DNA of 64,000 bases, taken from assembly GCA_963665115.1 (NCBI GenBank), contig OY762007.1, positions 32,001-96,000 on the forward strand. The letters run 5' to 3'. The DNA is from an uncultured Rivularia sp. Its GTDB lineage: Bacteria; Cyanobacteriota; Cyanobacteriia; Cyanobacteriales; Nostocaceae. The notes under the pieces are model-generated. The model searched no databases. It was not told the DNA's origin and was given only the letters and a program-made list of their open reading frames with translations. Shown piece by piece: positions 1 through 64,000 of the stretch (position 1 is its first letter; every line of letters begins with the position of its first letter). The position numbers and the translations under genes are program-made.

Positions 1-88
1 AGTAGTGGTACTTCAGCACATCCTAATTACAGCAGTTGTAAAATTGAGATGAAATTCCTATAAGATGCGCTAAAGCGCTACTACAAAC

Positions 89-655
89 CTAAATGCTTGC
101 TGTTTTCTGACGACGATAAAGTTCGATTGTATTTTTCCCAATTCTTACGTCGTAGTTACCAAAAAAATCATGTCCTAAAAGTCCGGTTTGGGCTTTGGGG
201 GCTATTGCGACTCGAACGTTATTTACCTTTGCACCACCAGCACCAATTGATTTTACTTGCCCCGTTTTTAATTTTATTATCGAACCATCGGCGATGCTGG
301 CTTGAAGAGTTCCCGAAGGCTTGAGTTTTAAAGCATTTGCCATCGATTGAGTAATCAAAGTACCGCTGGCACCAGTATCAAATATCATCTCAAAAGTTTT
401 TTGATCGTTGAACGTTACATCTATGATGGGAGTATTCCCGTTGCGACGTTTGATAGGAATTCGATAAACCCCTGTATCCACAGGTTTAACAGGTGTGATA
501 CCGCAAAGCCTTCCTAGATCGAGGGTTCTACCATCTTCTGTAGTCATGAAACAGGCTCCCGGGTCTTGAGCCTGGGTGGTATTACTTGAAAGTAAAATTA
601 ATAATGTGGATATAACTGTAACTTTAGTAGTCCACCGACTGAAAACACCTTTCAT
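89..655 (-). CDS. Secreted retropepsin-like aspartyl protease
   Basis: N-terminal signal peptide; MIFDTGASGT catalytic motif; C-terminal GLLGHDFF. Confidence 0.85.
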   Translation of the reverse strand: MKGVFSRWTTKVTVISTLLILLSSNTTQAQDPGACFMTTEDGRTLDLGRLCGITPVKPVDTGVYRIPIKRRNGNTPIIDVTFNDQKTFEMIFDTGASGTLITQSMANALKLKPSGTLQASIADGSIIKLKTGQVKSIGAGGAKVNNVRVAIAPKAQTGLLGHDFFGNYDVRIGKNTIELYRRQKTASI

Positions 656-1001
656 ATACTATTTTCCTAAATTTGCCGAACCTGCTTCTTATTAGGGTAC
701 CCAGCTGGAGAGGAAAATTTAGCCCGTTTATATAAAGGTATGGTGAATAGTTAACAGCGAATAGTCAATAGTTGGCAGCGAACAATATTTGTAATCTAGT
801 TTGTAATTGCGATCGCGGTACTAAAGCAAGATTTACCTGAGATGAAAACAGGTAGTAGATAAAAATCCCCCATTGGTAACTGGTAACTCGCAACCGATCG
901 CTGTAAAAATGTGTTTAGTCTTTCTTCACTTGCTTAATATTGATCGAAGGTGGTGTTAAATCATTGATGAAGTAAAGAACGCTAAAATATATATTAAAAT
1001 T

Positions 1002-1841
1002 ATGAGTAATCAGCAAACTAAATCTATACGTGGTTGGTCTTTAGAAGAAAGAGATCCAAAATTTATTGAATCATTTATGCCGATTTGGGAGTGGTTTTAC
1101 CGCAACTATTTTCGGGTTAGAACCGATGGTTGGGAAAATATTCCGACTGAAGAGCAGGTAATGGTAGTTGGTTCTCATAATGGGGGAATGGCAACTCCCG
1201 ATATGATTATGATGATGTACGATTGGTTCCGTAGATATGGAACCGAACGTTTAGCGTATGGTTTGATGCATCCTTATGCTTGGGAAGTTAGTCCCGCTCT
1301 CGGTAATATAGCTCAAAAAACAGGTGCGATCGTCGCCCATCCAAAACCAGCGAATGCAGCTTTAAAAAAAGGTGCCAGCGTTTTGGTATATCCAGGGGGA
1401 CAATATGATATGTTTCGCACCTACAACCAGCGTTACAACATTAATTTCGCCGGGAATAAAGCATTTATCAAGTTAGCCTTAAGACACGAAGTACCGATAA
1501 TTCCGGCAATTTCAGTAGGGGCACACGAAACTTTAATTGTTTTAGGTGATTTTTACGAATTAATGAAACAGTTGAACGATAGGGGTTTACCGTGGCTATA
1601 TGAATTAGATCCTGGAGTATTTCCCATATATTTAGGTTTACCTTGGGGTTTAGCAATCGGACCTTTACCAAATATACCGTTTCCCGTACAAATTCATACC
1701 CGCATTTGCAAACCAATTGTTTTTGAAAAATATGGTAGAGAAGCATCGAAAAATCGCGATTATGTAGATGCTTGTTATGAAAAAGTTTGCACAGAAATGC
1801 AGCAACAATTAGACAATTTGGCAAGGGAAGTGAATAAATAA
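1002..1841 (+). CDS. Lysophospholipid/glycerol acyltransferase (PlsC-like)
   Basis: GSHNGGMATPD (HxxxxxxD) and LVYPGG acyltransferase blocks. Confidence 0.85.
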   Translation: MSNQQTKSIRGWSLEERDPKFIESFMPIWEWFYRNYFRVRTDGWENIPTEEQVMVVGSHNGGMATPDMIMMMYDWFRRYGTERLAYGLMHPYAWEVSPALGNIAQKTGAIVAHPKPANAALKKGASVLVYPGGQYDMFRTYNQRYNINFAGNKAFIKLALRHEVPIIPAISVGAHETLIVLGDFYELMKQLNDRGLPWLYELDPGVFPIYLGLPWGLAIGPLPNIPFPVQIHTRICKPIVFEKYGREASKNRDYVDACYEKVCTEMQQQLDNLAREVNK

Positions 1842-1916
1842 TGGGAATTGGGAATTGGTAATTGATAATTGGTAATTGGTAATTGGTAATTGGTAATTGA
1901 TAATTGGTAATTGAAT

Positions 1917-2423
1917 ATGGAAGTTATTTTAAACGACATTACTAAATTAAAAGTCGATGCAATTGTTAATGCTGCTAATACAAGTTTGCTTGGTGGTGGT
2001 GGAGTTGATGGAGCAATTCACAGAGCAGCAGGAAAAGAACTTGTAATGGAATGTCGTTCTTTGGGAGGATGTAAAGTTGGTGATGCGAAGTTAACGAAAG
2101 GATATAATTTACTTGCAGATTTTATTATTCATACAGTCGGGCCAGTTTGGCAAGGTGGTAATAATGGAGAGCCAGAACTTTTAGCTAATTGTTACCGTAA
2201 ATCAATACAAATTGCTGTAGATAACAAGTTTGAATCTTTGGCTTTTCCTTGTATTAGCACTGGTGTTTATGGTTATCCCAAGGATAAAGCTGCTGAGATT
2301 GCTGTGAAAACTTGTTCGCAAGAATTAGGGAAGAATAAATTTATTTTGAAAGTTATTTTTTGCTGCTTTGGTAAGGATAATTATGAGATTTATCAGAGGG
2401 TTTTGGGTAAAAAACCTTACTAG
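1917..2423 (+). CDS. Macrodomain O-acetyl-ADP-ribose deacetylase (YmdB-like)
   Basis: DAIVNAANTSLLGGGGVDGAIHRAAG, IIHTVGPVW, FPCISTGVYGYP; ATG at 1917. Confidence 0.92.
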   Translation: MEVILNDITKLKVDAIVNAANTSLLGGGGVDGAIHRAAGKELVMECRSLGGCKVGDAKLTKGYNLLADFIIHTVGPVWQGGNNGEPELLANCYRKSIQIAVDNKFESLAFPCISTGVYGYPKDKAAEIAVKTCSQELGKNKFILKVIFCCFGKDNYEIYQRVLGKKPY

Positions 2424-2605
2424 ATGCACAGAGCGCAGAGGAAAGTAAGGAGAGATAGTCAGCTTAATTACCTACAAATCGCCCTCACTCTGGAAGAGTG
2501 GGGCTACAATTACAAAGCCCACCCTACGGTGGGCTAATGAATTTTAACCCACTCACCATCCGGGTTTTGCTTGTGTAGCTGCGGTTTCAACCGCCACATT
2601 TATAT

Positions 2606-3001
2606 ATGAAAATTAGATATTCCGATTCAACTAATGAACTTGAAATAGAGCCATGTAGGGATGATCTATTAAACTTATCCAAGAAATTATTAGAAGATGA
2701 TGCTGAAATTATCGCAGTGATAGAAGAAGATTCCAAGGCTGCACCTTATTCGAGATTTTTATTTGGAATTAAGGTAAAAGTATTACCGGGAGAGCTTGTA
2801 AAGTTCCAAGTGACTCCAGATTGTAGACTTATTATAAAAGGAGATTTAAGTAAATTATCTATGCTATCTGAAGTATTGTTCTCACTAATTGAAGACTGGA
2901 ATATAGGCGAACATCCGACTGACAAACATATCCATATTGACCACTTTTCCGCAGACTACTTATCTCCAAATTCAATGCCATTGGTAGTTATGTACGCATA
3001 A
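2606..3001 (+). CDS. Hypothetical protein, possibly Imm32-like immunity protein
   Basis: 131-aa acidic ORF ending HIHIDH..YLSPNSMPLVV, resembling Imm32-type C-termini; recalled, not searched. Confidence 0.4.
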   Translation: MKIRYSDSTNELEIEPCRDDLLNLSKKLLEDDAEIIAVIEEDSKAAPYSRFLFGIKVKVLPGELVKFQVTPDCRLIIKGDLSKLSMLSEVLFSLIEDWNIGEHPTDKHIHIDHFSADYLSPNSMPLVVMYA

Positions 3002-3011
3002 AATTTTCAGT

Positions 3012-3043
3012 GAGAAAATCCAGCATTCTCACCGGATTTTCTC
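3012..3043. terminator. Hairpin between convergent genes (bidirectional terminator candidate)
   Basis: GAGAAAATCC...GGATTTTCTC 10-bp inverted repeat. Confidence 0.55.
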
Positions 3044-3062
3044 GATACAAGAAGATACCAAA

Positions 3063-4467
3063 TTAAGCCTCAATTACCACTCTTCCCACAGGTTGAGCAA
3101 TACAAGTTAAAATTTGCCCTTCTTCGCATTCTGGTTCTTCGTCATAACGAACTTCTCCCTCTAGAAGACGTAATTTACACTTATGACAAGCCCCCATCTT
3201 ACACATAGAAGGTAATTCAATTCCTTCTTTTTCCGCAGTTTCTAAAATAGTATCTTCGCTATCGTAAACTAACTCTATGCCAGATTTTGCCATAACTAAG
3301 GTTTGAGAAACAGTAGTTTTTTGCAATTGAAGTTGATTCTCTTTCTTTTTCTTTGGTTTACCAAAACTTTCTGCGTAATAATTTTCCATAGGGAATTTTA
3401 ATTCCTGGAGTATTTCTTTCACCTGTTGAGTAAAAGCTTCTGAACCGCAAACATATACGGTTCGCTCGACAAAATCAGGGGCTATTTCACTCAACATTGT
3501 TTTACTAAATCTACCGACTCTACCCCCAGGGCTTAAGTTGGAATCTTCACGAGTCAGAGTTGTTGCAAGTTGGAAATTAGCATACCTTGATGTCATCAAT
3601 TCCAATTCTTGGCGAAACACAATATCGTCAGCAGTACGGGCGCTATGGAAAAAGACTATATCTGAGCCAGCGTTTGTATCCAACAACCACCGCGACATCG
3701 ACATCATTGGTGTAATTCCGCTACCCGCAGAGATAAATAATATTTTTGAAGATGGACGTTCAATACAGCTAAAGTCACCTAACGGACTACCAATTTTGAC
3801 TTGACTGCCAGCTTGTAAATTGTCGTGCAACCAATTAGAGACTAAACCCGGAGGTGCTTCGGGTACGTTATTTGGCGGAGTAGCCCGCTTAACAGTTATA
3901 TCTATACTATGAGGGCGAGATGGAGTTGAAGAGATAGAATAAGCACGCTTAATAGTTTTGCCGTTAATTTCTAAATTGAGCGTTACAAATTGCCCCGGTT
4001 GGTAAGTAAATTCAACAGATGGTTCGGCAACAAAAGTAAAGGTTTTAACATCAGGTGTCTCATCAATTACTCGCACGCAACGACCGATTAATTCAGGCGA
4101 TCGCCATGCTTTGACTTGAGATTTTGACTGAATTTTCGATTGATGCTCCTCAAGCTGCATTTCTTCAATTAGCAACAAAAAATCGCCAATGTGAATCACA
4201 TCATCTGGTTTGAGGAGATAGCTTTGAGTAACTTCAATTTCTTGATTATTAATTCGCGAACCATCGCTGCTAGCTAAATCGATAAAGTAATAGTGTCGTT
4301 CGTAAAAATAAATCATCCCGTGGGACGCGACTAACTTCCGGAGTATTGAGAACTAAATCACAATTAGGATGCCTACCAATCACACATTTGTTAAGAGTTT
4401 CTATCTCTGGTGCAAGTATTTTCTCTTGGCAGGAGCTTGTTTGATAATTGATTGCTTTGATTTTCAT
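3063..4467 (-). CDS. FHA domain + FAD/NAD(P)H oxidoreductase + 2Fe-2S ferredoxin fusion (frameshift at ~4322-4324)
   Basis: FHA motifs IGRHPNCDL..VSR(VHG)..DLASSDGS; RAYSISS, ISAGSGITP, VYVCG; CKMGACHKC..C. Removing one C from GTCCCAC joins ORFs 4270-4467 and 3063-4316. Confidence 0.85.
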
Positions 4468-4502
4468 AATTAAATAGAATTTAAAACAACAAAGGTAGAT
4501 GA

Positions 4503-6182
4503 TTAATGCTTTTTAGGTCTAATTTGTGTTTGTGCTGAACCTGAATCTGGCGATTTTGGAAGATTTTTCAGCTTTGTATGTAATGTTTGATTTTGTGTTG
4601 ATGTTTGATGCTGCTGAGGATAAATAAGTTCCGGGCTTTCGCTACTAATAGTAGATAAAATTTCGTAGTGTTCTTCATCTGGTAATCCCAATTTTTGACG
4701 TATTGGCATTAGATATTCAAAACTTTTTTCGGGGCACGTGCATTTTTCCGCTAAAGCTTCTTCTAGCATCCATTTATATACATAATGTCTACCTCGTTCG
4801 GAAAATTGAGGTAATACTTCAGCTAAAACAAACAATTCATCTGCTTTCAATGTATCTAACGAACGTCCGTTTAGAAATTGCTCGATATCAAGAGGCAACT
4901 TTTGTAGTTGACGGCGAAAACTATGAGTTAAACTTTCCCTTTGATATTGTTCCGCACTGCGTTTCCAATTACGAACCAACCAGACAGTGCTAACCAAAAC
5001 TATCAGCCCATTAAATAATAGCTGTAAGAACATTGGTAAGCGCAGAATTTCCGGTCTTCCTCCATAAACAAAGAAAGCATTAAAAGCTAAAAAAGTAATA
5101 ATTGAAAATACCCGATGTACTACTTGTTGAGAACTAATATCCGGATATTTACGTTTTAAATAACCTCTATAAATCTTTTCTAGTTTGTGACAAATTTGAT
5201 AGGATATTAAAATGCTAAATCCTAGAGTTAACGGAACAGCAGCAATTTTAGGAATTGCAATCGCTTGATTATTAATATAAAAACCTGGTTTCCAAAGAAC
5301 AGATAATGAATTATCGTAAGCCCAAACACCAGAAAAGTAATAATCGAAATTACCAGAATACAATCTGTAATAAAGGAAGTAACCAATCGCTAATCCAAGA
5401 TAACCGTACTGAAGAAATTTTCGTCCCGGCTTTTGCAAATCGCTCCAATAAGACTTTTCCGAATCAATATCCATACAAGACGACTTACAGCCAATACAAG
5501 CACTTTTATCTTGTCCAGTTGTCTTATCTACAGTTCTACACATCGACTGAGTAATACTTTTTGGTGGTGCTTTATGGGCACTACTTCCTAATAAACCACG
5601 AGGTCCTGTAAATACAGTTTGTACGCCACCAAAAGGACAGACATAATGACACCAACTCCGACCTCCATACAGGAATACTACTGTAATTGCAGACAAGATA
5701 GTAGTAATAAACAATAAACCCAGCACCCATCTTGTGGAATTAACGAATAAAATGCGACCGCTCAAACCTAGAAATAGCAGAAAAAACTGTAAATAAAAAT
5801 GGTTTTTAACTAGCCATTGATTATTTTCAATATTTAATCGTGGTTTTAAGCCTAAAGCACGGGGAATTTGTGAAAGAAAGTAGAGAGGACAAATACGTCG
5901 CCAAGTCTCATGACCAAATACGAACACAATAAATATAAGCGAAGGAAGTACCATTCCCCAAAAAATTCTGGTACCAATCGGATAAGCTTTTTCAAAAATA
6001 CATCGATCGCCTTGAACGGGGATACATTCGTGACTATCGCGCAGCGGAGATAGGAGATTTTTAGGGTCAGTAAGAACGTGAGTTATGGGGTCGTAAAACA
6101 AAGAAATAATTAAGATTAACCAACCAATTGCAAGTATCCATCTTACAGCGTGCATCTTGCTTTCTGATACTTTGCTTAACAT
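4503..6182 (-). CDS. Multi-pass membrane 4Fe-4S protein (Fer4_5 / NapH-MauN-like)
   Basis: WRRICPL, WCHYVCPFG and CIGCKSSCMDID motifs; many hydrophobic helices. Confidence 0.75.
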   Translation of the reverse strand: MLSKVSESKMHAVRWILAIGWLILIISLFYDPITHVLTDPKNLLSPLRDSHECIPVQGDRCIFEKAYPIGTRIFWGMVLPSLIFIVFVFGHETWRRICPLYFLSQIPRALGLKPRLNIENNQWLVKNHFYLQFFLLFLGLSGRILFVNSTRWVLGLLFITTILSAITVVFLYGGRSWCHYVCPFGGVQTVFTGPRGLLGSSAHKAPPKSITQSMCRTVDKTTGQDKSACIGCKSSCMDIDSEKSYWSDLQKPGRKFLQYGYLGLAIGYFLYYRLYSGNFDYYFSGVWAYDNSLSVLWKPGFYINNQAIAIPKIAAVPLTLGFSILISYQICHKLEKIYRGYLKRKYPDISSQQVVHRVFSIITFLAFNAFFVYGGRPEILRLPMFLQLLFNGLIVLVSTVWLVRNWKRSAEQYQRESLTHSFRRQLQKLPLDIEQFLNGRSLDTLKADELFVLAEVLPQFSERGRHYVYKWMLEEALAEKCTCPEKSFEYLMPIRQKLGLPDEEHYEILSTISSESPELIYPQQHQTSTQNQTLHTKLKNLPKSPDSGSAQTQIRPKKH

Positions 6183-6310
6183 TGTTCACACTCCTGAAAA
6201 TTATGGCGATCGCTTTTTTATTAGTTCGTAGTTGGGCTTTAGCCCCTCTAAATTCTGTAATATGATGCGCTAAAGCGCTACTACGAACCAATCAGAATTA
6301 TTCAAAAAGA

Positions 6311-7927
6311 CTACTTAATTGTTTCTATTCCTGCGGAAGAAATTTTGATTTTAGTACCATCAAATTTTGCCAGGGTGAAATAACTGTCTTCGTTATAGGT
6401 AATTGCTTGTTCTTGAAGAATACCAATTGCCACTTTTTCGCCTAACTTGACAGATTCTGTATAGTCAGAAAGCCAGTGAACCCCAGCACCATTACGAGCA
6501 ATCCCAATATTAGAAGCAAGTTTATTTAACTCACCACCAACTGTCATCATTCCTGCATCGGTACCGCTATAGCGAATTAACTCAGTACCATCATCATTAG
6601 CAACTACAGGATTGGGAATTACCCAAGACTCATCAAACCAAGCTTTGAGGATCGTTACACAAGCACCTGCAACTGTTGCGTGTCCGGAACCGTAAGAAGG
6701 ATGGGTGGGAGAACCTTCAGGGTATGCCATTGGTAGCAGATAGTTTCCGTACTGGCTGAAAACCTTTTCCAAAACAGAGGAATTAAAGAGTTCCGAATTA
6801 ATTGGGTATTTAGCACATCCGGTGAGATGGTTGTGAATCCTTCCCCCAAATGTTTCGGGACGCAAGCGACGGTGTACAAACCACTTCTGGAACCACATTG
6901 CTTTGAGAGCGCGGGTTGCAACCTCTGTCACTAAGCTAAGAATGTGAGGACTGCCAAAAGTCCCAAAACCTGATTGAGTCTTGGTTTTATTGTACAAATT
7001 ACCCTCATCTACAGGAGCCTTCAGATCCAAAAGCATCAAACAAGCATTCAGATAAGCTTGGTACAAAGCATCAACGTGTACATACTGACCTAAATCTCTG
7101 AGATTACGAACATAGCGGGGTGTGGTATCGAACATATCTGAACCCGTTAACCCACCATTTTGGACGTGCAACCAAGAATCATAATCAGTCATGTGATTGA
7201 CTCCGGGTGCGACTGTTTTCTGTTTTTGAGCAATAGTCAGGGAACCAAAAGAAATATCCTTGAGCATGAATTGGGAAACATAAGGACCTATTTTATCTCC
7301 GCAAAGAACTCCCCGAAACAGGCTTTGTGGTGTAACTTCCTCAACAAAACCGTCTTTAGTTTGACGCTTAACTTTGGCTCCTCGAAAGTCGCTCAACTTA
7401 GATAAATCTGCTGCTGCTTCTGCAACCTGGGGGCTGTAACTATATAGATTAAAACTGATATCCCGTAAAAGTGCCATCCAGTAGAGTTCTGTCATCTCTG
7501 CGGAGTTTTCAGCAGAATCAATGCGGGGTGCAGGACGTATTGTCACAGAATGACTATCAGGTCCCTCCAAGTCAAAAGCTAATCCTGCTTGAGGGTTGGT
7601 AAGTTTGCGAGAACCACCCAGAGGAATTGCTTCAAAGTCTGCGGATTTACCACTCTTCAAAGCTGTTAGGAATGTCTTGTAAGCTTTAGGATCTACTTCA
7701 CCTAAATAGTTATGTACTAAGCCTTTAGAGAAATTAGCAATAAAATTAGGATTGCCATTTTGATCTCGGTAGTCTTGTTGTTCGCCATTGCATATATGTG
7801 CGGTGACACCTCGATTAAAAGCTATTTTCGCTGCTTTTTGACGGATTTCAAAAGAGGATTCCCGACGTTCAAAACTGCTTTGAGGAGCAAATTCTTGACA
7901 TTCTTTAGATAAATCTTGTTTGTTCAT
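6311..7927 (-). CDS. Vanadium-dependent haloperoxidase (bromoperoxidase-like)
   Basis: Vanadate-binding motifs KWFVHRRLRPE, HPSYGSGHATVAGAC, RNGAGVHWLSD; likely ATG at 7927 (ORF open to 7993). Confidence 0.92.
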   Translation of the reverse strand: MNKQDLSKECQEFAPQSSFERRESSFEIRQKAAKIAFNRGVTAHICNGEQQDYRDQNGNPNFIANFSKGLVHNYLGEVDPKAYKTFLTALKSGKSADFEAIPLGGSRKLTNPQAGLAFDLEGPDSHSVTIRPAPRIDSAENSAEMTELYWMALLRDISFNLYSYSPQVAEAAADLSKLSDFRGAKVKRQTKDGFVEEVTPQSLFRGVLCGDKIGPYVSQFMLKDISFGSLTIAQKQKTVAPGVNHMTDYDSWLHVQNGGLTGSDMFDTTPRYVRNLRDLGQYVHVDALYQAYLNACLMLLDLKAPVDEGNLYNKTKTQSGFGTFGSPHILSLVTEVATRALKAMWFQKWFVHRRLRPETFGGRIHNHLTGCAKYPINSELFNSSVLEKVFSQYGNYLLPMAYPEGSPTHPSYGSGHATVAGACVTILKAWFDESWVIPNPVVANDDGTELIRYSGTDAGMMTVGGELNKLASNIGIARNGAGVHWLSDYTESVKLGEKVAIGILQEQAITYNEDSYFTLAKFDGTKIKISSAGIETIK

Positions 7928-8253
7928 GAAAAATCCTTGATAATTTAAATTTGTTTTGTGTACTAACTGATGAATCAAGTAGAAGTTGTACAATTACGAA
8001 ACATTTTTGGTACCCATGAGGGTAATATTTTTAATTTCATGCTGAAATACGAATAGGTGAATGTATATCAACTATTTTGTTCTAGATGCAATTGGAAGAT
8101 AAAACTGTAAGTTAGTCATTCAATCCAAAATCTAAAATCCTATTGACTTTTCTTGGTTATGTAGTATATTTGTAACATAAGAATTTTTGACAATTCTTGA
8201 CCTTTCCAAAACTTGAGAAAGGTATACAACATTATTAAAATTGGAAAAATATC

Positions 8254-10273
8254 ATGGTTCCCCGAACGCGCATCCGAAATATCGGTATATCTGCTCACAT
8301 CGACTCTGGAAAGACGACATTGAGCGAGCGCATTCTCTTCTACACGGGCAGAATTCATGCAATTGAGGAAGTACGGGGAGGTGGTAAAGGTGCCACTATG
8401 GACTCCACGGATTTGGAGAGAGAACACGGTATCACTATCACTTCAGCCGCTACTACCTGTCAATGGCAAGATAATAGGATTAATTTAATTGATACACCGG
8501 GACACATCGATTTTACGATTGAAGTCGAACGGGCTTTACGAGTACTTGATGGTGCTGTAATGGTACTCTGTGCTGTTGCTGGGGTGCAATCTCAGTCTAT
8601 TACTGTCGATCGCCAGATGAAGCGTTATGGCATACCTCGGATAGCGTTTATCAATAAGATGGATCGAACTGGTGCGAATCCGTTTCGAGTTGTGGAAGCA
8701 ATGCATGATGCTTTGAAATTAAATGCATTGTTGCTTGAATATCCCATCGGTGCTGAAAGTCAGTTTGAAGGAGTTATCGATTTAATTGAGATGGAAGCTC
8801 ATTTCTACGAAGGTGAAAATGGCGAAATTTGGGTTAAACGAGAAATTCCCGATGATTTAAAGCAGCAAGCGGAAATTGCGCGGGAGAAAATGCTCGATAC
8901 TTTATCTTTGGAGTCTGAAGAGATGACAGAGAAATTAGTAGAGGGTGAGGAAGTTTCTCAAGAGTTGATTTGTCAGACTATCCGTCAAGCAACTTTGAAT
9001 TTGGAACTCGTACCCGTACTATTGGGTTCAGCTTTTAAAAATAAAGGCGTACAAAATCTATTAGATGCTGTTTCTTTGTATCTACCGTCTCCTGTAGATA
9101 AGGATTTCGTTAACGCAACAGATTTTAAAACAGGTGAATCTGTAGATATTGCTTTAAATTCTGATGCTCCTTTGGTTGCTTTGGCATTTAAATTAACGAT
9201 GGAGACTTTCGGACAGTTAACTTATATCCGCGTTTATTCGGGTACTCTCAACCAAGGCGACACCATTTATAATTCTCGTACTGGAGAAAAGGTGCAAGTT
9301 GGTAGATTATTAAGAATGCACGCCGATAAGCGAGAGGAAATAAATCTTGCTGTGGCTGGGGATATTGTGGCGCTTTTGGGTGTTGAATGTGCTTCTGGTG
9401 ATACATTCTGTTCGTCAGAGATACGAGTATCTTTAGAAGATATATTTGTACCCGAGCCTGTAATTACCTTGGCGATTGAACCGAAGAAAAACCAGGATTT
9501 AGATAAGATTTCCAAAGCTCTTAACCGTTTCCGAAAGGAAGATCCCACTTTTCACGTAAACGTCAATTCGGAGTCAAATCAAACATTGATTTCCGGCATG
9601 GGTGAACTGCATTTAGAAATCTACGTCGAACGCATGAAGCGGGAATACAACGTAGAGGTTGAAGTTGGTAAACCTAAAGTATCTTATCGGGAAGCCATTT
9701 CTCAACGCGCAACCTTTGATTATCGACTCAAAAAACAATCGGGTGGCCCCCGGTCAATATGCTCATGTCGTAGGGTATATTGAACCATGCGAAGATCCGT
9801 TTGTATTTGAAAATAAAGTCTTTGGTGGTGCGATTCCCAAGGAATATATTGCGGGAGTAGAGAAAGGTTTTCGAGAAGCAATGAATTTAGGAATGTTGGA
9901 AGGATATCCGGTAACTGGAGTAAGAATTGTTCTAGAAAACGGTTCCTATCATCCGATTGATTCTTCAGAATTCGCTTTTAGGATGGCCGCTCAACAAGGT
10001 TTTGCACAAGCTTTTCTGAAAGCCAAACCTCATTTACTCGAACCAATTATGCAAGTTGAAGTGGAAACACCCGACGAATATTTAGGAAGAGTTCAAGGAG
10101 ATTTGTCATCAAGACGGGGTTTGCTGTTAGGTTCTCAAACCATGCAAGGATATTCCATCATTCGTGCTGAAGTACCTTTAGCTAAAATGTTTGGGTATTC
10201 AGGCAACTTGCGTTCCTTAACTTCGGGTATGGCTACATTTTCCATGCAGTTTGGTTGTTACCGGAAAGCGTAG
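8254..10273 (+). CDS. fusA: Elongation factor G paralog (frameshift at C-run 9747-9751)
   Basis: [38 protein letters not shown](PGQYAHV), [14 protein letters not shown]; not in an rpsL-rpsG-tuf context. Confidence 0.92.
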
Positions 10274-10279
10274 TTAATT

Positions 10280-10306
10280 TAGAGACGTTGCTGTGCAACG
10301 TCTCTA
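10280..10306. terminator. REP-like hairpin / terminator after fusA
   Basis: TAGAGACGTTGC-TGT-GCAACGTCTCTA perfect stem. Confidence 0.6.
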
Positions 10307-10583
10307 CACGCATATTTATGAAACTTGAAAAACTTTGGAAATATTTTTCAAATCTCTTCATGATTACAGAGCTTGATTTGTGTCGCGAATAAATCTTTTA
10401 CCCATTACCAATTCCTTCAATTAGATAATTATACTCATGAATATTCCGAAACATTACCGTAAGATTTTACGCAATCAGCAGTAACCGAATTGTAGTTATT
10501 AAAAATGCGCGATTGAATAATCCGTAATTTATTTATTAATTTATTTACTCTAAAAATTCCAGTTACTTACCCTAATTTCATTT

Positions 10584-11639
10584 ATGGAAAAATTGAAGGA
10601 ATTGATTCATAAGGAAAGTCCTCAAAAAAACGGCACTAGCAACAAAGATTCTCAACCCAAAAGCAAGGGGGGATTCTGGGGAAGGATGGGTAAAATTGCC
10701 ATAGTCTCGGCTGTCGCTGGGGGTTTGTTTGGATTTTTCTTGACTGGCAAGCCGTTTATGCAAGGTAATCTCAGTCCGGAAAAAGCGGGTTTTTTTAATG
10801 ATGATGCTGTTGATGGAGGTCAATTTTTACAGTTAAATCGTCCCGTCAATATTTTGGTGATGGGAATGAGCGTACTTCCTCCAGATACGCAAAATGCACC
10901 CGAAGAAAGTAAGAATTTGGGATATTTACCGCAAGTAAATTCCTTTGATGGACTTTCCGACGTGATGTTATTGATTAGATTCGATCCGAAAAGTAATAGA
11001 GTAAATATGCTTTCTATTCCTAGAGATACCCGCACGGAAATAGAAGGTTATGGCTTGAGAAAAATTAATTCAGCTAATCGTTTGGGTGGTGCTTATTTAA
11101 GTGCTAAAAGCGTTCAGAATCTTTTAGGAAATATAGAGATAAATGGTTACATTAGAATTAATGTTTTAGGAGTAGGTAAATTAATTGATGCTTTAGGAGG
11201 TGTAACTGTTAACGTTCCCAAAGATTTAAAATATCAAGACGATTCCCAACATTTATATATTAATTTAAAAGCCGGAGAGCAGCATCTTGATGGCGACAAA
11301 GCATTACAACTGCTGAGATTCCGTAACGATCGAAGAGGAGATATAGGACGAATTGAAAGGCAGCAATTACTCATGCAAGCCTTGATCAAACAGGCATTAA
11401 ATCCTGCAACATTAGCGCGATCGCCAATTATTCTCGGTACTATAAAAGAAAATATTGATACAAATTTAACCCTTGATAGTTTATTAACTCTAGTGAATTT
11501 TGGTGTCCGAACAAATCGCTCCGATATAGAGATGTTAACCTTACCCGGTGAAGTTAGTAATGGTAGAGAATTTGATGCTAGTTACTGGCTACCAGATGAA
11601 CAACAAATAGATGAGATAATGACTCGTTATTTTAATTAG
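10584..11639 (+). CDS. LCP (LytR-CpsA-Psr) family cell-wall protein
   Basis: N-terminal TM; SDVMLL, LSIPRDT, KINSA, LLRFRND..GDIGRIERQQ. Confidence 0.9.
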   Translation: MEKLKELIHKESPQKNGTSNKDSQPKSKGGFWGRMGKIAIVSAVAGGLFGFFLTGKPFMQGNLSPEKAGFFNDDAVDGGQFLQLNRPVNILVMGMSVLPPDTQNAPEESKNLGYLPQVNSFDGLSDVMLLIRFDPKSNRVNMLSIPRDTRTEIEGYGLRKINSANRLGGAYLSAKSVQNLLGNIEINGYIRINVLGVGKLIDALGGVTVNVPKDLKYQDDSQHLYINLKAGEQHLDGDKALQLLRFRNDRRGDIGRIERQQLLMQALIKQALNPATLARSPIILGTIKENIDTNLTLDSLLTLVNFGVRTNRSDIEMLTLPGEVSNGREFDASYWLPDEQQIDEIMTRYFN

Positions 11640-11643
11640 TTAT

Positions 11644-11945
11644 TGGGAATGGGTAATTGGGCATTGGGCATTGGGCATTGGGCATTGGGCATTGGGCATT
11701 GGGCATAGTTAAGAGTAGAAAGTAGAGAGTTAATCACTTTTTATTATTGTCATAAATGTCGCTACTTACTACTTACTACTCACTACTTATTACTCACTAC
11801 TCATTACTCACTACTCATTACTCATTACTTATTACTCACTACTCATTACTTATTACTCACTACTCACTACTCACTACTCATTACTCACTACTTTAATAAC
11901 GTCCCCTTGTCTCCCCCTCTCCCCCCTCTCCCCCCATCTCCCGAT
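11644..11945 (+). repeat. Composite STRR element copy 1 (heptamer arms around a conserved core)
   Basis: (GGGCATT)n, core AATCACTTTTTATTATTGTCATAAATGTC, (TACTCAC)n, TTTAATAACGTCCCC; related copies at 46668-46852 and 49885-50131. Confidence 0.75.
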
Positions 11946-11999
11946 GTCCAAAACTTTAAAAATAATTATCATTAATGAAAGATAATTTATTAGAAGCTG

Positions 12000-13373
12000 A
12001 TGAAATTACCAAATGGTCCGAAAATTCCTTCATTCATCCAAACGCTGAAGTTTATCGTCAATCCTTTAGCGGTGCTGGAAAACTGTGCCAAACGCTACGG
12101 AGATATTTATACTTTAGGTTTAAAATCTCCTGTGGTTGTTATTAGTAATCCGCAAGCGCTACAGCAAATACTAACTAACGATACCAAGGATTTTAGCGTT
12201 CCTTCTGAAGGAAACAAAGCTTTTGAACCGTTGATGGGTAAGCATTCTGTAATTATGGCGAGCGGTAATGCACATCGCCGTCAGCGACAGTTATTAATGC
12301 CTTCTTTTCATGGCGATAGAATGCGTTGTTATGGCGATGTTATCAATCAAGTTACTTCTGAAATCATGAATCGCTGGGAAGTTGGTAAAAACTTCGATGT
12401 GAGAGACGGGATGCAGGCTATTACCATGCGGGTAATTATGCAGGCTGTGTTTGGAATTTATGAAGGCGATCGCGCTGTTGAATTAGAAAAACTTCTCGGT
12501 TCAATTTTGGAGGCTGGAGGAAGTTCACCTATCAAAGCAGCTTTTATGATTTTCCCCGTGCTGCAACGGGATTTAGGTGCAAAAAGTCATTGGGGAAATT
12601 TTCTTCGTCAAAGAGAACGAATTTATCAATTGCTGAATGATGAAATAGAAGAAAGACGTGCCAACCCAGATGATTCGCGTACTGATGTTTTGAGTATGTT
12701 AATGGCGGCGCGGGATGAGCAAGGGCAAGCGATGACGAATGCAGAATTACGCGATGAATTAATAACTTTATTATTTGCAGGTCATGAAACCACTGCAACT
12801 GCTTTAACTTGGGCTTTTTACTGGATTCATAAGTTACCTGAAGTTCGGGAAAAGCTATTAGTAGAACTCGATAGTTTAGATGAAAATACCGATTTTAGTA
12901 CTATCAATAAACTCCCATATTTGAATGCAGTTTGTAATGAAACATTGCGAATTTATCCGGTAGCATTGCTTTTATTTCAACGAAAGGTAGAAAAAGCTGT
13001 TTCACTATGCGGTCATGATTTCGAGCCAGGTACATTCTTATATGGTTCAATTTATTCGGTTCATCAACGAGAAGATTTGTATCCCGAACCTAAGAAGTTT
13101 AAACCGGAACGTTTTTTAGAAAGACAGTTTTCACCTTACGAATTTATTCCTTTTGGTGGTGGTGCAAGACGCTGTATTGGCATGGCGTTTGCTCAATTTG
13201 AAATGAAGTTGATTTTAACAAAGATTTTAACAAGTTTGGAGTTAGATTTGATTGATAATGGTGAAGTAAAACCCAAACGTCGCGGTTTGGTAACTGGCCC
13301 AAATCGTTCGATTCAAATGATTGTTAAAGATAAGCGGGTTGCTAAGTCTCGGAGTTTAGAAACGGTTGGTTAG
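12000..13373 (+). CDS. Cytochrome P450 (CYP110-like)
   Basis: AGHETTA, ETLR, PERF, FGGGARRCIG heme motif. Confidence 0.95.
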   Translation: MKLPNGPKIPSFIQTLKFIVNPLAVLENCAKRYGDIYTLGLKSPVVVISNPQALQQILTNDTKDFSVPSEGNKAFEPLMGKHSVIMASGNAHRRQRQLLMPSFHGDRMRCYGDVINQVTSEIMNRWEVGKNFDVRDGMQAITMRVIMQAVFGIYEGDRAVELEKLLGSILEAGGSSPIKAAFMIFPVLQRDLGAKSHWGNFLRQRERIYQLLNDEIEERRANPDDSRTDVLSMLMAARDEQGQAMTNAELRDELITLLFAGHETTATALTWAFYWIHKLPEVREKLLVELDSLDENTDFSTINKLPYLNAVCNETLRIYPVALLLFQRKVEKAVSLCGHDFEPGTFLYGSIYSVHQREDLYPEPKKFKPERFLERQFSPYEFIPFGGGARRCIGMAFAQFEMKLILTKILTSLELDLIDNGEVKPKRRGLVTGPNRSIQMIVKDKRVAKSRSLETVG

Positions 13374-13398
13374 GATTTTGGGTTTTGTGGAAAGTAAA

Positions 13399-13508
13399 CC
13401 GGCGATTCAAATCGCTGCTACACAGGCAAAATCCACCTGCGTGGATTTAATTATTCATAACCCGCGACGGCGGGTTTCGCTTGTGTAGACGCGATTTCAA
13501 TCGCCGGG
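13399..13508. repeat. REP-like palindromic pair
   Basis: CCGGCGATTCAAATCGC..CTACAC / GTGTAGACGCGATTTCAATCGCCGG; relatives near 2480-2597, 23078-23208, 40960-41050, 61221-61347. Confidence 0.7.
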
Positions 13509-13676
13509 TAAAGTATTAAATTAGACGCATTATTACATCCTCTAAGGAGGGATGCCGGAGGCGGGGTGAGGTTTTATATTTAATTTAACCCAGTTAATTA
13601 TTTATCTTAATATTAATATAACCTCTTGTCACCGTTCCCTGTTCCCTATTCCCTATTTCCCTTCCTAAAAAAAATT

Positions 13677-14294
13677 ATGTCATACAGTGACTTTAAAACA
13701 ATAGATCAAGCTGTTACTGCATTAGAGTTAACGGTAGAAGATATTCCTCATTTATTTGGTAACGTTGAAGCTATCGAACCTTCTCAACGTTTGAAAGAAA
13801 CTTTAGATGAAACTTTAGATTTAGCATCAAGTATTAGTACGGAAAAAGCTCGTTCGGAATTAATTATTACGCCAATATTATTAGAAGTAAGGCGAAGGTT
13901 TAATAACAAAATCGGTTATTTTTCTGGTAACACATTTAATATTGATGAATCTAAAAGCTTAACTGGTGCTTGTGATTTTCTCTTGAGCGCATCTAGCAAT
14001 CAATCATTGGTAACTGCTCCGGTTTTAACATTGGTAGAGGCTAAAGATAATGATATCCGTATCGGCTTAGGACAATGTGTAGCTCAAATGGTTGCTGCTC
14101 AAATTTTTAATACTCGTAAAGGATTGGAAAAGCAAATTATTTATGGTGCTGTTTCTACGGGTACTAACTGGAAATTTATAATATTAGAAGATAATTTAGT
14201 CAAAATTGATTTAACAGAATATTTTATTACGCAATTGGATCGGATATTAGGGATTTTAGCTGAACCTTTTAGAATTTATTTTGCTTCAAATTAA
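13677..14294 (+). CDS. Cyanobacterial PD-(D/E)XK restriction-endonuclease-like protein
   Basis: EKARSELIITPIL, GACDFLL, LVEAK, GQCVAQMVAAQIFN, GAVSTGTNWKF; ATG at 13677. Confidence 0.7.
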   Translation: MSYSDFKTIDQAVTALELTVEDIPHLFGNVEAIEPSQRLKETLDETLDLASSISTEKARSELIITPILLEVRRRFNNKIGYFSGNTFNIDESKSLTGACDFLLSASSNQSLVTAPVLTLVEAKDNDIRIGLGQCVAQMVAAQIFNTRKGLEKQIIYGAVSTGTNWKFIILEDNLVKIDLTEYFITQLDRILGILAEPFRIYFASN

Positions 14295-14295
14295 C

Positions 14296-17200
14296 TTATT
14301 TGGAAGAGATATCACCAAAAGTTATATTCCCTGCTGTACCTATATTAAAACCAATATTTCCATCCCCCACAATTCCCACACCATCTTTAACTTGATTGCT
14401 GATGCTGCGAATATTTTCTTCTGCTTTGACGCTTTCATATCCTGCTTCGGGTAAACCTTTCCCACCAAGCAACAAAGCCACGGGAAAGTCTTCTGTAGCG
14501 AAATCAAAGAATGGTGTTTGTTCGATTTGATATTCCTGTTGTGTTGTTGACGGAACAGTTTTACTCAGATAATTCATTAAATGAGAAACTTTCACCGTCT
14601 TGTCTCCCGGTTGATTTCCCGCACCTTGTAAAGCTTCGAGGAAATGATATGTGTAGATGCTCATTGTGCGATCGCTGCGAATCCAAGATAATTGTGTTCC
14701 GGTGGAAGATGTAAATACAACTCTTCCCGTACCTTTTAAATTGTCGATGATGGTTTTGGGTAAAGCAGTTTGAGTAAAACCTTTGGGTATAGGCGATTTA
14801 GCATCTTTTGAAGTCGCCATTCCTTGAGCGTGACAACTATCTATAATTACTAATAATCTTTGTGCGGGAATTTCTTGTAATGCTTGGTTGATGGTTTCTG
14901 CTGAAAGTGCGGTATCGGGAATGTCTGCGCGATCGGTTTCGTGGGGGATGAGATAGTAATTTCCAGAATTATCTAAGCAACCGTGTCCGGAATAGTAAAT
15001 TAGTATAGTTGCTTCTGGGTCATTTTCGGCTTGTTGTTTTAACCAGGTTAAGTTTTCTAAGATTTGTTGTTTGGTAGCGGTTTCGTTGTAGAGAAGACGA
15101 ATATTATTGTCGATGTAACCGCATAAATTGGAGTCGGTGAGGAGAGTTTTTAGTGCTTGAATATCTTTAACTGTGACTGGTAGGGATAATTTGGTTTCTT
15201 CGCATTCACCAACACCGATGAGTAAAGCGTAGTTGTGGGAAGTATTAGACATGGTGGGTTTTGGGATGGGTTTGTAGTATTTTAGGTGTTCTTGGATTTC
15301 TTCGAGTGCGTGGATAGCTCGTGATACAGAATCTCCATTATTAGCTTTGACAAATTTATCTGTTTTTAAAAGTTGAATTAACCCAGGTATTGCTGCTTCA
15401 GATTTTATTTCTCCTAACGCAGATGCTGCCCCATAACGTACATCTGAATCTTCATCTTTGAGAAGGGATATTAATCCGGGAATTGCCGCTTCCGATTTTA
15501 TTTCTCCTAGTGCATCTACTGCGGTAGAACGTACAGATGAATCTTCATCTTCAAGAAGAGATATTAATCCGGGAATTGCCGCTTCCGATTTTATTTTTCC
15601 TAATGCAGATGCTGCGCTAGAACGTACCTTTGAATCTTCATCTTCAAGAAGAGATATTAATCCGGGAATTGCCGCTTCCGATTTTATTTTTCCTAGTGCA
15701 TATGCTGTGCTAAAACGTACAGATGAATCTTCATCTTCAAGAAGAGATATTAATCCGGAAATTGCCGCTTCCGATTTTATTTCTCCCAGTGCAGATGCTG
15801 CGCTAGAACGTACCTTTGAATCTTCGTCTTCAAGAAGGGATATTAATCCAGATATTACTGCTTCCGATTTTATTTTTCCTAGTGCATATGCTGCGCTAAA
15901 ACGTACAGATGAATCTTCATCTGCCAGAAGGGATATTAATCCAGGAATTACCGTTTCTGATTTTATTTCTCCCAGTGCAGATGCTGCGCTAGAACGTACC
16001 TTTGAATCTTCATCTTCCAGAAGGGATATTAATCCAGGAATAGCGGTTTCAGACTTGATTTCTCCTAGTGCATATTCTGCGCTACAACGTACAGATGAAT
16101 CTTCATATTCGCGAAGGGATATTAATTTAGGAATTACTATTTTAAATTTTATTTCTACTAGTGCAGATGCTATGCTATCACGTACAGATGAATCTTCATG
16201 TTCGCGAAGCAATATTAATCCAATAATCGCGGCTTCTGATTTCGTTCTACCCAAAAGCCGAATTTTCAACAACGCAGGAATTTCCAAACCATCAATTAAC
16301 CCAACCGTTTCCCCCTGCCATTCTTCCGTAACTTCCCCCGCCAATCTTGCACCCAATTGCCAATCAATCTCCAAACCCAACTTCACCAAACCCACAGCGC
16401 TATATTGCTTATCTACCAACTGCATCATCAACGCAACAGTTTCCGTCCACTTCAAATAGTTCAAATATTCCCACTGCAAATCATCATCACTCAACTTGGG
16501 CAATTCTTCTAATAATCTTTCAGCAGCGTAATATTCTTGCAGCAGTTGATGACGAAACTCAATTTGATTTTCTGCACCAATTTGAATTAAATGATATTTA
16601 AGTAAATCATCTAACCATTTTTCTGCATCCCTTGGCTGATGATAATCTTGCTCTTTCAAAAATTTTGTCAAAATATCTCTTGCTTCCTGTATCGGAATAG
16701 CAACGAGAATTTCGGTTTTCAAGAAACCTAACCCCCCAGCCCCCTTCCCTACAAGGGAATGGGGAGAATTAAGCCCCTCGCCTTGTAGGAGAGGGGTTAC
16801 TCTACGAGAAAACGCTCTGCGTTCATGGGGAGAGGTTCTACCATGCGTCATCACCCAAGCTAAATGCTGCAACAACCGCTTCCACCAACGGCGAGATTCA
16901 TCTGTTACCGGAATATCTTGTTTGAATTTATTATCGTAAATTTCGGTGAAGCGACGAAATACCAAACCCAAGTTAGCAGGTACTTTGTTCTGGTTACTCG
17001 CAAACACCGAACAAAGCATCATTAATAATAAAGGTGTTTCTCCCAACTCCCGTAAACGCCCTTCTAACTGCTTGAGCATTTCTTCTCCCTGCTCTGAAAG
17101 ATACCCACAAACAAAATTCCGCATCTGTTCTTCTGTTAGGGGTTGCATTTGCAGCTTTTTATCAATTCCTAAATCACCACCTACCCCTAAATCTCGCGTT

Positions 17201-17820
17201 GTAAAAATCATCGGAGTAGTTTGCTGATAATCTTGGCGAAATTTCTGTAAATCTTGTCTCGCTGCTTCTGATGGTAATTCGTTGACACCATCAATTAATA
17301 AAAGGAATTTTCCTGCAAACAGCAATTCTTCTATTTCATTGATTTCTAACCTTAGTTGGTGACGTTTGAGGAAGTCGCGAATTAATTCGATGATTGAAGT
17401 TTTGTAAAAACGGAGTTCCACGAGGATGGGAATTTGTTCGTTTTCTCCCGAATCCGCCAGGGAATGGGGAGAATTAAGCCCCTCGCCTCTTAGGAGAGGG
17501 GTTTGGGGAGAGGTTTCCAACAACAACCGCAACAAAGCCGTGGATTTACCAGAACCCGGACGACCAATTAATAATACGTGGTTGCAAGCGTATTTACGTA
17601 AACCTTCAATAACCGTTAAGCGTTCGGTTTTTTCTTCTTGCTGCTGCTTAACTTTCTCTACCATCAACCCAAAATCGAAAAATGGCGATAGAGGCAGCAT
17701 AGCTGAACGCCTTTCTAGCTCATCCCGTTGCTTCCCCACAACATCAGTTATGGTGTAACACCTCAACGATTCGCTGTAAGTATCGCAGATTGATTGTAGA
17801 TAAGCGTTGAGATTAAGCAC
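14296..17820 (-). CDS. NACHT NTPase - HEAT repeats - caspase (peptidase C14) fusion
   Basis: Walker A GRPGSGKS, Walker B LLLIDGVNE; about 9 31-aa PBS-HEAT repeats; YALLIGV, YYSGHG, IIDSCHA (His/Cys dyad). Confidence 0.88.
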   Translation of the reverse strand: MLNLNAYLQSICDTYSESLRCYTITDVVGKQRDELERRSAMLPLSPFFDFGLMVEKVKQQQEEKTERLTVIEGLRKYACNHVLLIGRPGSGKSTALLRLLLETSPQTPLLRGEGLNSPHSLADSGENEQIPILVELRFYKTSIIELIRDFLKRHQLRLEINEIEELLFAGKFLLLIDGVNELPSEAARQDLQKFRQDYQQTTPMIFTTRDLGVGGDLGIDKKLQMQPLTEEQMRNFVCGYLSEQGEEMLKQLEGRLRELGETPLLLMMLCSVFASNQNKVPANLGLVFRRFTEIYDNKFKQDIPVTDESRRWWKRLLQHLAWVMTHGRTSPHERRAFSRRVTPLLQGEGLNSPHSLVGKGAGGLGFLKTEILVAIPIQEARDILTKFLKEQDYHQPRDAEKWLDDLLKYHLIQIGAENQIEFRHQLLQEYYAAERLLEELPKLSDDDLQWEYLNYLKWTETVALMMQLVDKQYSAVGLVKLGLEIDWQLGARLAGEVTEEWQGETVGLIDGLEIPALLKIRLLGRTKSEAAIIGLILLREHEDSSVRDSIASALVEIKFKIVIPKLISLREYEDSSVRCSAEYALGEIKSETAIPGLISLLEDEDSKVRSSAASALGEIKSETVIPGLISLLADEDSSVRFSAAYALGKIKSEAVISGLISLLEDEDSKVRSSAASALGEIKSEAAISGLISLLEDEDSSVRFSTAYALGKIKSEAAIPGLISLLEDEDSKVRSSAASALGKIKSEAAIPGLISLLEDEDSSVRSTAVDALGEIKSEAAIPGLISLLKDEDSDVRYGAASALGEIKSEAAIPGLIQLLKTDKFVKANNGDSVSRAIHALEEIQEHLKYYKPIPKPTMSNTSHNYALLIGVGECEETKLSLPVTVKDIQALKTLLTDSNLCGYIDNNIRLLYNETATKQQILENLTWLKQQAENDPEATILIYYSGHGCLDNSGNYYLIPHETDRADIPDTALSAETINQALQEIPAQRLLVIIDSCHAQGMATSKDAKSPIPKGFTQTALPKTIIDNLKGTGRVVFTSSTGTQLSWIRSDRTMSIYTYHFLEALQGAGNQPGDKTVKVSHLMNYLSKTVPSTTQQEYQIEQTPFFDFATEDFPVALLLGGKGLPEAGYESVKAEENIRSISNQVKDGVGIVGDGNIGFNIGTAGNITFGDISSK
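15385..16215 (-). repeat. Coding 93-bp tandem repeat (HEAT)
   Basis: Repeated SEAAIPGLISLLEDEDSxVRxxAAxALGEIK. Confidence 0.9.
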
Positions 17821-18070
17821 TTAAAAATTAAAGATTATGTAAAAGAAGCGCTAAAGCGCAACTACGAACAAATTTCATTAAGATTACTGAGATTATAGCG
17901 AATTTATGACAATAATTTTTTTGACATCAATTTAGTTACGAATAAAGAAAATGAGTAAGAAATTTTACTGAAAATAAATGCTATTTTTAGTGTAAATTAT
18001 TTGTAGGATGCATCGGCGAAGAGGCAGCATAGCTAAACGCCAGTAATTTTTGTGTGTAAATTCCTTCTTA

Positions 18071-18330
18071 TTATTCCACCACATAAGTTTTTAGGGGTAA
18101 TGCATCGGTAGTGGGAGCGTCTCGCTCCCTCGGGCAACTATCGATCATCTCGCTCCCTCGGGCAACCAGCGAGCGTCTCCCTCGGGCAACTATCGATCGT
18201 CTCGCTCCCTCGGGCAACCAGCGAGCGTCTCCCTCGGAGCAACCAGCGAGCGTCTCCCTCGGGGCAACCAGCGACCAAGATGGTCGCACTACGCCTACCC
18301 AACAAAATTAATGTGCCGGAGTACTTAATA
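18071..18330. mobile_element. MITE-like element with internal tandemly amplified REP-like units
   Basis: Ends TATTCCACCACATAA / TTAATGTGCCGGAGTA; internal repeats of TCCCTCGGGCAAC with period about 21-26 bp; similar ends near 20755-20768, 20876-20999, 36465-36480. Confidence 0.6.
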
Positions 18331-18465
18331 GTCTTTTCAATAAAATAAGTCAACCCTAATTTAATGGCTGTAATTAACTAAAGTTCAGTTGCTAAACGTT
18401 ACTGTTTTGCTGTGAGTAATTTCTCGTACAGTAATATCAAACCCCAAAGTTACAGGTCAAAAAAT

Positions 18466-20680
18466 ATGCCTTCTACCTTCAATCTTTCAGCACCATCTAC
18501 CTTTAATTTACAAGAAGCTACTGTCAACGATATTCAAACAGCATTTAATTACGGTGCTTTGAGCGTTGAAGAATTAACTCAACTCTACCTTAATAGAATT
18601 ACAGCTTATGATGACCAAGGACCGAATCTTTCTGCGGTAATTTCGGTTAATCCCGATGCTTTGGATACAGCCAAGGAGTTAGATGCAAAGTTAAGAAGTC
18701 AAGGTGCCGATGGAGCTTTGTATGGAATTCCTGTACTTTTAAAAGACAATTATGACACTTTTGATTTACCAACTACTGCGGGATCTGATGTTTTAGCTGG
18801 TTCGATTCCTCCAGATGATGCTTTTACCGTGTCAGAATTTCGCGATGCTGGAGCAATAATTTTGGGTAAAACCAATATGAGCGAATTTGCTCTTTCTTCC
18901 GGAAGGCTCGGTTACAGTTCCAAAGGTGGTTTAACGCTCAATCCTTATAATCTCAACCGCGATGCTTCGGGTTCGAGTAGCGGTACGGGTGCTGCAATTG
19001 CAGCAGATTTTGCGACTTTGGGAACTGGTACGGATACGGCAGGTTCGGTTCGTGGCCCCGCTTCTGCTACTGGATTAGTTGGAATTAAGCCGACGCGAGG
19101 ATTGGTGAGTACTGATGGTATAGTTCCCCTCGCGCTTACCGCAGATGTAGCTGGCCCCAATTGCACGGAATGTTGAAGATGCGGCGATCGCCCTGGGAGT
19201 AATGGCTGGTGTCGATCCAAACGATGCGGCAACTGAAGCGAGTCAGGGGAATTTTGGCGATTACACTCAATTCTTGGATAAAAATGCTTTGCAAGGTGCA
19301 AGAATTGGTGTAGCGCGGGATTATTTCGGCGGTAACGAAGAAGTTGACGAGTTGGTGGAAGCAGCTATTAATAATATGAGGGCTGCTGGTGCAACAGTGA
19401 TTGAATTAGATATTCCCGATACGGTGGTTGATGCTTCTAATTACGGTACTTTGTTAAATTCTGTGGTTCAAGCCGAATTTAATCCGCAGATTGAGGAATA
19501 TTTGGGTACCCTTGATGAGGAATATCCGAAAAATTTAGAAGAATTAATTGCAGCGAGTAAAGATCCAGAATTGGTTAATTCGGAAACCCCAGTTAATCCA
19601 AATCGGATTGCAGTATACGAAGATTCGCTGGAATTTGGCGGTTTGGATAATCCCGAATATCAGGAAGCAATTAATCGAGGTATTCCCAAGCTGCAAGCAG
19701 AGTTAAATAATATTTTTGTTAGTAATAAATTAGATGCGATAGTTTATCCAACCATTGCCACTCCACCAACTCCGATTACTGACTCCGAAGGTAATGTAAT
19801 AGAAGATCCAACCTATCAAGCTAATTTAGATAATATCGGCGGCGACCCCTATCGTGCAAATTATTTAGCAAATTTAACTGGTTTTCCCGATTTAACTTTA
19901 CCCGTAGGATATACAGAACAAGGTTTACCCGTGGGTATGTCTTTAGTTGGGCAAGCATTTACCGAACCTACTTTGATCGGATTAGCATATGCTTACGAGC
20001 AGCAAAGTCCTGTTAGAGTTCTCCCATCGAATACACCTGCTTTACCGGGAGAAAAGTTTGAATATCTCACCGAAGTTTTAATTGTTGGTGATGCTGGTGA
20101 TGATATTTTGGAAACGCAATTATTGCCAGATTTTGATGGTAATAAAGATGTAGTATTTGCTGGGAAAGGAAACGATTTAGTAGATACAACTCAAAGTATT
20201 TCCGGTGGTAATCGAGTATTTGGTGGTAGCGGTGATGATGAATTATTCGCCGGGAAAAACGATAGAGTTAGTGGTGGTAAAGGAAATGATATTTTAGATG
20301 CTTCTCAAGGTAGAGGAGGCAATCGTTTGAGTGGTGGTGATGGCGATGATATTTTCTTCGCTGGTGGTAACGATAGATTAACTGGTGGTAATGGTAATGA
20401 TAGGTTTTTTATTATCGAAAAAGGTGGAAATACAATTAGTGGTGGTGCTGGGAAAGACCAATTTTGGATTGTGAATGCACAATTGCCAGAGGAAGTAAAC
20501 ACGATTACAGACTTTGAAACTGGAATTGACGTAATTGGAATTGCAGGTACTGGTTTATCTTTTGAAGATATAACTTTAAAAATAGATGATGGTAAAACTA
20601 CAATTAATGTTTTAAGTCAAGATGTTGCAGTTTTATTGGGTATGGAAGGGCTTGGGGAAAGTGATTTCGCCTTTGTTTAA
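18466..20680 (+). CDS. Amidase-signature protein with C-terminal RTX Ca-binding repeats (frameshift at 19155-19158)
   Basis: LLKDN, GSSSGTGAA, GTDTAGSVRGPA; GGxGxD repeats; removing one C restores AGPIARNVED. Confidence 0.88.
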
Positions 20681-20769
20681 ATAGTCAGTTCGTAGTAAGG
20701 GTTTTAACCCTTTCTTCCAATAACTAAAGTCGGCACGTAGAAACCGTCATCATAAATGTGGTGGAGTAT

Positions 20770-20877
20770 TAGTAGTTGATTGCATAAATTCTGAAAGGTT
20801 CGTTTTTCCCGTAACCTTCGGGAGACGTTATGTATAACGTTTCTACAACCCGTCAAAACAAATGAAAAGGACTACTA
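20770..20877. mobile_element. MITE family B, variant 1
   Basis: TAGTAGTTGATTGCATAAATTCTGA...CAAATGAAAAGGACTACTA; close copy at 35599-35706. Confidence 0.75.
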
Positions 20878-21000
20878 TTCCACCACATTAGTTTTGCGGG
20901 GTGTTGGGAGTGCGAGCCGGAAAGCTCGCTGGTTGTCACGAGGGAGCGAGACGCTCCCACTACATTTTGATTACCCCGCAAGATTAATGTGGTGGAGTAC

Positions 21001-21130
21001 TAGTAGTTGATTGCATAAATTCTGATGGGTGTATAGAAAAAATAAAAGATTATTCTACCCCCTCTACCCTCTCTTCCCCCTCTTCCCCCTCCGCATCTTT
21101 ACCCGTCAGAACAAATGAAAAGGACTACTA
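21001..21130. mobile_element. MITE family B, variant 2
   Basis: Same termini, different interior; near-identical copy at 35468-35597. Confidence 0.78.
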
Positions 21131-21307
21131 GTACTTGCGCTGTCTTCGCCAAAAATTACTAATGGTGCGTTACGGCTACGGTTAACGTATCTGTTTATTT
21201 TTTTACCTATTCGTGCCGTAATACACCCTACAATCTGGAAGATTATTAGCCTACGCAGGTAGGCTTTGCAAATGTAGCCCCACTATAAGGAGAGTGAGGG
21301 CGACTAA

Positions 21308-22744
21308 ATGGTAAACTCCGAACAATCGAGCTATATTTACCAGACATCGCTAAAGTGGGAAAATAGGATAGGAAAAAGAATTCAACCTTTAACTTTTGAC
21401 CTCAGCATGGCTAATCCCTTAATCCAAACTCTCCAGTTAATTGCTAACCCGATAAACTTTTTCGATAACCATGCCAAAAAATATGGAGATACCTTTAGTT
21501 TGCGAGTTTTGGGAATAAATTCTCCCCCGGTTGTATTTTTTAGCAGCCCTCAAGCGATTAATGATTGTTTCGCAATTCCCGCTAATAAATTAGATTTTAA
21601 AAAAGCTACTCACGTATTTAAACCCTTATTCGGCAGCGATTCCATTGTCTTCCAAGAAGGTAAATCCCATAACCGGCAACGACAATTGTTAATGCCTCCG
21701 TTTCATGGCGATCGCCTCAAATCTTACGGTGATACAATCTGTCGTATAACTGAAGATGTAATTCGCAACTGGCAGGTTAACAATACTGTTTCTATGCAGC
21801 AAGTAATGCCGGATATCACTTTACAAATTATCCTTCAGGTGGTCTTTGGAATTACTCCAGGGGAACGTTACGAGAAATTAATCAAATTATTAACCGCGCT
21901 ATTAGATGATATTACTAAACCGTTGTTTTCCAGCTTATTTTTCTTTCCACCTTTACAACAAGATTTAGGAAAATGGAGTCCTTGGGGAAATTATCTCAAA
22001 AGACGCGAAGAAATTGATAAGTTAATATATGCAGAGATATCCGAACGTAGAATAGGGAAGAATAATTTAGGGGAAGATATTTTAAGTCTGTTAATGTCGG
22101 CGAGTGATGAAGATGGCGGTAAAATGACAGATAAGGAATTGCGCGATCAATTAGTTTCTTTATTATTATTGGGTTACGAAACCACATCTGGAGTATTGGC
22201 ATGGTTATTTTACACGATTCACTTCCATCGAGAAGTTAAAAATAAATTAATTAACGAGTTACAAAGTTTAGATAATAAATTAGATGATAATTCTCCAGAA
22301 ATAATTACTCAACTACCTTATCTAAATGCAGTTTGCTCGGAAACCATGCGACTTCACCCCATAGCTTTAATTTGTACTCCCCGCATGGCAATAGATAAAG
22401 TAGAAGTTGCGGGAGAAAAGTTTGATTCAGGCACCGTTTTGGTTCCCTGTATATATTTAGCCCATCGTCAAGAAACAACCTATCAACATCCAGATAAATT
22501 TATTCCCGAAAGATTTTTAGATAGAAAATTTTCCGCATTTGAATATCTGCCTTTTGGGGGAGGTTATCGGGGCTGTATAGGTCAGGCTTTTGCAGTGTAT
22601 GAAATGAAGTTGATTTTAGCAACTATTTTATCCCGGTTTGAGTTGGAATTAGTCGATAAAAAACCACTTTTACCCGTGCGTCGCGGGATTACTATTGTTC
22701 CTAATGGTGGAGTTTCGATGAAAGTTATTAAAACTGTATACTGA
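21308..22744 (+). CDS. Cytochrome P450 (CYP110-like); true start may be downstream
   Basis: LGYETTS, ETMR, PERF, FGGGYRGCIG. Confidence 0.93.
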   Translation: MVNSEQSSYIYQTSLKWENRIGKRIQPLTFDLSMANPLIQTLQLIANPINFFDNHAKKYGDTFSLRVLGINSPPVVFFSSPQAINDCFAIPANKLDFKKATHVFKPLFGSDSIVFQEGKSHNRQRQLLMPPFHGDRLKSYGDTICRITEDVIRNWQVNNTVSMQQVMPDITLQIILQVVFGITPGERYEKLIKLLTALLDDITKPLFSSLFFFPPLQQDLGKWSPWGNYLKRREEIDKLIYAEISERRIGKNNLGEDILSLLMSASDEDGGKMTDKELRDQLVSLLLLGYETTSGVLAWLFYTIHFHREVKNKLINELQSLDNKLDDNSPEIITQLPYLNAVCSETMRLHPIALICTPRMAIDKVEVAGEKFDSGTVLVPCIYLAHRQETTYQHPDKFIPERFLDRKFSAFEYLPFGGGYRGCIGQAFAVYEMKLILATILSRFELELVDKKPLLPVRRGITIVPNGGVSMKVIKTVY

Positions 22745-23041
22745 AGTTTCGGTAAAATCCGAAAAAATTTCGGCTAAAAGGATTAATAGGCTCTATTAAT
22801 AAGATTATTAAAAAATATACTCTTTTTTACTGTGCCTTGTTCCCTTTTCCCTCTTCTGCGACTAATTAATTAGCGTTTTAAAATACGGAAGAACCTATAA
22901 ACTTGAGTATAGAAATTTTGGCGTTGCTGATTAAAAGTATGATTTTCCCCCAGCCCCCAATTTTGGTGGATTTAGGGGGCATTTTAGATATAATAAAATA
23001 AATTAATATTTCAATTAAGCAACGCTAAAATTTTCCTCTGA

Positions 23042-23230
23042 GAGTATGTTTTATAAGTTAGATTTAATACCTGACCTGGCGACTGTAAGTCGCAGCTACA
23101 TAAGCAAAACCTACCTATCTCATATCGGACATACTCCGCTAACGTCGGTTATAAATCTACTAGCCCACGCAGGCGGACAATGCGGCGTGTAGTAGCGGTT
23201 TTAACCACTGGATACTTTTAAAACATCCTC
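23042..23230. mobile_element. IS5-family-like MITE
   Basis: Termini GAGTATGTTTTATAAGT / ACTTTTAAAACATCCTC flanked by TGA on both sides. Confidence 0.65.
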
Positions 23231-23263
23231 TGAAGCCTCCGACTCTTATTTGGAGGCTTCATA

Positions 23264-23461
23264 TTACTTCTTCATAAGGTTTGTTCTTGTATAAAAGTAG
23301 TACGTAACCATAGGCATATAAATCATAAATAATATTATGCGATCGAGCACCTTATTATTAATATCAAATATTTCTGCGATGGCATCAGTTAACAAAACGC
23401 AGCCTAAAGCCATCAGCCCGATTACCATTGTATGGAACCATGCCGTGTCCGTAATTTTCAT
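23264..23461 (-). CDS. Small two-helix membrane hypothetical protein
   Basis: 65 aa, two hydrophobic segments, GAGG upstream, hairpin 23231-23260 downstream. Confidence 0.55.
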   Translation of the reverse strand: MKITDTAWFHTMVIGLMALGCVLLTDAIAEIFDINNKVLDRIILFMIYMPMVTYYFYTRTNLMKK

Positions 23462-23506
23462 CTATTTGCCTCTATACTAACTAAACAAGAATATTACGAT
23501 TACTTA

Positions 23507-23650
23507 AAGGACGTTTTAAAAGTCCCCGAAGGTATAATTTTACCCTTTTGACTTTGTTCAACTTCAACAAAAAATCAAGGCTTTAGCCATATACTGAGAT
23601 ACTTCTCTATGCTTACTATAAGAGCAAAAGACCCTTTTCAAAACATCCTC
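23507..23650. mobile_element. IS5-family-like MITE
   Basis: Termini AAGGACGTTTTAAAAGT / CCTTTTCAAAACATCCTC flanked by TTA on both sides. Confidence 0.6.
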
Positions 23651-23681
23651 TTAGGTTTATTATACACATCAGAATTGACTT

Positions 23682-23965
23682 CAACCTATCAACATCCAGA
23701 TAAATTCATCCCCGAAAGATTTATTGATAAAAAGTTTTCTGCATTTGAATATCTGCCTTTTGGGGGAGGTTATCGGGGCTGTATAGGTCAAGCTTTTGCA
23801 GTGTATGAAATGAAGTTGATTTTAGCAACTATTTTATCCCGGTTTGAGTTGGAATTAGTCGATAAAAAACCACTTTTACCCGTGCGTCGCGGGATTACTA
23901 TTGTTCCTAATGGTGGAGTTTCGATGATTGTAAAATCGCGCCGAACAGAACATCAATCGTTCTAG
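23682..23965 (+). pseudogene. Duplicated 3' fragment of the upstream P450
   Basis: 23682-23927 is a near-identical copy of 22476-22721 (246 bp). Confidence 0.9.
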
Positions 23966-24194
23966 TCATACACCCTACAAATACTAACCATTAAGTAGGT
24001 AGGCGCAATTAAATGTAAGATGTCCGAAGCCGTTCACCAAGTATGCCCGAAGGGCTTAGTGTTCCCTTTTAGGGAATGAAGGAACGACTTAGCGCCGTCT
24101 CCCTCCGGGAGATAGCAACCGCAGTGACTGGGATTGCTTTGTTCCTCGCTTCGGACTAAGCGTATTATATTTACTTGTACTAACCATTAACATT

Positions 24195-24905
24195 ATGAAA
24201 CCAAACTTACATTTAACCCGCCGTAAATTATTGCAAATTTCTGGTTTATCAAGCATTAGTTTGCTTTTAGGTGGCTGCGGTACTCCAGTATTTGAAGGTG
24301 TAATAGGTGCGCTTTCCGAACCGCTAAATGAAAATCTTCAATCTTTATTATTAAAACCTCAAACGCCAGTACCGGAATTTTCACCTAACGAAATAGAACC
24401 AGAAGCTTTGATAGTAAATACATATAGATCCACCCCACTGATTAATCAAGAAAAATTTCGTTTAATTATTGATGGTGAAGTAGAAAATCCTCTGAGTTTG
24501 AGCATGGAAGATATTAAAACTTTACCTTTAACTTCCACAATTATTCGCCACGTATGTGTGGAAGGTTGGGCTGCAATTGTCCAGTGGGGAGGTATTCGCT
24601 TGCGGGAACTTGTGGCTTTAGCGCAACCAAACAACAACGTTAAATATGCTTATTTTCAATCCGCCGATGGTTACTATTCAAGCTGGGATATCGCTTCAAC
24701 TTTGCATCCCCAAACTTTATTAGCTTACGAGAAAAACGGCGAATCTTTACCAGTTGATAACGGTGCCCCTTTACGTTTGGCTTCCCCGATTAAACTTGGT
24801 TACAAACAAAGTAAATGGGTTACGAGAGTTACTTTGGTTAGTAATTTATCACGATATCAAGGCTATTGGGAAGACCAAGGTTATGAATGGTTCGCAGGAT
24901 TGTGA
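24195..24905 (+). CDS. Molybdopterin-dependent oxidoreductase (MsrP/YedY-like), Tat lipoprotein
   Basis: TRRKLL + LGGC; HVCVEGW, NGAPLRL, KLGYKQSKW, GYWEDQGY. Confidence 0.85.
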   Translation: MKPNLHLTRRKLLQISGLSSISLLLGGCGTPVFEGVIGALSEPLNENLQSLLLKPQTPVPEFSPNEIEPEALIVNTYRSTPLINQEKFRLIIDGEVENPLSLSMEDIKTLPLTSTIIRHVCVEGWAAIVQWGGIRLRELVALAQPNNNVKYAYFQSADGYYSSWDIASTLHPQTLLAYEKNGESLPVDNGAPLRLASPIKLGYKQSKWVTRVTLVSNLSRYQGYWEDQGYEWFAGL

Positions 24906-25144
24906 CAACTAACGGTGTTTGCTGAAAATACTGAGCAACAGCGTTAAACTCTGTAGCTATTTCTATATGATATTATCCCCGCGATATTAGTGTTATTACC
25001 GATACATATTTAGGGATGATGATTGTAAAAAGGTATATATAGCTATGTACCAAAGCGAAATAATCATTTACACCAAAGTTGTGAAAATAAAAATTATTGC
25101 GATCGCCTTGGGATTATTTTAATGTTTACAACCAGAGCTTAGTA

Positions 25145-26356
25145 ATGACTAAAATTTTAGTAATAGAAGACGAAGAGTCAGTACGCGAAAATATATTAGA
25201 TTTATTGGAAGCGGAAGATTTTGAAGCCATTTCTGCTCCCGACGGTAGAGCCGGGGTTGATTTAGCACTCAATGAGTCACCAGATTTGATCTTGTGCGAC
25301 TTAATGATGCCAGAAATCAACGGTTTTGCTGTTTTAGCCCTATTGCGCGAAAAATTTAATACTTCTGCTATCCCTTTTATTTTTCTAACTGCACGTTCTG
25401 CAAAAAACGATTTTCGTCAAGGGATGGAATTAGGTGCTGATGATTATGTAACTAAACCATTTACACGTGCAGAACTGTTAAGTGCAATTTCTACCAGGCT
25501 ACAACGGCAAGCGGCAATTATAAAGAATCCAGCTTCTCATGCAGAAGTTAAAGCATATCCAAGGGAAATGCGAGTTATTGAGAAAACTTTACGTACAACC
25601 ATCGAAGAAGGCAAATTTCGCGAATTTCAAATGTATTATCAACCCATCGTTGATATTAAGTCCGGTGAGATGATTGCAGTGGAAACTCTGATACGTTGGT
25701 GGAGTCATAAGTTGGGTTTAGTTTCCCCTGCCGAGTTGATTCCTTTAGCAGAATCTACGGGTTTAATTGTACCTTTAGGTGATTGGATTTTAGAAAGTGT
25801 TTGTAAACAAACAAGGAATTGGTTAGATAGTGGTTTAGATGCTTTACCAACCTGCGTCAATGTATCCGCAAGTCAATATACACAACCATTATTTGTTGAA
25901 AAAGTTGCAAATTTACTCTCAACTTATAATTTAGCACCGCATTACCTAGAATTAGAATTTACCGAAACCTCAATGATGCAGGATATAAATAAAACTCTTG
26001 ATATCTTGCAACAATTAAAATCCTTGGGTGTCAAAATTGCAATGGATGATTTTGGTACTGGTAACTCGTCTTTAATTTACTTGAAAAAAATCCCCTTAGA
26101 TACCATCAAAATCGACAACTATTTTATATATAATCTCTCTCAAGATGGTCAGAAATTAGCAATTACTAAAGCTTTAATTCAGATGGGACAAAATCTCAAT
26201 TTGAAAGTTGTGGCTGAGGGAGTAGAAACCGTTAGCGAACTCAAGATTTTGCGCGACCTTAGATGCCATGCTATGCAAGGTTTTCTATTTACTCAGCCCT
26301 TGCCCAGTTCTGATTTTGAACAAATGTTAGCGAGCAAGCAAGGTTTACATATTTAG
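25145..26356 (+). CDS. Response regulator receiver - EAL phosphodiesterase
   Basis: ILVIEDE, LILCD, KPF; YQPIV, ETLIRW, ELEFTE, DDFGTG, KID, EGVE, QG. Confidence 0.9.
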   Translation: MTKILVIEDEESVRENILDLLEAEDFEAISAPDGRAGVDLALNESPDLILCDLMMPEINGFAVLALLREKFNTSAIPFIFLTARSAKNDFRQGMELGADDYVTKPFTRAELLSAISTRLQRQAAIIKNPASHAEVKAYPREMRVIEKTLRTTIEEGKFREFQMYYQPIVDIKSGEMIAVETLIRWWSHKLGLVSPAELIPLAESTGLIVPLGDWILESVCKQTRNWLDSGLDALPTCVNVSASQYTQPLFVEKVANLLSTYNLAPHYLELEFTETSMMQDINKTLDILQQLKSLGVKIAMDDFGTGNSSLIYLKKIPLDTIKIDNYFIYNLSQDGQKLAITKALIQMGQNLNLKVVAEGVETVSELKILRDLRCHAMQGFLFTQPLPSSDFEQMLASKQGLHI

Positions 26357-26606
26357 CTTTAGATACAAAACTAAGCAGTTAAGAAGGGTGCTTTATTTTT
26401 CCAATTAAAATTAGTTATTAATTATTATTGTTGTTTATTTAATTAAAAAATTGCCTTATAAAGGCTAGTATAAAAACCAAAATCATCAACTTTTTATACT
26501 ATAAATAGTAAATTCAGGAATGGCAGCAGCTGTCACAATTTTCCTGCAAGCTGTCTAAAGCTACGATAAAATCTGAACGTACTAACAATATTTGTAGCGT
26601 CACGCA

Positions 26607-26717
26607 CTAGTACAGTACGGCGTAAATAAAGCACCCATTTAAAAAGTTTGAAAGCCTTATCATATAATACTTTTTACTTCTTACTTTTGACTTTTTACTT
26701 CCGCGCAGCGGTACTAG
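26607..26717. mobile_element. MITE family A copy 1 (107 bp + CTAG duplication)
   Basis: CTAG-TACAGTACGGCGTAAATAAAG...CCGCGCAGCGGTA-CTAG; near-identical at 31352 and 36485. Confidence 0.88.
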
Positions 26718-26846
26718 GCTGTTGACTTTGAGAAAATTTACGCGCTTAAAGTAGTTCATAGCCCCATCCCTCTCCGTTATCTTGGGAGAGGAGTGCCGGA
26801 GGCGGGGCGAGGTTTCTCGATATGTGGTTCACTCAACTGAAAACCG

Positions 26847-27389
26847 CTATGTCGTTATAGTTTTTAAAATTTGTACCAGCAAAACCTCTAAGTTTTGCGT
26901 TCCTTCGTGACGGATACCAATAAAAAAAGTAGGAGTGCGCTCGACTCCGTGTTCGATACCGCTATCAATGTCTTGTTGTACCCGCTCGCGATGAAGGCGA
27001 TCGCTCAATTCTCTTAACACCCGAGGAATATCTAATTTGAGTCTATCGGCATACTCGATCAGATCGCCATCTTCCAATGCCTGTTGATTCTCAAACAATA
27101 AAGAATGCATTTCCCAAAATTTGCCCTGTGCGCCTGCTGCTTCTGCGGTTTCTGCCGCCTTTAGGCACTGGGGATGAATATCGGAGTCAGGAAAGTGACG
27201 AAACACAAAACAAAAGCGATCGCCTAATTGCTGTCTTAGTTTCTCAATGGTTGAATAAGCTTGTGCCGATTGAGAACATTGATAATCACCATATTTCATT
27301 AAAACTAAGGCGGTAGTAGATGTTCCTGAAATATGGTCGTTTTCCCGTAGAGGAGGAATTCCATTGGAATTGATTTGGATCATGGACAA
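26847..27389 (-). CDS. DsbA-like thioredoxin-fold protein (CxxS)
   Basis: YGDYQCSQS, FVFRHFP, AGAQGKFWEMH, GVERTPTFFI. Confidence 0.85.
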   Translation of the reverse strand: MSMIQINSNGIPPLRENDHISGTSTTALVLMKYGDYQCSQSAQAYSTIEKLRQQLGDRFCFVFRHFPDSDIHPQCLKAAETAEAAGAQGKFWEMHSLLFENQQALEDGDLIEYADRLKLDIPRVLRELSDRLHRERVQQDIDSGIEHGVERTPTFFIGIRHEGTQNLEVLLVQILKTITT

Positions 27390-27560
27390 ATAAAAAAACT
27401 TCTGGTGAAGTAAAGTAATGGGTGATTTTAAATCAATATTTCTGACTTATTTATGCTACGGACAATCGAGTTTAAATTTCGCCTCAAAATAGTTATGAAT
27501 TACAACCTAACTTGAGGCAAATATTTTTCCCTAACTTTTGGCCAGGTATGGTGAAGGAGA

Positions 27561-27950
27561 TGAGTAGGGAGTAGGGAGTAGGGAGTAGGGAGTAAGGAGT
27601 AGGGAGTAGGGAGTAGGGAGTAGGGAGTGATGAGTAGGGAGTAGGGAGTAGGGAGTAGGGAGTAGGGAGTAGGGAGTAGGGAGTGATGAGTAGGGAGTGA
27701 TGAGTAGGGAGTAGGGAGTAGGGAGTAGGGAGTAGGGAGTGATGAGTAGGGAGTAGGGAGTAAGGAGTAGTGAGTAGGGAGTAGGGAGTAGTGAGTAGGG
27801 AGTAGGGAGTAGGGAGTAGGGAGTGATGAGTAGGGAGTGATGAGTAGGGAGTAGGGAGTAGGGAGTGATGAGTAGGGAGTAGGGAGTAAGGAGTAGTGAG
27901 TAGGGAGTAGGGAGTAGTGAGTAGGGAGTAGGGAGTAGGGAGTAAGGAGT
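27561..27950. repeat. Long STRR heptamer array (GGGAGTA)n
   Basis: About 390 bp of GGGAGTA/GTGAGTA/ATGAGTA units. Confidence 0.95.
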
Positions 27951-28363
27951 AAAGTATTAATTTGAACTTTAAAAACATTGTTTAATTGCGTCTTAATTCC
28001 TTCCTGAAAGCTTTAATCCCGATCGCTTGTTTGATTGAAGACTTAACAGCTAATTTATACGCAAAAAAGGGCGTTGCAGATACGAAAACATTGAAAATTA
28101 ACTTTAAAATATGCAACCCCAATTATTTTCTGAGATGTCTAATATTGCCCAAGTCCGCCACTATTAGCTCTAAACACGGCAGCGTGCATAAAAATTTTCG
28201 GGTAATAAGTAGTAAGTAAAATACAACAGAAAAATAATGAAATCATGTGGCGGACTAAACATTATTTTAGTTGAGATTTCAAGGTTAGTAGTAGCGCCGT
28301 CTTCGCCTCATAATTAGAGATTCGGAGGCGAGTACAGAGCTACTACAAACCCCTTAAAAAGTA

Positions 28364-28625
28364 TTACTCAACAAGAGTTTGGTCGATGTAACACCAGCGC
28401 CAATCTTCATTTGGTTCGATTGATTCAACAATGGGATGTTCTGTTTTATTAAAATGCTTGGTAGCGTGTTTATTTTTAGAAGAATCACAGCAACCAACAT
28501 GACCGCAAATTAAACACATTCGCAGATGCACCCAGGAATCCCCCATTTTGAGACATTCTTCGCATCATGAAGGCACTAGGAGTAACTTCTTCAATTTGGT
28601 TTGCGTGAGTACAGTTTGAGTTCAT
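28364..28625 (-). pseudogene. UBP-type zinc finger protein, +1 frameshift near 28565
   Basis: MNSNCTHANQIEEVTPSA / CEECLKMGDSWVHLRMCLICGHVGCCDSSKNKHATKH; span is 262 nt. Confidence 0.75.
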
Positions 28626-28657
28626 AATTTTCCAATCTCCTTGTTTACTTGAATTAT

Positions 28658-28819
28658 CTAATCTATTGGCTCAAACTTAGATTTAATAGTATGGCATTGG
28701 GGACAAGACCAATCATCAGCAACATCTTCAAAAGCAGTACCTGGTTCAATTCCCGAATCTGGATCGCCTTTTTCTGGGTCGTAGATATAACCACAAACGG
28801 GGCATCTATATTTTTTCAT
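28658..28819 (-). CDS. Rubredoxin (53 aa; absent from ORF track)
   Basis: [58 protein letters not shown] upstream. Confidence 0.93.
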
Positions 28820-28880
28820 GATGAGCGTATTCTCCTGAATTTAAGTAGAAATTTGCTTTCTTCGATCTGACTTGAAAATG

Positions 28881-29792
28881 TTACAAACCAGCTTGTTTAA
28901 TATACTGTTTGACTGTCAAAGGTTTAATCTGGGGATAGCGAGAATTTTGAATATTATCCAACTTGGCTTTACTCGATACCATTACATATTCGTATTGCTG
29001 CGGAATATATTCTACTGGTGAAGAAGCTGTTTTCTTCTTATCCTCAATCCAGTTTTTTAGTTCTTCGACGCTACCCATATGTTGAACCTCTAACTTTTTA
29101 CCTGTAGCTTCTTCATAAGATGCTTTAAGCTGTTTCATCGTCAACACTTCCCCAGTAACTTCTAAAGCAGTATTGACTAATTCACCATCGCTGACAGCTT
29201 CGGCAACATATTTAGCAGTGTCTTCAACCGAAGTATAGTCTACAAGAGTTTCACCATCACCCCAGTATCTAAAGATGCCGTTTTCTAAATCGAATTGAGG
29301 AGAATAGGGAGTAGGAATAGTATCCATAAATGCCCCGTTAAGAATTAAGGTGTATTCCAAACCGCTAGCTTGAAGATGTTCTAAAACCTGTTTTCGCATA
29401 TCTAAATTATCGTTATCGCCGTAATCTATTTTGCGATAATCCACAGAATAGTCAGAAGAAATAAACCTTTTTACTCCTTGCTTTTTGGCTGCATCGATGG
29501 CATTTTTCTGTCCCGGTACGGTAACTTGATTGTTGCCAACTGCCGAAACAATAACATCAACGCCCTCAAATATTGGCAATAAAGTATCGGGTTTCACCAA
29601 GTCTCCTTCAACTACGATTGCACCTTGTGCTTTCATCGCGTCGATATCTTGGCGGTTATCCTCTTTATCGTAGCTACCAGGGCGCACCATTGCTTTAACT
29701 TCGGTTTCACCTTTTTCCAGTAAAGCTTTAACGATTTGCGTTCCCAACATTCCTGTTGAACCGATAACTAATACTGTTGTTTTATCTGCCAT
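28881..29792 (-). CDS. NmrA / isoflavone-reductase-like NAD(P)-binding protein
   Basis: VLVIGSTGMLG, AAKKQGVKRFISSDYS. Confidence 0.85.
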   Translation of the reverse strand: MADKTTVLVIGSTGMLGTQIVKALLEKGETEVKAMVRPGSYDKEDNRQDIDAMKAQGAIVVEGDLVKPDTLLPIFEGVDVIVSAVGNNQVTVPGQKNAIDAAKKQGVKRFISSDYSVDYRKIDYGDNDNLDMRKQVLEHLQASGLEYTLILNGAFMDTIPTPYSPQFDLENGIFRYWGDGETLVDYTSVEDTAKYVAEAVSDGELVNTALEVTGEVLTMKQLKASYEEATGKKLEVQHMGSVEELKNWIEDKKKTASSPVEYIPQQYEYVMVSSKAKLDNIQNSRYPQIKPLTVKQYIKQAGL

Positions 29793-30056
29793 AACTTGCT
29801 CCTTTGATTAATAAAATCTAATTATAAAAAAGGGATAATTTCTATTCGTTCGGTACGGTTAAAACAACATCATAAAGATGATATTCATTTTCAGCAACAC
29901 CTTCCCAATATTGTGAATCTCCGCCAAATACTGGCTGTTTCTTAAGACTTTCAATAGTTTATAGACTCAGCCATTGCCATATATCTGTATCTCTCCTTTC
30001 TACTTTCGATAGATAAAATTTAACCAAACTGTTTGCTCAACTTTTGCACGGTCTAT

Positions 30057-30194
30057 TTAGTCTAGTCTCACAGCAGTTAAATCAAGCTTTTCTGGAGAAC
30101 GAGCAAAAGCTGTTACCTCATGTCCTGCTTTTAAAGCTTTATCTACCGTAAAGCGACCAATGTTTCCGGTAGCACCACAAATAAGTACGCGCAT
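30057..30194 (-). pseudogene. N-terminal fragment of NAD(P)H-binding oxidoreductase
   Basis: MRVLICGATGNIGRFTVDKALKAGHEVTAFARSPEKL, then a stop after 45 aa. Confidence 0.75.
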
Positions 30195-30220
30195 TTTTTT
30201 GATTTATAATTACTTTTCTA

Positions 30221-30973
30221 TTACAGTCGTGTCATTCCACCATCAACCGACAAAGTTTGTCCTGTCATAAAACGAGAATCTTCTGAAGCTAAGAAAGAAA
30301 CTACACCAGCAATATCATTTGGATCTGCGATGCGATGAATTGCCTGCATCTGTTTAACCATGTCAAACATATCTGCCTGCTCGCCGCTTTCTGTTGTACC
30401 AGTGCGAACCATACCAGGAGAAACAGCGTTGACGGTAATCCCTATATCTGCGACTTCAGTAGCTAAAGCACGGGTGAAACCAATAACTCCCATTTTGGCA
30501 GCCGTGTAGTGAGTTACATTAGGTGCGACTGCCCAACAAACATTAGAAGAAATATTAATAATTCGTCCCCAATTATTTTGCTTCATCATGGGCACAAAAG
30601 CTTTACAGGTTAAAAACAAGGCATCTAAATCTACTGAAAGAATTTTACGCCAATCTTCAAAACTCATTTCTGCAAAAGGTTGAAAAGGATAAATTCCAGC
30701 ATTATTAATCAAAATATCGCAGCGTCCAAACTGAGATTTGACGGCTTCTGCTAGTGCTTGAATATCTTCTTGAGAAGTTACATCGCAAGTTTTAGTTAAT
30801 GCCTTCCCACCTGCATCCTTAACCATTTTCTCAGTTTCAGTAGCCGGATGTCTCGAAGTCAAAACCAAATCTGCTCCTTCGGTTGCCAAACGTCGAGCAA
30901 ATTCCTGCCCCATTCCTGAAGATGCACCTGTCACTACTGCGACTTTTCCTTGATGTTTGTTTTGGTTCATCAC
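30221..30973 (-). CDS. Short-chain dehydrogenase/reductase
   Basis: TGASSGMG, NNAG, YTAAK, NAVSPG, VDGG. Confidence 0.93.
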   Translation of the reverse strand: MMNQNKHQGKVAVVTGASSGMGQEFARRLATEGADLVLTSRHPATETEKMVKDAGGKALTKTCDVTSQEDIQALAEAVKSQFGRCDILINNAGIYPFQPFAEMSFEDWRKILSVDLDALFLTCKAFVPMMKQNNWGRIINISSNVCWAVAPNVTHYTAAKMGVIGFTRALATEVADIGITVNAVSPGMVRTGTTESGEQADMFDMVKQMQAIHRIADPNDIAGVVSFLASEDSRFMTGQTLSVDGGMTRL

Positions 30974-31172
30974 TAATTCCTTGAAATTTTCTTCAAACGC
31001 TTTTGAAGAGCTTATCAGCCATCTATTACCTTTGACTTCTCTGTTATTGCTTTATTTTGTCTAAAATTGCTCTAATAAGGAAAAATATTGATGTATCAAA
31101 CATCAAAGCTGAATAAATTAGATTATCGCTTCTGTAGTTAAAATTAAGCCTAATATAGCAATCGCAATAGCG

Positions 31173-31639
31173 CTAACTAAAGGCATATATGTTTGTAAAA
31201 AGTTGGATTGGGGAAGAAGTTCTAGCCATTAAAGAATTAACAATGGCTGCAACATCAGCGGCTAAATCGTGAATAGTGATTCCTGTGGTGGAGCCACTAC
31301 TTGCTTCTACTCCACGAGGATTGACGGCGATCGCCCTAAATCCAGATTCAGCTAGTACAGTACGGCGTAAATAAAGCACCCATTTAAAAAGTTTGAAAGC
31401 CTTATCACATAATACTTTTTACTTCTTACTTTTGACTTTTTACTTCCGCGCAGCGGTACTAGTACCTTCATTAAGTCAGTAAAATCATCAGCACCCCTTG
31501 CCCACGATGGTATCAAGACCACAGCTTCACCAGTTCCAGCTATTAATATGCTACTACTAGCGTCTCCTACCTTAATTTGTTCCATAGAGCAGTTATCGGG
31601 TGTAAGCTGCTCGTAAGGCTTTTCTAAAGCGGGATGCAT
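31173..31639 (-). pseudogene. Alpha/beta hydrolase N-terminus, interrupted by a MITE and truncated
   Basis: VVLIPSWARG..LMKVL|AESGFRAIAVNPRG..HDLAADVAA once 31352-31462 is excised leaving one CTAG. Confidence 0.8.
31352..31462. mobile_element. MITE family A copy 2 (inserted in the hydrolase gene)
   Basis: CTAG target duplication; excision restores the reading frame. Confidence 0.92.
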
Positions 31640-31843
31640 AGCTAATTTCTGCTTTACTTTATTAAAAACGTTTCTAGAATGAAAATTATCAGTAAATAAA
31701 ATACTTTGGCTATCAAGTTCTTGCCTAATTTTGTCTAAAATTGCCTTATTTGATAATCGCCCAGAAAGAAAGTTAGTTGAACCGAATTCATTTTTGTTAC
31801 TTCTGAGTCGTTTATTTTTATCATTTGCTATGTTAAAAATAAA

Positions 31844-32476
31844 ATGAATCAAGTCCAATCTATTCGCATTCTCGTAGCTGAAGATCACGAAATTGTTCGT
31901 GACGGTATCTGTGCTATTGTCAATCAGCAACCAGATATCACCGTTGTTGCAGAAGCGGAAGATGGCGAACAAGCAGTGCAACTATACCGAGAATCGCAAC
32001 CGGATGTGGTATTAATGGACTTGAGAATGCCAAAAATGGAAGGGATAGAGGCGATCGCCCAAATTAAATCGGAATTCTCTGAGGCAAAGATTGTTATTCT
32101 TACTACCTACGACACAGATGAGGATATCTATCGAGGATTACAAGCAGGAGCAAAAGGTTATTTACTCAAAGATACCTCTTCAGAAGAATTAGCTACTGCT
32201 ATTCGTACCGTTTATCAAGGAAAAAAATACGTTCCTCAGCAGGTGGCAATAAAATTAGCTGAACGTATTACAAATCCCGAACTTACCAGCAGAGAAACAG
32301 AAGTTTTAAAGTTATTAACCAAAGGTAAAAGCAATCAAGAAATTGGCTCTATGCTCAAAATTACCGAGGGAACAGTTAAATTTCACGTCAACAACATTTT
32401 CAACAAATTAGGCGTTAGCGACCGCACTCAAGCTGTGATTACGGCATTTAAGCGAGGTTTGAGTCGATTGGAGTAG
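31844..32476 (+). CDS. NarL/LuxR family response regulator
   Basis: AEDH, LMDLRMP, GYLLK; LTSRETEVL..TVKFHVNNIFNKL. Confidence 0.95.
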   Translation: MNQVQSIRILVAEDHEIVRDGICAIVNQQPDITVVAEAEDGEQAVQLYRESQPDVVLMDLRMPKMEGIEAIAQIKSEFSEAKIVILTTYDTDEDIYRGLQAGAKGYLLKDTSSEELATAIRTVYQGKKYVPQQVAIKLAERITNPELTSRETEVLKLLTKGKSNQEIGSMLKITEGTVKFHVNNIFNKLGVSDRTQAVITAFKRGLSRLE

Positions 32477-32649
32477 GGAGCAAGGAGTAGGGAGTAGGGA
32501 GTAGGGAGTAGTAAGTAGTGAGTAGTAAGTAGTGAGTAGTAAGTAGCGAGTAAGGAGTAAGGAGTAGGGAGTAGTAAGTAGTGAGTAGCGAGTAAGGAGT
32601 AAGGAGTAAGGAGTAGTAAGTAGGGAGTAGTAAGTAGTGAGTAGCGAGT
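32471..32649. repeat. STRR heptamer array (purine-rich left arm)
   Basis: GGGAGTA/AGGAGTA/GTAAGTA/GTGAGTA units. Confidence 0.9.
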
Positions 32650-32695
32650 TTAGTGACTGTGAGTTATAAAAAAGAATAAATAATAATATAAAATC

Positions 32696-33064
32696 ATGAT
32701 GAATAATGATATTAGCATTCAGCAAAGAACGAAAATTTTTGCGATTAGAGTCATAAGCGCTTATATAGAATTAAACAAAAAACCTTTCGATGATGCTGGT
32801 AAAGTGTTATCAAAGCAATTTTTACGTTGTGGTACTAGTATAGGTGCAAACTGTGCGGAGGCAAAGTTTGCACAATCGAGAGTTGACTTTTTATCAAAAT
32901 ATTCAATCGCTTTAAAAGAAGCTTCCGAATGTAAATATTGGATTGAAATAATGATTGAATCTAATATCGTATCAGAAAGTAAATTTAAAGATATGTTGCC
33001 TGAACTTCAAATAATAATTAAAATACTCATTTCTACTACTAAAAAACTAAAAGCAAACAAATAA
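32696..33064 (+). CDS. Four helix bundle protein (23S rRNA IVP / bAvd-like fold)
   Basis: KQFLRCGTSIGANCAEA..QSRVDFLSKYSIALKEASECKYW signature. Confidence 0.88.
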   Translation: MMNNDISIQQRTKIFAIRVISAYIELNKKPFDDAGKVLSKQFLRCGTSIGANCAEAKFAQSRVDFLSKYSIALKEASECKYWIEIMIESNIVSESKFKDMLPELQIIIKILISTTKKLKANK

Positions 33065-33073
33065 ATTTTATTC

Positions 33074-33208
33074 ACTACTCCCTACTTTTTACTTCCTACT
33101 CCCTACTCCCTACTTTCTACTCCCTACTTTTTACTTCCTACTCCCTACTCCCTACTCCCTACTCCCTACTTTTTACTTCCTACTCCCTACTCCCTACTCC
33201 CTACTCCC
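33074..33208. repeat. STRR heptamer array (pyrimidine-rich right arm, inverse of the left arm)
   Basis: TACTCCC/TACTTCC/TACTTTT units. Confidence 0.9.
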
Positions 33209-33285
33209 TCCATAACTTTAGACTAGGTTTATTACTAGACTTTATTAACGGTTAAAGTCTCATCTTTTCATAGGCGAATATCTTC

Positions 33286-34188
33286 ATGCTTTTCTCTAGC
33301 ATAATCTTAGTTATAGTTAGGGTGATGCTGGTGTGCGATTTGGAAAATTTGAGCAGTACTGTTTACCGATTTGATGGCTTTAGTTTTTACAGTTCTTCAG
33401 AGCAATCTAATTACTGGCTTGAACACGGCCATGAGGAGATACAGATTACGCTACCGCAAGCTAATGCTCAAGCTTGGATGGCTTGTCAATCTTCTACTGG
33501 GAAACAATGCATTAGAGAAATAAAAGCAGGTGAAAGTTTTTTAATTTCATCGAACCAATCCCATACCCTTGATTGGCAACAAACGGCAGAATTAACTCTT
33601 TTTTATCTTCATCCTCGTTTTTTAGCCAATGCAATAGATGATTCAATAGATAATCATCATTTAGAAATTAACGACCGCTTTTCATTAGTAGATGATACTT
33701 TAATTCGAGAAATAGGTGTAATTTTTCGTTATTTATGTCGTTTTGATGTCGCTACGGAAAGACTTTACATTGAAAATTTGGCAAATCTATTAGCAGTTTA
33801 TTTACTCAAAAATTACTTAAATTATAATTTAAAACTTCCTCCTAATACAAAAGGACTATCTCAAAGCCAAATAAATCCCGTTTTAGAATATATTGAAGCC
33901 AATCTCGATCAAAAAATAACTCTATCGGATTTAGCTGCTATTGCTGGTGTAGGAAAATTTTATTTCAGTCGTTTATTTAAGAATTCTTTAAATTTAACTC
34001 CCTATCGCTATGTTCTACAACAAAGAATAGAAAAAGCTAAAAGGCTATTAAAATATTCAAATATACCTATCTGTGACATTTCTTTAGAATGTGGTTTCAG
34101 CAATCAAAGCCATCTTGCCAAACATTTTCGCGTTATGGTGGGAATCAGCGCCATGAACTATCGTAAAAGTGCTACGAAATGTCTTTAA
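33286..34188 (+). CDS. AraC family transcriptional regulator
   Basis: LSDLAAIAG..YFSRLFK..ISLECGFSNQSHLAKHFR. Confidence 0.92.
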   Translation: MLFSSIILVIVRVMLVCDLENLSSTVYRFDGFSFYSSSEQSNYWLEHGHEEIQITLPQANAQAWMACQSSTGKQCIREIKAGESFLISSNQSHTLDWQQTAELTLFYLHPRFLANAIDDSIDNHHLEINDRFSLVDDTLIREIGVIFRYLCRFDVATERLYIENLANLLAVYLLKNYLNYNLKLPPNTKGLSQSQINPVLEYIEANLDQKITLSDLAAIAGVGKFYFSRLFKNSLNLTPYRYVLQQRIEKAKRLLKYSNIPICDISLECGFSNQSHLAKHFRVMVGISAMNYRKSATKCL

Positions 34189-34264
34189 ATTGATAGTTTA
34201 GATAAATAAATTATTAAAAGAAACTAAATCTACACCATATTTTATAATTGCATCTCTATTATCA

Positions 34265-34609
34265 CCTTGAGTAATATTAGTCATTCGCTTTGTGATGTCG
34301 CTATACCAAAGTTGTAGGAAAATCTTACCCTTTTTTTCCCTCACAGTTTCGGTAATAGCTCTCCACGATTGCACTTGTTGATGAGTGTAAATTCCTGGAT
34401 AGTTCGGTAATGTCTCATCAGCAGTAACTAAGGTTGGTTTCGGTAATAATCAACCCGCAAGAAGCCTTACGGGCGTAATAATCTAGCGCTTGTGGTTGTG
34501 ATAAATTGTTGTCCGCTAACAGTTGTGGCTTTGATGCTATGACTATTCGATTGGGTAAAGTATAAGCTCCAAGTCGAACTGGTGAGGTTAAACAAGCAGA
34601 AGGTTTCAT
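34265..34609 (-). pseudogene. Old yellow enzyme (alkene reductase) N-terminal remnant
   Basis: SPVRLGAYTLPNRIVIA..YYARKASCGLIITE, then a stop; further degenerate remnant downstream (lower boundary approximate). Confidence 0.7.
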
Positions 34610-34747
34610 TCAGAGATTTTCTGGCAAAGATAACTCAATCGCAATTTTTGAATTGTTGAGCTAATTCTAATCAAAACCAAAATTCCTGTCTTGTCTCTTA
34701 TTGACTTAATTATTCTAATCTTGCTTTTTTCTTATTTTTATCAACTC

Positions 34748-35365
34748 CTAAGCGGGTGAATTGTTCTGCAAAGTGATAATTTTCTCTTGACGAGCGATCG
34801 CACCTTCAGCTTCTAGCTTAATCAATGCTCTGGATAAGGTTTCTGGAGTAAAACCGATATCGCTGGCAATATCTCTAAGGGGGCGATCTAAAACGATAGT
34901 TGTTTCTTGAGGGAAGTTTACCAAGTTACGCAAATAACGCAATACTCTTTCGTGAGCGATACGAATATCTCTAAGTTCAAGACGAAATTTCATCGACTGA
35001 ATTTTTTTGACCAACATTGCCATAAAATCCAATGCTATATCGGGATATGCTCGCAAAACGCTTAAAAGCTGCTCTTTGGGATAAGCAATTACTTCAGAGT
35101 CAATTTCGGCGATCGCCGTACAAGGATAAATATCTGCAAACAGAGCAATTTCTGCAATGCTTTCCGATCTTCTGACTATCTCAAAAGTACTTACTTGTCC
35201 TTGTTCGAGAAACCGAACTAGCTTGATTCTACCCGATCTGACTACATAAAAATTTGAAGCTTCATCTTCCTGTGCGAACAAGGTTTCTCCCGCAGCTAAA
35301 TTTTGAATTGTCAGATTATTCCGCAATGTTTCGGGAAGGCTATCAATAGCAGTCAAATCCATCAA
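34748..35365 (-). CDS. Crp/Fnr family transcriptional regulator
   Basis: GETLF..FYVVRSGRIK cNMP fold; IASDIGFTPETLSRAL HTH. Confidence 0.9.
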   Translation of the reverse strand: MMDLTAIDSLPETLRNNLTIQNLAAGETLFAQEDEASNFYVVRSGRIKLVRFLEQGQVSTFEIVRRSESIAEIALFADIYPCTAIAEIDSEVIAYPKEQLLSVLRAYPDIALDFMAMLVKKIQSMKFRLELRDIRIAHERVLRYLRNLVNFPQETTIVLDRPLRDIASDIGFTPETLSRALIKLEAEGAIARQEKIITLQNNSPA

Positions 35366-35401
35366 ATTTCCTCCTAATAGTTGGTAATCCAGCCTCTAAT
35401 A

Positions 35402-35422
35402 TATTTAGTCGGCTAAGTAAAT
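35402..35422. promoter_or_regulatory. Putative MarR operator upstream of the Crp gene
   Basis: TATTTAGTCGGCTAAGTAAAT, 20/21 match to the reverse complement of 36222-36242. Confidence 0.6.
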
Positions 35423-35467
35423 AAGCAAAAAAAGCTTTTCGTAAAGGGGTAATTTAATTTTTTACAC

Positions 35468-35706
35468 TACTAGTTGATTGCATAAATTCTGATGGGTGTA
35501 TAGAAAAAATAAAAGATTATTCTACCCCCTCTACCCTCTCTTCCCCCTCTTCCCCCTCCCCATCTTTACCCGTCAGAACAAATGAAAAGGACTACTACTA
35601 GTAGTTGATTGCATAAATTCTGAATGGTTCGTTTTTTCCGTAACCTTCGGGAGACGTTATGTATAACGTCTCTACAACCCATCGGAACTAATGAAAAGGA
35701 CTACTA
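35468..35706. mobile_element. Two adjacent MITE family B copies (variant 2 then variant 1)
   Basis: Match 21001-21130 and 20770-20877. Confidence 0.8.
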
Positions 35707-35767
35707 CGTTTCAATGGATCGAATCTTGAACCAAGAGTTTTGAACTATGGCAATTCCCTATTTCCTT

Positions 35768-36217
35768 TTAATAAGATTTTTTGACAGACTCTAAATTATT
35801 GTAAATTTGCATTAGCAAACGGCGAAACAGCAATCTTTCTTCTAAGGAAAAGTTGGCAAGTATTGTTTCTTCCAAATCAAGCCATAAATCGGTAACAGGC
35901 TGTTGTAAGGAATATCCCTTCTCAGTTAAAAAGATGCGGCAAATCCTAGCATCTTCTATATCTTTACATTTTTCTACCAGTTCTGTCTTCTCCAATCTAC
36001 TCAGCATTTTAGTTAAAGTTGGCGGTTCAATACACAGACGCTCTGCTAGTTCGGTTTGGGTTAAACCGTTTTGATGCCATAATTCCATCAGCAATCGTTC
36101 CTGTCCGATGTGCAGGTTCATTCCTGTTAAAGCAGCACTAACTAAACCTCGTTGCGCTTTGGCAATTCGCACCATGAGGTAGGTAGTGGTTTGGAGTGGG
36201 TTTTGATTAGACATCAA
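35768..36217 (-). CDS. MarR family transcriptional regulator
   Basis: GLTQTELAERLCIEPPTLTKMLSRLEK..DARICRIFLTEKG. Confidence 0.92.
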   Translation of the reverse strand: MMSNQNPLQTTTYLMVRIAKAQRGLVSAALTGMNLHIGQERLLMELWHQNGLTQTELAERLCIEPPTLTKMLSRLEKTELVEKCKDIEDARICRIFLTEKGYSLQQPVTDLWLDLEETILANFSLEERLLFRRLLMQIYNNLESVKKSY

Positions 36218-36221
36218 ATTT

Positions 36222-36242
36222 ATTTGCTTAGCCGACTAAATA
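36222..36242. promoter_or_regulatory. Putative MarR autoregulatory operator
   Basis: TTAG-CCGA-CTAA palindrome just before the marR start. Confidence 0.6.
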
Positions 36243-36484
36243 AATAATACCACTATTGGATAGATTTGGAAGAGGTAGGGAAAGCCGAATAGGGAGAGTA
36301 GTAAGTAGTAAGTAGTAAGTAGTAAGTAGTAAGTAGTGAGTTATGAGGGATAACACATTTGTAGTGGGAGCGAGACGCTGCCTCGTGGCACCCAGCGAGC
36401 AAGATGCTCGCACTACGATTTTCTTTCTAATTATGAGTTGCAAATTATACTTGATGTTAAAAATAATGTGGTGGAATACTACTA

Positions 36485-36595
36485 CTAGTACAGTACGGCG
36501 TAAATAAAGCACCCATTTAAAAAGTTTGAAAGCCTTATCATATAATACTTTTTACTCCTTACTTTTGACTTTTTACTTCCGCGCAGCGGTACTAG
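36485..36595. mobile_element. MITE family A copy 3
   Basis: Near-identical to 26607-26717, CTAG-flanked. Confidence 0.88.
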
Positions 36596-36695
36596 TCTGT
36601 CCCATAAAATATGATAGGTTTTCTCGCACACTCGCCTGGGGCTAGCAACTGTTCGCTAATAACTACCTAAATACGAACAAAGCACTACCTACTCA

Positions 36696-38504
36696 TTACT
36701 CATTATTCGCTACTGTGACAATAATTTCAGTTCCTTGCCCGATTGCGCTGTTAATAACTAAATTTCCTTTTAGCCGATCGCATCTTTCGCGCATTCCTAT
36801 CAAACCAAAACCTTCACCGAGTAGTAGTTGAGGATTGAAGCCCTTTCCGTTGTCTTTTATCTGGAGGTGAACTGTATCGTTTTCATGTATTAACTGGAGA
36901 AAGATTTCTGAAGCTTGGGCGTGTTGTAGGGTATTAGCAATAGCTTCTTGGGTGATGCGGAATAAATCGACTTCTACTTCTGGGTTTAAAAATTGTGGTT
37001 CACCGCCAATCAAAATCTCTGTTTTAATATCTGTACCTGAAACCATTTTATCTATTAATTGATGTAAGGCAGTACTTAAACTACCTGATTCTAAAGCTTC
37101 TGGGCGTAGGGCGCGAACGGAACGCCTAGCTCCGGAAAGACCTTCTTGAGCCAGATTCCTAGCGCGTAACAAGCGTTCTTGAGCGGCTTCGGGTTGAGTA
37201 GATAAGATGTTTCTGGCAGCTTCGAGTTGTAAAGAGATACCTGTAAAAGCTTGTGCTAAAGTATCGTGAATTTCTCGCGCCATGCGGTTGCGTTCGTTGA
37301 GTATAGCTAGTTCGGCTCGTTCTTTTTCTTGTTGAATTTGTGGGCGATAGATGGCGCTGCCGATACAGCTTGCTGCTATTTTAAATACGGCAATCTCCGC
37401 AGGAGTTAAACGTTTTGGCTCGCGGCAATAATCAATGCCTAATGTTCCCCAGTAAATATCGTTGACAAAAACTGGCACTGCATATGTAGATTTTACATTT
37501 AATTGTGCCATAGCATCTCTGAAAGGTTGATTGAGTTCTGACAAAAACCCACCAATCCAATCACCAGCTTTTAGTCTAACCACCCAATGTTCAACTCCTT
37601 CGGTTGAAACTTGATGAAGTTTTGGATGCAAAATTTGAGAGCTAGCGTATGGAGAATCCCACTCGTAAATTAAGCGCACGAATCCCGCAGATTCAGCCGT
37701 ATCACCTTCAAAATTCTGCATCACACCAACGCGATCGCAATCCAAGCCTTCTCCTAACATCTTGAGGGCAGCGTTCATTCCTTCATCTAAATCGGCAATT
37801 TCTAATAGCTGATTAGCTGCATTAGCGGTTGCTTCTAACCATCTATCTCGTAGCGATAATACTTGGTTACTTTCTGCTAATTGTGCAGCTTTTTCTATAG
37901 CTGCTTGTTCTTTAGCTTTGCGGTTACGTTCTCTTTGAATCGCACTACCAATACAGGTAGCAGCAGTTTTCAATACGGCTATTTGTGCATCGCATAATTG
38001 CCGTGCAGTTTGGCAAAAATCTAAACCAATAATTCCCCAATACTGCCCTTCAACCATGATGGGGATAGCGTAAGTAGCTTTTACACCTAATTTTTCTTGC
38101 CCGCTACGAAACGGTTCGGGCATTGTTTTTAACAAACCACCCCAATGCTTGCCTAAGTTAACCGCATGATAGCAATCTTCTAACCCATCATAAGAAATAC
38201 GACTTAATTCGGGATGATGAAGTTGAGAAGTAGCATTATAAGAAAGCCATTCATATTGTACGACTACATAACCAATTTCATTAATACAATCGCTAAAATG
38301 CTCGCTTAGAGCCAATCTATCCACACCTGCACTTTTTCCTAATATTGCTAGCGCTCGATTTATACCTCTTTCAAAATCTTCATCTGAAAGTAAAGCACTA
38401 GCACAATCTGCTGCTGCTTGTAGTAGACTATTTATTCGGTAGTTCGCCAATGATTTTTTGTCGCTATTTGAGGTTGAAGTGTAATTTTTATTAGTTTGAC
38501 TCAT
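36696..38504 (-). CDS. GAF-GAF sensor histidine kinase (HisKA_3)
   Basis: ERNRMAREIHDTLAQ, EAIAN, IKDNGKGF, GFGLIGMRER; plausible partner of the NarL regulator at 31844. Confidence 0.92.
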   Translation of the reverse strand: MSQTNKNYTSTSNSDKKSLANYRINSLLQAAADCASALLSDEDFERGINRALAILGKSAGVDRLALSEHFSDCINEIGYVVVQYEWLSYNATSQLHHPELSRISYDGLEDCYHAVNLGKHWGGLLKTMPEPFRSGQEKLGVKATYAIPIMVEGQYWGIIGLDFCQTARQLCDAQIAVLKTAATCIGSAIQRERNRKAKEQAAIEKAAQLAESNQVLSLRDRWLEATANAANQLLEIADLDEGMNAALKMLGEGLDCDRVGVMQNFEGDTAESAGFVRLIYEWDSPYASSQILHPKLHQVSTEGVEHWVVRLKAGDWIGGFLSELNQPFRDAMAQLNVKSTYAVPVFVNDIYWGTLGIDYCREPKRLTPAEIAVFKIAASCIGSAIYRPQIQQEKERAELAILNERNRMAREIHDTLAQAFTGISLQLEAARNILSTQPEAAQERLLRARNLAQEGLSGARRSVRALRPEALESGSLSTALHQLIDKMVSGTDIKTEILIGGEPQFLNPEVEVDLFRITQEAIANTLQHAQASEIFLQLIHENDTVHLQIKDNGKGFNPQLLLGEGFGLIGMRERCDRLKGNLVINSAIGQGTEIIVTVANNE

Positions 38505-38773
38505 CTTCTAACCCGAACAACTAAAAATTTAATAGCTTGCTGCAATGGTTCTATTGTACAATTCAAACTTGCTTTATTTGTATTGTTACAAGTCTACCAG
38601 AAAAACTGGGCAAATTTTAATTTCTATTTCAGGGTACAAGAAACAGCAGAAACTGAAGCTGCTTCCACAAAAACTTGATTTGTTTAGTAACCATCATCTA
38701 CAGTAATTTTTATTTTTTAGATATCTTGTTTTCTATTAGCTTGAACGGCTTTAGATTTACTAAAAATAAACCA

Positions 38774-38923
38774 TCACAACTCCAAAATTTTGTTTTCTGA
38801 TTGTCGAGATTGAACGTTAACTATTTTTGCTTTTGTATCAGCATCAACTCTTTTAATAGCTTTAGTTACAGTATTTACACAATCCGAAAAAGCAATACCT
38901 GAAACTTTTAATTGGATATCCAT
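38774..38923 (-). pseudogene. Degenerate CopZ/HMA metal chaperone
   Basis: MDIQLKVSGIAFSDCVNTVTKAIKRVD; first Cys of CxxC replaced by Phe; short. Confidence 0.65.
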
Positions 38924-38969
38924 AGTCTGGCGTTGAAATCAAGTACAAATAATTTACTTCATTGAAAGT

Positions 38970-39001
38970 ATGTTAAACCCTCTAGTAGGCTAGAGAGTCA
39001 A
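38970..39001 (-). promoter_or_regulatory. MerR-family type promoter/operator
   Basis: Minus strand TTGACT-20 bp-TAACAT with CTCTAG-CCTA-CTAGAG dyad in the spacer. Confidence 0.7.
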
Positions 39002-39352
39002 GAGCTAAAACGCAAAGATATTATTTTATATTAAAAAGGCACAAGTTCAAGTAAGTTATAAACAGCTATATATTAAATCTTAAATTGGTAATCATATAAT
39101 AAAAGTATTCAAATTAAATAACATCTCTTTAGATTTAAAGCGATTTCATCTTGGGATGTTATTAAATCATTTGCCAATAAAAATGTAGTAGGAGCGTCTC
39201 GCTCCCTCTTACAACCAGCTAGCTTTCCGGCTCGCACCTCATAAATGAATATCTATTCAAATTTAGCTACAATGTTGATCGGTATCGCTATTTTTTGAAA
39301 TTTTCTAATTATAAGCGAAAAATAGCCTTTATTCGTCGTAAATGCCTTCTCC

Positions 39353-39751
39353 ATGACTAAATCACTAAAGCCAAAACAGGAACCATCAAATCTTGATTCA
39401 CCTAGTTGTGATTCTCGTGAAGTTCATCTAGATAATGTTCGTCAAGTACAGCCAGAAATTATATCCACTGAGAAAGCACAGCGGATGGGTGAATTTTTCG
39501 GAACTCTTGCAGATCCACACCGTTTGCGTCTGCTCTCTGCTTTAGCAAAACAGGAATTATGCGTTTGCGATTTAGCCGCATCTGTAAAGATGAGTGAATC
39601 GGCTGTTTCCCACCAATTGCGAATTCTGCGTAATATGCGTTTGGTTAAATACCGCAGGGAAGGACGCAATGTTTATTACAGTTTAAAAGATAGCCATGTC
39701 ACAAATATCTACCATGAAGTGGCTTCTCACATTGATGAACCAGAAATTTAA
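39353..39751 (+). CDS. ArsR/SmtB family metal-sensing repressor (ZiaR/AztR-like)
   Basis: ELCVCDLA..SESAVSHQLRILR..YYSLKDSHV. Confidence 0.93.
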   Translation: MTKSLKPKQEPSNLDSPSCDSREVHLDNVRQVQPEIISTEKAQRMGEFFGTLADPHRLRLLSALAKQELCVCDLAASVKMSESAVSHQLRILRNMRLVKYRREGRNVYYSLKDSHVTNIYHEVASHIDEPEI

Positions 39752-39792
39752 TTTGAATTAATCGTTATTTGTGCAGATTACTAAATTTGAGA

Positions 39793-39836
39793 CAATATAT
39801 GAATAATTGTTCAGGTATAGAAATATTCATATATTG
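39793..39836 (+). promoter_or_regulatory. SmtB-type operator
   Basis: TGAA-TAATTG-TTCA core plus 13-bp inverted repeat CAATATATGAATA/TATTCATATATTG before the ATPase gene. Confidence 0.7.
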
Positions 39837-39848
39837 AGGTAGTCAATA

Positions 39849-40654
39849 ATGGCATCACATTCTGGTTGTTGTGCTTCATATAACGAACGCGATGGGCATA
39901 ACCACGGGCAGAGTCATGGTGCAGAATTCAGCCTAAAGCGAGAAATTATACCTGTTGCAGTGTCGATGTTTTTGTTTGTGGTGGGTTTAGTATTTTATGA
40001 ACTTTTGCATATTACTCCTTTTTCTATCGGTGAGTATTTAATTTTTATCCCGGCTTATCTCCTGAGTGGTTGGAGCGTTTTGACTGCATCTGGACGGAAT
40101 ATTTTGCGGGGTAGAATATTTGACGAAAACTTCCTGATGACAATCGCGACATTGGGGGCGTTTCACCGTCAGGTGCGGCTCTCGCCATTCATCAGATTCC
40201 CGAAGCTGTAGCGGTGATGCTGTTTTTCCAAGTTGGGGAGTTGTTCCAAGATTTTTCGGTAAGTCGCTCTCGCAGAGCAATCGAAAGATATTTGAGTAAA
40301 GCTGGTAAAAATAAGAAAGTTGTATTTGTCGGTGATGGAATTAACGACGCACCCGTAATTGCTAGGGCTGATGTGGGAATGGCAATGGGAGCCTTGGGTT
40401 CGGATGCAGCAATTGAGACAGCCGATGTGGTGTTGATGACGGATGCTCCTTCTAAGGTAGCTGAAGCTATTCAAGTTGGTAAAAAAACACATAAAATTGT
40501 TTGGCAGAATATTACTTTAGCGATGGCAATTAAAGGTTTATTTATTATTTTGGGAATCATTGGGATTTCAAGTTTATGGTTGGCTGTGTTTGCAGATGTC
40601 GGTGTGGCGCTGTTGGCAATTTTGAATGCAGCTAGAGTTTTGAGAGTTAATTAA
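39849..40654 (+). pseudogene. Zn/Cd P1B-type ATPase pseudogene (frameshift insert + large internal deletion)
   Basis: FDENFLMTIATLGA..EAVAVMLFFQVGE..SRRAI joined directly to VFVGDGINDAP; TGES, CPC and DKTGT motifs absent. Confidence 0.9.
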
Positions 40655-41211
40655 AATGAGTGAAATCAAAGTTCGCGATCGGAAAAGGTAATTCCTAATA
40701 CTAAGACTGACAAGTTTATTCAAGCAACCAATGTGCCAGTGTACGTTCCTTTAAGCGGAAAAACAATGCAGTTTAACAAAGCAGGAAAATGCGTTGCTGG
40801 CTGTCAAGATTAGCAAATTGACGGAGAGTATAAGGCTTAATACTACTTTTTAATATTGGTTAAGCCTTTCTTTTTATAAATTTTAAGTAATGACATCATG
40901 CTTTTATTAATTCTTTTGCCGCTCTATGGAATTAAGAAGCGATGGTTGATTAAACAATCCGCGCAGGCGGGTTTTGCCTGTGTAGCCAAGCCATTGCGTT
41001 GGGCGGGTTCCCCGACTTGTAGCAAGTGGCGCGTGATTTCTAATCGCCAGGTATGAATAAAACTTCCTATTTTAATAATTTTCTCGCATCTTAATTCGGA
41101 TTGCTATATATCTAGGGCTTGCTCGATCAAATATCGAGTTTTTCAGCTTGACGATAGTTTATTGAAGCGATTTGGGAATACTAAATGCAGAAGTATTAAG
41201 GGTTTAGCGTC

Positions 41212-44200
41212 ATGGTTAGCATTAAGGGATATCAAATCAACGAAGAACTCTACAATGGATCGAGAACCTTTGTACATCGTGCTATCCGAGAAAATGACCA
41301 AAAATCAGTTGTTATTAAAATACTAAAAAATTCATCACCGAGTTTCAATGAGCTTTTGCAATTTCGCAATCAGTATACAATTACTAAAAATCTTGATATT
41401 CCGGGAATAGTTCGTCCTTACAATATAGAGTCTTATCAAAATAGCTATGCTTTGATAATGGAAGATTTTGGTGGAGTTTCTTTGCATGAATATATACAGA
41501 ATTGCGATGACATATCTTTACAAAAATTGCTATCTATTATGGTGCAAATTAGCGATGTTCTTCACTATCTCCATCAAAATCGGGTGATTCATAAAGATAT
41601 TAAACCAGCTAATATATTAATTCATCCGCAAACACAAGAAGTTAAATTAATTGATTTTAGTATCGCTTCATTGCTACCTAAAGAAAGTCAAGAAATGAAG
41701 AATCCGAATAGTTTAGAAGGAACTCTTGCTTATATATCACCCGAACAAACTGGTAGAATGAATCGGGGAATTGATTACCGGGCTGATTTTTATGCCTTGG
41801 GTGTTACCTTTTATGAATTATTAACGGGAGAGTTACCTTTTCAATCGGATGATGCGATGGAATTGCTGCATTGTCATATTGCTAAAAGTCCTCCGAGGAT
41901 GCAAAAACCTCACCCTAATCCTCTCCTTGGTAATGATGAAAAACCTCACCCTAACCCTCTCCTTGGTAAGGAGAGGGAATTGGAGGAGATTCCGCAAGTT
42001 TTATCAGATATCGCGATCAAATTAATGGCGAAAAATGCTGAGGATAGATATCAAAGTGCTTTGGGATTAAAGCACGATTTAGAAAGTTGTTTATATCAAT
42101 TAAAAGATACTGGGAAAATAGAAAATTTTCAAATTGCCCAAAAAGATGTTAGTGAAATGTTTCTAATTCCGGAAAAACTTTATGGTAGAGAAACTGAAGT
42201 TCTACAACTGTTAGAATCATTTGATAGAGTATCGTATGGTGACAACGAATTAATCTTAGTGGCTGGTTTTTCTGGTATTGGGAAAACTGCGGTGGTTAAT
42301 GAAGTTCATAAACCCATTGTTAAACAGCGTGGTTATTTTATTAAAGGTAAATTTGACCAGTTTAATCGCAATATTCCTTTAGATGCTTTTGTGCAGGCAT
42401 TTAAAAATTTAATTGCACAATTAATCACGGAAAGCGATAGTCAATTATCAATTTGGAAGTCTCAGATATTAATAGCTTTAGGGGATAATGCAGGGGTAAT
42501 TATTAATGTTATTCCCGAATTAGAAAAAATTATTGGTAAGCAGCCTGCTGTTACAGAATTATCGGGTACTGCGGCTCAAAATAGATTTAATTCATTATTT
42601 CAAAAATTTATTCAAGTTTTTACCACCAAAGAACATCCTTTAGTTATTTTCTTAGATGATTTGCAGTGGGCTGATTCTGCATCTTTAAAATTGATGCAGT
42701 TGCTGATGAGTGATTCCGAGAATAAATATTTATTGTTAATTGGTGCATATCGCGATAATGAAGTTTTTCCGGCTCATCCTTTAATGTTGATTTTGGAGGA
42801 AATTCGGAAATCCGAAGCTGTCATTAACACGATTACTTTAGCACCGTTAAGCGAACAAAGTTTAAATCAACTGGTTGCCGATACTTTAAATTGTCTTTGC
42901 TTGAGGGCACAACCACTAACTCAACTGATATATCAAAAAACTCAAGGTAATCCATTTTTCAGCACGCAATTTTTAAAATCTCTGTATGAAGATGGTTTAA
43001 TTAAATTTAATTTTGAGGATTGTTTTTGGCAGTGTGACATTTCCGAGGTAACAGCTTTAGCGCTGACGGATGATGTGGTTGAATTTATGGCTTTGCAGCT
43101 AAAGAAATTGCCACAATCTAACCAGAATATATTGAAATTAGCAGCTTGTATCGGCAATCAGTTTGATTTAACAACTTTAGCAATTGTTTGCGAGCAATCA
43201 GAAGCTGACGCTGCTGTTGATTTATGGAAGGCTTTACAATTTGGATTGATTTTACCTCAAAGTGAGGTTTACAAATTTTATCTTGGGGAACAGCAAGTTA
43301 ATCGAGAACAAACTTCTCAAGTTGTTAACTACAAGTTTTTACATGACAGAGTTCAACAAGCTGCTTATTCTTTGATTCCCGATGACCAAAAACAAGCAAC
43401 CCATCTACAAATTGGGCAATTGTTGTTAGAGCAAACTTCCCAAAACGAGCGCGACGAAAAACTTTTTGATATCGTCAACCATCTTAATATTGGTAAATCT
43501 TTAATTACTCAAACATCCCAGCGCTCGGAATTAGCTCAGCTTAATTTGTCAGTTGGGCGTAAAGCCAAATCGGCTACAGCTTATAATGCGGCAATTGCTT
43601 ATTTCAATATTGGGATTGAATTCTTAGAAGAGAATTGCTGGGAATCGCAATATGCATTAACTCTTGCTTTACACGAAACAAAGGCAGAGGCTATTTACTT
43701 AAATGGGCAATTTGAACAATTAGATGCAGTTGTCAACGTAACGTTACAGTCAGCTAAAACTTTATTGGATAAAATCGCAATTTACGAAACACAAATTCAA
43801 GCCTGTATGGCACAAAACCAGCTTTCCGAAGCTATCAAAACTGCGCTCGATGTTTTGAAAAAGCTCGGCATCGATTTACCGCAGACTCCGAATATGGCAC
43901 AGGTTTTACTAGGATTGGGCAAAACAAAACTGATTCTCAGAGGTAAAAAAACCCAAGACTTGTTGAATCTGCCCACCATGACTAATCCAGAAAAATTAGC
44001 AGCGATGCGGATTCTCTCCAGTGCTTTATCTGCGGCGTTTATTGGTGCCCCGAAACTGTTACCACTGCTGGTGTTTGAGCAAGTCAACTTATCGGTGCGG
44101 TATGGCAATATCCCTCTATCTGCCTTTACTTATGCTTGGTATGGAACGATTTTATGTGGGGTTTTGGTGGATATTGATGCAGGCTATGAATTTGGGGACA

Positions 44201-46664
44201 GTTGGCTTTGCAAGTATTAGAACGTTTCCACGCCCAAAATCTGCGTTGCAAAACTGTGTTTATGGTGAATTCTTTTGTATTCCATTGGAAACAGCATCTT
44301 AAATCTACTTTATCTCGACTTCAGGAAGCCTATCAAAGTGGAGTTGAAAATGGTGATGTGGAGTATGGAGCTTGGTCAGCTTTGTTGCACGGTATACATC
44401 TATACTGGAATGGTAGCGAACTCAACGATTTAGAACAAACTCTCTGTGATTATGGTGAAGCTGTCAAGCAGTCGAAGCAAAATAATGCTTTAGTTTACAT
44501 CAATATTCATCGCCAGTGTGCATTAAATTTAATGGGGCAAACCCCCAACCCCAGCCTGCTTAACGGTGCTTACTATAGTGAAACCGAGAATATTCCCATA
44601 CAAATAAAAGCAGGCGATCGCACTGGAATTTTCTTCTATTATGTGAATCAACTGCACCTACGTTATTTATTTGGTGAGTTTGAAACTGCTCTAGAAGTAG
44701 TTAATCGTTTTAAAGAATATGAAGAAGCAGGAATGGCACTCATTCCAAATATACCGCTTTACCTGTACGATTCTTTAGCGCGGCTTGCAGTATATTCTAC
44801 AGCAACTAAAGCTGAGCGGTTGCGTCTGTTGCGTCAAGTTACCAAAAACCAGAAAAAACTGAAAAAGTGGGCAGATTTTGCCCCGATGAATTCGCTGCAT
44901 AAATGGAATTTGGTGGAAGCTGAACGTTATCGGGTTTTAGGTAAATATACAGAAGCAATTGCTTGTTACGATTCTGCGATTGCAGGAGCCAAAGAAAATA
45001 ATTATCTTCAAGAAGAAGCTCTAGCAAACGAACTCGCAGCTAAATTCTACCTCAACTGGAATAAAGAAAAAGTAGCTGCGGCATATATGCAAGGATCTTA
45101 TTATTGTTATTCTTGTTGGGGAGGCAAAGCTAAAACTGACGATTTAGAAAAACATTATCCTAATTTACTCCGTCCAATTTTACAGCAAGCTACACAAGTT
45201 ATAAATCCCTTAGAAACCTTTGCCACAATTGGCGCACCGACTTTCTCAATTCATAGTGATACAACAACCAAAAATTCTTCTTCTAATACCAGCATTAACG
45301 CTGTTTTGGACTTTGCTGCTATTATCAAAGCTTCCCAAACCCTTTCGAGTACCATCGAAATTTCCGAATTACTGCGACAACTTACCCAAATTATTCTACA
45401 AAATTCCGGTGGGGATTCTTGCGCTTTAATTCTACCAAATGCAGATGAAGTATGGTGTGTTGAAGCGATTGCGACACCCGAAACGATAGAACTTTGTTCC
45501 GAATCCCTCGATGGTAATTTTAACCTACCCGTAAAATTGATTAATTATGTTAAAAATACCCAAGAATTAGCGGTAATCAACAATCTCAAAACCAATTTAC
45601 CCGTAATTGATGAATATCTTATTCAACAGCAACCCAAGAGTATTTTATGTTTACCTATTCTTACTCAAGGACATTTGGTGGGAATTCTGTATTTAAAAAA
45701 CAGCTTGGCAAGTGGAGTATTTTCCAAAAATCGCTTAGTTGTTCTTAATTTTCTTTGTACCCAAGCAGCGATTTCTTTAGAAAATGCTCGTCTTTATCAA
45801 CAAGCTCAAATATATACCCAGCAACTCGAAGAATCGCAGCTACAAGTGGTGCAAAATGAAAAAATGGCAACTTTGGGTAACTTAGTTGCAGGGATAGCGC
45901 ACGAAGTTAATAATCCGGTTGGATTTCTTGTAGGTAGTATCAGCAATGCCAAAGAATATCTTCAAGATTTATTCAGACATTTAGAACTTTATCAAAAACA
46001 ATATCCTCAATTTGCCGCAGAAATTCAAGAAAATGCCGAAGAAATTGATTTAGAATTTTTGCTCGAAGATTTACCCAAATTACTCGATGCAATGACAGGA
46101 GCAACTGACAGAATTGCATCGATTAGTAACAGTCTCCGCACTTTCTCCCGTGCCGATACAGAACACAAAGTTAGTGCAAGTATTCATGATGGAATTGATA
46201 GCACTCTACTAATTCTTAAATACCGTCTCAAAGCCAATAACAATCGTCCTGGGATTATTATTAATCAAGAATATGGCGAAATACCCCAAATAGAATGCTT
46301 TCCCGGTCAATTAAACCAAGTATTCATGAATATTTTCGCAAATGCCATCGATCTGTTTGATGAAATGGCACAAACTCAAACATACAAAGAATTAGAAGCA
46401 AGTCCCCAACAAATTAATATTCGTACCGAAATCATTGCTAATCAAGCTTGTATTTACATCCGCGATAACGGAAAAGGAATGAGCCAAGAAATTAGTCAGA
46501 ACATCTTTAAACATTTATTTACTACCAAAGCTGTAGGAAAAGGTACCGGATTGGGATTGGCTATAGCTAAACAAATAGTTGTAGAAAAACATAACGGAAC
46601 AATTGAAGTTAATTCTGCCGTAGGAGAAGGTACAGAATTTATGATTAGTATTCCAATGCAATAG
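41212..46664 (+). CDS. Hybrid Ser/Thr kinase - AAA ATPase - GAF - histidine kinase (HstK-like; frameshift at G-run 44194-44197)
   Basis: HKDIKPAN, DFS, SPEQTGR; GFSGIGKT, FLDDLQWAD; AHEVNNP, FTTKAVGKGTGLGL. Confidence 0.92.
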
Positions 46665-46667
46665 TGA

Positions 46668-46852
46668 ATTGGGGATAGTTAGGAGTATTGAGTAGGGAGT
46701 AGAGAGTAGCAAGTAAATCACTTTTTTATTATTTTCATAAATATCGGTACTTCTGCCCGTCTATTTTTACTCGCTACTTGTTACTCACTACTCACTACTC
46801 ACTACTTTAATAATGTCTCCTTGTCTCCCCCTCTACCCACTCTTCCCCCTCA
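46668..46852 (+). repeat. Composite STRR element copy 2
   Basis: Near-identical to the reverse complement of 49885-50090. Confidence 0.8.
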
Positions 46853-47031
46853 CTCAACACTGGTAATACCTTAGCTGCTGGAACATTCGGAATCGACTTC
46901 ATACCCAAACTTTAAGATAAATGAAGCCAATACATCTATGCGAAAACACTAATTCCCCATTAGAATCTAGCAAAGTCGGGTTATAAACAAAACAACCCGA
47001 AACCAAACACCACTAACTTACCTTCTGCACT

Positions 47032-48244
47032 GTGAAATTGAAATTAAGCCGTTTGATTCCATTTCTTGATGAAACTGTATCTAGTTGGGCATTAGAAGCC
47101 CGTTTGTTACGCTGGTTAACCTTGATTTGGCTGTTTGTAGGTTTAGCCGTATTGTTTTCGGCTTCTTATCCAGTTGCTGACGTTAAACATGGTGATGGGC
47201 TTTTGTTTTTCAAACGTCAACTGATAACTGTATTCTTGGGCTTGATTCTCTTCAATATTATTGTCAATTTACCCTTTCATAAAATAATCGGGGTATCCCA
47301 TTGGCTGCTAATGCTGTTTTTGGGATTGATTATTCTCACCTTAATTCCGGGTTTAGGAACTAGAGGGGTTTACGGTACAAGTCGCTGGTTATCTATTGCA
47401 GGATTCCCGATTCAACCTTCGGAATTTATCAAACCTTTTTTAGTGTTGCAAAGTGCGCGAGTTTTTGGAAATTGGGACAGACTTAGTTGGGGAATTCGCA
47501 TTGCTTGGTTGGTGGTTTTTGGTTTTGTGCTGTTAGGAATTCTGGCGCAACCTAACTTAAGTACCACAGCACTTTGCGGAATGACTGTCTGGTTAATTGC
47601 TATGGCTAGTGGTTTGCCTTACAAATATTTAGGAGGTAGCGCTGGTGCAGGAGTTGTATTAGCGCTGATGAGCGTTACCGTTAATAAATACCAACGTTCC
47701 CGTATCACCTCTTTTTTCAATCCTTGGGACGATCCTCAAGGTACAGATTACCAGTTAATTCAAAGTTTACTAGCAGTAGGTTCGGGTAATACTTGGGGTT
47801 TCCGGATTTGGGCTTTCTCAACAAAAGCTTTCTTGGCTACCAATTGCAGATAGCGACTTTATTTTTGCAGTATTTGCTGAAGAATTTGGCTTTGTTGGCA
47901 GCGTCACGCTATTAGTAATGTTAGCTGTATTCGCAACTTTGGGATTAATTGTAGCTTTCAAAGCAAAAAGTGTTATATACAGGTTATCGGCAATTGGGAT
48001 TACCACCTTACTTACAGGACAATCATTTATAAATATTGGTGTTGCCAGTGGAGTTTTACCAACCACAGGTTTACCTTTACCATTTTTTAGTTACGGCGGA
48101 AGTTCGATAATTGCCACATTGATTGCAACAGGATTATTAATTAGAGTTGCACGGGAAAGTAACGAAGCCGACGTGCTTCCATTACGAAGACAACCAATAA
48201 AACCCAAACGCGAACGACGGTTTTTACATAGGAATAAATTTTAA
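47032..48244 (+). CDS. ftsW: Cell division SEDS protein FtsW (frameshift at 47799-47801)
   Basis: IQPSEFIK, QPNLST, YQLIQSL; bridging frame LPIADSDFIFAVFAEEFG; PTTGLPLPFFSYGGSS. Confidence 0.85.
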
Positions 48245-48527
48245 TTTACTACTATTTATTCGATATAGCATTTCCCAGTCTATCAAGGTATATCTCAAAA
48301 CCTCACCCCCAACCCCTCTCCTAATATGCAAAGAGGCTATGCATTAGGTAATCGCTGTACCTCAGTTGCCAGGGCAAACGCTATAGCAAGCAAACATATA
48401 TTAAATTTGCTTGAATTATTTCTGAAAAGGTTAGTAAGGTGAACTGTAAGTAGACTAGAGATAAAAATCAGTTTACCAACCGTTTTTATATAGCCCGCAT
48501 CAGCGGGCTTTATTTATGAGTAATAGA

Positions 48528-48872
48528 TAATTGGGGATTGGGGATTGGGCATTGGGCATAGGGAATTGGTAATTGATAATTGGGGATGGGGGATGGGGCA
48601 TTGGGCATAGGGAATTGATAATTGATAATTGGTAATTGATAATTGATAATTGGTAAAGTAATTACAGTTATTACCACGTAAGGAAGCAATGCCATAGCCT
48701 GGAAAGTTGTAGCGAGTGTATAAATTCTGATTTTATTCAAAATCCTAAAATCATTACCAGGTAAAAGTTTTGAAATGTATAAGAAGACTAATTAATTTGT
48801 AAAAAACAAACCTCTATTACCAATTACCAATTACCAATTACCAATTACCAATTACCAATTACCAATTACCTA
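48528..48872. repeat. Inverted STRR arrays (TTGGTAA/GGGGATT ... CCAATTA) around a unique core
   Basis: Arms 48528-48655 and 48815-48872. Confidence 0.75.
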
Positions 48873-48880
48873 ATTCTAAT

Positions 48881-49885
48881 ATGTCAATTAATTTGAATCG
48901 TCGTAAATTCCTGGGATACAGTACCGCAGTCTTTAGCGGTATACTATTAAAAGCTTGTAGCAACAACCAAACCTCAACACCCACAGCTACTAGTGGTGAA
49001 GACGCTTTCAAAATTGCGATCGCGCTTCCGGGAGCGATTACCGATAAGACTTGGAATCAGTCTGGTTATGAAGGCGTGCAGTTAGCAAGACAGCAACTCG
49101 GTGCGGAAACTGCTTTTTTAGAACAAATTCCTCAAGCCGAACAAACAGAAGTTTTAACAGATTTTGCTCGTAAGAAATATAATCTTATATTTGCCCACGG
49201 TGGACAATTTGATGCTGCAATTCAACAAATAGCACCCCAATTTCCCGATACATTTTTTATCGCTGTTAACGGTGCAGTTAAAGGAGATAATATTGCTGCT
49301 TTACGGATAAATCACCAGCAAGCTAGCTATTTGTGTGGAATTGTTGCCGCTTCGATGACAAAATCTAATCAAATAGCTTACATTGCCGGACAAAAATTTG
49401 CTGCCACTGAAGAAGAATTACTTGGTTTAGAATTAGGAGCAAAATCGGTAAATCCTAAAATAAAAGTAACTTCTACTTTCACAGGAGATTGGAATGATGC
49501 TTCCAAAGCCAAAGAAGCGACATTAGCTTTAATTTCTACTGGTGCCGATGTTATTTATCAATGGTTGGATAATGCATCACCTGCGGTATTACAAACAGCC
49601 GCAGAAAAAAATGTTTATGCTTTCGGAAATACAAAAGATCAATTAGAAATAGCACCAAAGGCAGTATTAACAAGTGCAGTTAAAAGAATGGATTTAGCAA
49701 TAGCTTATATATCAGAATTAGCTAAAAACAAACAATTAAAAGGCGATATTTATAAAATTGGTTTAGAAAACTCCGATATTCTTAGTTTGGGAAAATTTGG
49801 CGATATGGTGTCAGGAGATATTCAGAAAAAAGCAATGGATGCAAAGCAGGGAATTGTTGAAGATAAAATTAAAATTGGTAGTTAG
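48881..49885 (+). CDS. BMP family ABC transporter substrate-binding lipoprotein (nucleoside/purine-type)
   Basis: NRRKFL..LKAC; DKTWNQSGYEG, FTGDWND, GADVIY. Confidence 0.9.
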   Translation: MSINLNRRKFLGYSTAVFSGILLKACSNNQTSTPTATSGEDAFKIAIALPGAITDKTWNQSGYEGVQLARQQLGAETAFLEQIPQAEQTEVLTDFARKKYNLIFAHGGQFDAAIQQIAPQFPDTFFIAVNGAVKGDNIAALRINHQQASYLCGIVAASMTKSNQIAYIAGQKFAATEEELLGLELGAKSVNPKIKVTSTFTGDWNDASKAKEATLALISTGADVIYQWLDNASPAVLQTAAEKNVYAFGNTKDQLEIAPKAVLTSAVKRMDLAIAYISELAKNKQLKGDIYKIGLENSDILSLGKFGDMVSGDIQKKAMDAKQGIVEDKIKIGS

Positions 49886-50131
49886 GGGTAGAGGGGGGAG
49901 AGGGGACATTATTAAAGTAGTGAGTAGTGAGTAATGAGTAACAAGTAGTGAGTAATGAGTAGTGAGTAATGAGTAACAAGTCGCGAGTAAAAATAGACGG
50001 GCAGAAGTACCGACATTTATGACAATAATAAAAAAGTGATGTACTTGCTACTCTCTACTCCCTACTTAATACTCCTAACTATCCCCAATCCCCAATCCCC
50101 AATCCCCAATCCCCAATTACCAATTACCAAT
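49885..50131 (-). repeat. Composite STRR element copy 3 (inverted)
   Basis: Reverse complement contains ATCACTTTTTTATTATTGTCATAAATGTCGGTACTTCTGCCCGTCTATTTTTACTCGC. Confidence 0.8.
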
Positions 50132-50141
50132 TCAAATTTGA

Positions 50142-51641
50142 ATGCCATTTTTACGCTTAGAAAATATTACAAAATCCTTTGGTTCCTTTGTTGCTAACGA
50201 TAATATCGGCTTTGAAATAGGGGCTGGTAAAATTCACGCGATTTTGGGAGAAAATGGTGCTGGTAAAACTACTTTGATGAATATTATTAGCGGTCTTTAT
50301 CAACCAGATAAGGGCAAAATTTATTTAAAAGACAAACCTGTAAATATTACATCTGCGAATGCAGCAATTAAACTCGGTATTGGCATGATTCATCAACATT
50401 TTATGCTAGTACCGCAGTTAAGTGTCACAGAAAATATTATTCTCGGAATTGATAGAAATTGGTCGTTAAATCTTAAACAAAAACAACAAAAAATAGCTGA
50501 TTTATCTAACTCTTACGGATTAGAAATTAACCCCGAAACAAAAGTTGGAGATTTACCAGTAGGAACTCAACAACGAGTCGAAATTCTCAAAGTTCTTTAC
50601 CGTCAAGCTAAATTATTGATTCTTGATGAACCAACGGCTGTTTTAACTCCATTGGAAGTAAAATCTTTAATTAAAATTCTCCGCAAACTCGCTGCTGCTG
50701 GTAATACAATTATTTTTATCAGTCATAAGCTAGAAGAAGTAATCAACCTTTGCGATACCGTGACAGTATTACGACGGGGAAAAGTAGTTGCGAATAAGAA
50801 CATTGCAGAAACTACTGCTTCCGAATTAGCAGCTTTAATGGTGGGAAGAGAAGTTACTTTTCAATTAAATAAATCTCCGGTAAATCCAGGAAAGGTGATT
50901 TTATCGGTAAATAATTTACAAGTAACAGACGATAGAGGTGTAACTGCTGTAAATAATATATCCTTTGAACTGCGAGAAAGAGAAATTTTAGGTATTGCTG
51001 GAGTAGATGGAAATGGACAGCGAGAATTAGCCGATGCTTTAGCACAAATCCGAAATATCAAAGCTGGGGAAATTACGTTTATTCAAAATTCAACTACAGG
51101 TTATATTCCCGAAGATAGGCAAAAAATGGGTTTGATATTGCAGTTTAATATTGCTCAAAACTTGATTTTAAAAGCTTTTAAAAAATTACCCTTTTGTCGT
51201 CACTTCTTATTTAAACCCCAAGTAATTAATCACAATGCAACTTCTGCAATCGAAGAATTTGATATTCGAGGAGCGGGAGTTAACGTAAAAGCAAATCAGC
51301 TTTCAGGAGGAAATCAACAAAAGATTGTTTTAGCAAGGGAATTAGCAGGAAATCCGGTATTAATCGTAGCTATGCAGCCCACTCGCGGATTAGATGTAGG
51401 AGCTACCGAAACAGTACAGCAACGATTGTTAAAGGAAAGGGAACGAGGAGCCGCGATTGTATATATTTCTACCGAGTTAGAAGAAGTGATGGCAATTAGC
51501 GATCGCCTTGCGGTGATGTATCGAGGTGAATTTGTTGGTGTATTGGATGCCCAGACAGCGACGGTTGAGGAAGTTGGTTTGTTGATGGGAGGAGGGGGGA
51601 GAGATGGGGTGATGGAGGGACAAGGGGACAACCCCCCATAA
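50142..51641 (+). CDS. ABC transporter ATP-binding protein (CUT2/nucleoside type)
   Basis: GENGAGKTT, ILDEPT, LSGGNQQK, QPTRGLD. Confidence 0.95.
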   Translation: MPFLRLENITKSFGSFVANDNIGFEIGAGKIHAILGENGAGKTTLMNIISGLYQPDKGKIYLKDKPVNITSANAAIKLGIGMIHQHFMLVPQLSVTENIILGIDRNWSLNLKQKQQKIADLSNSYGLEINPETKVGDLPVGTQQRVEILKVLYRQAKLLILDEPTAVLTPLEVKSLIKILRKLAAAGNTIIFISHKLEEVINLCDTVTVLRRGKVVANKNIAETTASELAALMVGREVTFQLNKSPVNPGKVILSVNNLQVTDDRGVTAVNNISFELREREILGIAGVDGNGQRELADALAQIRNIKAGEITFIQNSTTGYIPEDRQKMGLILQFNIAQNLILKAFKKLPFCRHFLFKPQVINHNATSAIEEFDIRGAGVNVKANQLSGGNQQKIVLARELAGNPVLIVAMQPTRGLDVGATETVQQRLLKERERGAAIVYISTELEEVMAISDRLAVMYRGEFVGVLDAQTATVEEVGLLMGGGGRDGVMEGQGDNPP

Positions 51642-51765
51642 AAAGCAGTTTTATTACCAAAGCCCTTCGGGCTTAAGTAAGAAGCAAGAAGTAAAAAGTA
51701 ATAAATATTGCCCGAAGTATGGTATCAAGCCTCGTCTTTTAAAGACGAATAAAAACCTGCATTCA

Positions 51766-54319
51766 TTACTTGAATCCTCTACCATGAGCGGGAGAGGTGT
51801 TACTTATTACTTTTGGCTCTCTAATTATTACTTGTGAAGTATTGGCTCCGCTGCACTCAGATATTTGTTTTGTTGCCAAAGGTGTATTTTCAAGAGCAAC
51901 CAGTTCAATTTCTCCTTTTGAATTTCGAGCAAAACCAGTAGCTTCTACAATTGCTGATTTCTTCGGTATTTGCATAATTTCAACAGTATTATTATTTCTT
52001 TTACGATATGCAGATAAATCGCGAATATCCGACCAAGTTTGTTTTTCATTTATATTTACATTGGGGTTTCTGCGGTACTCCACCCCTTCCGGTTGCCACA
52101 AAAGTACTGCCGGAATTACTAGAACATCCAGAAGAAATTTCTTGAGATGAATCAGAAAGAGCTACGGGTAATTCCACTAAACCAGAACTAGGATCAATAC
52201 TAATATTATTAATTTGGACCGTACCGTTGACACCAAATTTGGAACTTGCGGTAATGTCACTTTCTGGAGTGAGTTCTTCGCGAAATTCTAAACCGAAAAT
52301 ACCTTGAGTCGTAATGTTTATATTACCACCCATACCTTCAACTGCATTGGCGACAATATCGCTGTTTTCAAAACCGGCAATTACAGGAGAATTGATGGTT
52401 ATATTACCACCATCACCTACAACACCTTTAGCTTCTGTATTAATAGCACCTCCACGACGTAGGCTTAAAAAATCTGCTGCATTAATATCAATATTTCCAC
52501 CTTCTCCAGATTGTGTTGAAGCAGACAAACGTCCATTTCGATCTAAGGAAATCAAATCCGCATTCACATATAATGTACCTGCATTACCTACACTTTGGTG
52601 ACTAACCGTAAGCTCTGCTCCATCGGTAATTGACAATTTGGGTGTATTAATAATAATACTACCTGCATTTCCTGTAACTTCATCAGGTACTCCAAACCTT
52701 CGACGGAGGGGTGGTGGTAATAATGTACCTCTAGTATTGATAGTGCTAGGTTCAGTACGACCACTTCTAACACGACTACCGCTTAACAAAATACTATTCG
52801 ATGCATTAACCATAATTTCGCTACTATTTCCAGCACCAAAAGTTGATGAAGCAATAAATGCTCCTCCCAAGAGAGATAAACGAGGAGTATTAATCTCAAT
52901 ATTGCCTGCATTTCCCATAGAAGAAACTACACTAGATGTGATAGTTGCATCATTATTATTGGATGGGAAAACGCTCAATTCAATTAATTCACTAGCATTA
53001 ATCAAAATATTACCAGTATTTCCATTTGCTCCGAAATTAATAGTTGTAATTGCACCACCACCATTCACAGAAAGGACTTCAGTATTAATAGTCAGGTCGC
53101 CACTATTTCCATTTCCGATAGAAGTTCTAGTCCCAAGAGTACCAATAATACTATCGGATTTACTATCTATAAATTTGATAGTGGAAGCATCAACATTAAC
53201 CTTTCCTGAATCTCCAAAAGAAAAAGTACGAGCTTGTAAGCTTCCTCCTTCCATAAATTTCATTTCGGTAGTATTAACATTAATATCACCACCTTTACCC
53301 GTACTGCTAACATCAGCATAAATCCCACTTCTAAGTGTTGTGTTGGGAGCAGTTCCCATCAAGTCAATAGAATTTGTAATGTTAAGGTTGATAGAACCAG
53401 CTTGTTGATTACCCCGATTTTCCAGCCATACTATAGAACCATTATCCAAAGTCAAATTTTCTCCCTGGATTTGTATTGTTCCCTGTCCCGTACCGCTAAC
53501 ATCTACTAAAGACTTTTGTAAAAGTTGAATATTTCCTGTTGGTTGAACTGTATCGTATGTTAAGGAAGGGCGATTATTAATCGTTTGCAACCCGATTTGA
53601 GATGGAGAGTCTTGATTCCCAACAGCACTTAATTCGACTTTACCGCTAGCAGTTGTTATTACACCTCCATCAAACTTTAAATTACCTCCTACTAATGCAA
53701 AAGTCTGGTTTGAAGGGACTTGCAAACCCACAATACTAGTGTCTTGATTAGTAATTTGTGTCCCCGCACCAAGAGTAAGCTGATGTCCGGTGTTGTTAAC
53801 TGTTATGTCTGCTGAACTTCGTCCCATCTGCAAACCAACAGGAACACTCACAGTTAACAAAGGCTCACTTTGAGGATTTATTGCGCTAAATTCAAACCCA
53901 TCCTCAAACAAAATACTTTCTGCGGTAGTTCCCAAAAATGAACCACCAATATCTAACCGTGCATTTTCACCAAACACAATTCCGGCAGGATTAATTAAAA
54001 ATAAATTCGCATTTCCGTTGGCTTTTATTAAGCCATCAAGATTAGAAATATTTCCACCTGTTACTCGGTTAATAATATTAACTACATCAGTAGAATTATT
54101 GAAAGTTGCGGAACCACCTGTAGGAATAGAAAACTCTTTAAAACTATGAAATAAATTATTACCTTTTTGAATACCGTTAATAATATTATATTTACTGTCA
54201 TCTAATTTTACTTTTGTATCAGTAGTTCCATCAGATGTTATCTGAGCAATTGCTGGTAAAACAATTCCCGAAGTTAGTAAACTACTTATCAATCCAAATA
54301 GAAGCTTAATCCCTTTCAT
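51766..54319 (-). CDS. Filamentous haemagglutinin-like secreted protein (TpsA type; frameshift at 52067-52069)
   Basis: Signal peptide, NLFHSFKEFS, LINPAGIVFG, G/N-rich beta-helix; FVATGRGGVPQ(NP)..WSDIR..IVEATGF C-terminus. Confidence 0.88.
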
Positions 54320-54524
54320 CTTGTAAAAATATTTGTGTGTTCTGGATTTATAGTTCCCATTATCTTCGTGATACTAACCCCAAGAAAAACGTATTATTGT
54401 GAATAGGGGAGCCTCAGCGAACTCTACCCCACGCGCTGGGAAATGTAATTCCCCGTCTAATAGCAAAAGTCCATTAAAATGGACTGAATAAAAACCATCA
54501 AATTTAATGCAACGCATTAATAGT

Positions 54525-54592
54525 ACTCCTTTATGATTTACCAGTCTGGGAGTTTTGATCGCGTTAAAAGCCGGACAATTTAACATTGGTGG
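54525..54592 (+). repeat. 68-bp copy of internal permease sequence 57970-58037
   Basis: 66/68 identical; one change makes a TGA in the permease frame. Confidence 0.9.
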
Positions 54593-54736
54593 CTAATATT
54601 ACGAAGTCCGGCGACCTCTTCTAGGGTGAGGGTGATTTAGCGCAGTCTCTGAATTACTATATTATGGAAAAGGTAAATAATTATTGTTGTCTATTAAGCT
54701 AGCAGATAACAAGCTGGAATATTGGGAGACTATTCG

Positions 54737-55822
54737 ATGACGGGGACTATTAACGAAAAACAACTGTCGAGAATAGTTTTAAAAGGTTTCAAGTCTATTG
54801 TCGAATGCGATATTGAACTCAATAAGATAAATGTTTTAATTGGTGCTAATGGAGCGGGAAAATCCAATTTTATCGGCTTTTTTCGCATGATGCAGCAGTT
54901 ACTTGAAGAAAATCTACAAGTTTTTGTCAGCCGTCAAGGTAGTCCCGATACACTACTACACTTTGGACGGAAAACAACGGAACAGCTAGAGTTTCGGCTA
55001 TATTTTGGTAATAAAGGCTATTTCGCAGCGTTAGCAGCAACTCAAGATAATCGCTTGATGTTTGTTGAGGAGTTTTTTTGGTGGAATTTAGCGGCAGAAT
55101 ATGAACTAGGAAAAGGTCATTTTGAGACAAAGGCTTTTTCTCTTACTGGGACAAGAATTCATGAGAATATTTTGTCTGCTATGCAGGGATGGAGGGTTTA
55201 TCATTTTCATGACACCAGCGATAGTGCTTATGTAAAACAGCGTCACGGTATTAATGATAATAATTATCTGCGTCCTGATGCGCGAAATCTTGCAGCTTTT
55301 CTTTATTTATTGCGCGAGAATTACTCTTCATCCTATCAGAAAATAGTCAAAACTATTAGACTTGTTGCACCGTTTTTTCGAGACTTTTACCTGCGTCCAT
55401 CACCACAAAATAACGAATTTATAGAACTCGAATGGTTTGAGCGGGGACATGATATTCCCTTCAAAGCACATTTACTTTCCGACGGTACGCTACGTTTTAT
55501 ATGTCTGACAACAGTTTTTTTACAACCAGAAGATTTTCAACCGGAGACAATATTAGTTGATGAGCCAGAACTTGGTCTTCATCCCTATGCTATTACGGTT
55601 TTGGCTTCGTTGATACGGACTTCTAAACAGGTAATTGTTTCTACTCAGTCAGTGGAATTGCTCAACGAATTTGATGCTTCAGATGTAATAGTTGTTGACC
55701 GTAATAGCGGTTGTTCTTCACTTCGCAGGTTGGAAGAGCGAGAGTTAGAGGAATGGCTAGAAGATCATAGCTTAGGAGAGCTTTGGAAGAAAAACCTTAT
55801 CGGAGGTAGACCTTCAAAATGA
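54737..55822 (+). CDS. ABC-type ATPase (AAA_15/AAA_21, OLD/AriA-like)
   Basis: GFKSI, GANGAGKSN, LSDGTLRF, ILVDEPELGLHP, VSTQS; ATG at 54737 (ORF open from 54722). Confidence 0.88.
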   Translation: MTGTINEKQLSRIVLKGFKSIVECDIELNKINVLIGANGAGKSNFIGFFRMMQQLLEENLQVFVSRQGSPDTLLHFGRKTTEQLEFRLYFGNKGYFAALAATQDNRLMFVEEFFWWNLAAEYELGKGHFETKAFSLTGTRIHENILSAMQGWRVYHFHDTSDSAYVKQRHGINDNNYLRPDARNLAAFLYLLRENYSSSYQKIVKTIRLVAPFFRDFYLRPSPQNNEFIELEWFERGHDIPFKAHLLSDGTLRFICLTTVFLQPEDFQPETILVDEPELGLHPYAITVLASLIRTSKQVIVSTQSVELLNEFDASDVIVVDRNSGCSSLRRLEERELEEWLEDHSLGELWKKNLIGGRPSK

Positions 55823-56469
55823 TTCGAGTTCACGTTTTTGTTGAAGGACAAACCGAAGAAACTTTTGTTAGAGAACTGCTCTATGAGTATTTTATAGATA
55901 AGAATATATACCTCAATCCAATCTTAGTAAGCACCAGTAAAACTGCTAAAGGTGGTGTAGTCAGTTATGCAAAAATCAAGCCGCAAATTAATCGCAAGTG
56001 TCTGGAAGATGCAAAAGCATTTGTCACCACAATGTTTGATATGTACGCTTTACCTAAAGACTTTCCCGGAAGCAGTTTGCTACCAAAAATCAATGAACCT
56101 TTGCAGAAAGCAGAATATTTAGAAAGGGAAATGGGTAAAGATATTGGACACAAAAATTTTATCCCTAATTTACTAGTTCATGAATTTGAAGGTTTGTTAT
56201 ACAGCAATCCACAAGCTTTTGCTGGGTGGTTTGATGAAAGTGCCGTAGTTACCTTGCAAGAAGAACGTAATGCTTTTTCTTCACCCGAACATATTAACGA
56301 TAGTCCCCTAACAGCACCATCAAAAAGAATTCGTAATTGCTGTAAGGGATACGATAAACCGCTGCATGGTTCCTTACTTGCTATAGATATTGGGCTAGAT
56401 ACAATCCGTTTTGAATGTCAGCATTTTAATCAATGGTTGCTGCGGATTGAAAATATAGTTGTAGCTTAA
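55819..56469 (+). CDS. DUF4276 family (Toprim-like) protein
   Basis: VFVEGQTEE, TMFDMY, VHEFEGLL, PEHIND..APSKRI, CQHFNQWL; ATGA overlap with the ATPase. Confidence 0.8.
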   Translation: MIRVHVFVEGQTEETFVRELLYEYFIDKNIYLNPILVSTSKTAKGGVVSYAKIKPQINRKCLEDAKAFVTTMFDMYALPKDFPGSSLLPKINEPLQKAEYLEREMGKDIGHKNFIPNLLVHEFEGLLYSNPQAFAGWFDESAVVTLQEERNAFSSPEHINDSPLTAPSKRIRNCCKGYDKPLHGSLLAIDIGLDTIRFECQHFNQWLLRIENIVVA

Positions 56470-56742
56470 ACAAGAGAATTTTTTACTTGCTTAATAATCG
56501 CTTCAATTAATATCTAACATCATTCATCATTCTCACAATCACCGGGGAATGAAATTAAGAGGCTAATAGCTGGCATTCCTATAAATAGCACTAGGCAAGA
56601 ATTTTAGTCTTCTTTAGAAGACTTTGTATGTAAGCCTGGGAATTTATTCCAAGGCGGTTGTTGAGAATGGTGCAAGATGTGAAATGAATCGGACTGTTTT
56701 TTGTAGGGTTTGATTTTTTGATTTAAAAACGATAGCTCAATG

Positions 56743-57359
56743 ATTTTAATCCCCTTTCGGGGCAAAGGTATCGGAAAGTTTTTGGCGTATTAACTGGTGG
56801 AGCTGGCTTTGCAATAAGGTTTCCATCCCCTTTCGGGGCAAAGGTATTGGAAAGCTGTAAATATGTATATTAAGGAAGAAGGGTGCTTGAGAGTTTCCAT
56901 CCCCTTTCGGGGCAAAGGTATCGGAAAGTGTTAGTGCGGTTGAAAAATTTAGTATCCAATGGTTTCCATCCCCTTTCGGGGCAAAGGTATTGGAAAGCTG
57001 TAAATATGTATATTAAGGAAGAAGGGTGCTTGAGAGTTTCCATCCCCTTTCGGGGCAAAGGTATCGGAAAGGGTGGTAGTGTTGGAAATGTTGAAGGCTC
57101 CTCAGCCAAGTTTCCATCCCCTTTCGGGGCAAAGGTATCGGAAAGAAAAGGGATGGGCTAGTAATAGCCTGGTTGGTTAAGTTTCCATCCCCTTTCGGGG
57201 CAAAGGTATCGGAAAGTCCAACAATGTCATAGACAAAGTTGGATGTGAGTTAGGGTTTCCATCCCCTTTCGGGGCAAAGGTATCGGAAAGTGAGCATGAA
57301 AACTATAATTCACATTTCTAAAAGTTTCCATCCCCTTTCGGGGCAAAGGTATCGGAAAG
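56743..57359 (-). CRISPR. CRISPR array, 9 repeats (36 bp) / 8 spacers (33-40 bp), no cas genes in window
   Basis: GTTTCCATCCCCTTTCGGGGCAAAGGTATCGGAAAG at 56743 (degenerate), 56819, 56893, 56962, 57036, 57110, 57181, 57255, 57324. The degenerate copy at left implies minus-strand transcription (CTTTCCGATACCTTTGCCCCGAAAGGGGATGGAAAC). Confidence 0.97.
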
Positions 57360-57560
57360 AGTTCACTTCTGGAACCCTTACACAGAGGGCATTTGAGATA
57401 CCCCAATCGACACACTCCGAAAAAATGGAGAAATTTTTCGAGAAAACGGTCATTTTTGTCGCTTGAAACCCTTACTGGGTAAGCAATCGACACACTCCAA
57501 CGAAGTTATAGGGTTTTCAAGGTTCTGAGCTAGTGTGTCGATTTAGTTCGACTTCTAACT
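57360..57560 (-). promoter_or_regulatory. CRISPR leader
   Basis: Adjacent to the non-degenerate end; CAATCGACACACTCC at 57404 and 57484, inverted AGTGTGTCGATT at 57532. Confidence 0.7.
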
Positions 57561-57798
57561 AACTCAAGTAAGATACATTAGCTACTGATATTTATCAAGC
57601 TATAAATCAAAAAAGTTTACATGGTCAGAATTTTATTGTTAATACATAAGTTAAAATCATGCTAATTAAGGCGATCGCCAGCAATCTACTTATGAATCAA
57701 AAACCTACCAATAATTAAGATAAATTTAAACTCGGATTGAGCAATTGCCGTCGTAAAAGCATCCGTTGTAAAAACTAATCTACCCGTTATTAAAACCA

Positions 57799-58837
57799 AT
57801 GCATCCGTTGCTAAAATTTTTCTCACCAATAATTGCCATATTATCGGCTTTAATAGTCGGTGCAATTCTAATTTTAATAGCTGGTGCAAATCCCATCGCA
57901 GCATATACAGCACTTTTTCAAGAATCGCTTTTCGATTATTTTGGTTTTGGCAATACTTTAACTAGAATGACTCCTTTATTATTTACCAGTTTGGGAGTTT
58001 TGATCGCGTTAAAAGCCGGACAATTTAACATTGGTGGGGAAGGACAAATTTATTTGGGTGCTTTGGGAAGTACTTTAGTTGGTTTGTATTTTCAAAGTTT
58101 ACCAGCATTTATTCATGTACCTTTGGCATTGCTGGTAGGATTTTTATTTGGTGGAATTTGGGGTTGGATTCCCGGTTATTTAAAAGCAATCAAGGGTGTA
58201 AATGAGATAATTACAACTTTGTTGCTCAACTATATTGCGGTGAATTTAATTAGTTACTTGGTGCAAAATCCCCTCAAAGCAGAAAACGCACCCAGCCCTT
58301 ATTCACCATTGATTGCCAAATCTGCTCAATTACCAATGTTGCCGGGAAATTTGGCTCATAGCGGTATTTTCTTAGGCTTATTAGTCGCAGTAATTTTATG
58401 GATATTATTGCAGCGTACACCTTTGGGTTATCAAATAACAGCAGTGGGATTTAACTCGATAGCTTCTAACTACGCGGGAATTTCCGTAAAACGAACCATT
58501 ATTTTAGTAATGGCTGCTTCGGGTGGATTAGCTGGATTAGCAGGTAGTTGTGAAGTCATGGGCTTGAAATATCGGTTATTTGAAGAAATTTCCCCCGGTT
58601 ATGGATTCGACGCGATCGCAATTGCCTTTCTCAGTCGTGGTAACGTTTTGGGAGTAGTTTTAGCTTCCTTATTTTTTGCAGCATTGCGGAGTGGAGCCAA
58701 TGTCATGCAGCGTAGCGCCGGTGTTTCCGGTAACGGTAGTTTTGGCGATTCAGGGGTTGACAGTGTTGTTTATTGCCATTGGTTTAGCATTGGAAAACAG
58801 AGATGGGGAGAGGGGGGAGAGGGGGGAGAGGGGGTAG
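57799..58837 (+). CDS. ABC transporter permease 1 (frameshift at 58724-58726)
   Basis: FNIGGEGQ, VNEIITTLLLNY, GYGFDAIAIA; removing one T gives AGVPVTVVLAIQG and a stop at 58835-58837. Confidence 0.9.
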
Positions 58838-59274
58838 AGGGGGTAGAGGGGGGAGATGGGGAGACAAGGAATTATCCAAATATTCGTAGTGGGAGCATCT
58901 TGCTCCCTTGCAGTTTTCTAAACTAAAAAAACCAATCCCCAATCCCCAATTACCAATTACCAATCCCCAATTACCAATTACCAATTACCAATTACCAATT
59001 ACCAATTACCAATTACCAATTCCCAATTACCAATTACCAATCCCCAATTACCAATTACCAATCCCCAATTACCAATTACCAATTACCAATTACCAATTAC
59101 CAATTACCAATCCCCAATTACCAATTACCAATTACCAATTACCAATTACCAATTACCAATTACCAATTACCAATTACCAATTACCCATTACCAATCCCCA
59201 ATCCCCTCTACCCCCTCTACCCCCTCTACCCCCTCTCCCCCCTCTCCCCCAACTCCCCCCTCTCCCCCTCCCTC
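58803..59274. repeat. STRR block: 9-mer GGGGAGAGG arm, (CCAATTA/CCAATCC)n, complementary CCCCTCTMC arm
   Basis: Direct reading of the tandem units. Confidence 0.9.
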
Positions 59275-60207
59275 ATGAATAACAATTTAGCTTTCTTCAC
59301 AGATTACCTCGCATCAAGCATCCGTTTAGCTGTTCCTCTTGCCTTCGCGGCTTTGGGTGGGATGTATTCGGAGCGTGCAGGTATATTAAATATTGCTTTG
59401 GAGGGGATGTTATTAACTGGGGCTTTTACTAGTGCTGCGGCAACTTTTTACTCTGGTAATCCTTGGTTGGGCGTAATATCTGCTGTTGTTGCTGGAGGTT
59501 TGGTGGGGTTGCTTCATGCTTTTTTGTGTGTGAGTTTGCGGGTTAATCAGTTGGTGTCTGGATTGGCGATTAATTTGGTAGCGTCTGGGTTAACGTCATT
59601 TTTGGCGAGGTTGGTGTTTAATAGTGGTAGCAATCAAAGATTAGCGGGAATTGAAGCAATTATCATTCCTGGATTTGCTAATATACCTTTGATTGGGAAG
59701 CTCCTATTTCAACAAGATCTCTTCGTATATTTACTGATTATTTTAATTGCTTTTAGTATATATTTTCTGTTTCATACCAGCCCTGGATTAACTTTGCGTG
59801 CTGTGGGAGAATATCCCCAGGCTGCCGATACTGCGGGAATTTCTGTATTCAAGGTGCGTTATTTGGCTGTTATCGCAAGTGGTTGTTTGGCTAGTTTGGG
59901 AGGAGCTTACTTGAGTTTAGTACAGGTAAAATATTTTGCTGAAGGCATGAGTTCGGGAAAAGGGTTTATTGCGATCGCAGCTTTAATTTTTGGTAAATGG
60001 CATCCTCTAGGTACTAGTTTGGCGAGTTTATTATTTGGTGCTACAGAAGCTTTACAGTTAAGAATTCAAGCTTTAGGCGTAAATATACCCTATCAATTTT
60101 TAATTATGCTGCCTTATGCAGTGGCATTAATAGCTTTAGTTGGTTTTGTGAAAAAATCCCCACCTCCCGCAGCTTTAGGTATTCCTTATAATCAAGAACG
60201 AAAATAA
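59275..60207 (+). CDS. ABC transporter permease 2
   Basis: SERAGILNIALEG, LRAVGEYPQAADTAGI, GKGFIAIAALIFGKWHP. Confidence 0.93.
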   Translation: MNNNLAFFTDYLASSIRLAVPLAFAALGGMYSERAGILNIALEGMLLTGAFTSAAATFYSGNPWLGVISAVVAGGLVGLLHAFLCVSLRVNQLVSGLAINLVASGLTSFLARLVFNSGSNQRLAGIEAIIIPGFANIPLIGKLLFQQDLFVYLLIILIAFSIYFLFHTSPGLTLRAVGEYPQAADTAGISVFKVRYLAVIASGCLASLGGAYLSLVQVKYFAEGMSSGKGFIAIAALIFGKWHPLGTSLASLLFGATEALQLRIQALGVNIPYQFLIMLPYAVALIALVGFVKKSPPPAALGIPYNQERK

Positions 60208-60296
60208 TTAAAAAAAGCAATTGTTAGTAATTAGGAGATGCTTGAATAAATATCTTCCAATGCCCAATGCCCAATTATCAATTACCCAAATTCAAT

Positions 60297-61169
60297 ATGA
60301 CTTGGTTTTTCTTCGCAATTTCCACAGCTTTCCTCGAATCAGTCAGGGATATTTTTAATAAAAAGACAGTTTCCGTAATTGACGAATACATTCTAGTTTT
60401 TTCTTTCAATCTATTAACCGCCATATTTGCTTTTCCGCTATTATTTATTAATGATATTCCAACTTTCGACAATCGCTTTTTATCTGCTGTAATTGCTATC
60501 GGAATTTTAAACACCATTTCGTATTTACTTTTTTTCAAAGCCATCAAAGCATCAGATTTATCAATAGTTGCTCCTATAACTACATTAAGTCCGATATTTC
60601 TTTTAATTACATCTCCGCTTCTTGTCGGTGAATTTCCTAACGCTGTCGGTATTTTGGGAATATTTATCATTGTGATTGGTGCTTATGTATTGAAATTCCA
60701 AGATAAAACCAGCGGATATCTAGCTCCTTTTAAATCGTTATTCAAAGAAACTGGATCAAGATTAATGTTTTTGGTGGTATTAGTATGGAGTATTACCGCC
60801 AATGTTGATAAAATTGGCGTACAAAATTCCTCACCAATTATGTGGACAGTTGCCGCACATTTCAGCGTAGCTGTATTTACTTTACCGATAGTATTTTTGA
60901 AATCAAAACCAAATATTCAAAGTATTAAATCTAATTCGCGAAACTTGATTTTAATTGGTTTTATAAATACCTTGGCAATCTTATGTCAAATGAGTGCATT
61001 ACAACTCGCTCTCGTATCCTTCGTAATTGCAGTTAAACGTACCAGTGCTTTGTTTAATGTTTTATGGGGTTGGTTAATTTTTAAAGAGCAAGGTATCAAA
61101 GAAAGAATAGCCGGTTCAATTATCATGATTGTAGGAGTTGTAGTGATAACTTTGTCGAAAATGGTTTAG
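60297..61169 (+). CDS. EamA/DMT family transporter
   Basis: About 10 TM helices, DLSIVAPITTLSP, IAVKRTSALF; ATG at 60297. Confidence 0.88.
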   Translation: MTWFFFAISTAFLESVRDIFNKKTVSVIDEYILVFSFNLLTAIFAFPLLFINDIPTFDNRFLSAVIAIGILNTISYLLFFKAIKASDLSIVAPITTLSPIFLLITSPLLVGEFPNAVGILGIFIIVIGAYVLKFQDKTSGYLAPFKSLFKETGSRLMFLVVLVWSITANVDKIGVQNSSPIMWTVAAHFSVAVFTLPIVFLKSKPNIQSIKSNSRNLILIGFINTLAILCQMSALQLALVSFVIAVKRTSALFNVLWGWLIFKEQGIKERIAGSIIMIVGVVVITLSKMV

Positions 61170-61220
61170 AAGGGAATGAGGAATGGGGCATGGGGCATGG
61201 GAAATTGATAATTGAATAAA

Positions 61221-61347
61221 CCCGGCGGTTGAAACCGCGTCTACACAGGCAAAACCTGCCTCCGCAGGTTATAAGAGGTAATTGATAATTGAATAAATCC
61301 GGCGATTGAAACCGCGTCTACACAGGCAAAACCTGCCTCCGCAGGTT
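61221..61347. repeat. Two tandem REP-like units between convergent genes
   Basis: CCGGCGRTTGAAACCGCGTCTACACAGGCAAAACCTGCCTCCGCAGGTT x2. Confidence 0.8.
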
Positions 61348-61383
61348 AACAGAGGTAATTGATAATTGATAATTGTTAACTGA

Positions 61384-62874
61384 TTAAGGTAGCCAGAAAT
61401 CGGGAACAACCGATTTAACAATTCCCCGCACGGTATTGTTAATTGTTCTGCCTATTTGTATATGTGGTTCGTCTGCTTCTACTGGTAAAATATTCGCATT
61501 TGCGCCTTTTCCTAAATAATCAACTACTAAATTCGCAGCTTCTAAACCTGTAACAAAAGCCTTTTCTTGGGACCAAGATCCATGACGGCTGGTAATCCAA
61601 TCACCGCTCATAAATACGTTATTAAATGTGGTTTTTGCTGGCAACATATGGCGATAGCTGCCGGGTGAAAAGTGTGTTACGGCTTGGGGTAAACGAATGA
61701 CGCTGCTGTCAATTACTTTGGCATTGGCAAATTCCGGTACGCAAGTTGCTAAATATTTTTGGACTATAGGAATTATCTCTTCATCGCTCAAAAGAATAAA
61801 TTGATTGGCATGATAAAAATCAACTTCTACAACTGTTCCCGGCTCGTCTCTATATTCATCGTGGAGCGCGTTTAAATCAAAAAATGTCCATCCGGTGGTT
61901 TCATCGAAGCCAAAACAAGCGTTAGATGGAAGAGGAATATTGATTTTGCGATCGAACCATAAACGAGTTGCTAATACGTCAATTGCGTTTAAATTCTTTA
62001 AATTACGGAATTCTTCACGACTTTGCAAACTTTCGCTGTTAGAAACAATCTTCTTCATTCCACTAATACCGACGCTAAAAACTACGGCATCGGCTTCAAA
62101 AACTTCATCGCCACAAACTACACTTTTAACTTGATTCCCATCAGTAACTAAATCGGTAACTCGTTTATTTGCAAGTATTTTTCCCCCAGCTTGTTCAATT
62201 TTCTCTACCCAAGGACGAAAAATTTGTTCTCCAACGGTACCCCGACACCAAACCACATCAAAATCTGGTTGATGCGCCAAAATAAAGTAGTAGAGCATTC
62301 CTAAAGTTGCCGCCGCCGAACATTGTTCCCCCGGTGCAAATAAACCCACCAGCAACATTGGCTCAAATGATTCGTGATAAAGTCGTGCCGAAACACCAAA
62401 CTGTTTAAACAATTCCCGCGCCGTGACATAATCGTAACGTCGCCAAGCAGCATCGGAATTATCAAAATCTATGAGAGCGTAGAGCAAAGGTAAAGCGCTG
62501 ATTCGATCGACTAACGGCAACCTTTTAAACTTGGTATAAATAAAAGTTCCTAAAGGAGTGGGGAGCTTGGGTAAATCTTGAAAAATTGGAGACTCAACCT
62601 CTAAACCTGCGGGAGAATACTGAGATGAACGAGTCCAAGTTGTGAAAGGATTAATATTTAGCTCATTTATTAAAGCAAAAATATTTCTATAAGGATACCA
62701 AAATCCGTGAATACCCGCTTCAACAGATTTGCCTTTCTCAGTTTTCCAACCAGCAACTAAACCCCCTGGATAAGAGCCAGCTTCCAGAAGCGTTACATCA
62801 TAACCTTGTTTGGCTAAATGGTGAGTTGCACCCAAACCAGCCCAACCAGCACCAACTACTACTACTTTTTTCAT
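61384..62874 (-). CDS. FAD-dependent oxidoreductase (amine oxidase / carotenoid desaturase-like)
   Basis: VVVVGAGWAGL, LEAG..GG, EAGIHGFW, MSGDW..SQEKA. Confidence 0.88.
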   Translation of the reverse strand: MKKVVVVGAGWAGLGATHHLAKQGYDVTLLEAGSYPGGLVAGWKTEKGKSVEAGIHGFWYPYRNIFALINELNINPFTTWTRSSQYSPAGLEVESPIFQDLPKLPTPLGTFIYTKFKRLPLVDRISALPLLYALIDFDNSDAAWRRYDYVTARELFKQFGVSARLYHESFEPMLLVGLFAPGEQCSAAATLGMLYYFILAHQPDFDVVWCRGTVGEQIFRPWVEKIEQAGGKILANKRVTDLVTDGNQVKSVVCGDEVFEADAVVFSVGISGMKKIVSNSESLQSREEFRNLKNLNAIDVLATRLWFDRKINIPLPSNACFGFDETTGWTFFDLNALHDEYRDEPGTVVEVDFYHANQFILLSDEEIIPIVQKYLATCVPEFANAKVIDSSVIRLPQAVTHFSPGSYRHMLPAKTTFNNVFMSGDWITSRHGSWSQEKAFVTGLEAANLVVDYLGKGANANILPVEADEPHIQIGRTINNTVRGIVKSVVPDFWLP

Positions 62875-63133
62875 CAGAAAACATTTAAGAGTGAACAGTT
62901 AGCAGTAATCATATTATTTTAGGTTGCCCTTGGGAAAGCTTTCAGGATTTACCTCTTGCCATATTTTATTTATTGCAAGATAATACAGGATATATTTAGA
63001 TGAAAAATTCCAGTATTTTTATTTGTTTTAAAACGCGGTTTATAATGATTTTTGTCCGTTATTTTTTATTTGCTAACCTTTACCAAATATGAATTTTAGC
63101 TTTGAGTCAAATGCTAATACTTAACTATATATA

Positions 63134-64000
63134 ATGATAAAATTAGCAGAATTATTAAAGATATTTCAAGAGAAGAAACCAATATTAGTCACAAGTATAA
63201 TTATTATAGCTTCGATAACTATCTTACTATTTTTACTCCCGCAGCTATATAAATTTGACTGGATTGGATTTGGAACTGTTTCAGATATCTATATAAGTGA
63301 CGAAGAAGCAATAAATTTTAAAACTGGCAATATTGTCACACTTCACAAAAAAACCGAACATATAAAATCGGCGAAAAAGCTTTGGGATTGGCTGGAATTG
63401 CTGGGAATTCCAGTTTTATTAGTTATTTTAGGTACTCAATTTCAAATTAACGAAAAAAAGCTAGCAGAAGAAAAAGCTAGAACTGAAAAAGAACGAATTG
63501 ACGAACAAGTAAAAGCCGAAAAAGAGCGAGTTGAGGAACAAGTTAAAGCTGAAAAACAACGAGCCGACGAACAAGCAAAAGCTGAAAAAGAAAAAACAAC
63601 TAATATTTTAAACGAAGAAGCCTTGCAAGCTTATATCGATCGGATGTCAGAGTTATTGATTGATAAAAACTTAAAATCTTTGTCTCCGAAAGATCCTTTA
63701 CGAGAAGCAGCATTAGATGTTGCCCGTGCTAGAACTTTGTCAGTATTGCGGAGATTGGATATACACGGAGAAAGAAAAGGAAGCATTATTCGGTTTTTAA
63801 TTAATGCAGAATTTATCAATGAATTGCAGCTAGATTCGAGTTATGCCAAGCTCAATGGTGCTGACTTTAGTAATACCAAACTTAACGGTGTCGATTTGAA
63901 TGGTGCCAACTTAGTCGAAGCTAAAAACTTAACTATAGAACAAATTAAACAAGCTAAAAACTGGAAAAAAGCGGTATATACTCCTGAATTTAATAATCAA
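63134..64000 (+). CDS. Membrane-anchored pentapeptide repeat protein (runs off window; absent from ORF track)
   Basis: Open frame from ATG 63134; KLWDWLELLGIP, EEALQAYIDRMSELL, ARARTLSVLR, AKLNGADFSNTKLNGVDLNGANL. Confidence 0.85.
   Translation, partial: MIKLAELLKIFQEKKPILVTSIIIIASITILLFLLPQLYKFDWIGFGTVSDIYISDEEAINFKTGNIVTLHKKTEHIKSAKKLWDWLELLGIPVLLVILGTQFQINEKKLAEEKARTEKERIDEQVKAEKERVEEQVKAEKQRADEQAKAEKEKTTNILNEEALQAYIDRMSELLIDKNLKSLSPKDPLREAALDVARARTLSVLRRLDIHGERKGSIIRFLINAEFINELQLDSSYAKLNGADFSNTKLNGVDLNGANLVEAKNLTIEQIKQAKNWKKAVYTPEFNNQ

Follow-up and report, generated by a model that had tools for sequence, protein, structure and literature searches.

Two adjacent genes lodged in a transporter operon of an uncultured Rivularia genome belong to HEC-01, a candidate anti-phage system, and likely act as a PARIS-like sensor and effector. 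The CRISPR array beside them falls, by repeat and leader sequence, in the type III-D family; it is an orphan, likely processed by a remote Cas6. The reading that we hold to be quite probable is that pair and array are independent passengers of one variable site. Since relatives carry the pair or the array singly, the two are likely plain neighbours rather than halves of some new system, and the locus offers no evidence for a novel system linked to CRISPR. The window analyzed here spans 64,000 nt (OY762007.1, positions 32,001–96,000), and its genome is labelled G000.

As the preliminary description had it, an insert, which measures ~6.1 kb, divides a BMP-type transporter operon. On the plus strand, the left flank consists of a BMP/PnrA-like substrate-binding protein (48881–49885; Pfam Bmp) and the transporter ABC ATPase (50142–51641; Pfam ABC_tran), which marks the left edge of the variable gap; on the right lie permease 1 (57799–58926) and permease 2 (59275–60207), also on the plus strand and both matching Pfam BPD_transp_2. 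The 3′ end of permease 1 is frame-shifted by one extra base at ~58724, likely an assembly error. Besides the pair and the array already described, the insert holds a minus-strand gene that the description left out, coding for a 757-aa protein with a TPS/filamentous-haemagglutinin domain (52046–54319; Pfam TPS E 6.7e-62). This gene is absent from the same position in G001, G003, G004, G009, G010, G011 and G017, and is a strain-specific addition to the gap. A small dispersed inverted repeat with ~60 copies in the genome (56600–56690, no strand assigned) lies between the pair and the array and contains a terminator-like hairpin at 56606–56623. Promoter and terminator scans gave counts at chance level (8 vs 9.2; 5 vs 3.4).

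HEC-01A (54737–55822, plus strand, starting at ATG 54737) codes for an ABC-type ATPase of 361 aa (Pfam AAA_21 E 5.9e-25; PADLOC HEC-01A E 5.6e-149), and HEC-01B (55819–56469, plus strand) for a DUF4276 protein of 216 aa, a predicted nuclease of TOPRIM fold (Pfam DUF4276 E 7.2e-57; PADLOC HEC-01B E 4.3e-84). The HEC-01B start overlaps the HEC-01A stop codon in a 4-nt ATGA, and the Pfam profile search bore out the coupled AAA_21 ATPase/DUF4276 pair first noted from the open reading frames. Both PADLOC models match near full length in adjacent genes and, as best PADLOC matches, beat AriA, OLD and GajA by more than 100 orders of magnitude. Walker A, the LSDGT signature and the Walker B/D-loop of HEC-01A are invariant among 53 homologues (G38, G40, K41 and S42; S247–G249; D274–P282, numbered from the residue after Met), and the switch position is Gln, not His. 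In HEC-01B, a possible acidic metal-binding site is suggested by E9, E13, D74, E122, E124 and K169, which are invariant in 48 sequences, but the second Asp of the canonical TOPRIM DxD is missing (Asp74-x-Tyr76). Both genes are under purifying selection, with dN/dS against G000 of 0.08–0.13 for HEC-01A (6 comparisons) and 0.08–0.26 for HEC-01B (7 comparisons), whether the array is present or absent. A second HEC-01 pair in the same genome (L008) has no array nearby.

HEC-01 stands for PADLOC Hma-embedded candidate 01, and the discovery paper chose candidates also found outside hma loci (10.1101/2024.01.29.577857). The Rivularia pair has the same two-gene ABC ATPase and TOPRIM layout, with HEC-01 giving the best PADLOC models for both proteins, but is free-standing in a transporter operon and not within hma genes. 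Membership of PARIS, of OLD class 1 or Gabija, and of MADS was rejected. PARIS likewise has separate ABC ATPase and TOPRIM genes, and the pair's predicted 2:1 unit has a similar docking site; the Rivularia ATPase, however, has 361 aa against 53–55 kDa for AriA, and the effector is DUF4276 rather than DUF4435 (PMC11464382). AriB models were unmatched: for HEC-01B, Pfam gave only DUF4276, and PADLOC up to E 0.01 gave only HEC-01B models. OLD class 1 and Gabija resemble the pair in the fold of B, and OLD also in A, whereas the Rivularia ATPase and TOPRIM occupy two reading frames, as they do in the relatives' loci, with no GajB helicase neighbour. The Mad3/Mad4 genes of MADS also join an AAA ATPase to a DUF4276 homologue, as Mad4 has been named (PMC12065111); here, MAD3 scored 105 against a cut-off of 420 bits, and the pair lies among TPS, array and transporter genes, with no methylase or mad gene beside it. 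By membership, then, the pair is neither of the PARIS nor of the OLD kind named in the preliminary description, but it probably works as they do.

A sequence search of the PDB with the HEC-01B profile gave no match. The predicted structure of HEC-01B (pLDDT 92) has its best fold match in the TOPRIM region of the B. pseudomallei OLD (Z 9.4, rmsd 3.9, 173 aligned; Foldseek E 3e-4), the comparison with AriB gave Z 7.5, rmsd 4.2 and 172 aligned, and GajA is also among the top matches; the model shows an OLD/AriB-like TOPRIM fold. The best solved relative of HEC-01A is an OLD. A modelled A2B complex scored 0.80, compared to 0.00 for the best control, a level reached by 116 of 157 solved pairs and by 2 of 215 mismatched pairs. 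At least 94% of its contacts are the same between runs, and the partner pLDDT is at least 86. The predicted interface joins residues 11–23 of B, right after Glu9, to residues 283–295 of A, right after the Walker B Glu, and would parallel the contact described between AriB alpha2 and AriA D401–E404 (PMC11464382). The predictor's memory of the solved AriA–AriB complex may account for the pass. According to the model, an ATPase dimer would bind one TOPRIM subunit via the helix that follows the catalytic Glu.

By analogy with PARIS, a phage product would trip the HEC-01A ATPase, and the TOPRIM nuclease, then released or activated, would cut host nucleic acid (tRNA or DNA), so that the infected cell would stop growing. 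We lean slightly towards this scheme of trigger, nuclease release or activation and growth arrest. Less probable, in our judgement unlikely, is that HEC-01 here is not anti-phage at all and is instead a selfish toxin–antitoxin pair or a DNA-processing ATPase/nuclease, for example one acting against plasmids. The discovery paper reports no protection with a coliphage panel (10.1101/2024.01.29.577857), the Pfam description of AAA_21 mentions a type IV TA toxin, and the pair has long resided in a housekeeping operon. Yet protection by an HEC-01 is reported in one study, G007, G018 and G019 have lost the pair cleanly, which speaks against strong addiction, and its closest structural relatives, namely OLD, PARIS, Gabija and retron Eco8, are defence proteins. 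Phage tests in the literature are mixed and concern other members. The significance of the Rivularia pair, intact, under purifying selection and with a confident predicted A2B model, would be modest; it lends itself to testing a system that is widespread but of disputed activity.

The array (56743–57359) consists of 9 repeats of 36 nt and 8 spacers of 33–40 nt, and its leader lies at 57360–57545. With its leader at the right-hand end, the array runs on the minus strand and converges with the pair, from which 273 bp separate it; both points agree with what had been noted (a convergent 9-repeat array with leader, about 270 bp away). The trailer repeat, first by coordinate, is degenerate and the other repeats are nearly invariant. 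Seven of the 8 spacers are distinct, spacers 5 and 7 from the leader being identical. The leader is 86% identical to that of a second orphan array in the genome and 82–85% identical to leaders among cas6/cas10/csx genes in the type III-D cas loci of G578 and G010; in G009, G021 and G005 it adjoins cas6. GGGGATGGAAAC and a CCCC-N4/5-GGGG stem recur in the repeats of the two arrays at the genome's own III-D locus, from which this repeat differs in the 5′ half. A bias in spacer strand was rejected as a type III signature because the pyrimidine excess is also found in 2 of 3 I-D arrays. An RNA run from another strain (X17, share 0.08) gave no cover on the array and is uninformative on expression.

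The statement that the window holds no cas gene was confirmed: 11 Cas/RT queries from the same genome found no match in it by tblastn, and every match in the Cas1 and RAMP family searches fell outside it. The array is thus cas-less locally but not genome-wide, as the genome holds I-D, III-D and III-B loci; its cas1 genes number three, its type III operons two, and two of its Cas6 proteins are full-length. The cas1 gene nearest to the array is ~82 kb away. When the cognate operon was sought elsewhere in the genome, cas6 and effector genes that may be cognate were found at the III-D locus G000:C1:1447–1459 kb (cas6, cas10, csx10, csx7 x3 and csx21), whose Cas6 lies 1.36 Mb from the array; cas1 was not found in III-D locus L004. 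The III-D Cas10 matched in 1 of 5 genomes and was not found in G001, G009 or G021, all of which have this repeat; G001, which is 81% complete, gave neither a RAMP match nor a close Cas6 homologue. Cas proteins from other loci of the genome likely serve the array. In Anabaena PCC 7120, a remote III-D Cas6 processes orphan group-1 (type III-D) arrays, which are likewise cas-free and occur in a multicellular cyanobacterium with I-D and III-D cassettes (10.1101/2020.04.14.041012). The Rivularia array is tied to III-D by loci of its own genome and of relatives, and likened to the Anabaena arrays by description; we infer its processing. By this analogy, Cas6 would cut the repeat, leaving an 8-nt ATGGAAAC tag, and crRNAs from the array would load into the III-D complex in trans.

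An array neither processed nor extended any more, a dead relic, is an improbable alternative. It would fit the lack of cas genes within ~80 kb and of cas1 at L004, the divergent 5′ half of the repeat, the internal spacer duplication and the lack of spacer targets among GenBank phages or PLSDB plasmids: blastn against 50,697 GenBank phage records gave 3 matches at E 8, and 5 PLSDB records at 68–72% identity are consistent with repeat-like matches. Among the 4 leader-proximal G000 spacers, no self-target was convincing (best 21/22 nt, E 0.003). Against a relic stand the near-invariance of the repeats, the kept hairpin and ATGGAAAC end, the conserved leader (96% identical in G009; 96–99% across G009 and G001) and the complete turnover of spacers between close strains, G000 and G001 sharing none though their flanking genes are 96–98% identical.

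Occupancy of the gap in relatives bears on whether pair and array belong together. Both are present in 4 genomes (G000, G001, G009 and G011), HEC-01 alone in 5 (G003, G004, G010, G017 and L070), and neither in G007, G018 and G019; an array alone lies at transporter remnants in G021 (2 loci) and G005, genomes in which HEC-01B was unmatched. A contig of run X6 bridges the ABC gene, the pair and the permease with no array. This tally, whose genomes are kin and hence not independent events, omits G002 (contig ends inside B), G016 (permease, no upstream ABC gene), G023 (HEC-01 at another site) and G648, and also G036 and G037, which belong to other families and have an intact operon.

The preliminary description had further proposed that the pair is functionally linked to the crRNAs or guards the array as a toxin–antitoxin module, and had named chance adjacency as the alternative. 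A tie of HEC-01 to the array, whether crRNA-guided, crRNA-repressed as in CreTA or as an addiction module preserving the array, now seems very improbable. HEC-01 and array lie 220–273 bp apart in 3 genomes, with 2.7 kb between them in the fourth, their convergent layout could give antisense read-through, and they were possibly transferred together into or from G009. Nevertheless, outside the genus, no HEC-01B locus has an array of at least 3 repeats (0/50 genome and 0/80 metagenome loci; at least 1 kb was available downstream of B in 46 and 47, respectively, and positive controls were detected). Of the outcomes that the preliminary description named as refuting a link, the lack of arrays beside homologous pairs was thus largely borne out, in 130 loci outside this one site. 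Strong leader copies number 21 in the genus, only 4 of them near HEC-01 and all at this site. When 18 spacers from G000, G001 and G009 were compared with the HEC-01 promoter (−300 to +60) and genes, none beat 100 shuffles, the lowest shuffle count being 5/100 among 72 comparisons. Another such outcome, the array standing at the locus in relatives that lack the pair (G021 twice, G005), was also largely borne out; like the spacer result, it tells against a tie. CreTA-like regulation, which would share a possible toxin gene beside CRISPR repeats, was rejected: CreTA involves one or two ectopic repeats that belong to no array (PMC9458426), whereas the Rivularia locus has a full 9-repeat, leader-bearing array outside a cas locus, with strain-specific spacers whose complementarity to the promoter does not exceed that of shuffles. 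A literature search covering few subscription papers found none on HEC-01 or DUF4276 beside CRISPR arrays. Chance adjacency of an ordinary orphan array is the better reading. For one Rivularia lineage it is similarly far-fetched that HEC-01 and the III-D array form a co-transferred, co-regulated cassette, in which HEC-01 is tuned by array read-through or by a type III complex loaded with crRNA, the pair serving as a back-up that fires once anti-CRISPRs block CRISPR.

Clades with good support in the transporter trees (G000/G001/G003; G010/G017) recur in the HEC-01 tree, as expected for long residence at the site. HEC-01 would have arrived in the ABC/permease gap a single time, before this clade diversified, with several later losses, and the array would have come as a piece of a III-D locus; G021 and G005 still have a cas6-HD-array block at the same permease/EamA site. 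In G009, the repeat is identical to that of G000 and the leader nearly so, yet the transporter genes are only 87–88% identical (AU p 0.045 for the permease and 0.13 for the ABC gene), which hints, on sequence grounds, that HEC-01 and array moved together once, into or from G009.

The limits 54525 and 58037 given in the preliminary description coincide with a 68-nt direct repeat on which its text was silent. The left copy (54525–54592, plus strand, followed by a fragment of the small dispersed repeat) is 97% identical to permease-1 sequence at 57970–58037. We consider it highly unlikely that 54525–58037 is an integrative element with att-like repeats, carrying both HEC-01 and the array along with a substitute 5′ end for the permease. 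The direct repeat is real and brackets exactly these parts, and G007, with flanks 98% identical, has neither pair nor array. The segment, however, has no integrase or transposase, no permease 5′ half remains to the left of the left copy, and that copy, missing in all relatives with HEC-01 at the site, turned up in no genome but the window's; moreover, the HEC-01 tree repeats the transporter-tree clades, and no circle joint was listed for any of 8 runs, although their contigs end at the repeat. The right junction of the left copy is unchanged in contigs of runs X1–X3. Depth over the HEC-01 segment is ~2x that of its neighbours in X1, raised in X3 and not in X2; amplification or excision was dropped as a reading because contig depth is no copy number.

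Across the genus, the gap has taken up HEC-01 and AbiJ-like genes, arrays, TPS genes, TnpB and an intron-type RT gene. The earlier view that defence genes are inserted in the transporter operon holds in that the pair is HEC-01 and cargo of other defence types sits in the gap in relatives, where G003, G017 and G019 have an AbiJ_NTD4-DUF7014 gene. The ABC/permease gap of this transporter is a genus-level insertion hotspot, and such gaps can be mined for defence candidates.

The BMP transporter operon is split by an insert, as the preliminary description had proposed, and the resulting gap extends from the end of the transporter ATPase gene (51641) to permease 1 (from 57799). It holds the overlapping ATPase/DUF4276 pair, HEC-01A (54737–55822, plus strand) and HEC-01B (55819–56469, plus strand), followed after a measured 273 bp (about 270 bp in that description) by the convergent nine-repeat CRISPR array (56743–57359, minus strand; leader 57360–57545). 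HEC-01A most likely starts at ATG 54737, which GGGAGA precedes by eight bases. Two further features of the gap had gone unmentioned earlier: a minus-strand TPS-domain gene (52046–54319) and a 68-nt duplicate of permease sequence (54525–54592). Heptamer tandem repeats, presumably of a type widespread in heterocyst-forming cyanobacteria, occupy intergenic regions of the operon (48520–48870, 50076–50132 and 58930–59270). The genome (G000) is a single contig of 8.69 Mb, with the window at 32001–96000. Its nearest homologues with a named source come from Rivularia, which suggests that genus. Single extra bases at window positions 47799, 52067 and 58724 cause frameshifts in ftsW, at the end of the TPS gene and in permease 1, respectively. 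These are likely assembly errors, because the bases at 47799 and 58724 are absent from relatives, and those at 52067 and 58724 from sequencing run X3, although run X2 retains the latter two. Cas3, Cas10d and Cas10b genes elsewhere in G000 are split as well.

PADLOC assigned both proteins to HEC-01 (E 5.6e-149 for A, 4.3e-84 for B), far ahead of its matches to AriA (1e-25), OLD (8e-17) and GajA (2e-13); the NCBIfam MAD3 score was 105, below its cut-off of 420. The family is already known, since HEC-01 is described in one report as an ABC ATPase and TOPRIM pair with the metal site of OLD (10.1101/2024.01.29.577857), and DUF4276 appears as a TOPRIM family in another (PMC12065111). The former states that HEC-01 gave no protection in E. 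coli (10.1101/2024.01.29.577857), and a further study lists one HEC-01 that protected against one or more of T4, T5 and T7 (10.1101/2024.09.26.614923). Walker A, the LSDG signature and DEPELGLHP of HEC-01A are unchanged throughout 53 homologues, as are Glu9, Glu13, Asp74, Glu122, Glu124 and Lys169 of HEC-01B throughout 48, with Tyr at the second position of DxD. Across 13 of 13 comparisons, dN/dS of the two genes was 0.08–0.26. The predicted HEC-01B structure (pLDDT 92) best matched the OLD TOPRIM (6nk8; Z 9.4, rmsd 3.9, 173 aligned), ahead of PH0156 (Z 8.8) and AriB and GajA (Z 7.5 each), a modest margin since unrelated folds begin at Z 7.4; Foldseek also returned OLD (E 3e-4). A model of two HEC-01A and one HEC-01B scored 0.80 (best control 0.00). 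Among solved complexes this mark is attained by 116 of 157, and among mismatched pairs by 2 of 215, counts that apply only roughly here. Contact agreement between runs was at least 94% and partner pLDDT at least 86, although memory of AriA–AriB may be the source of this pass. In the predicted docking site, the B helix that follows Glu9 meets the A helix that follows the Walker B Glu, an arrangement similar to the AriB/AriA contact of PARIS (PMC11464382). By analogy, we lean slightly towards a PARIS-like ATPase-gated nuclease that would arrest growth upon infection.

The preliminary description had also raised a link between the pair and the crRNAs. HEC-01B matches occur in 12 of 27 genus genomes. 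Pair and array share the gap in G000, G001, G009 and G011, the last with 2.7 kb and an RT gene between them and a different repeat variant. The pair lacks an array there in G003, G004, G010, G017 and locus L070 (HEC-01B shortened), and a contig from run X6 likewise spans the ABC gene, the pair and the permease without an array. Neither is present at the gap in G007, G018 and G019, and the array stands without the pair at broken transporter remnants in G021 (two loci) and G005, both genomes without a HEC-01B match. As these genomes are kin, we interpret this distribution as the outcome of one or two past events rather than as a statistic. Outside the genus, the proposed count of pairs beside arrays came to nil: none of 50 distinct genome loci of HEC-01B, and none of its 80 best metagenome loci out of 527 found, held an array of at least three repeats. 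Of these loci, 46 and 47, respectively, reached at least 1 kb beyond the gene. Cas queries matched only one RT at these loci, while HEC-01A accompanied HEC-01B in 48 of the 50 and 77 of the 80. Spacers of G000, G001 and G009 matched their own HEC-01 promoter and genes no better than shuffles. The 130 array-free loci, the pair-alone and array-alone relatives and the spacer result speak against the proposed link, and a functional tie is very improbable. Likely, an already described candidate defence pair and an orphan array of the ordinary kind came together at a variable site.

The HEC-01 tree recovers the same supported clades as the flanking gene trees and is thus compatible with one old insertion followed by several losses. 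G009 clusters with G000 (support 98/96), a grouping weakly rejected by permease data (AU p 0.045) and not rejected by ABC data (0.13). Because of this grouping, and because their leaders are 96% identical whereas the flanks are just 87–88% identical, it is possible that alleles of the pair and the array were exchanged together, involving G009; if so, physical linkage would explain it. Among the genomes read, only G000 has the TPS gene and left 68-nt copy here. The 68-nt direct repeat (54525–54592 and 57970–58037), which consists of permease-1 coding sequence, is treated as a duplication scar, since no recombinase gene is present at the locus. Its left copy is joined to a fragment of a small dispersed repeat, which G007 has just upstream of the permease.

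The exact array repeat occurs once in G000, and an 86% copy of its leader heads another orphan array, which has 21 repeats. With up to two mismatches allowed, the repeat turned up in 4 of 301 family genomes, always at this transporter or its remnants. G000 has three cas1 genes, a I-D operon, an RT-Cas1/III-B locus and a III-D operon including cas6 (1447–1459 kb), whose locus repeats share the terminal GGGGATGGAAAC and CCCC/GGGG stem with the array. The genus holds 21 leader copies at E 1e-31 or better, some of them lying among cas6, cas10 and csx genes (in G578 and G010) or adjoining cas6 (in G009, G021 and G005), so the array is likely a detached III-D member. A candidate for the anticipated cognate operon is present in G000, but III-D Cas10 was detected in one of five relatives examined, and the repeat carriers G001, G009 and G021 yielded none, which counts against a firm assignment. 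The Cas6 homologue and further RAMP loci are retained in G009 and G021. Seven such orphan arrays occur in Anabaena PCC 7120, some of them cut solely by a remote III-D Cas6 (10.1101/2020.04.14.041012). Among six arrays at the site no spacer is shared, not even between G000 and G001. Within the array, one repeat variant plus spacer is duplicated two units apart (56819–56892 and 56962–57035).

A possible hybrid repeat occurs in G019 (L185, G019:C2:21371-21555), where an array headed by this leader family combines a TCCC-TAATA-GGGA stem, like that of G000 I-D repeats, with a ATGGAAAC end. The G000 III-B locus (L005 and L006, G000:C1:1684-1712 kb) encodes a long Cmr6-like protein, CARF-RelE and Csx3-AAA. 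It also has ThiF-like and RelA/SpoT-like genes, RT and cas1 as separate genes, and an array of 90 repeats; the query used matched no Cas6 there. Free-standing blocks of cas6, HD-domain gene and array (L035:5636-9294 in G021, L186:7678-10631 in G005) lie apart from effector operons and are inserted where permease remnants adjoin an EamA gene.

A second, distant HEC-01 pair in G000 (L008:6102-7876; G000:C1:1838101-1839875) matches other PADLOC subfamily models and lies 1 kb from a TnpB gene; no array was found near it. The transporter gap carries other cargo in relatives. An AbiJ_NTD4 plus DUF7014 gene, a defence candidate with a weak PDC-S32 match, lies there in G017 (L027:5178-6101), G003 and G019, after HEC-01 or without it, joined in G017 and G019 by a DUF6174 gene. 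In G021 (L036:5721-9579), the transporter is reduced to remnants comprising a BMP/ABC fragment, a 12-repeat array, a TnpB-type gene and an in-frame permease-1/permease-2 fusion. At L070 (8398–10749), a different TPS gene (48% identical) follows the truncated HEC-01B in the same gap, which would be a second, independent TPS arrival at the site.
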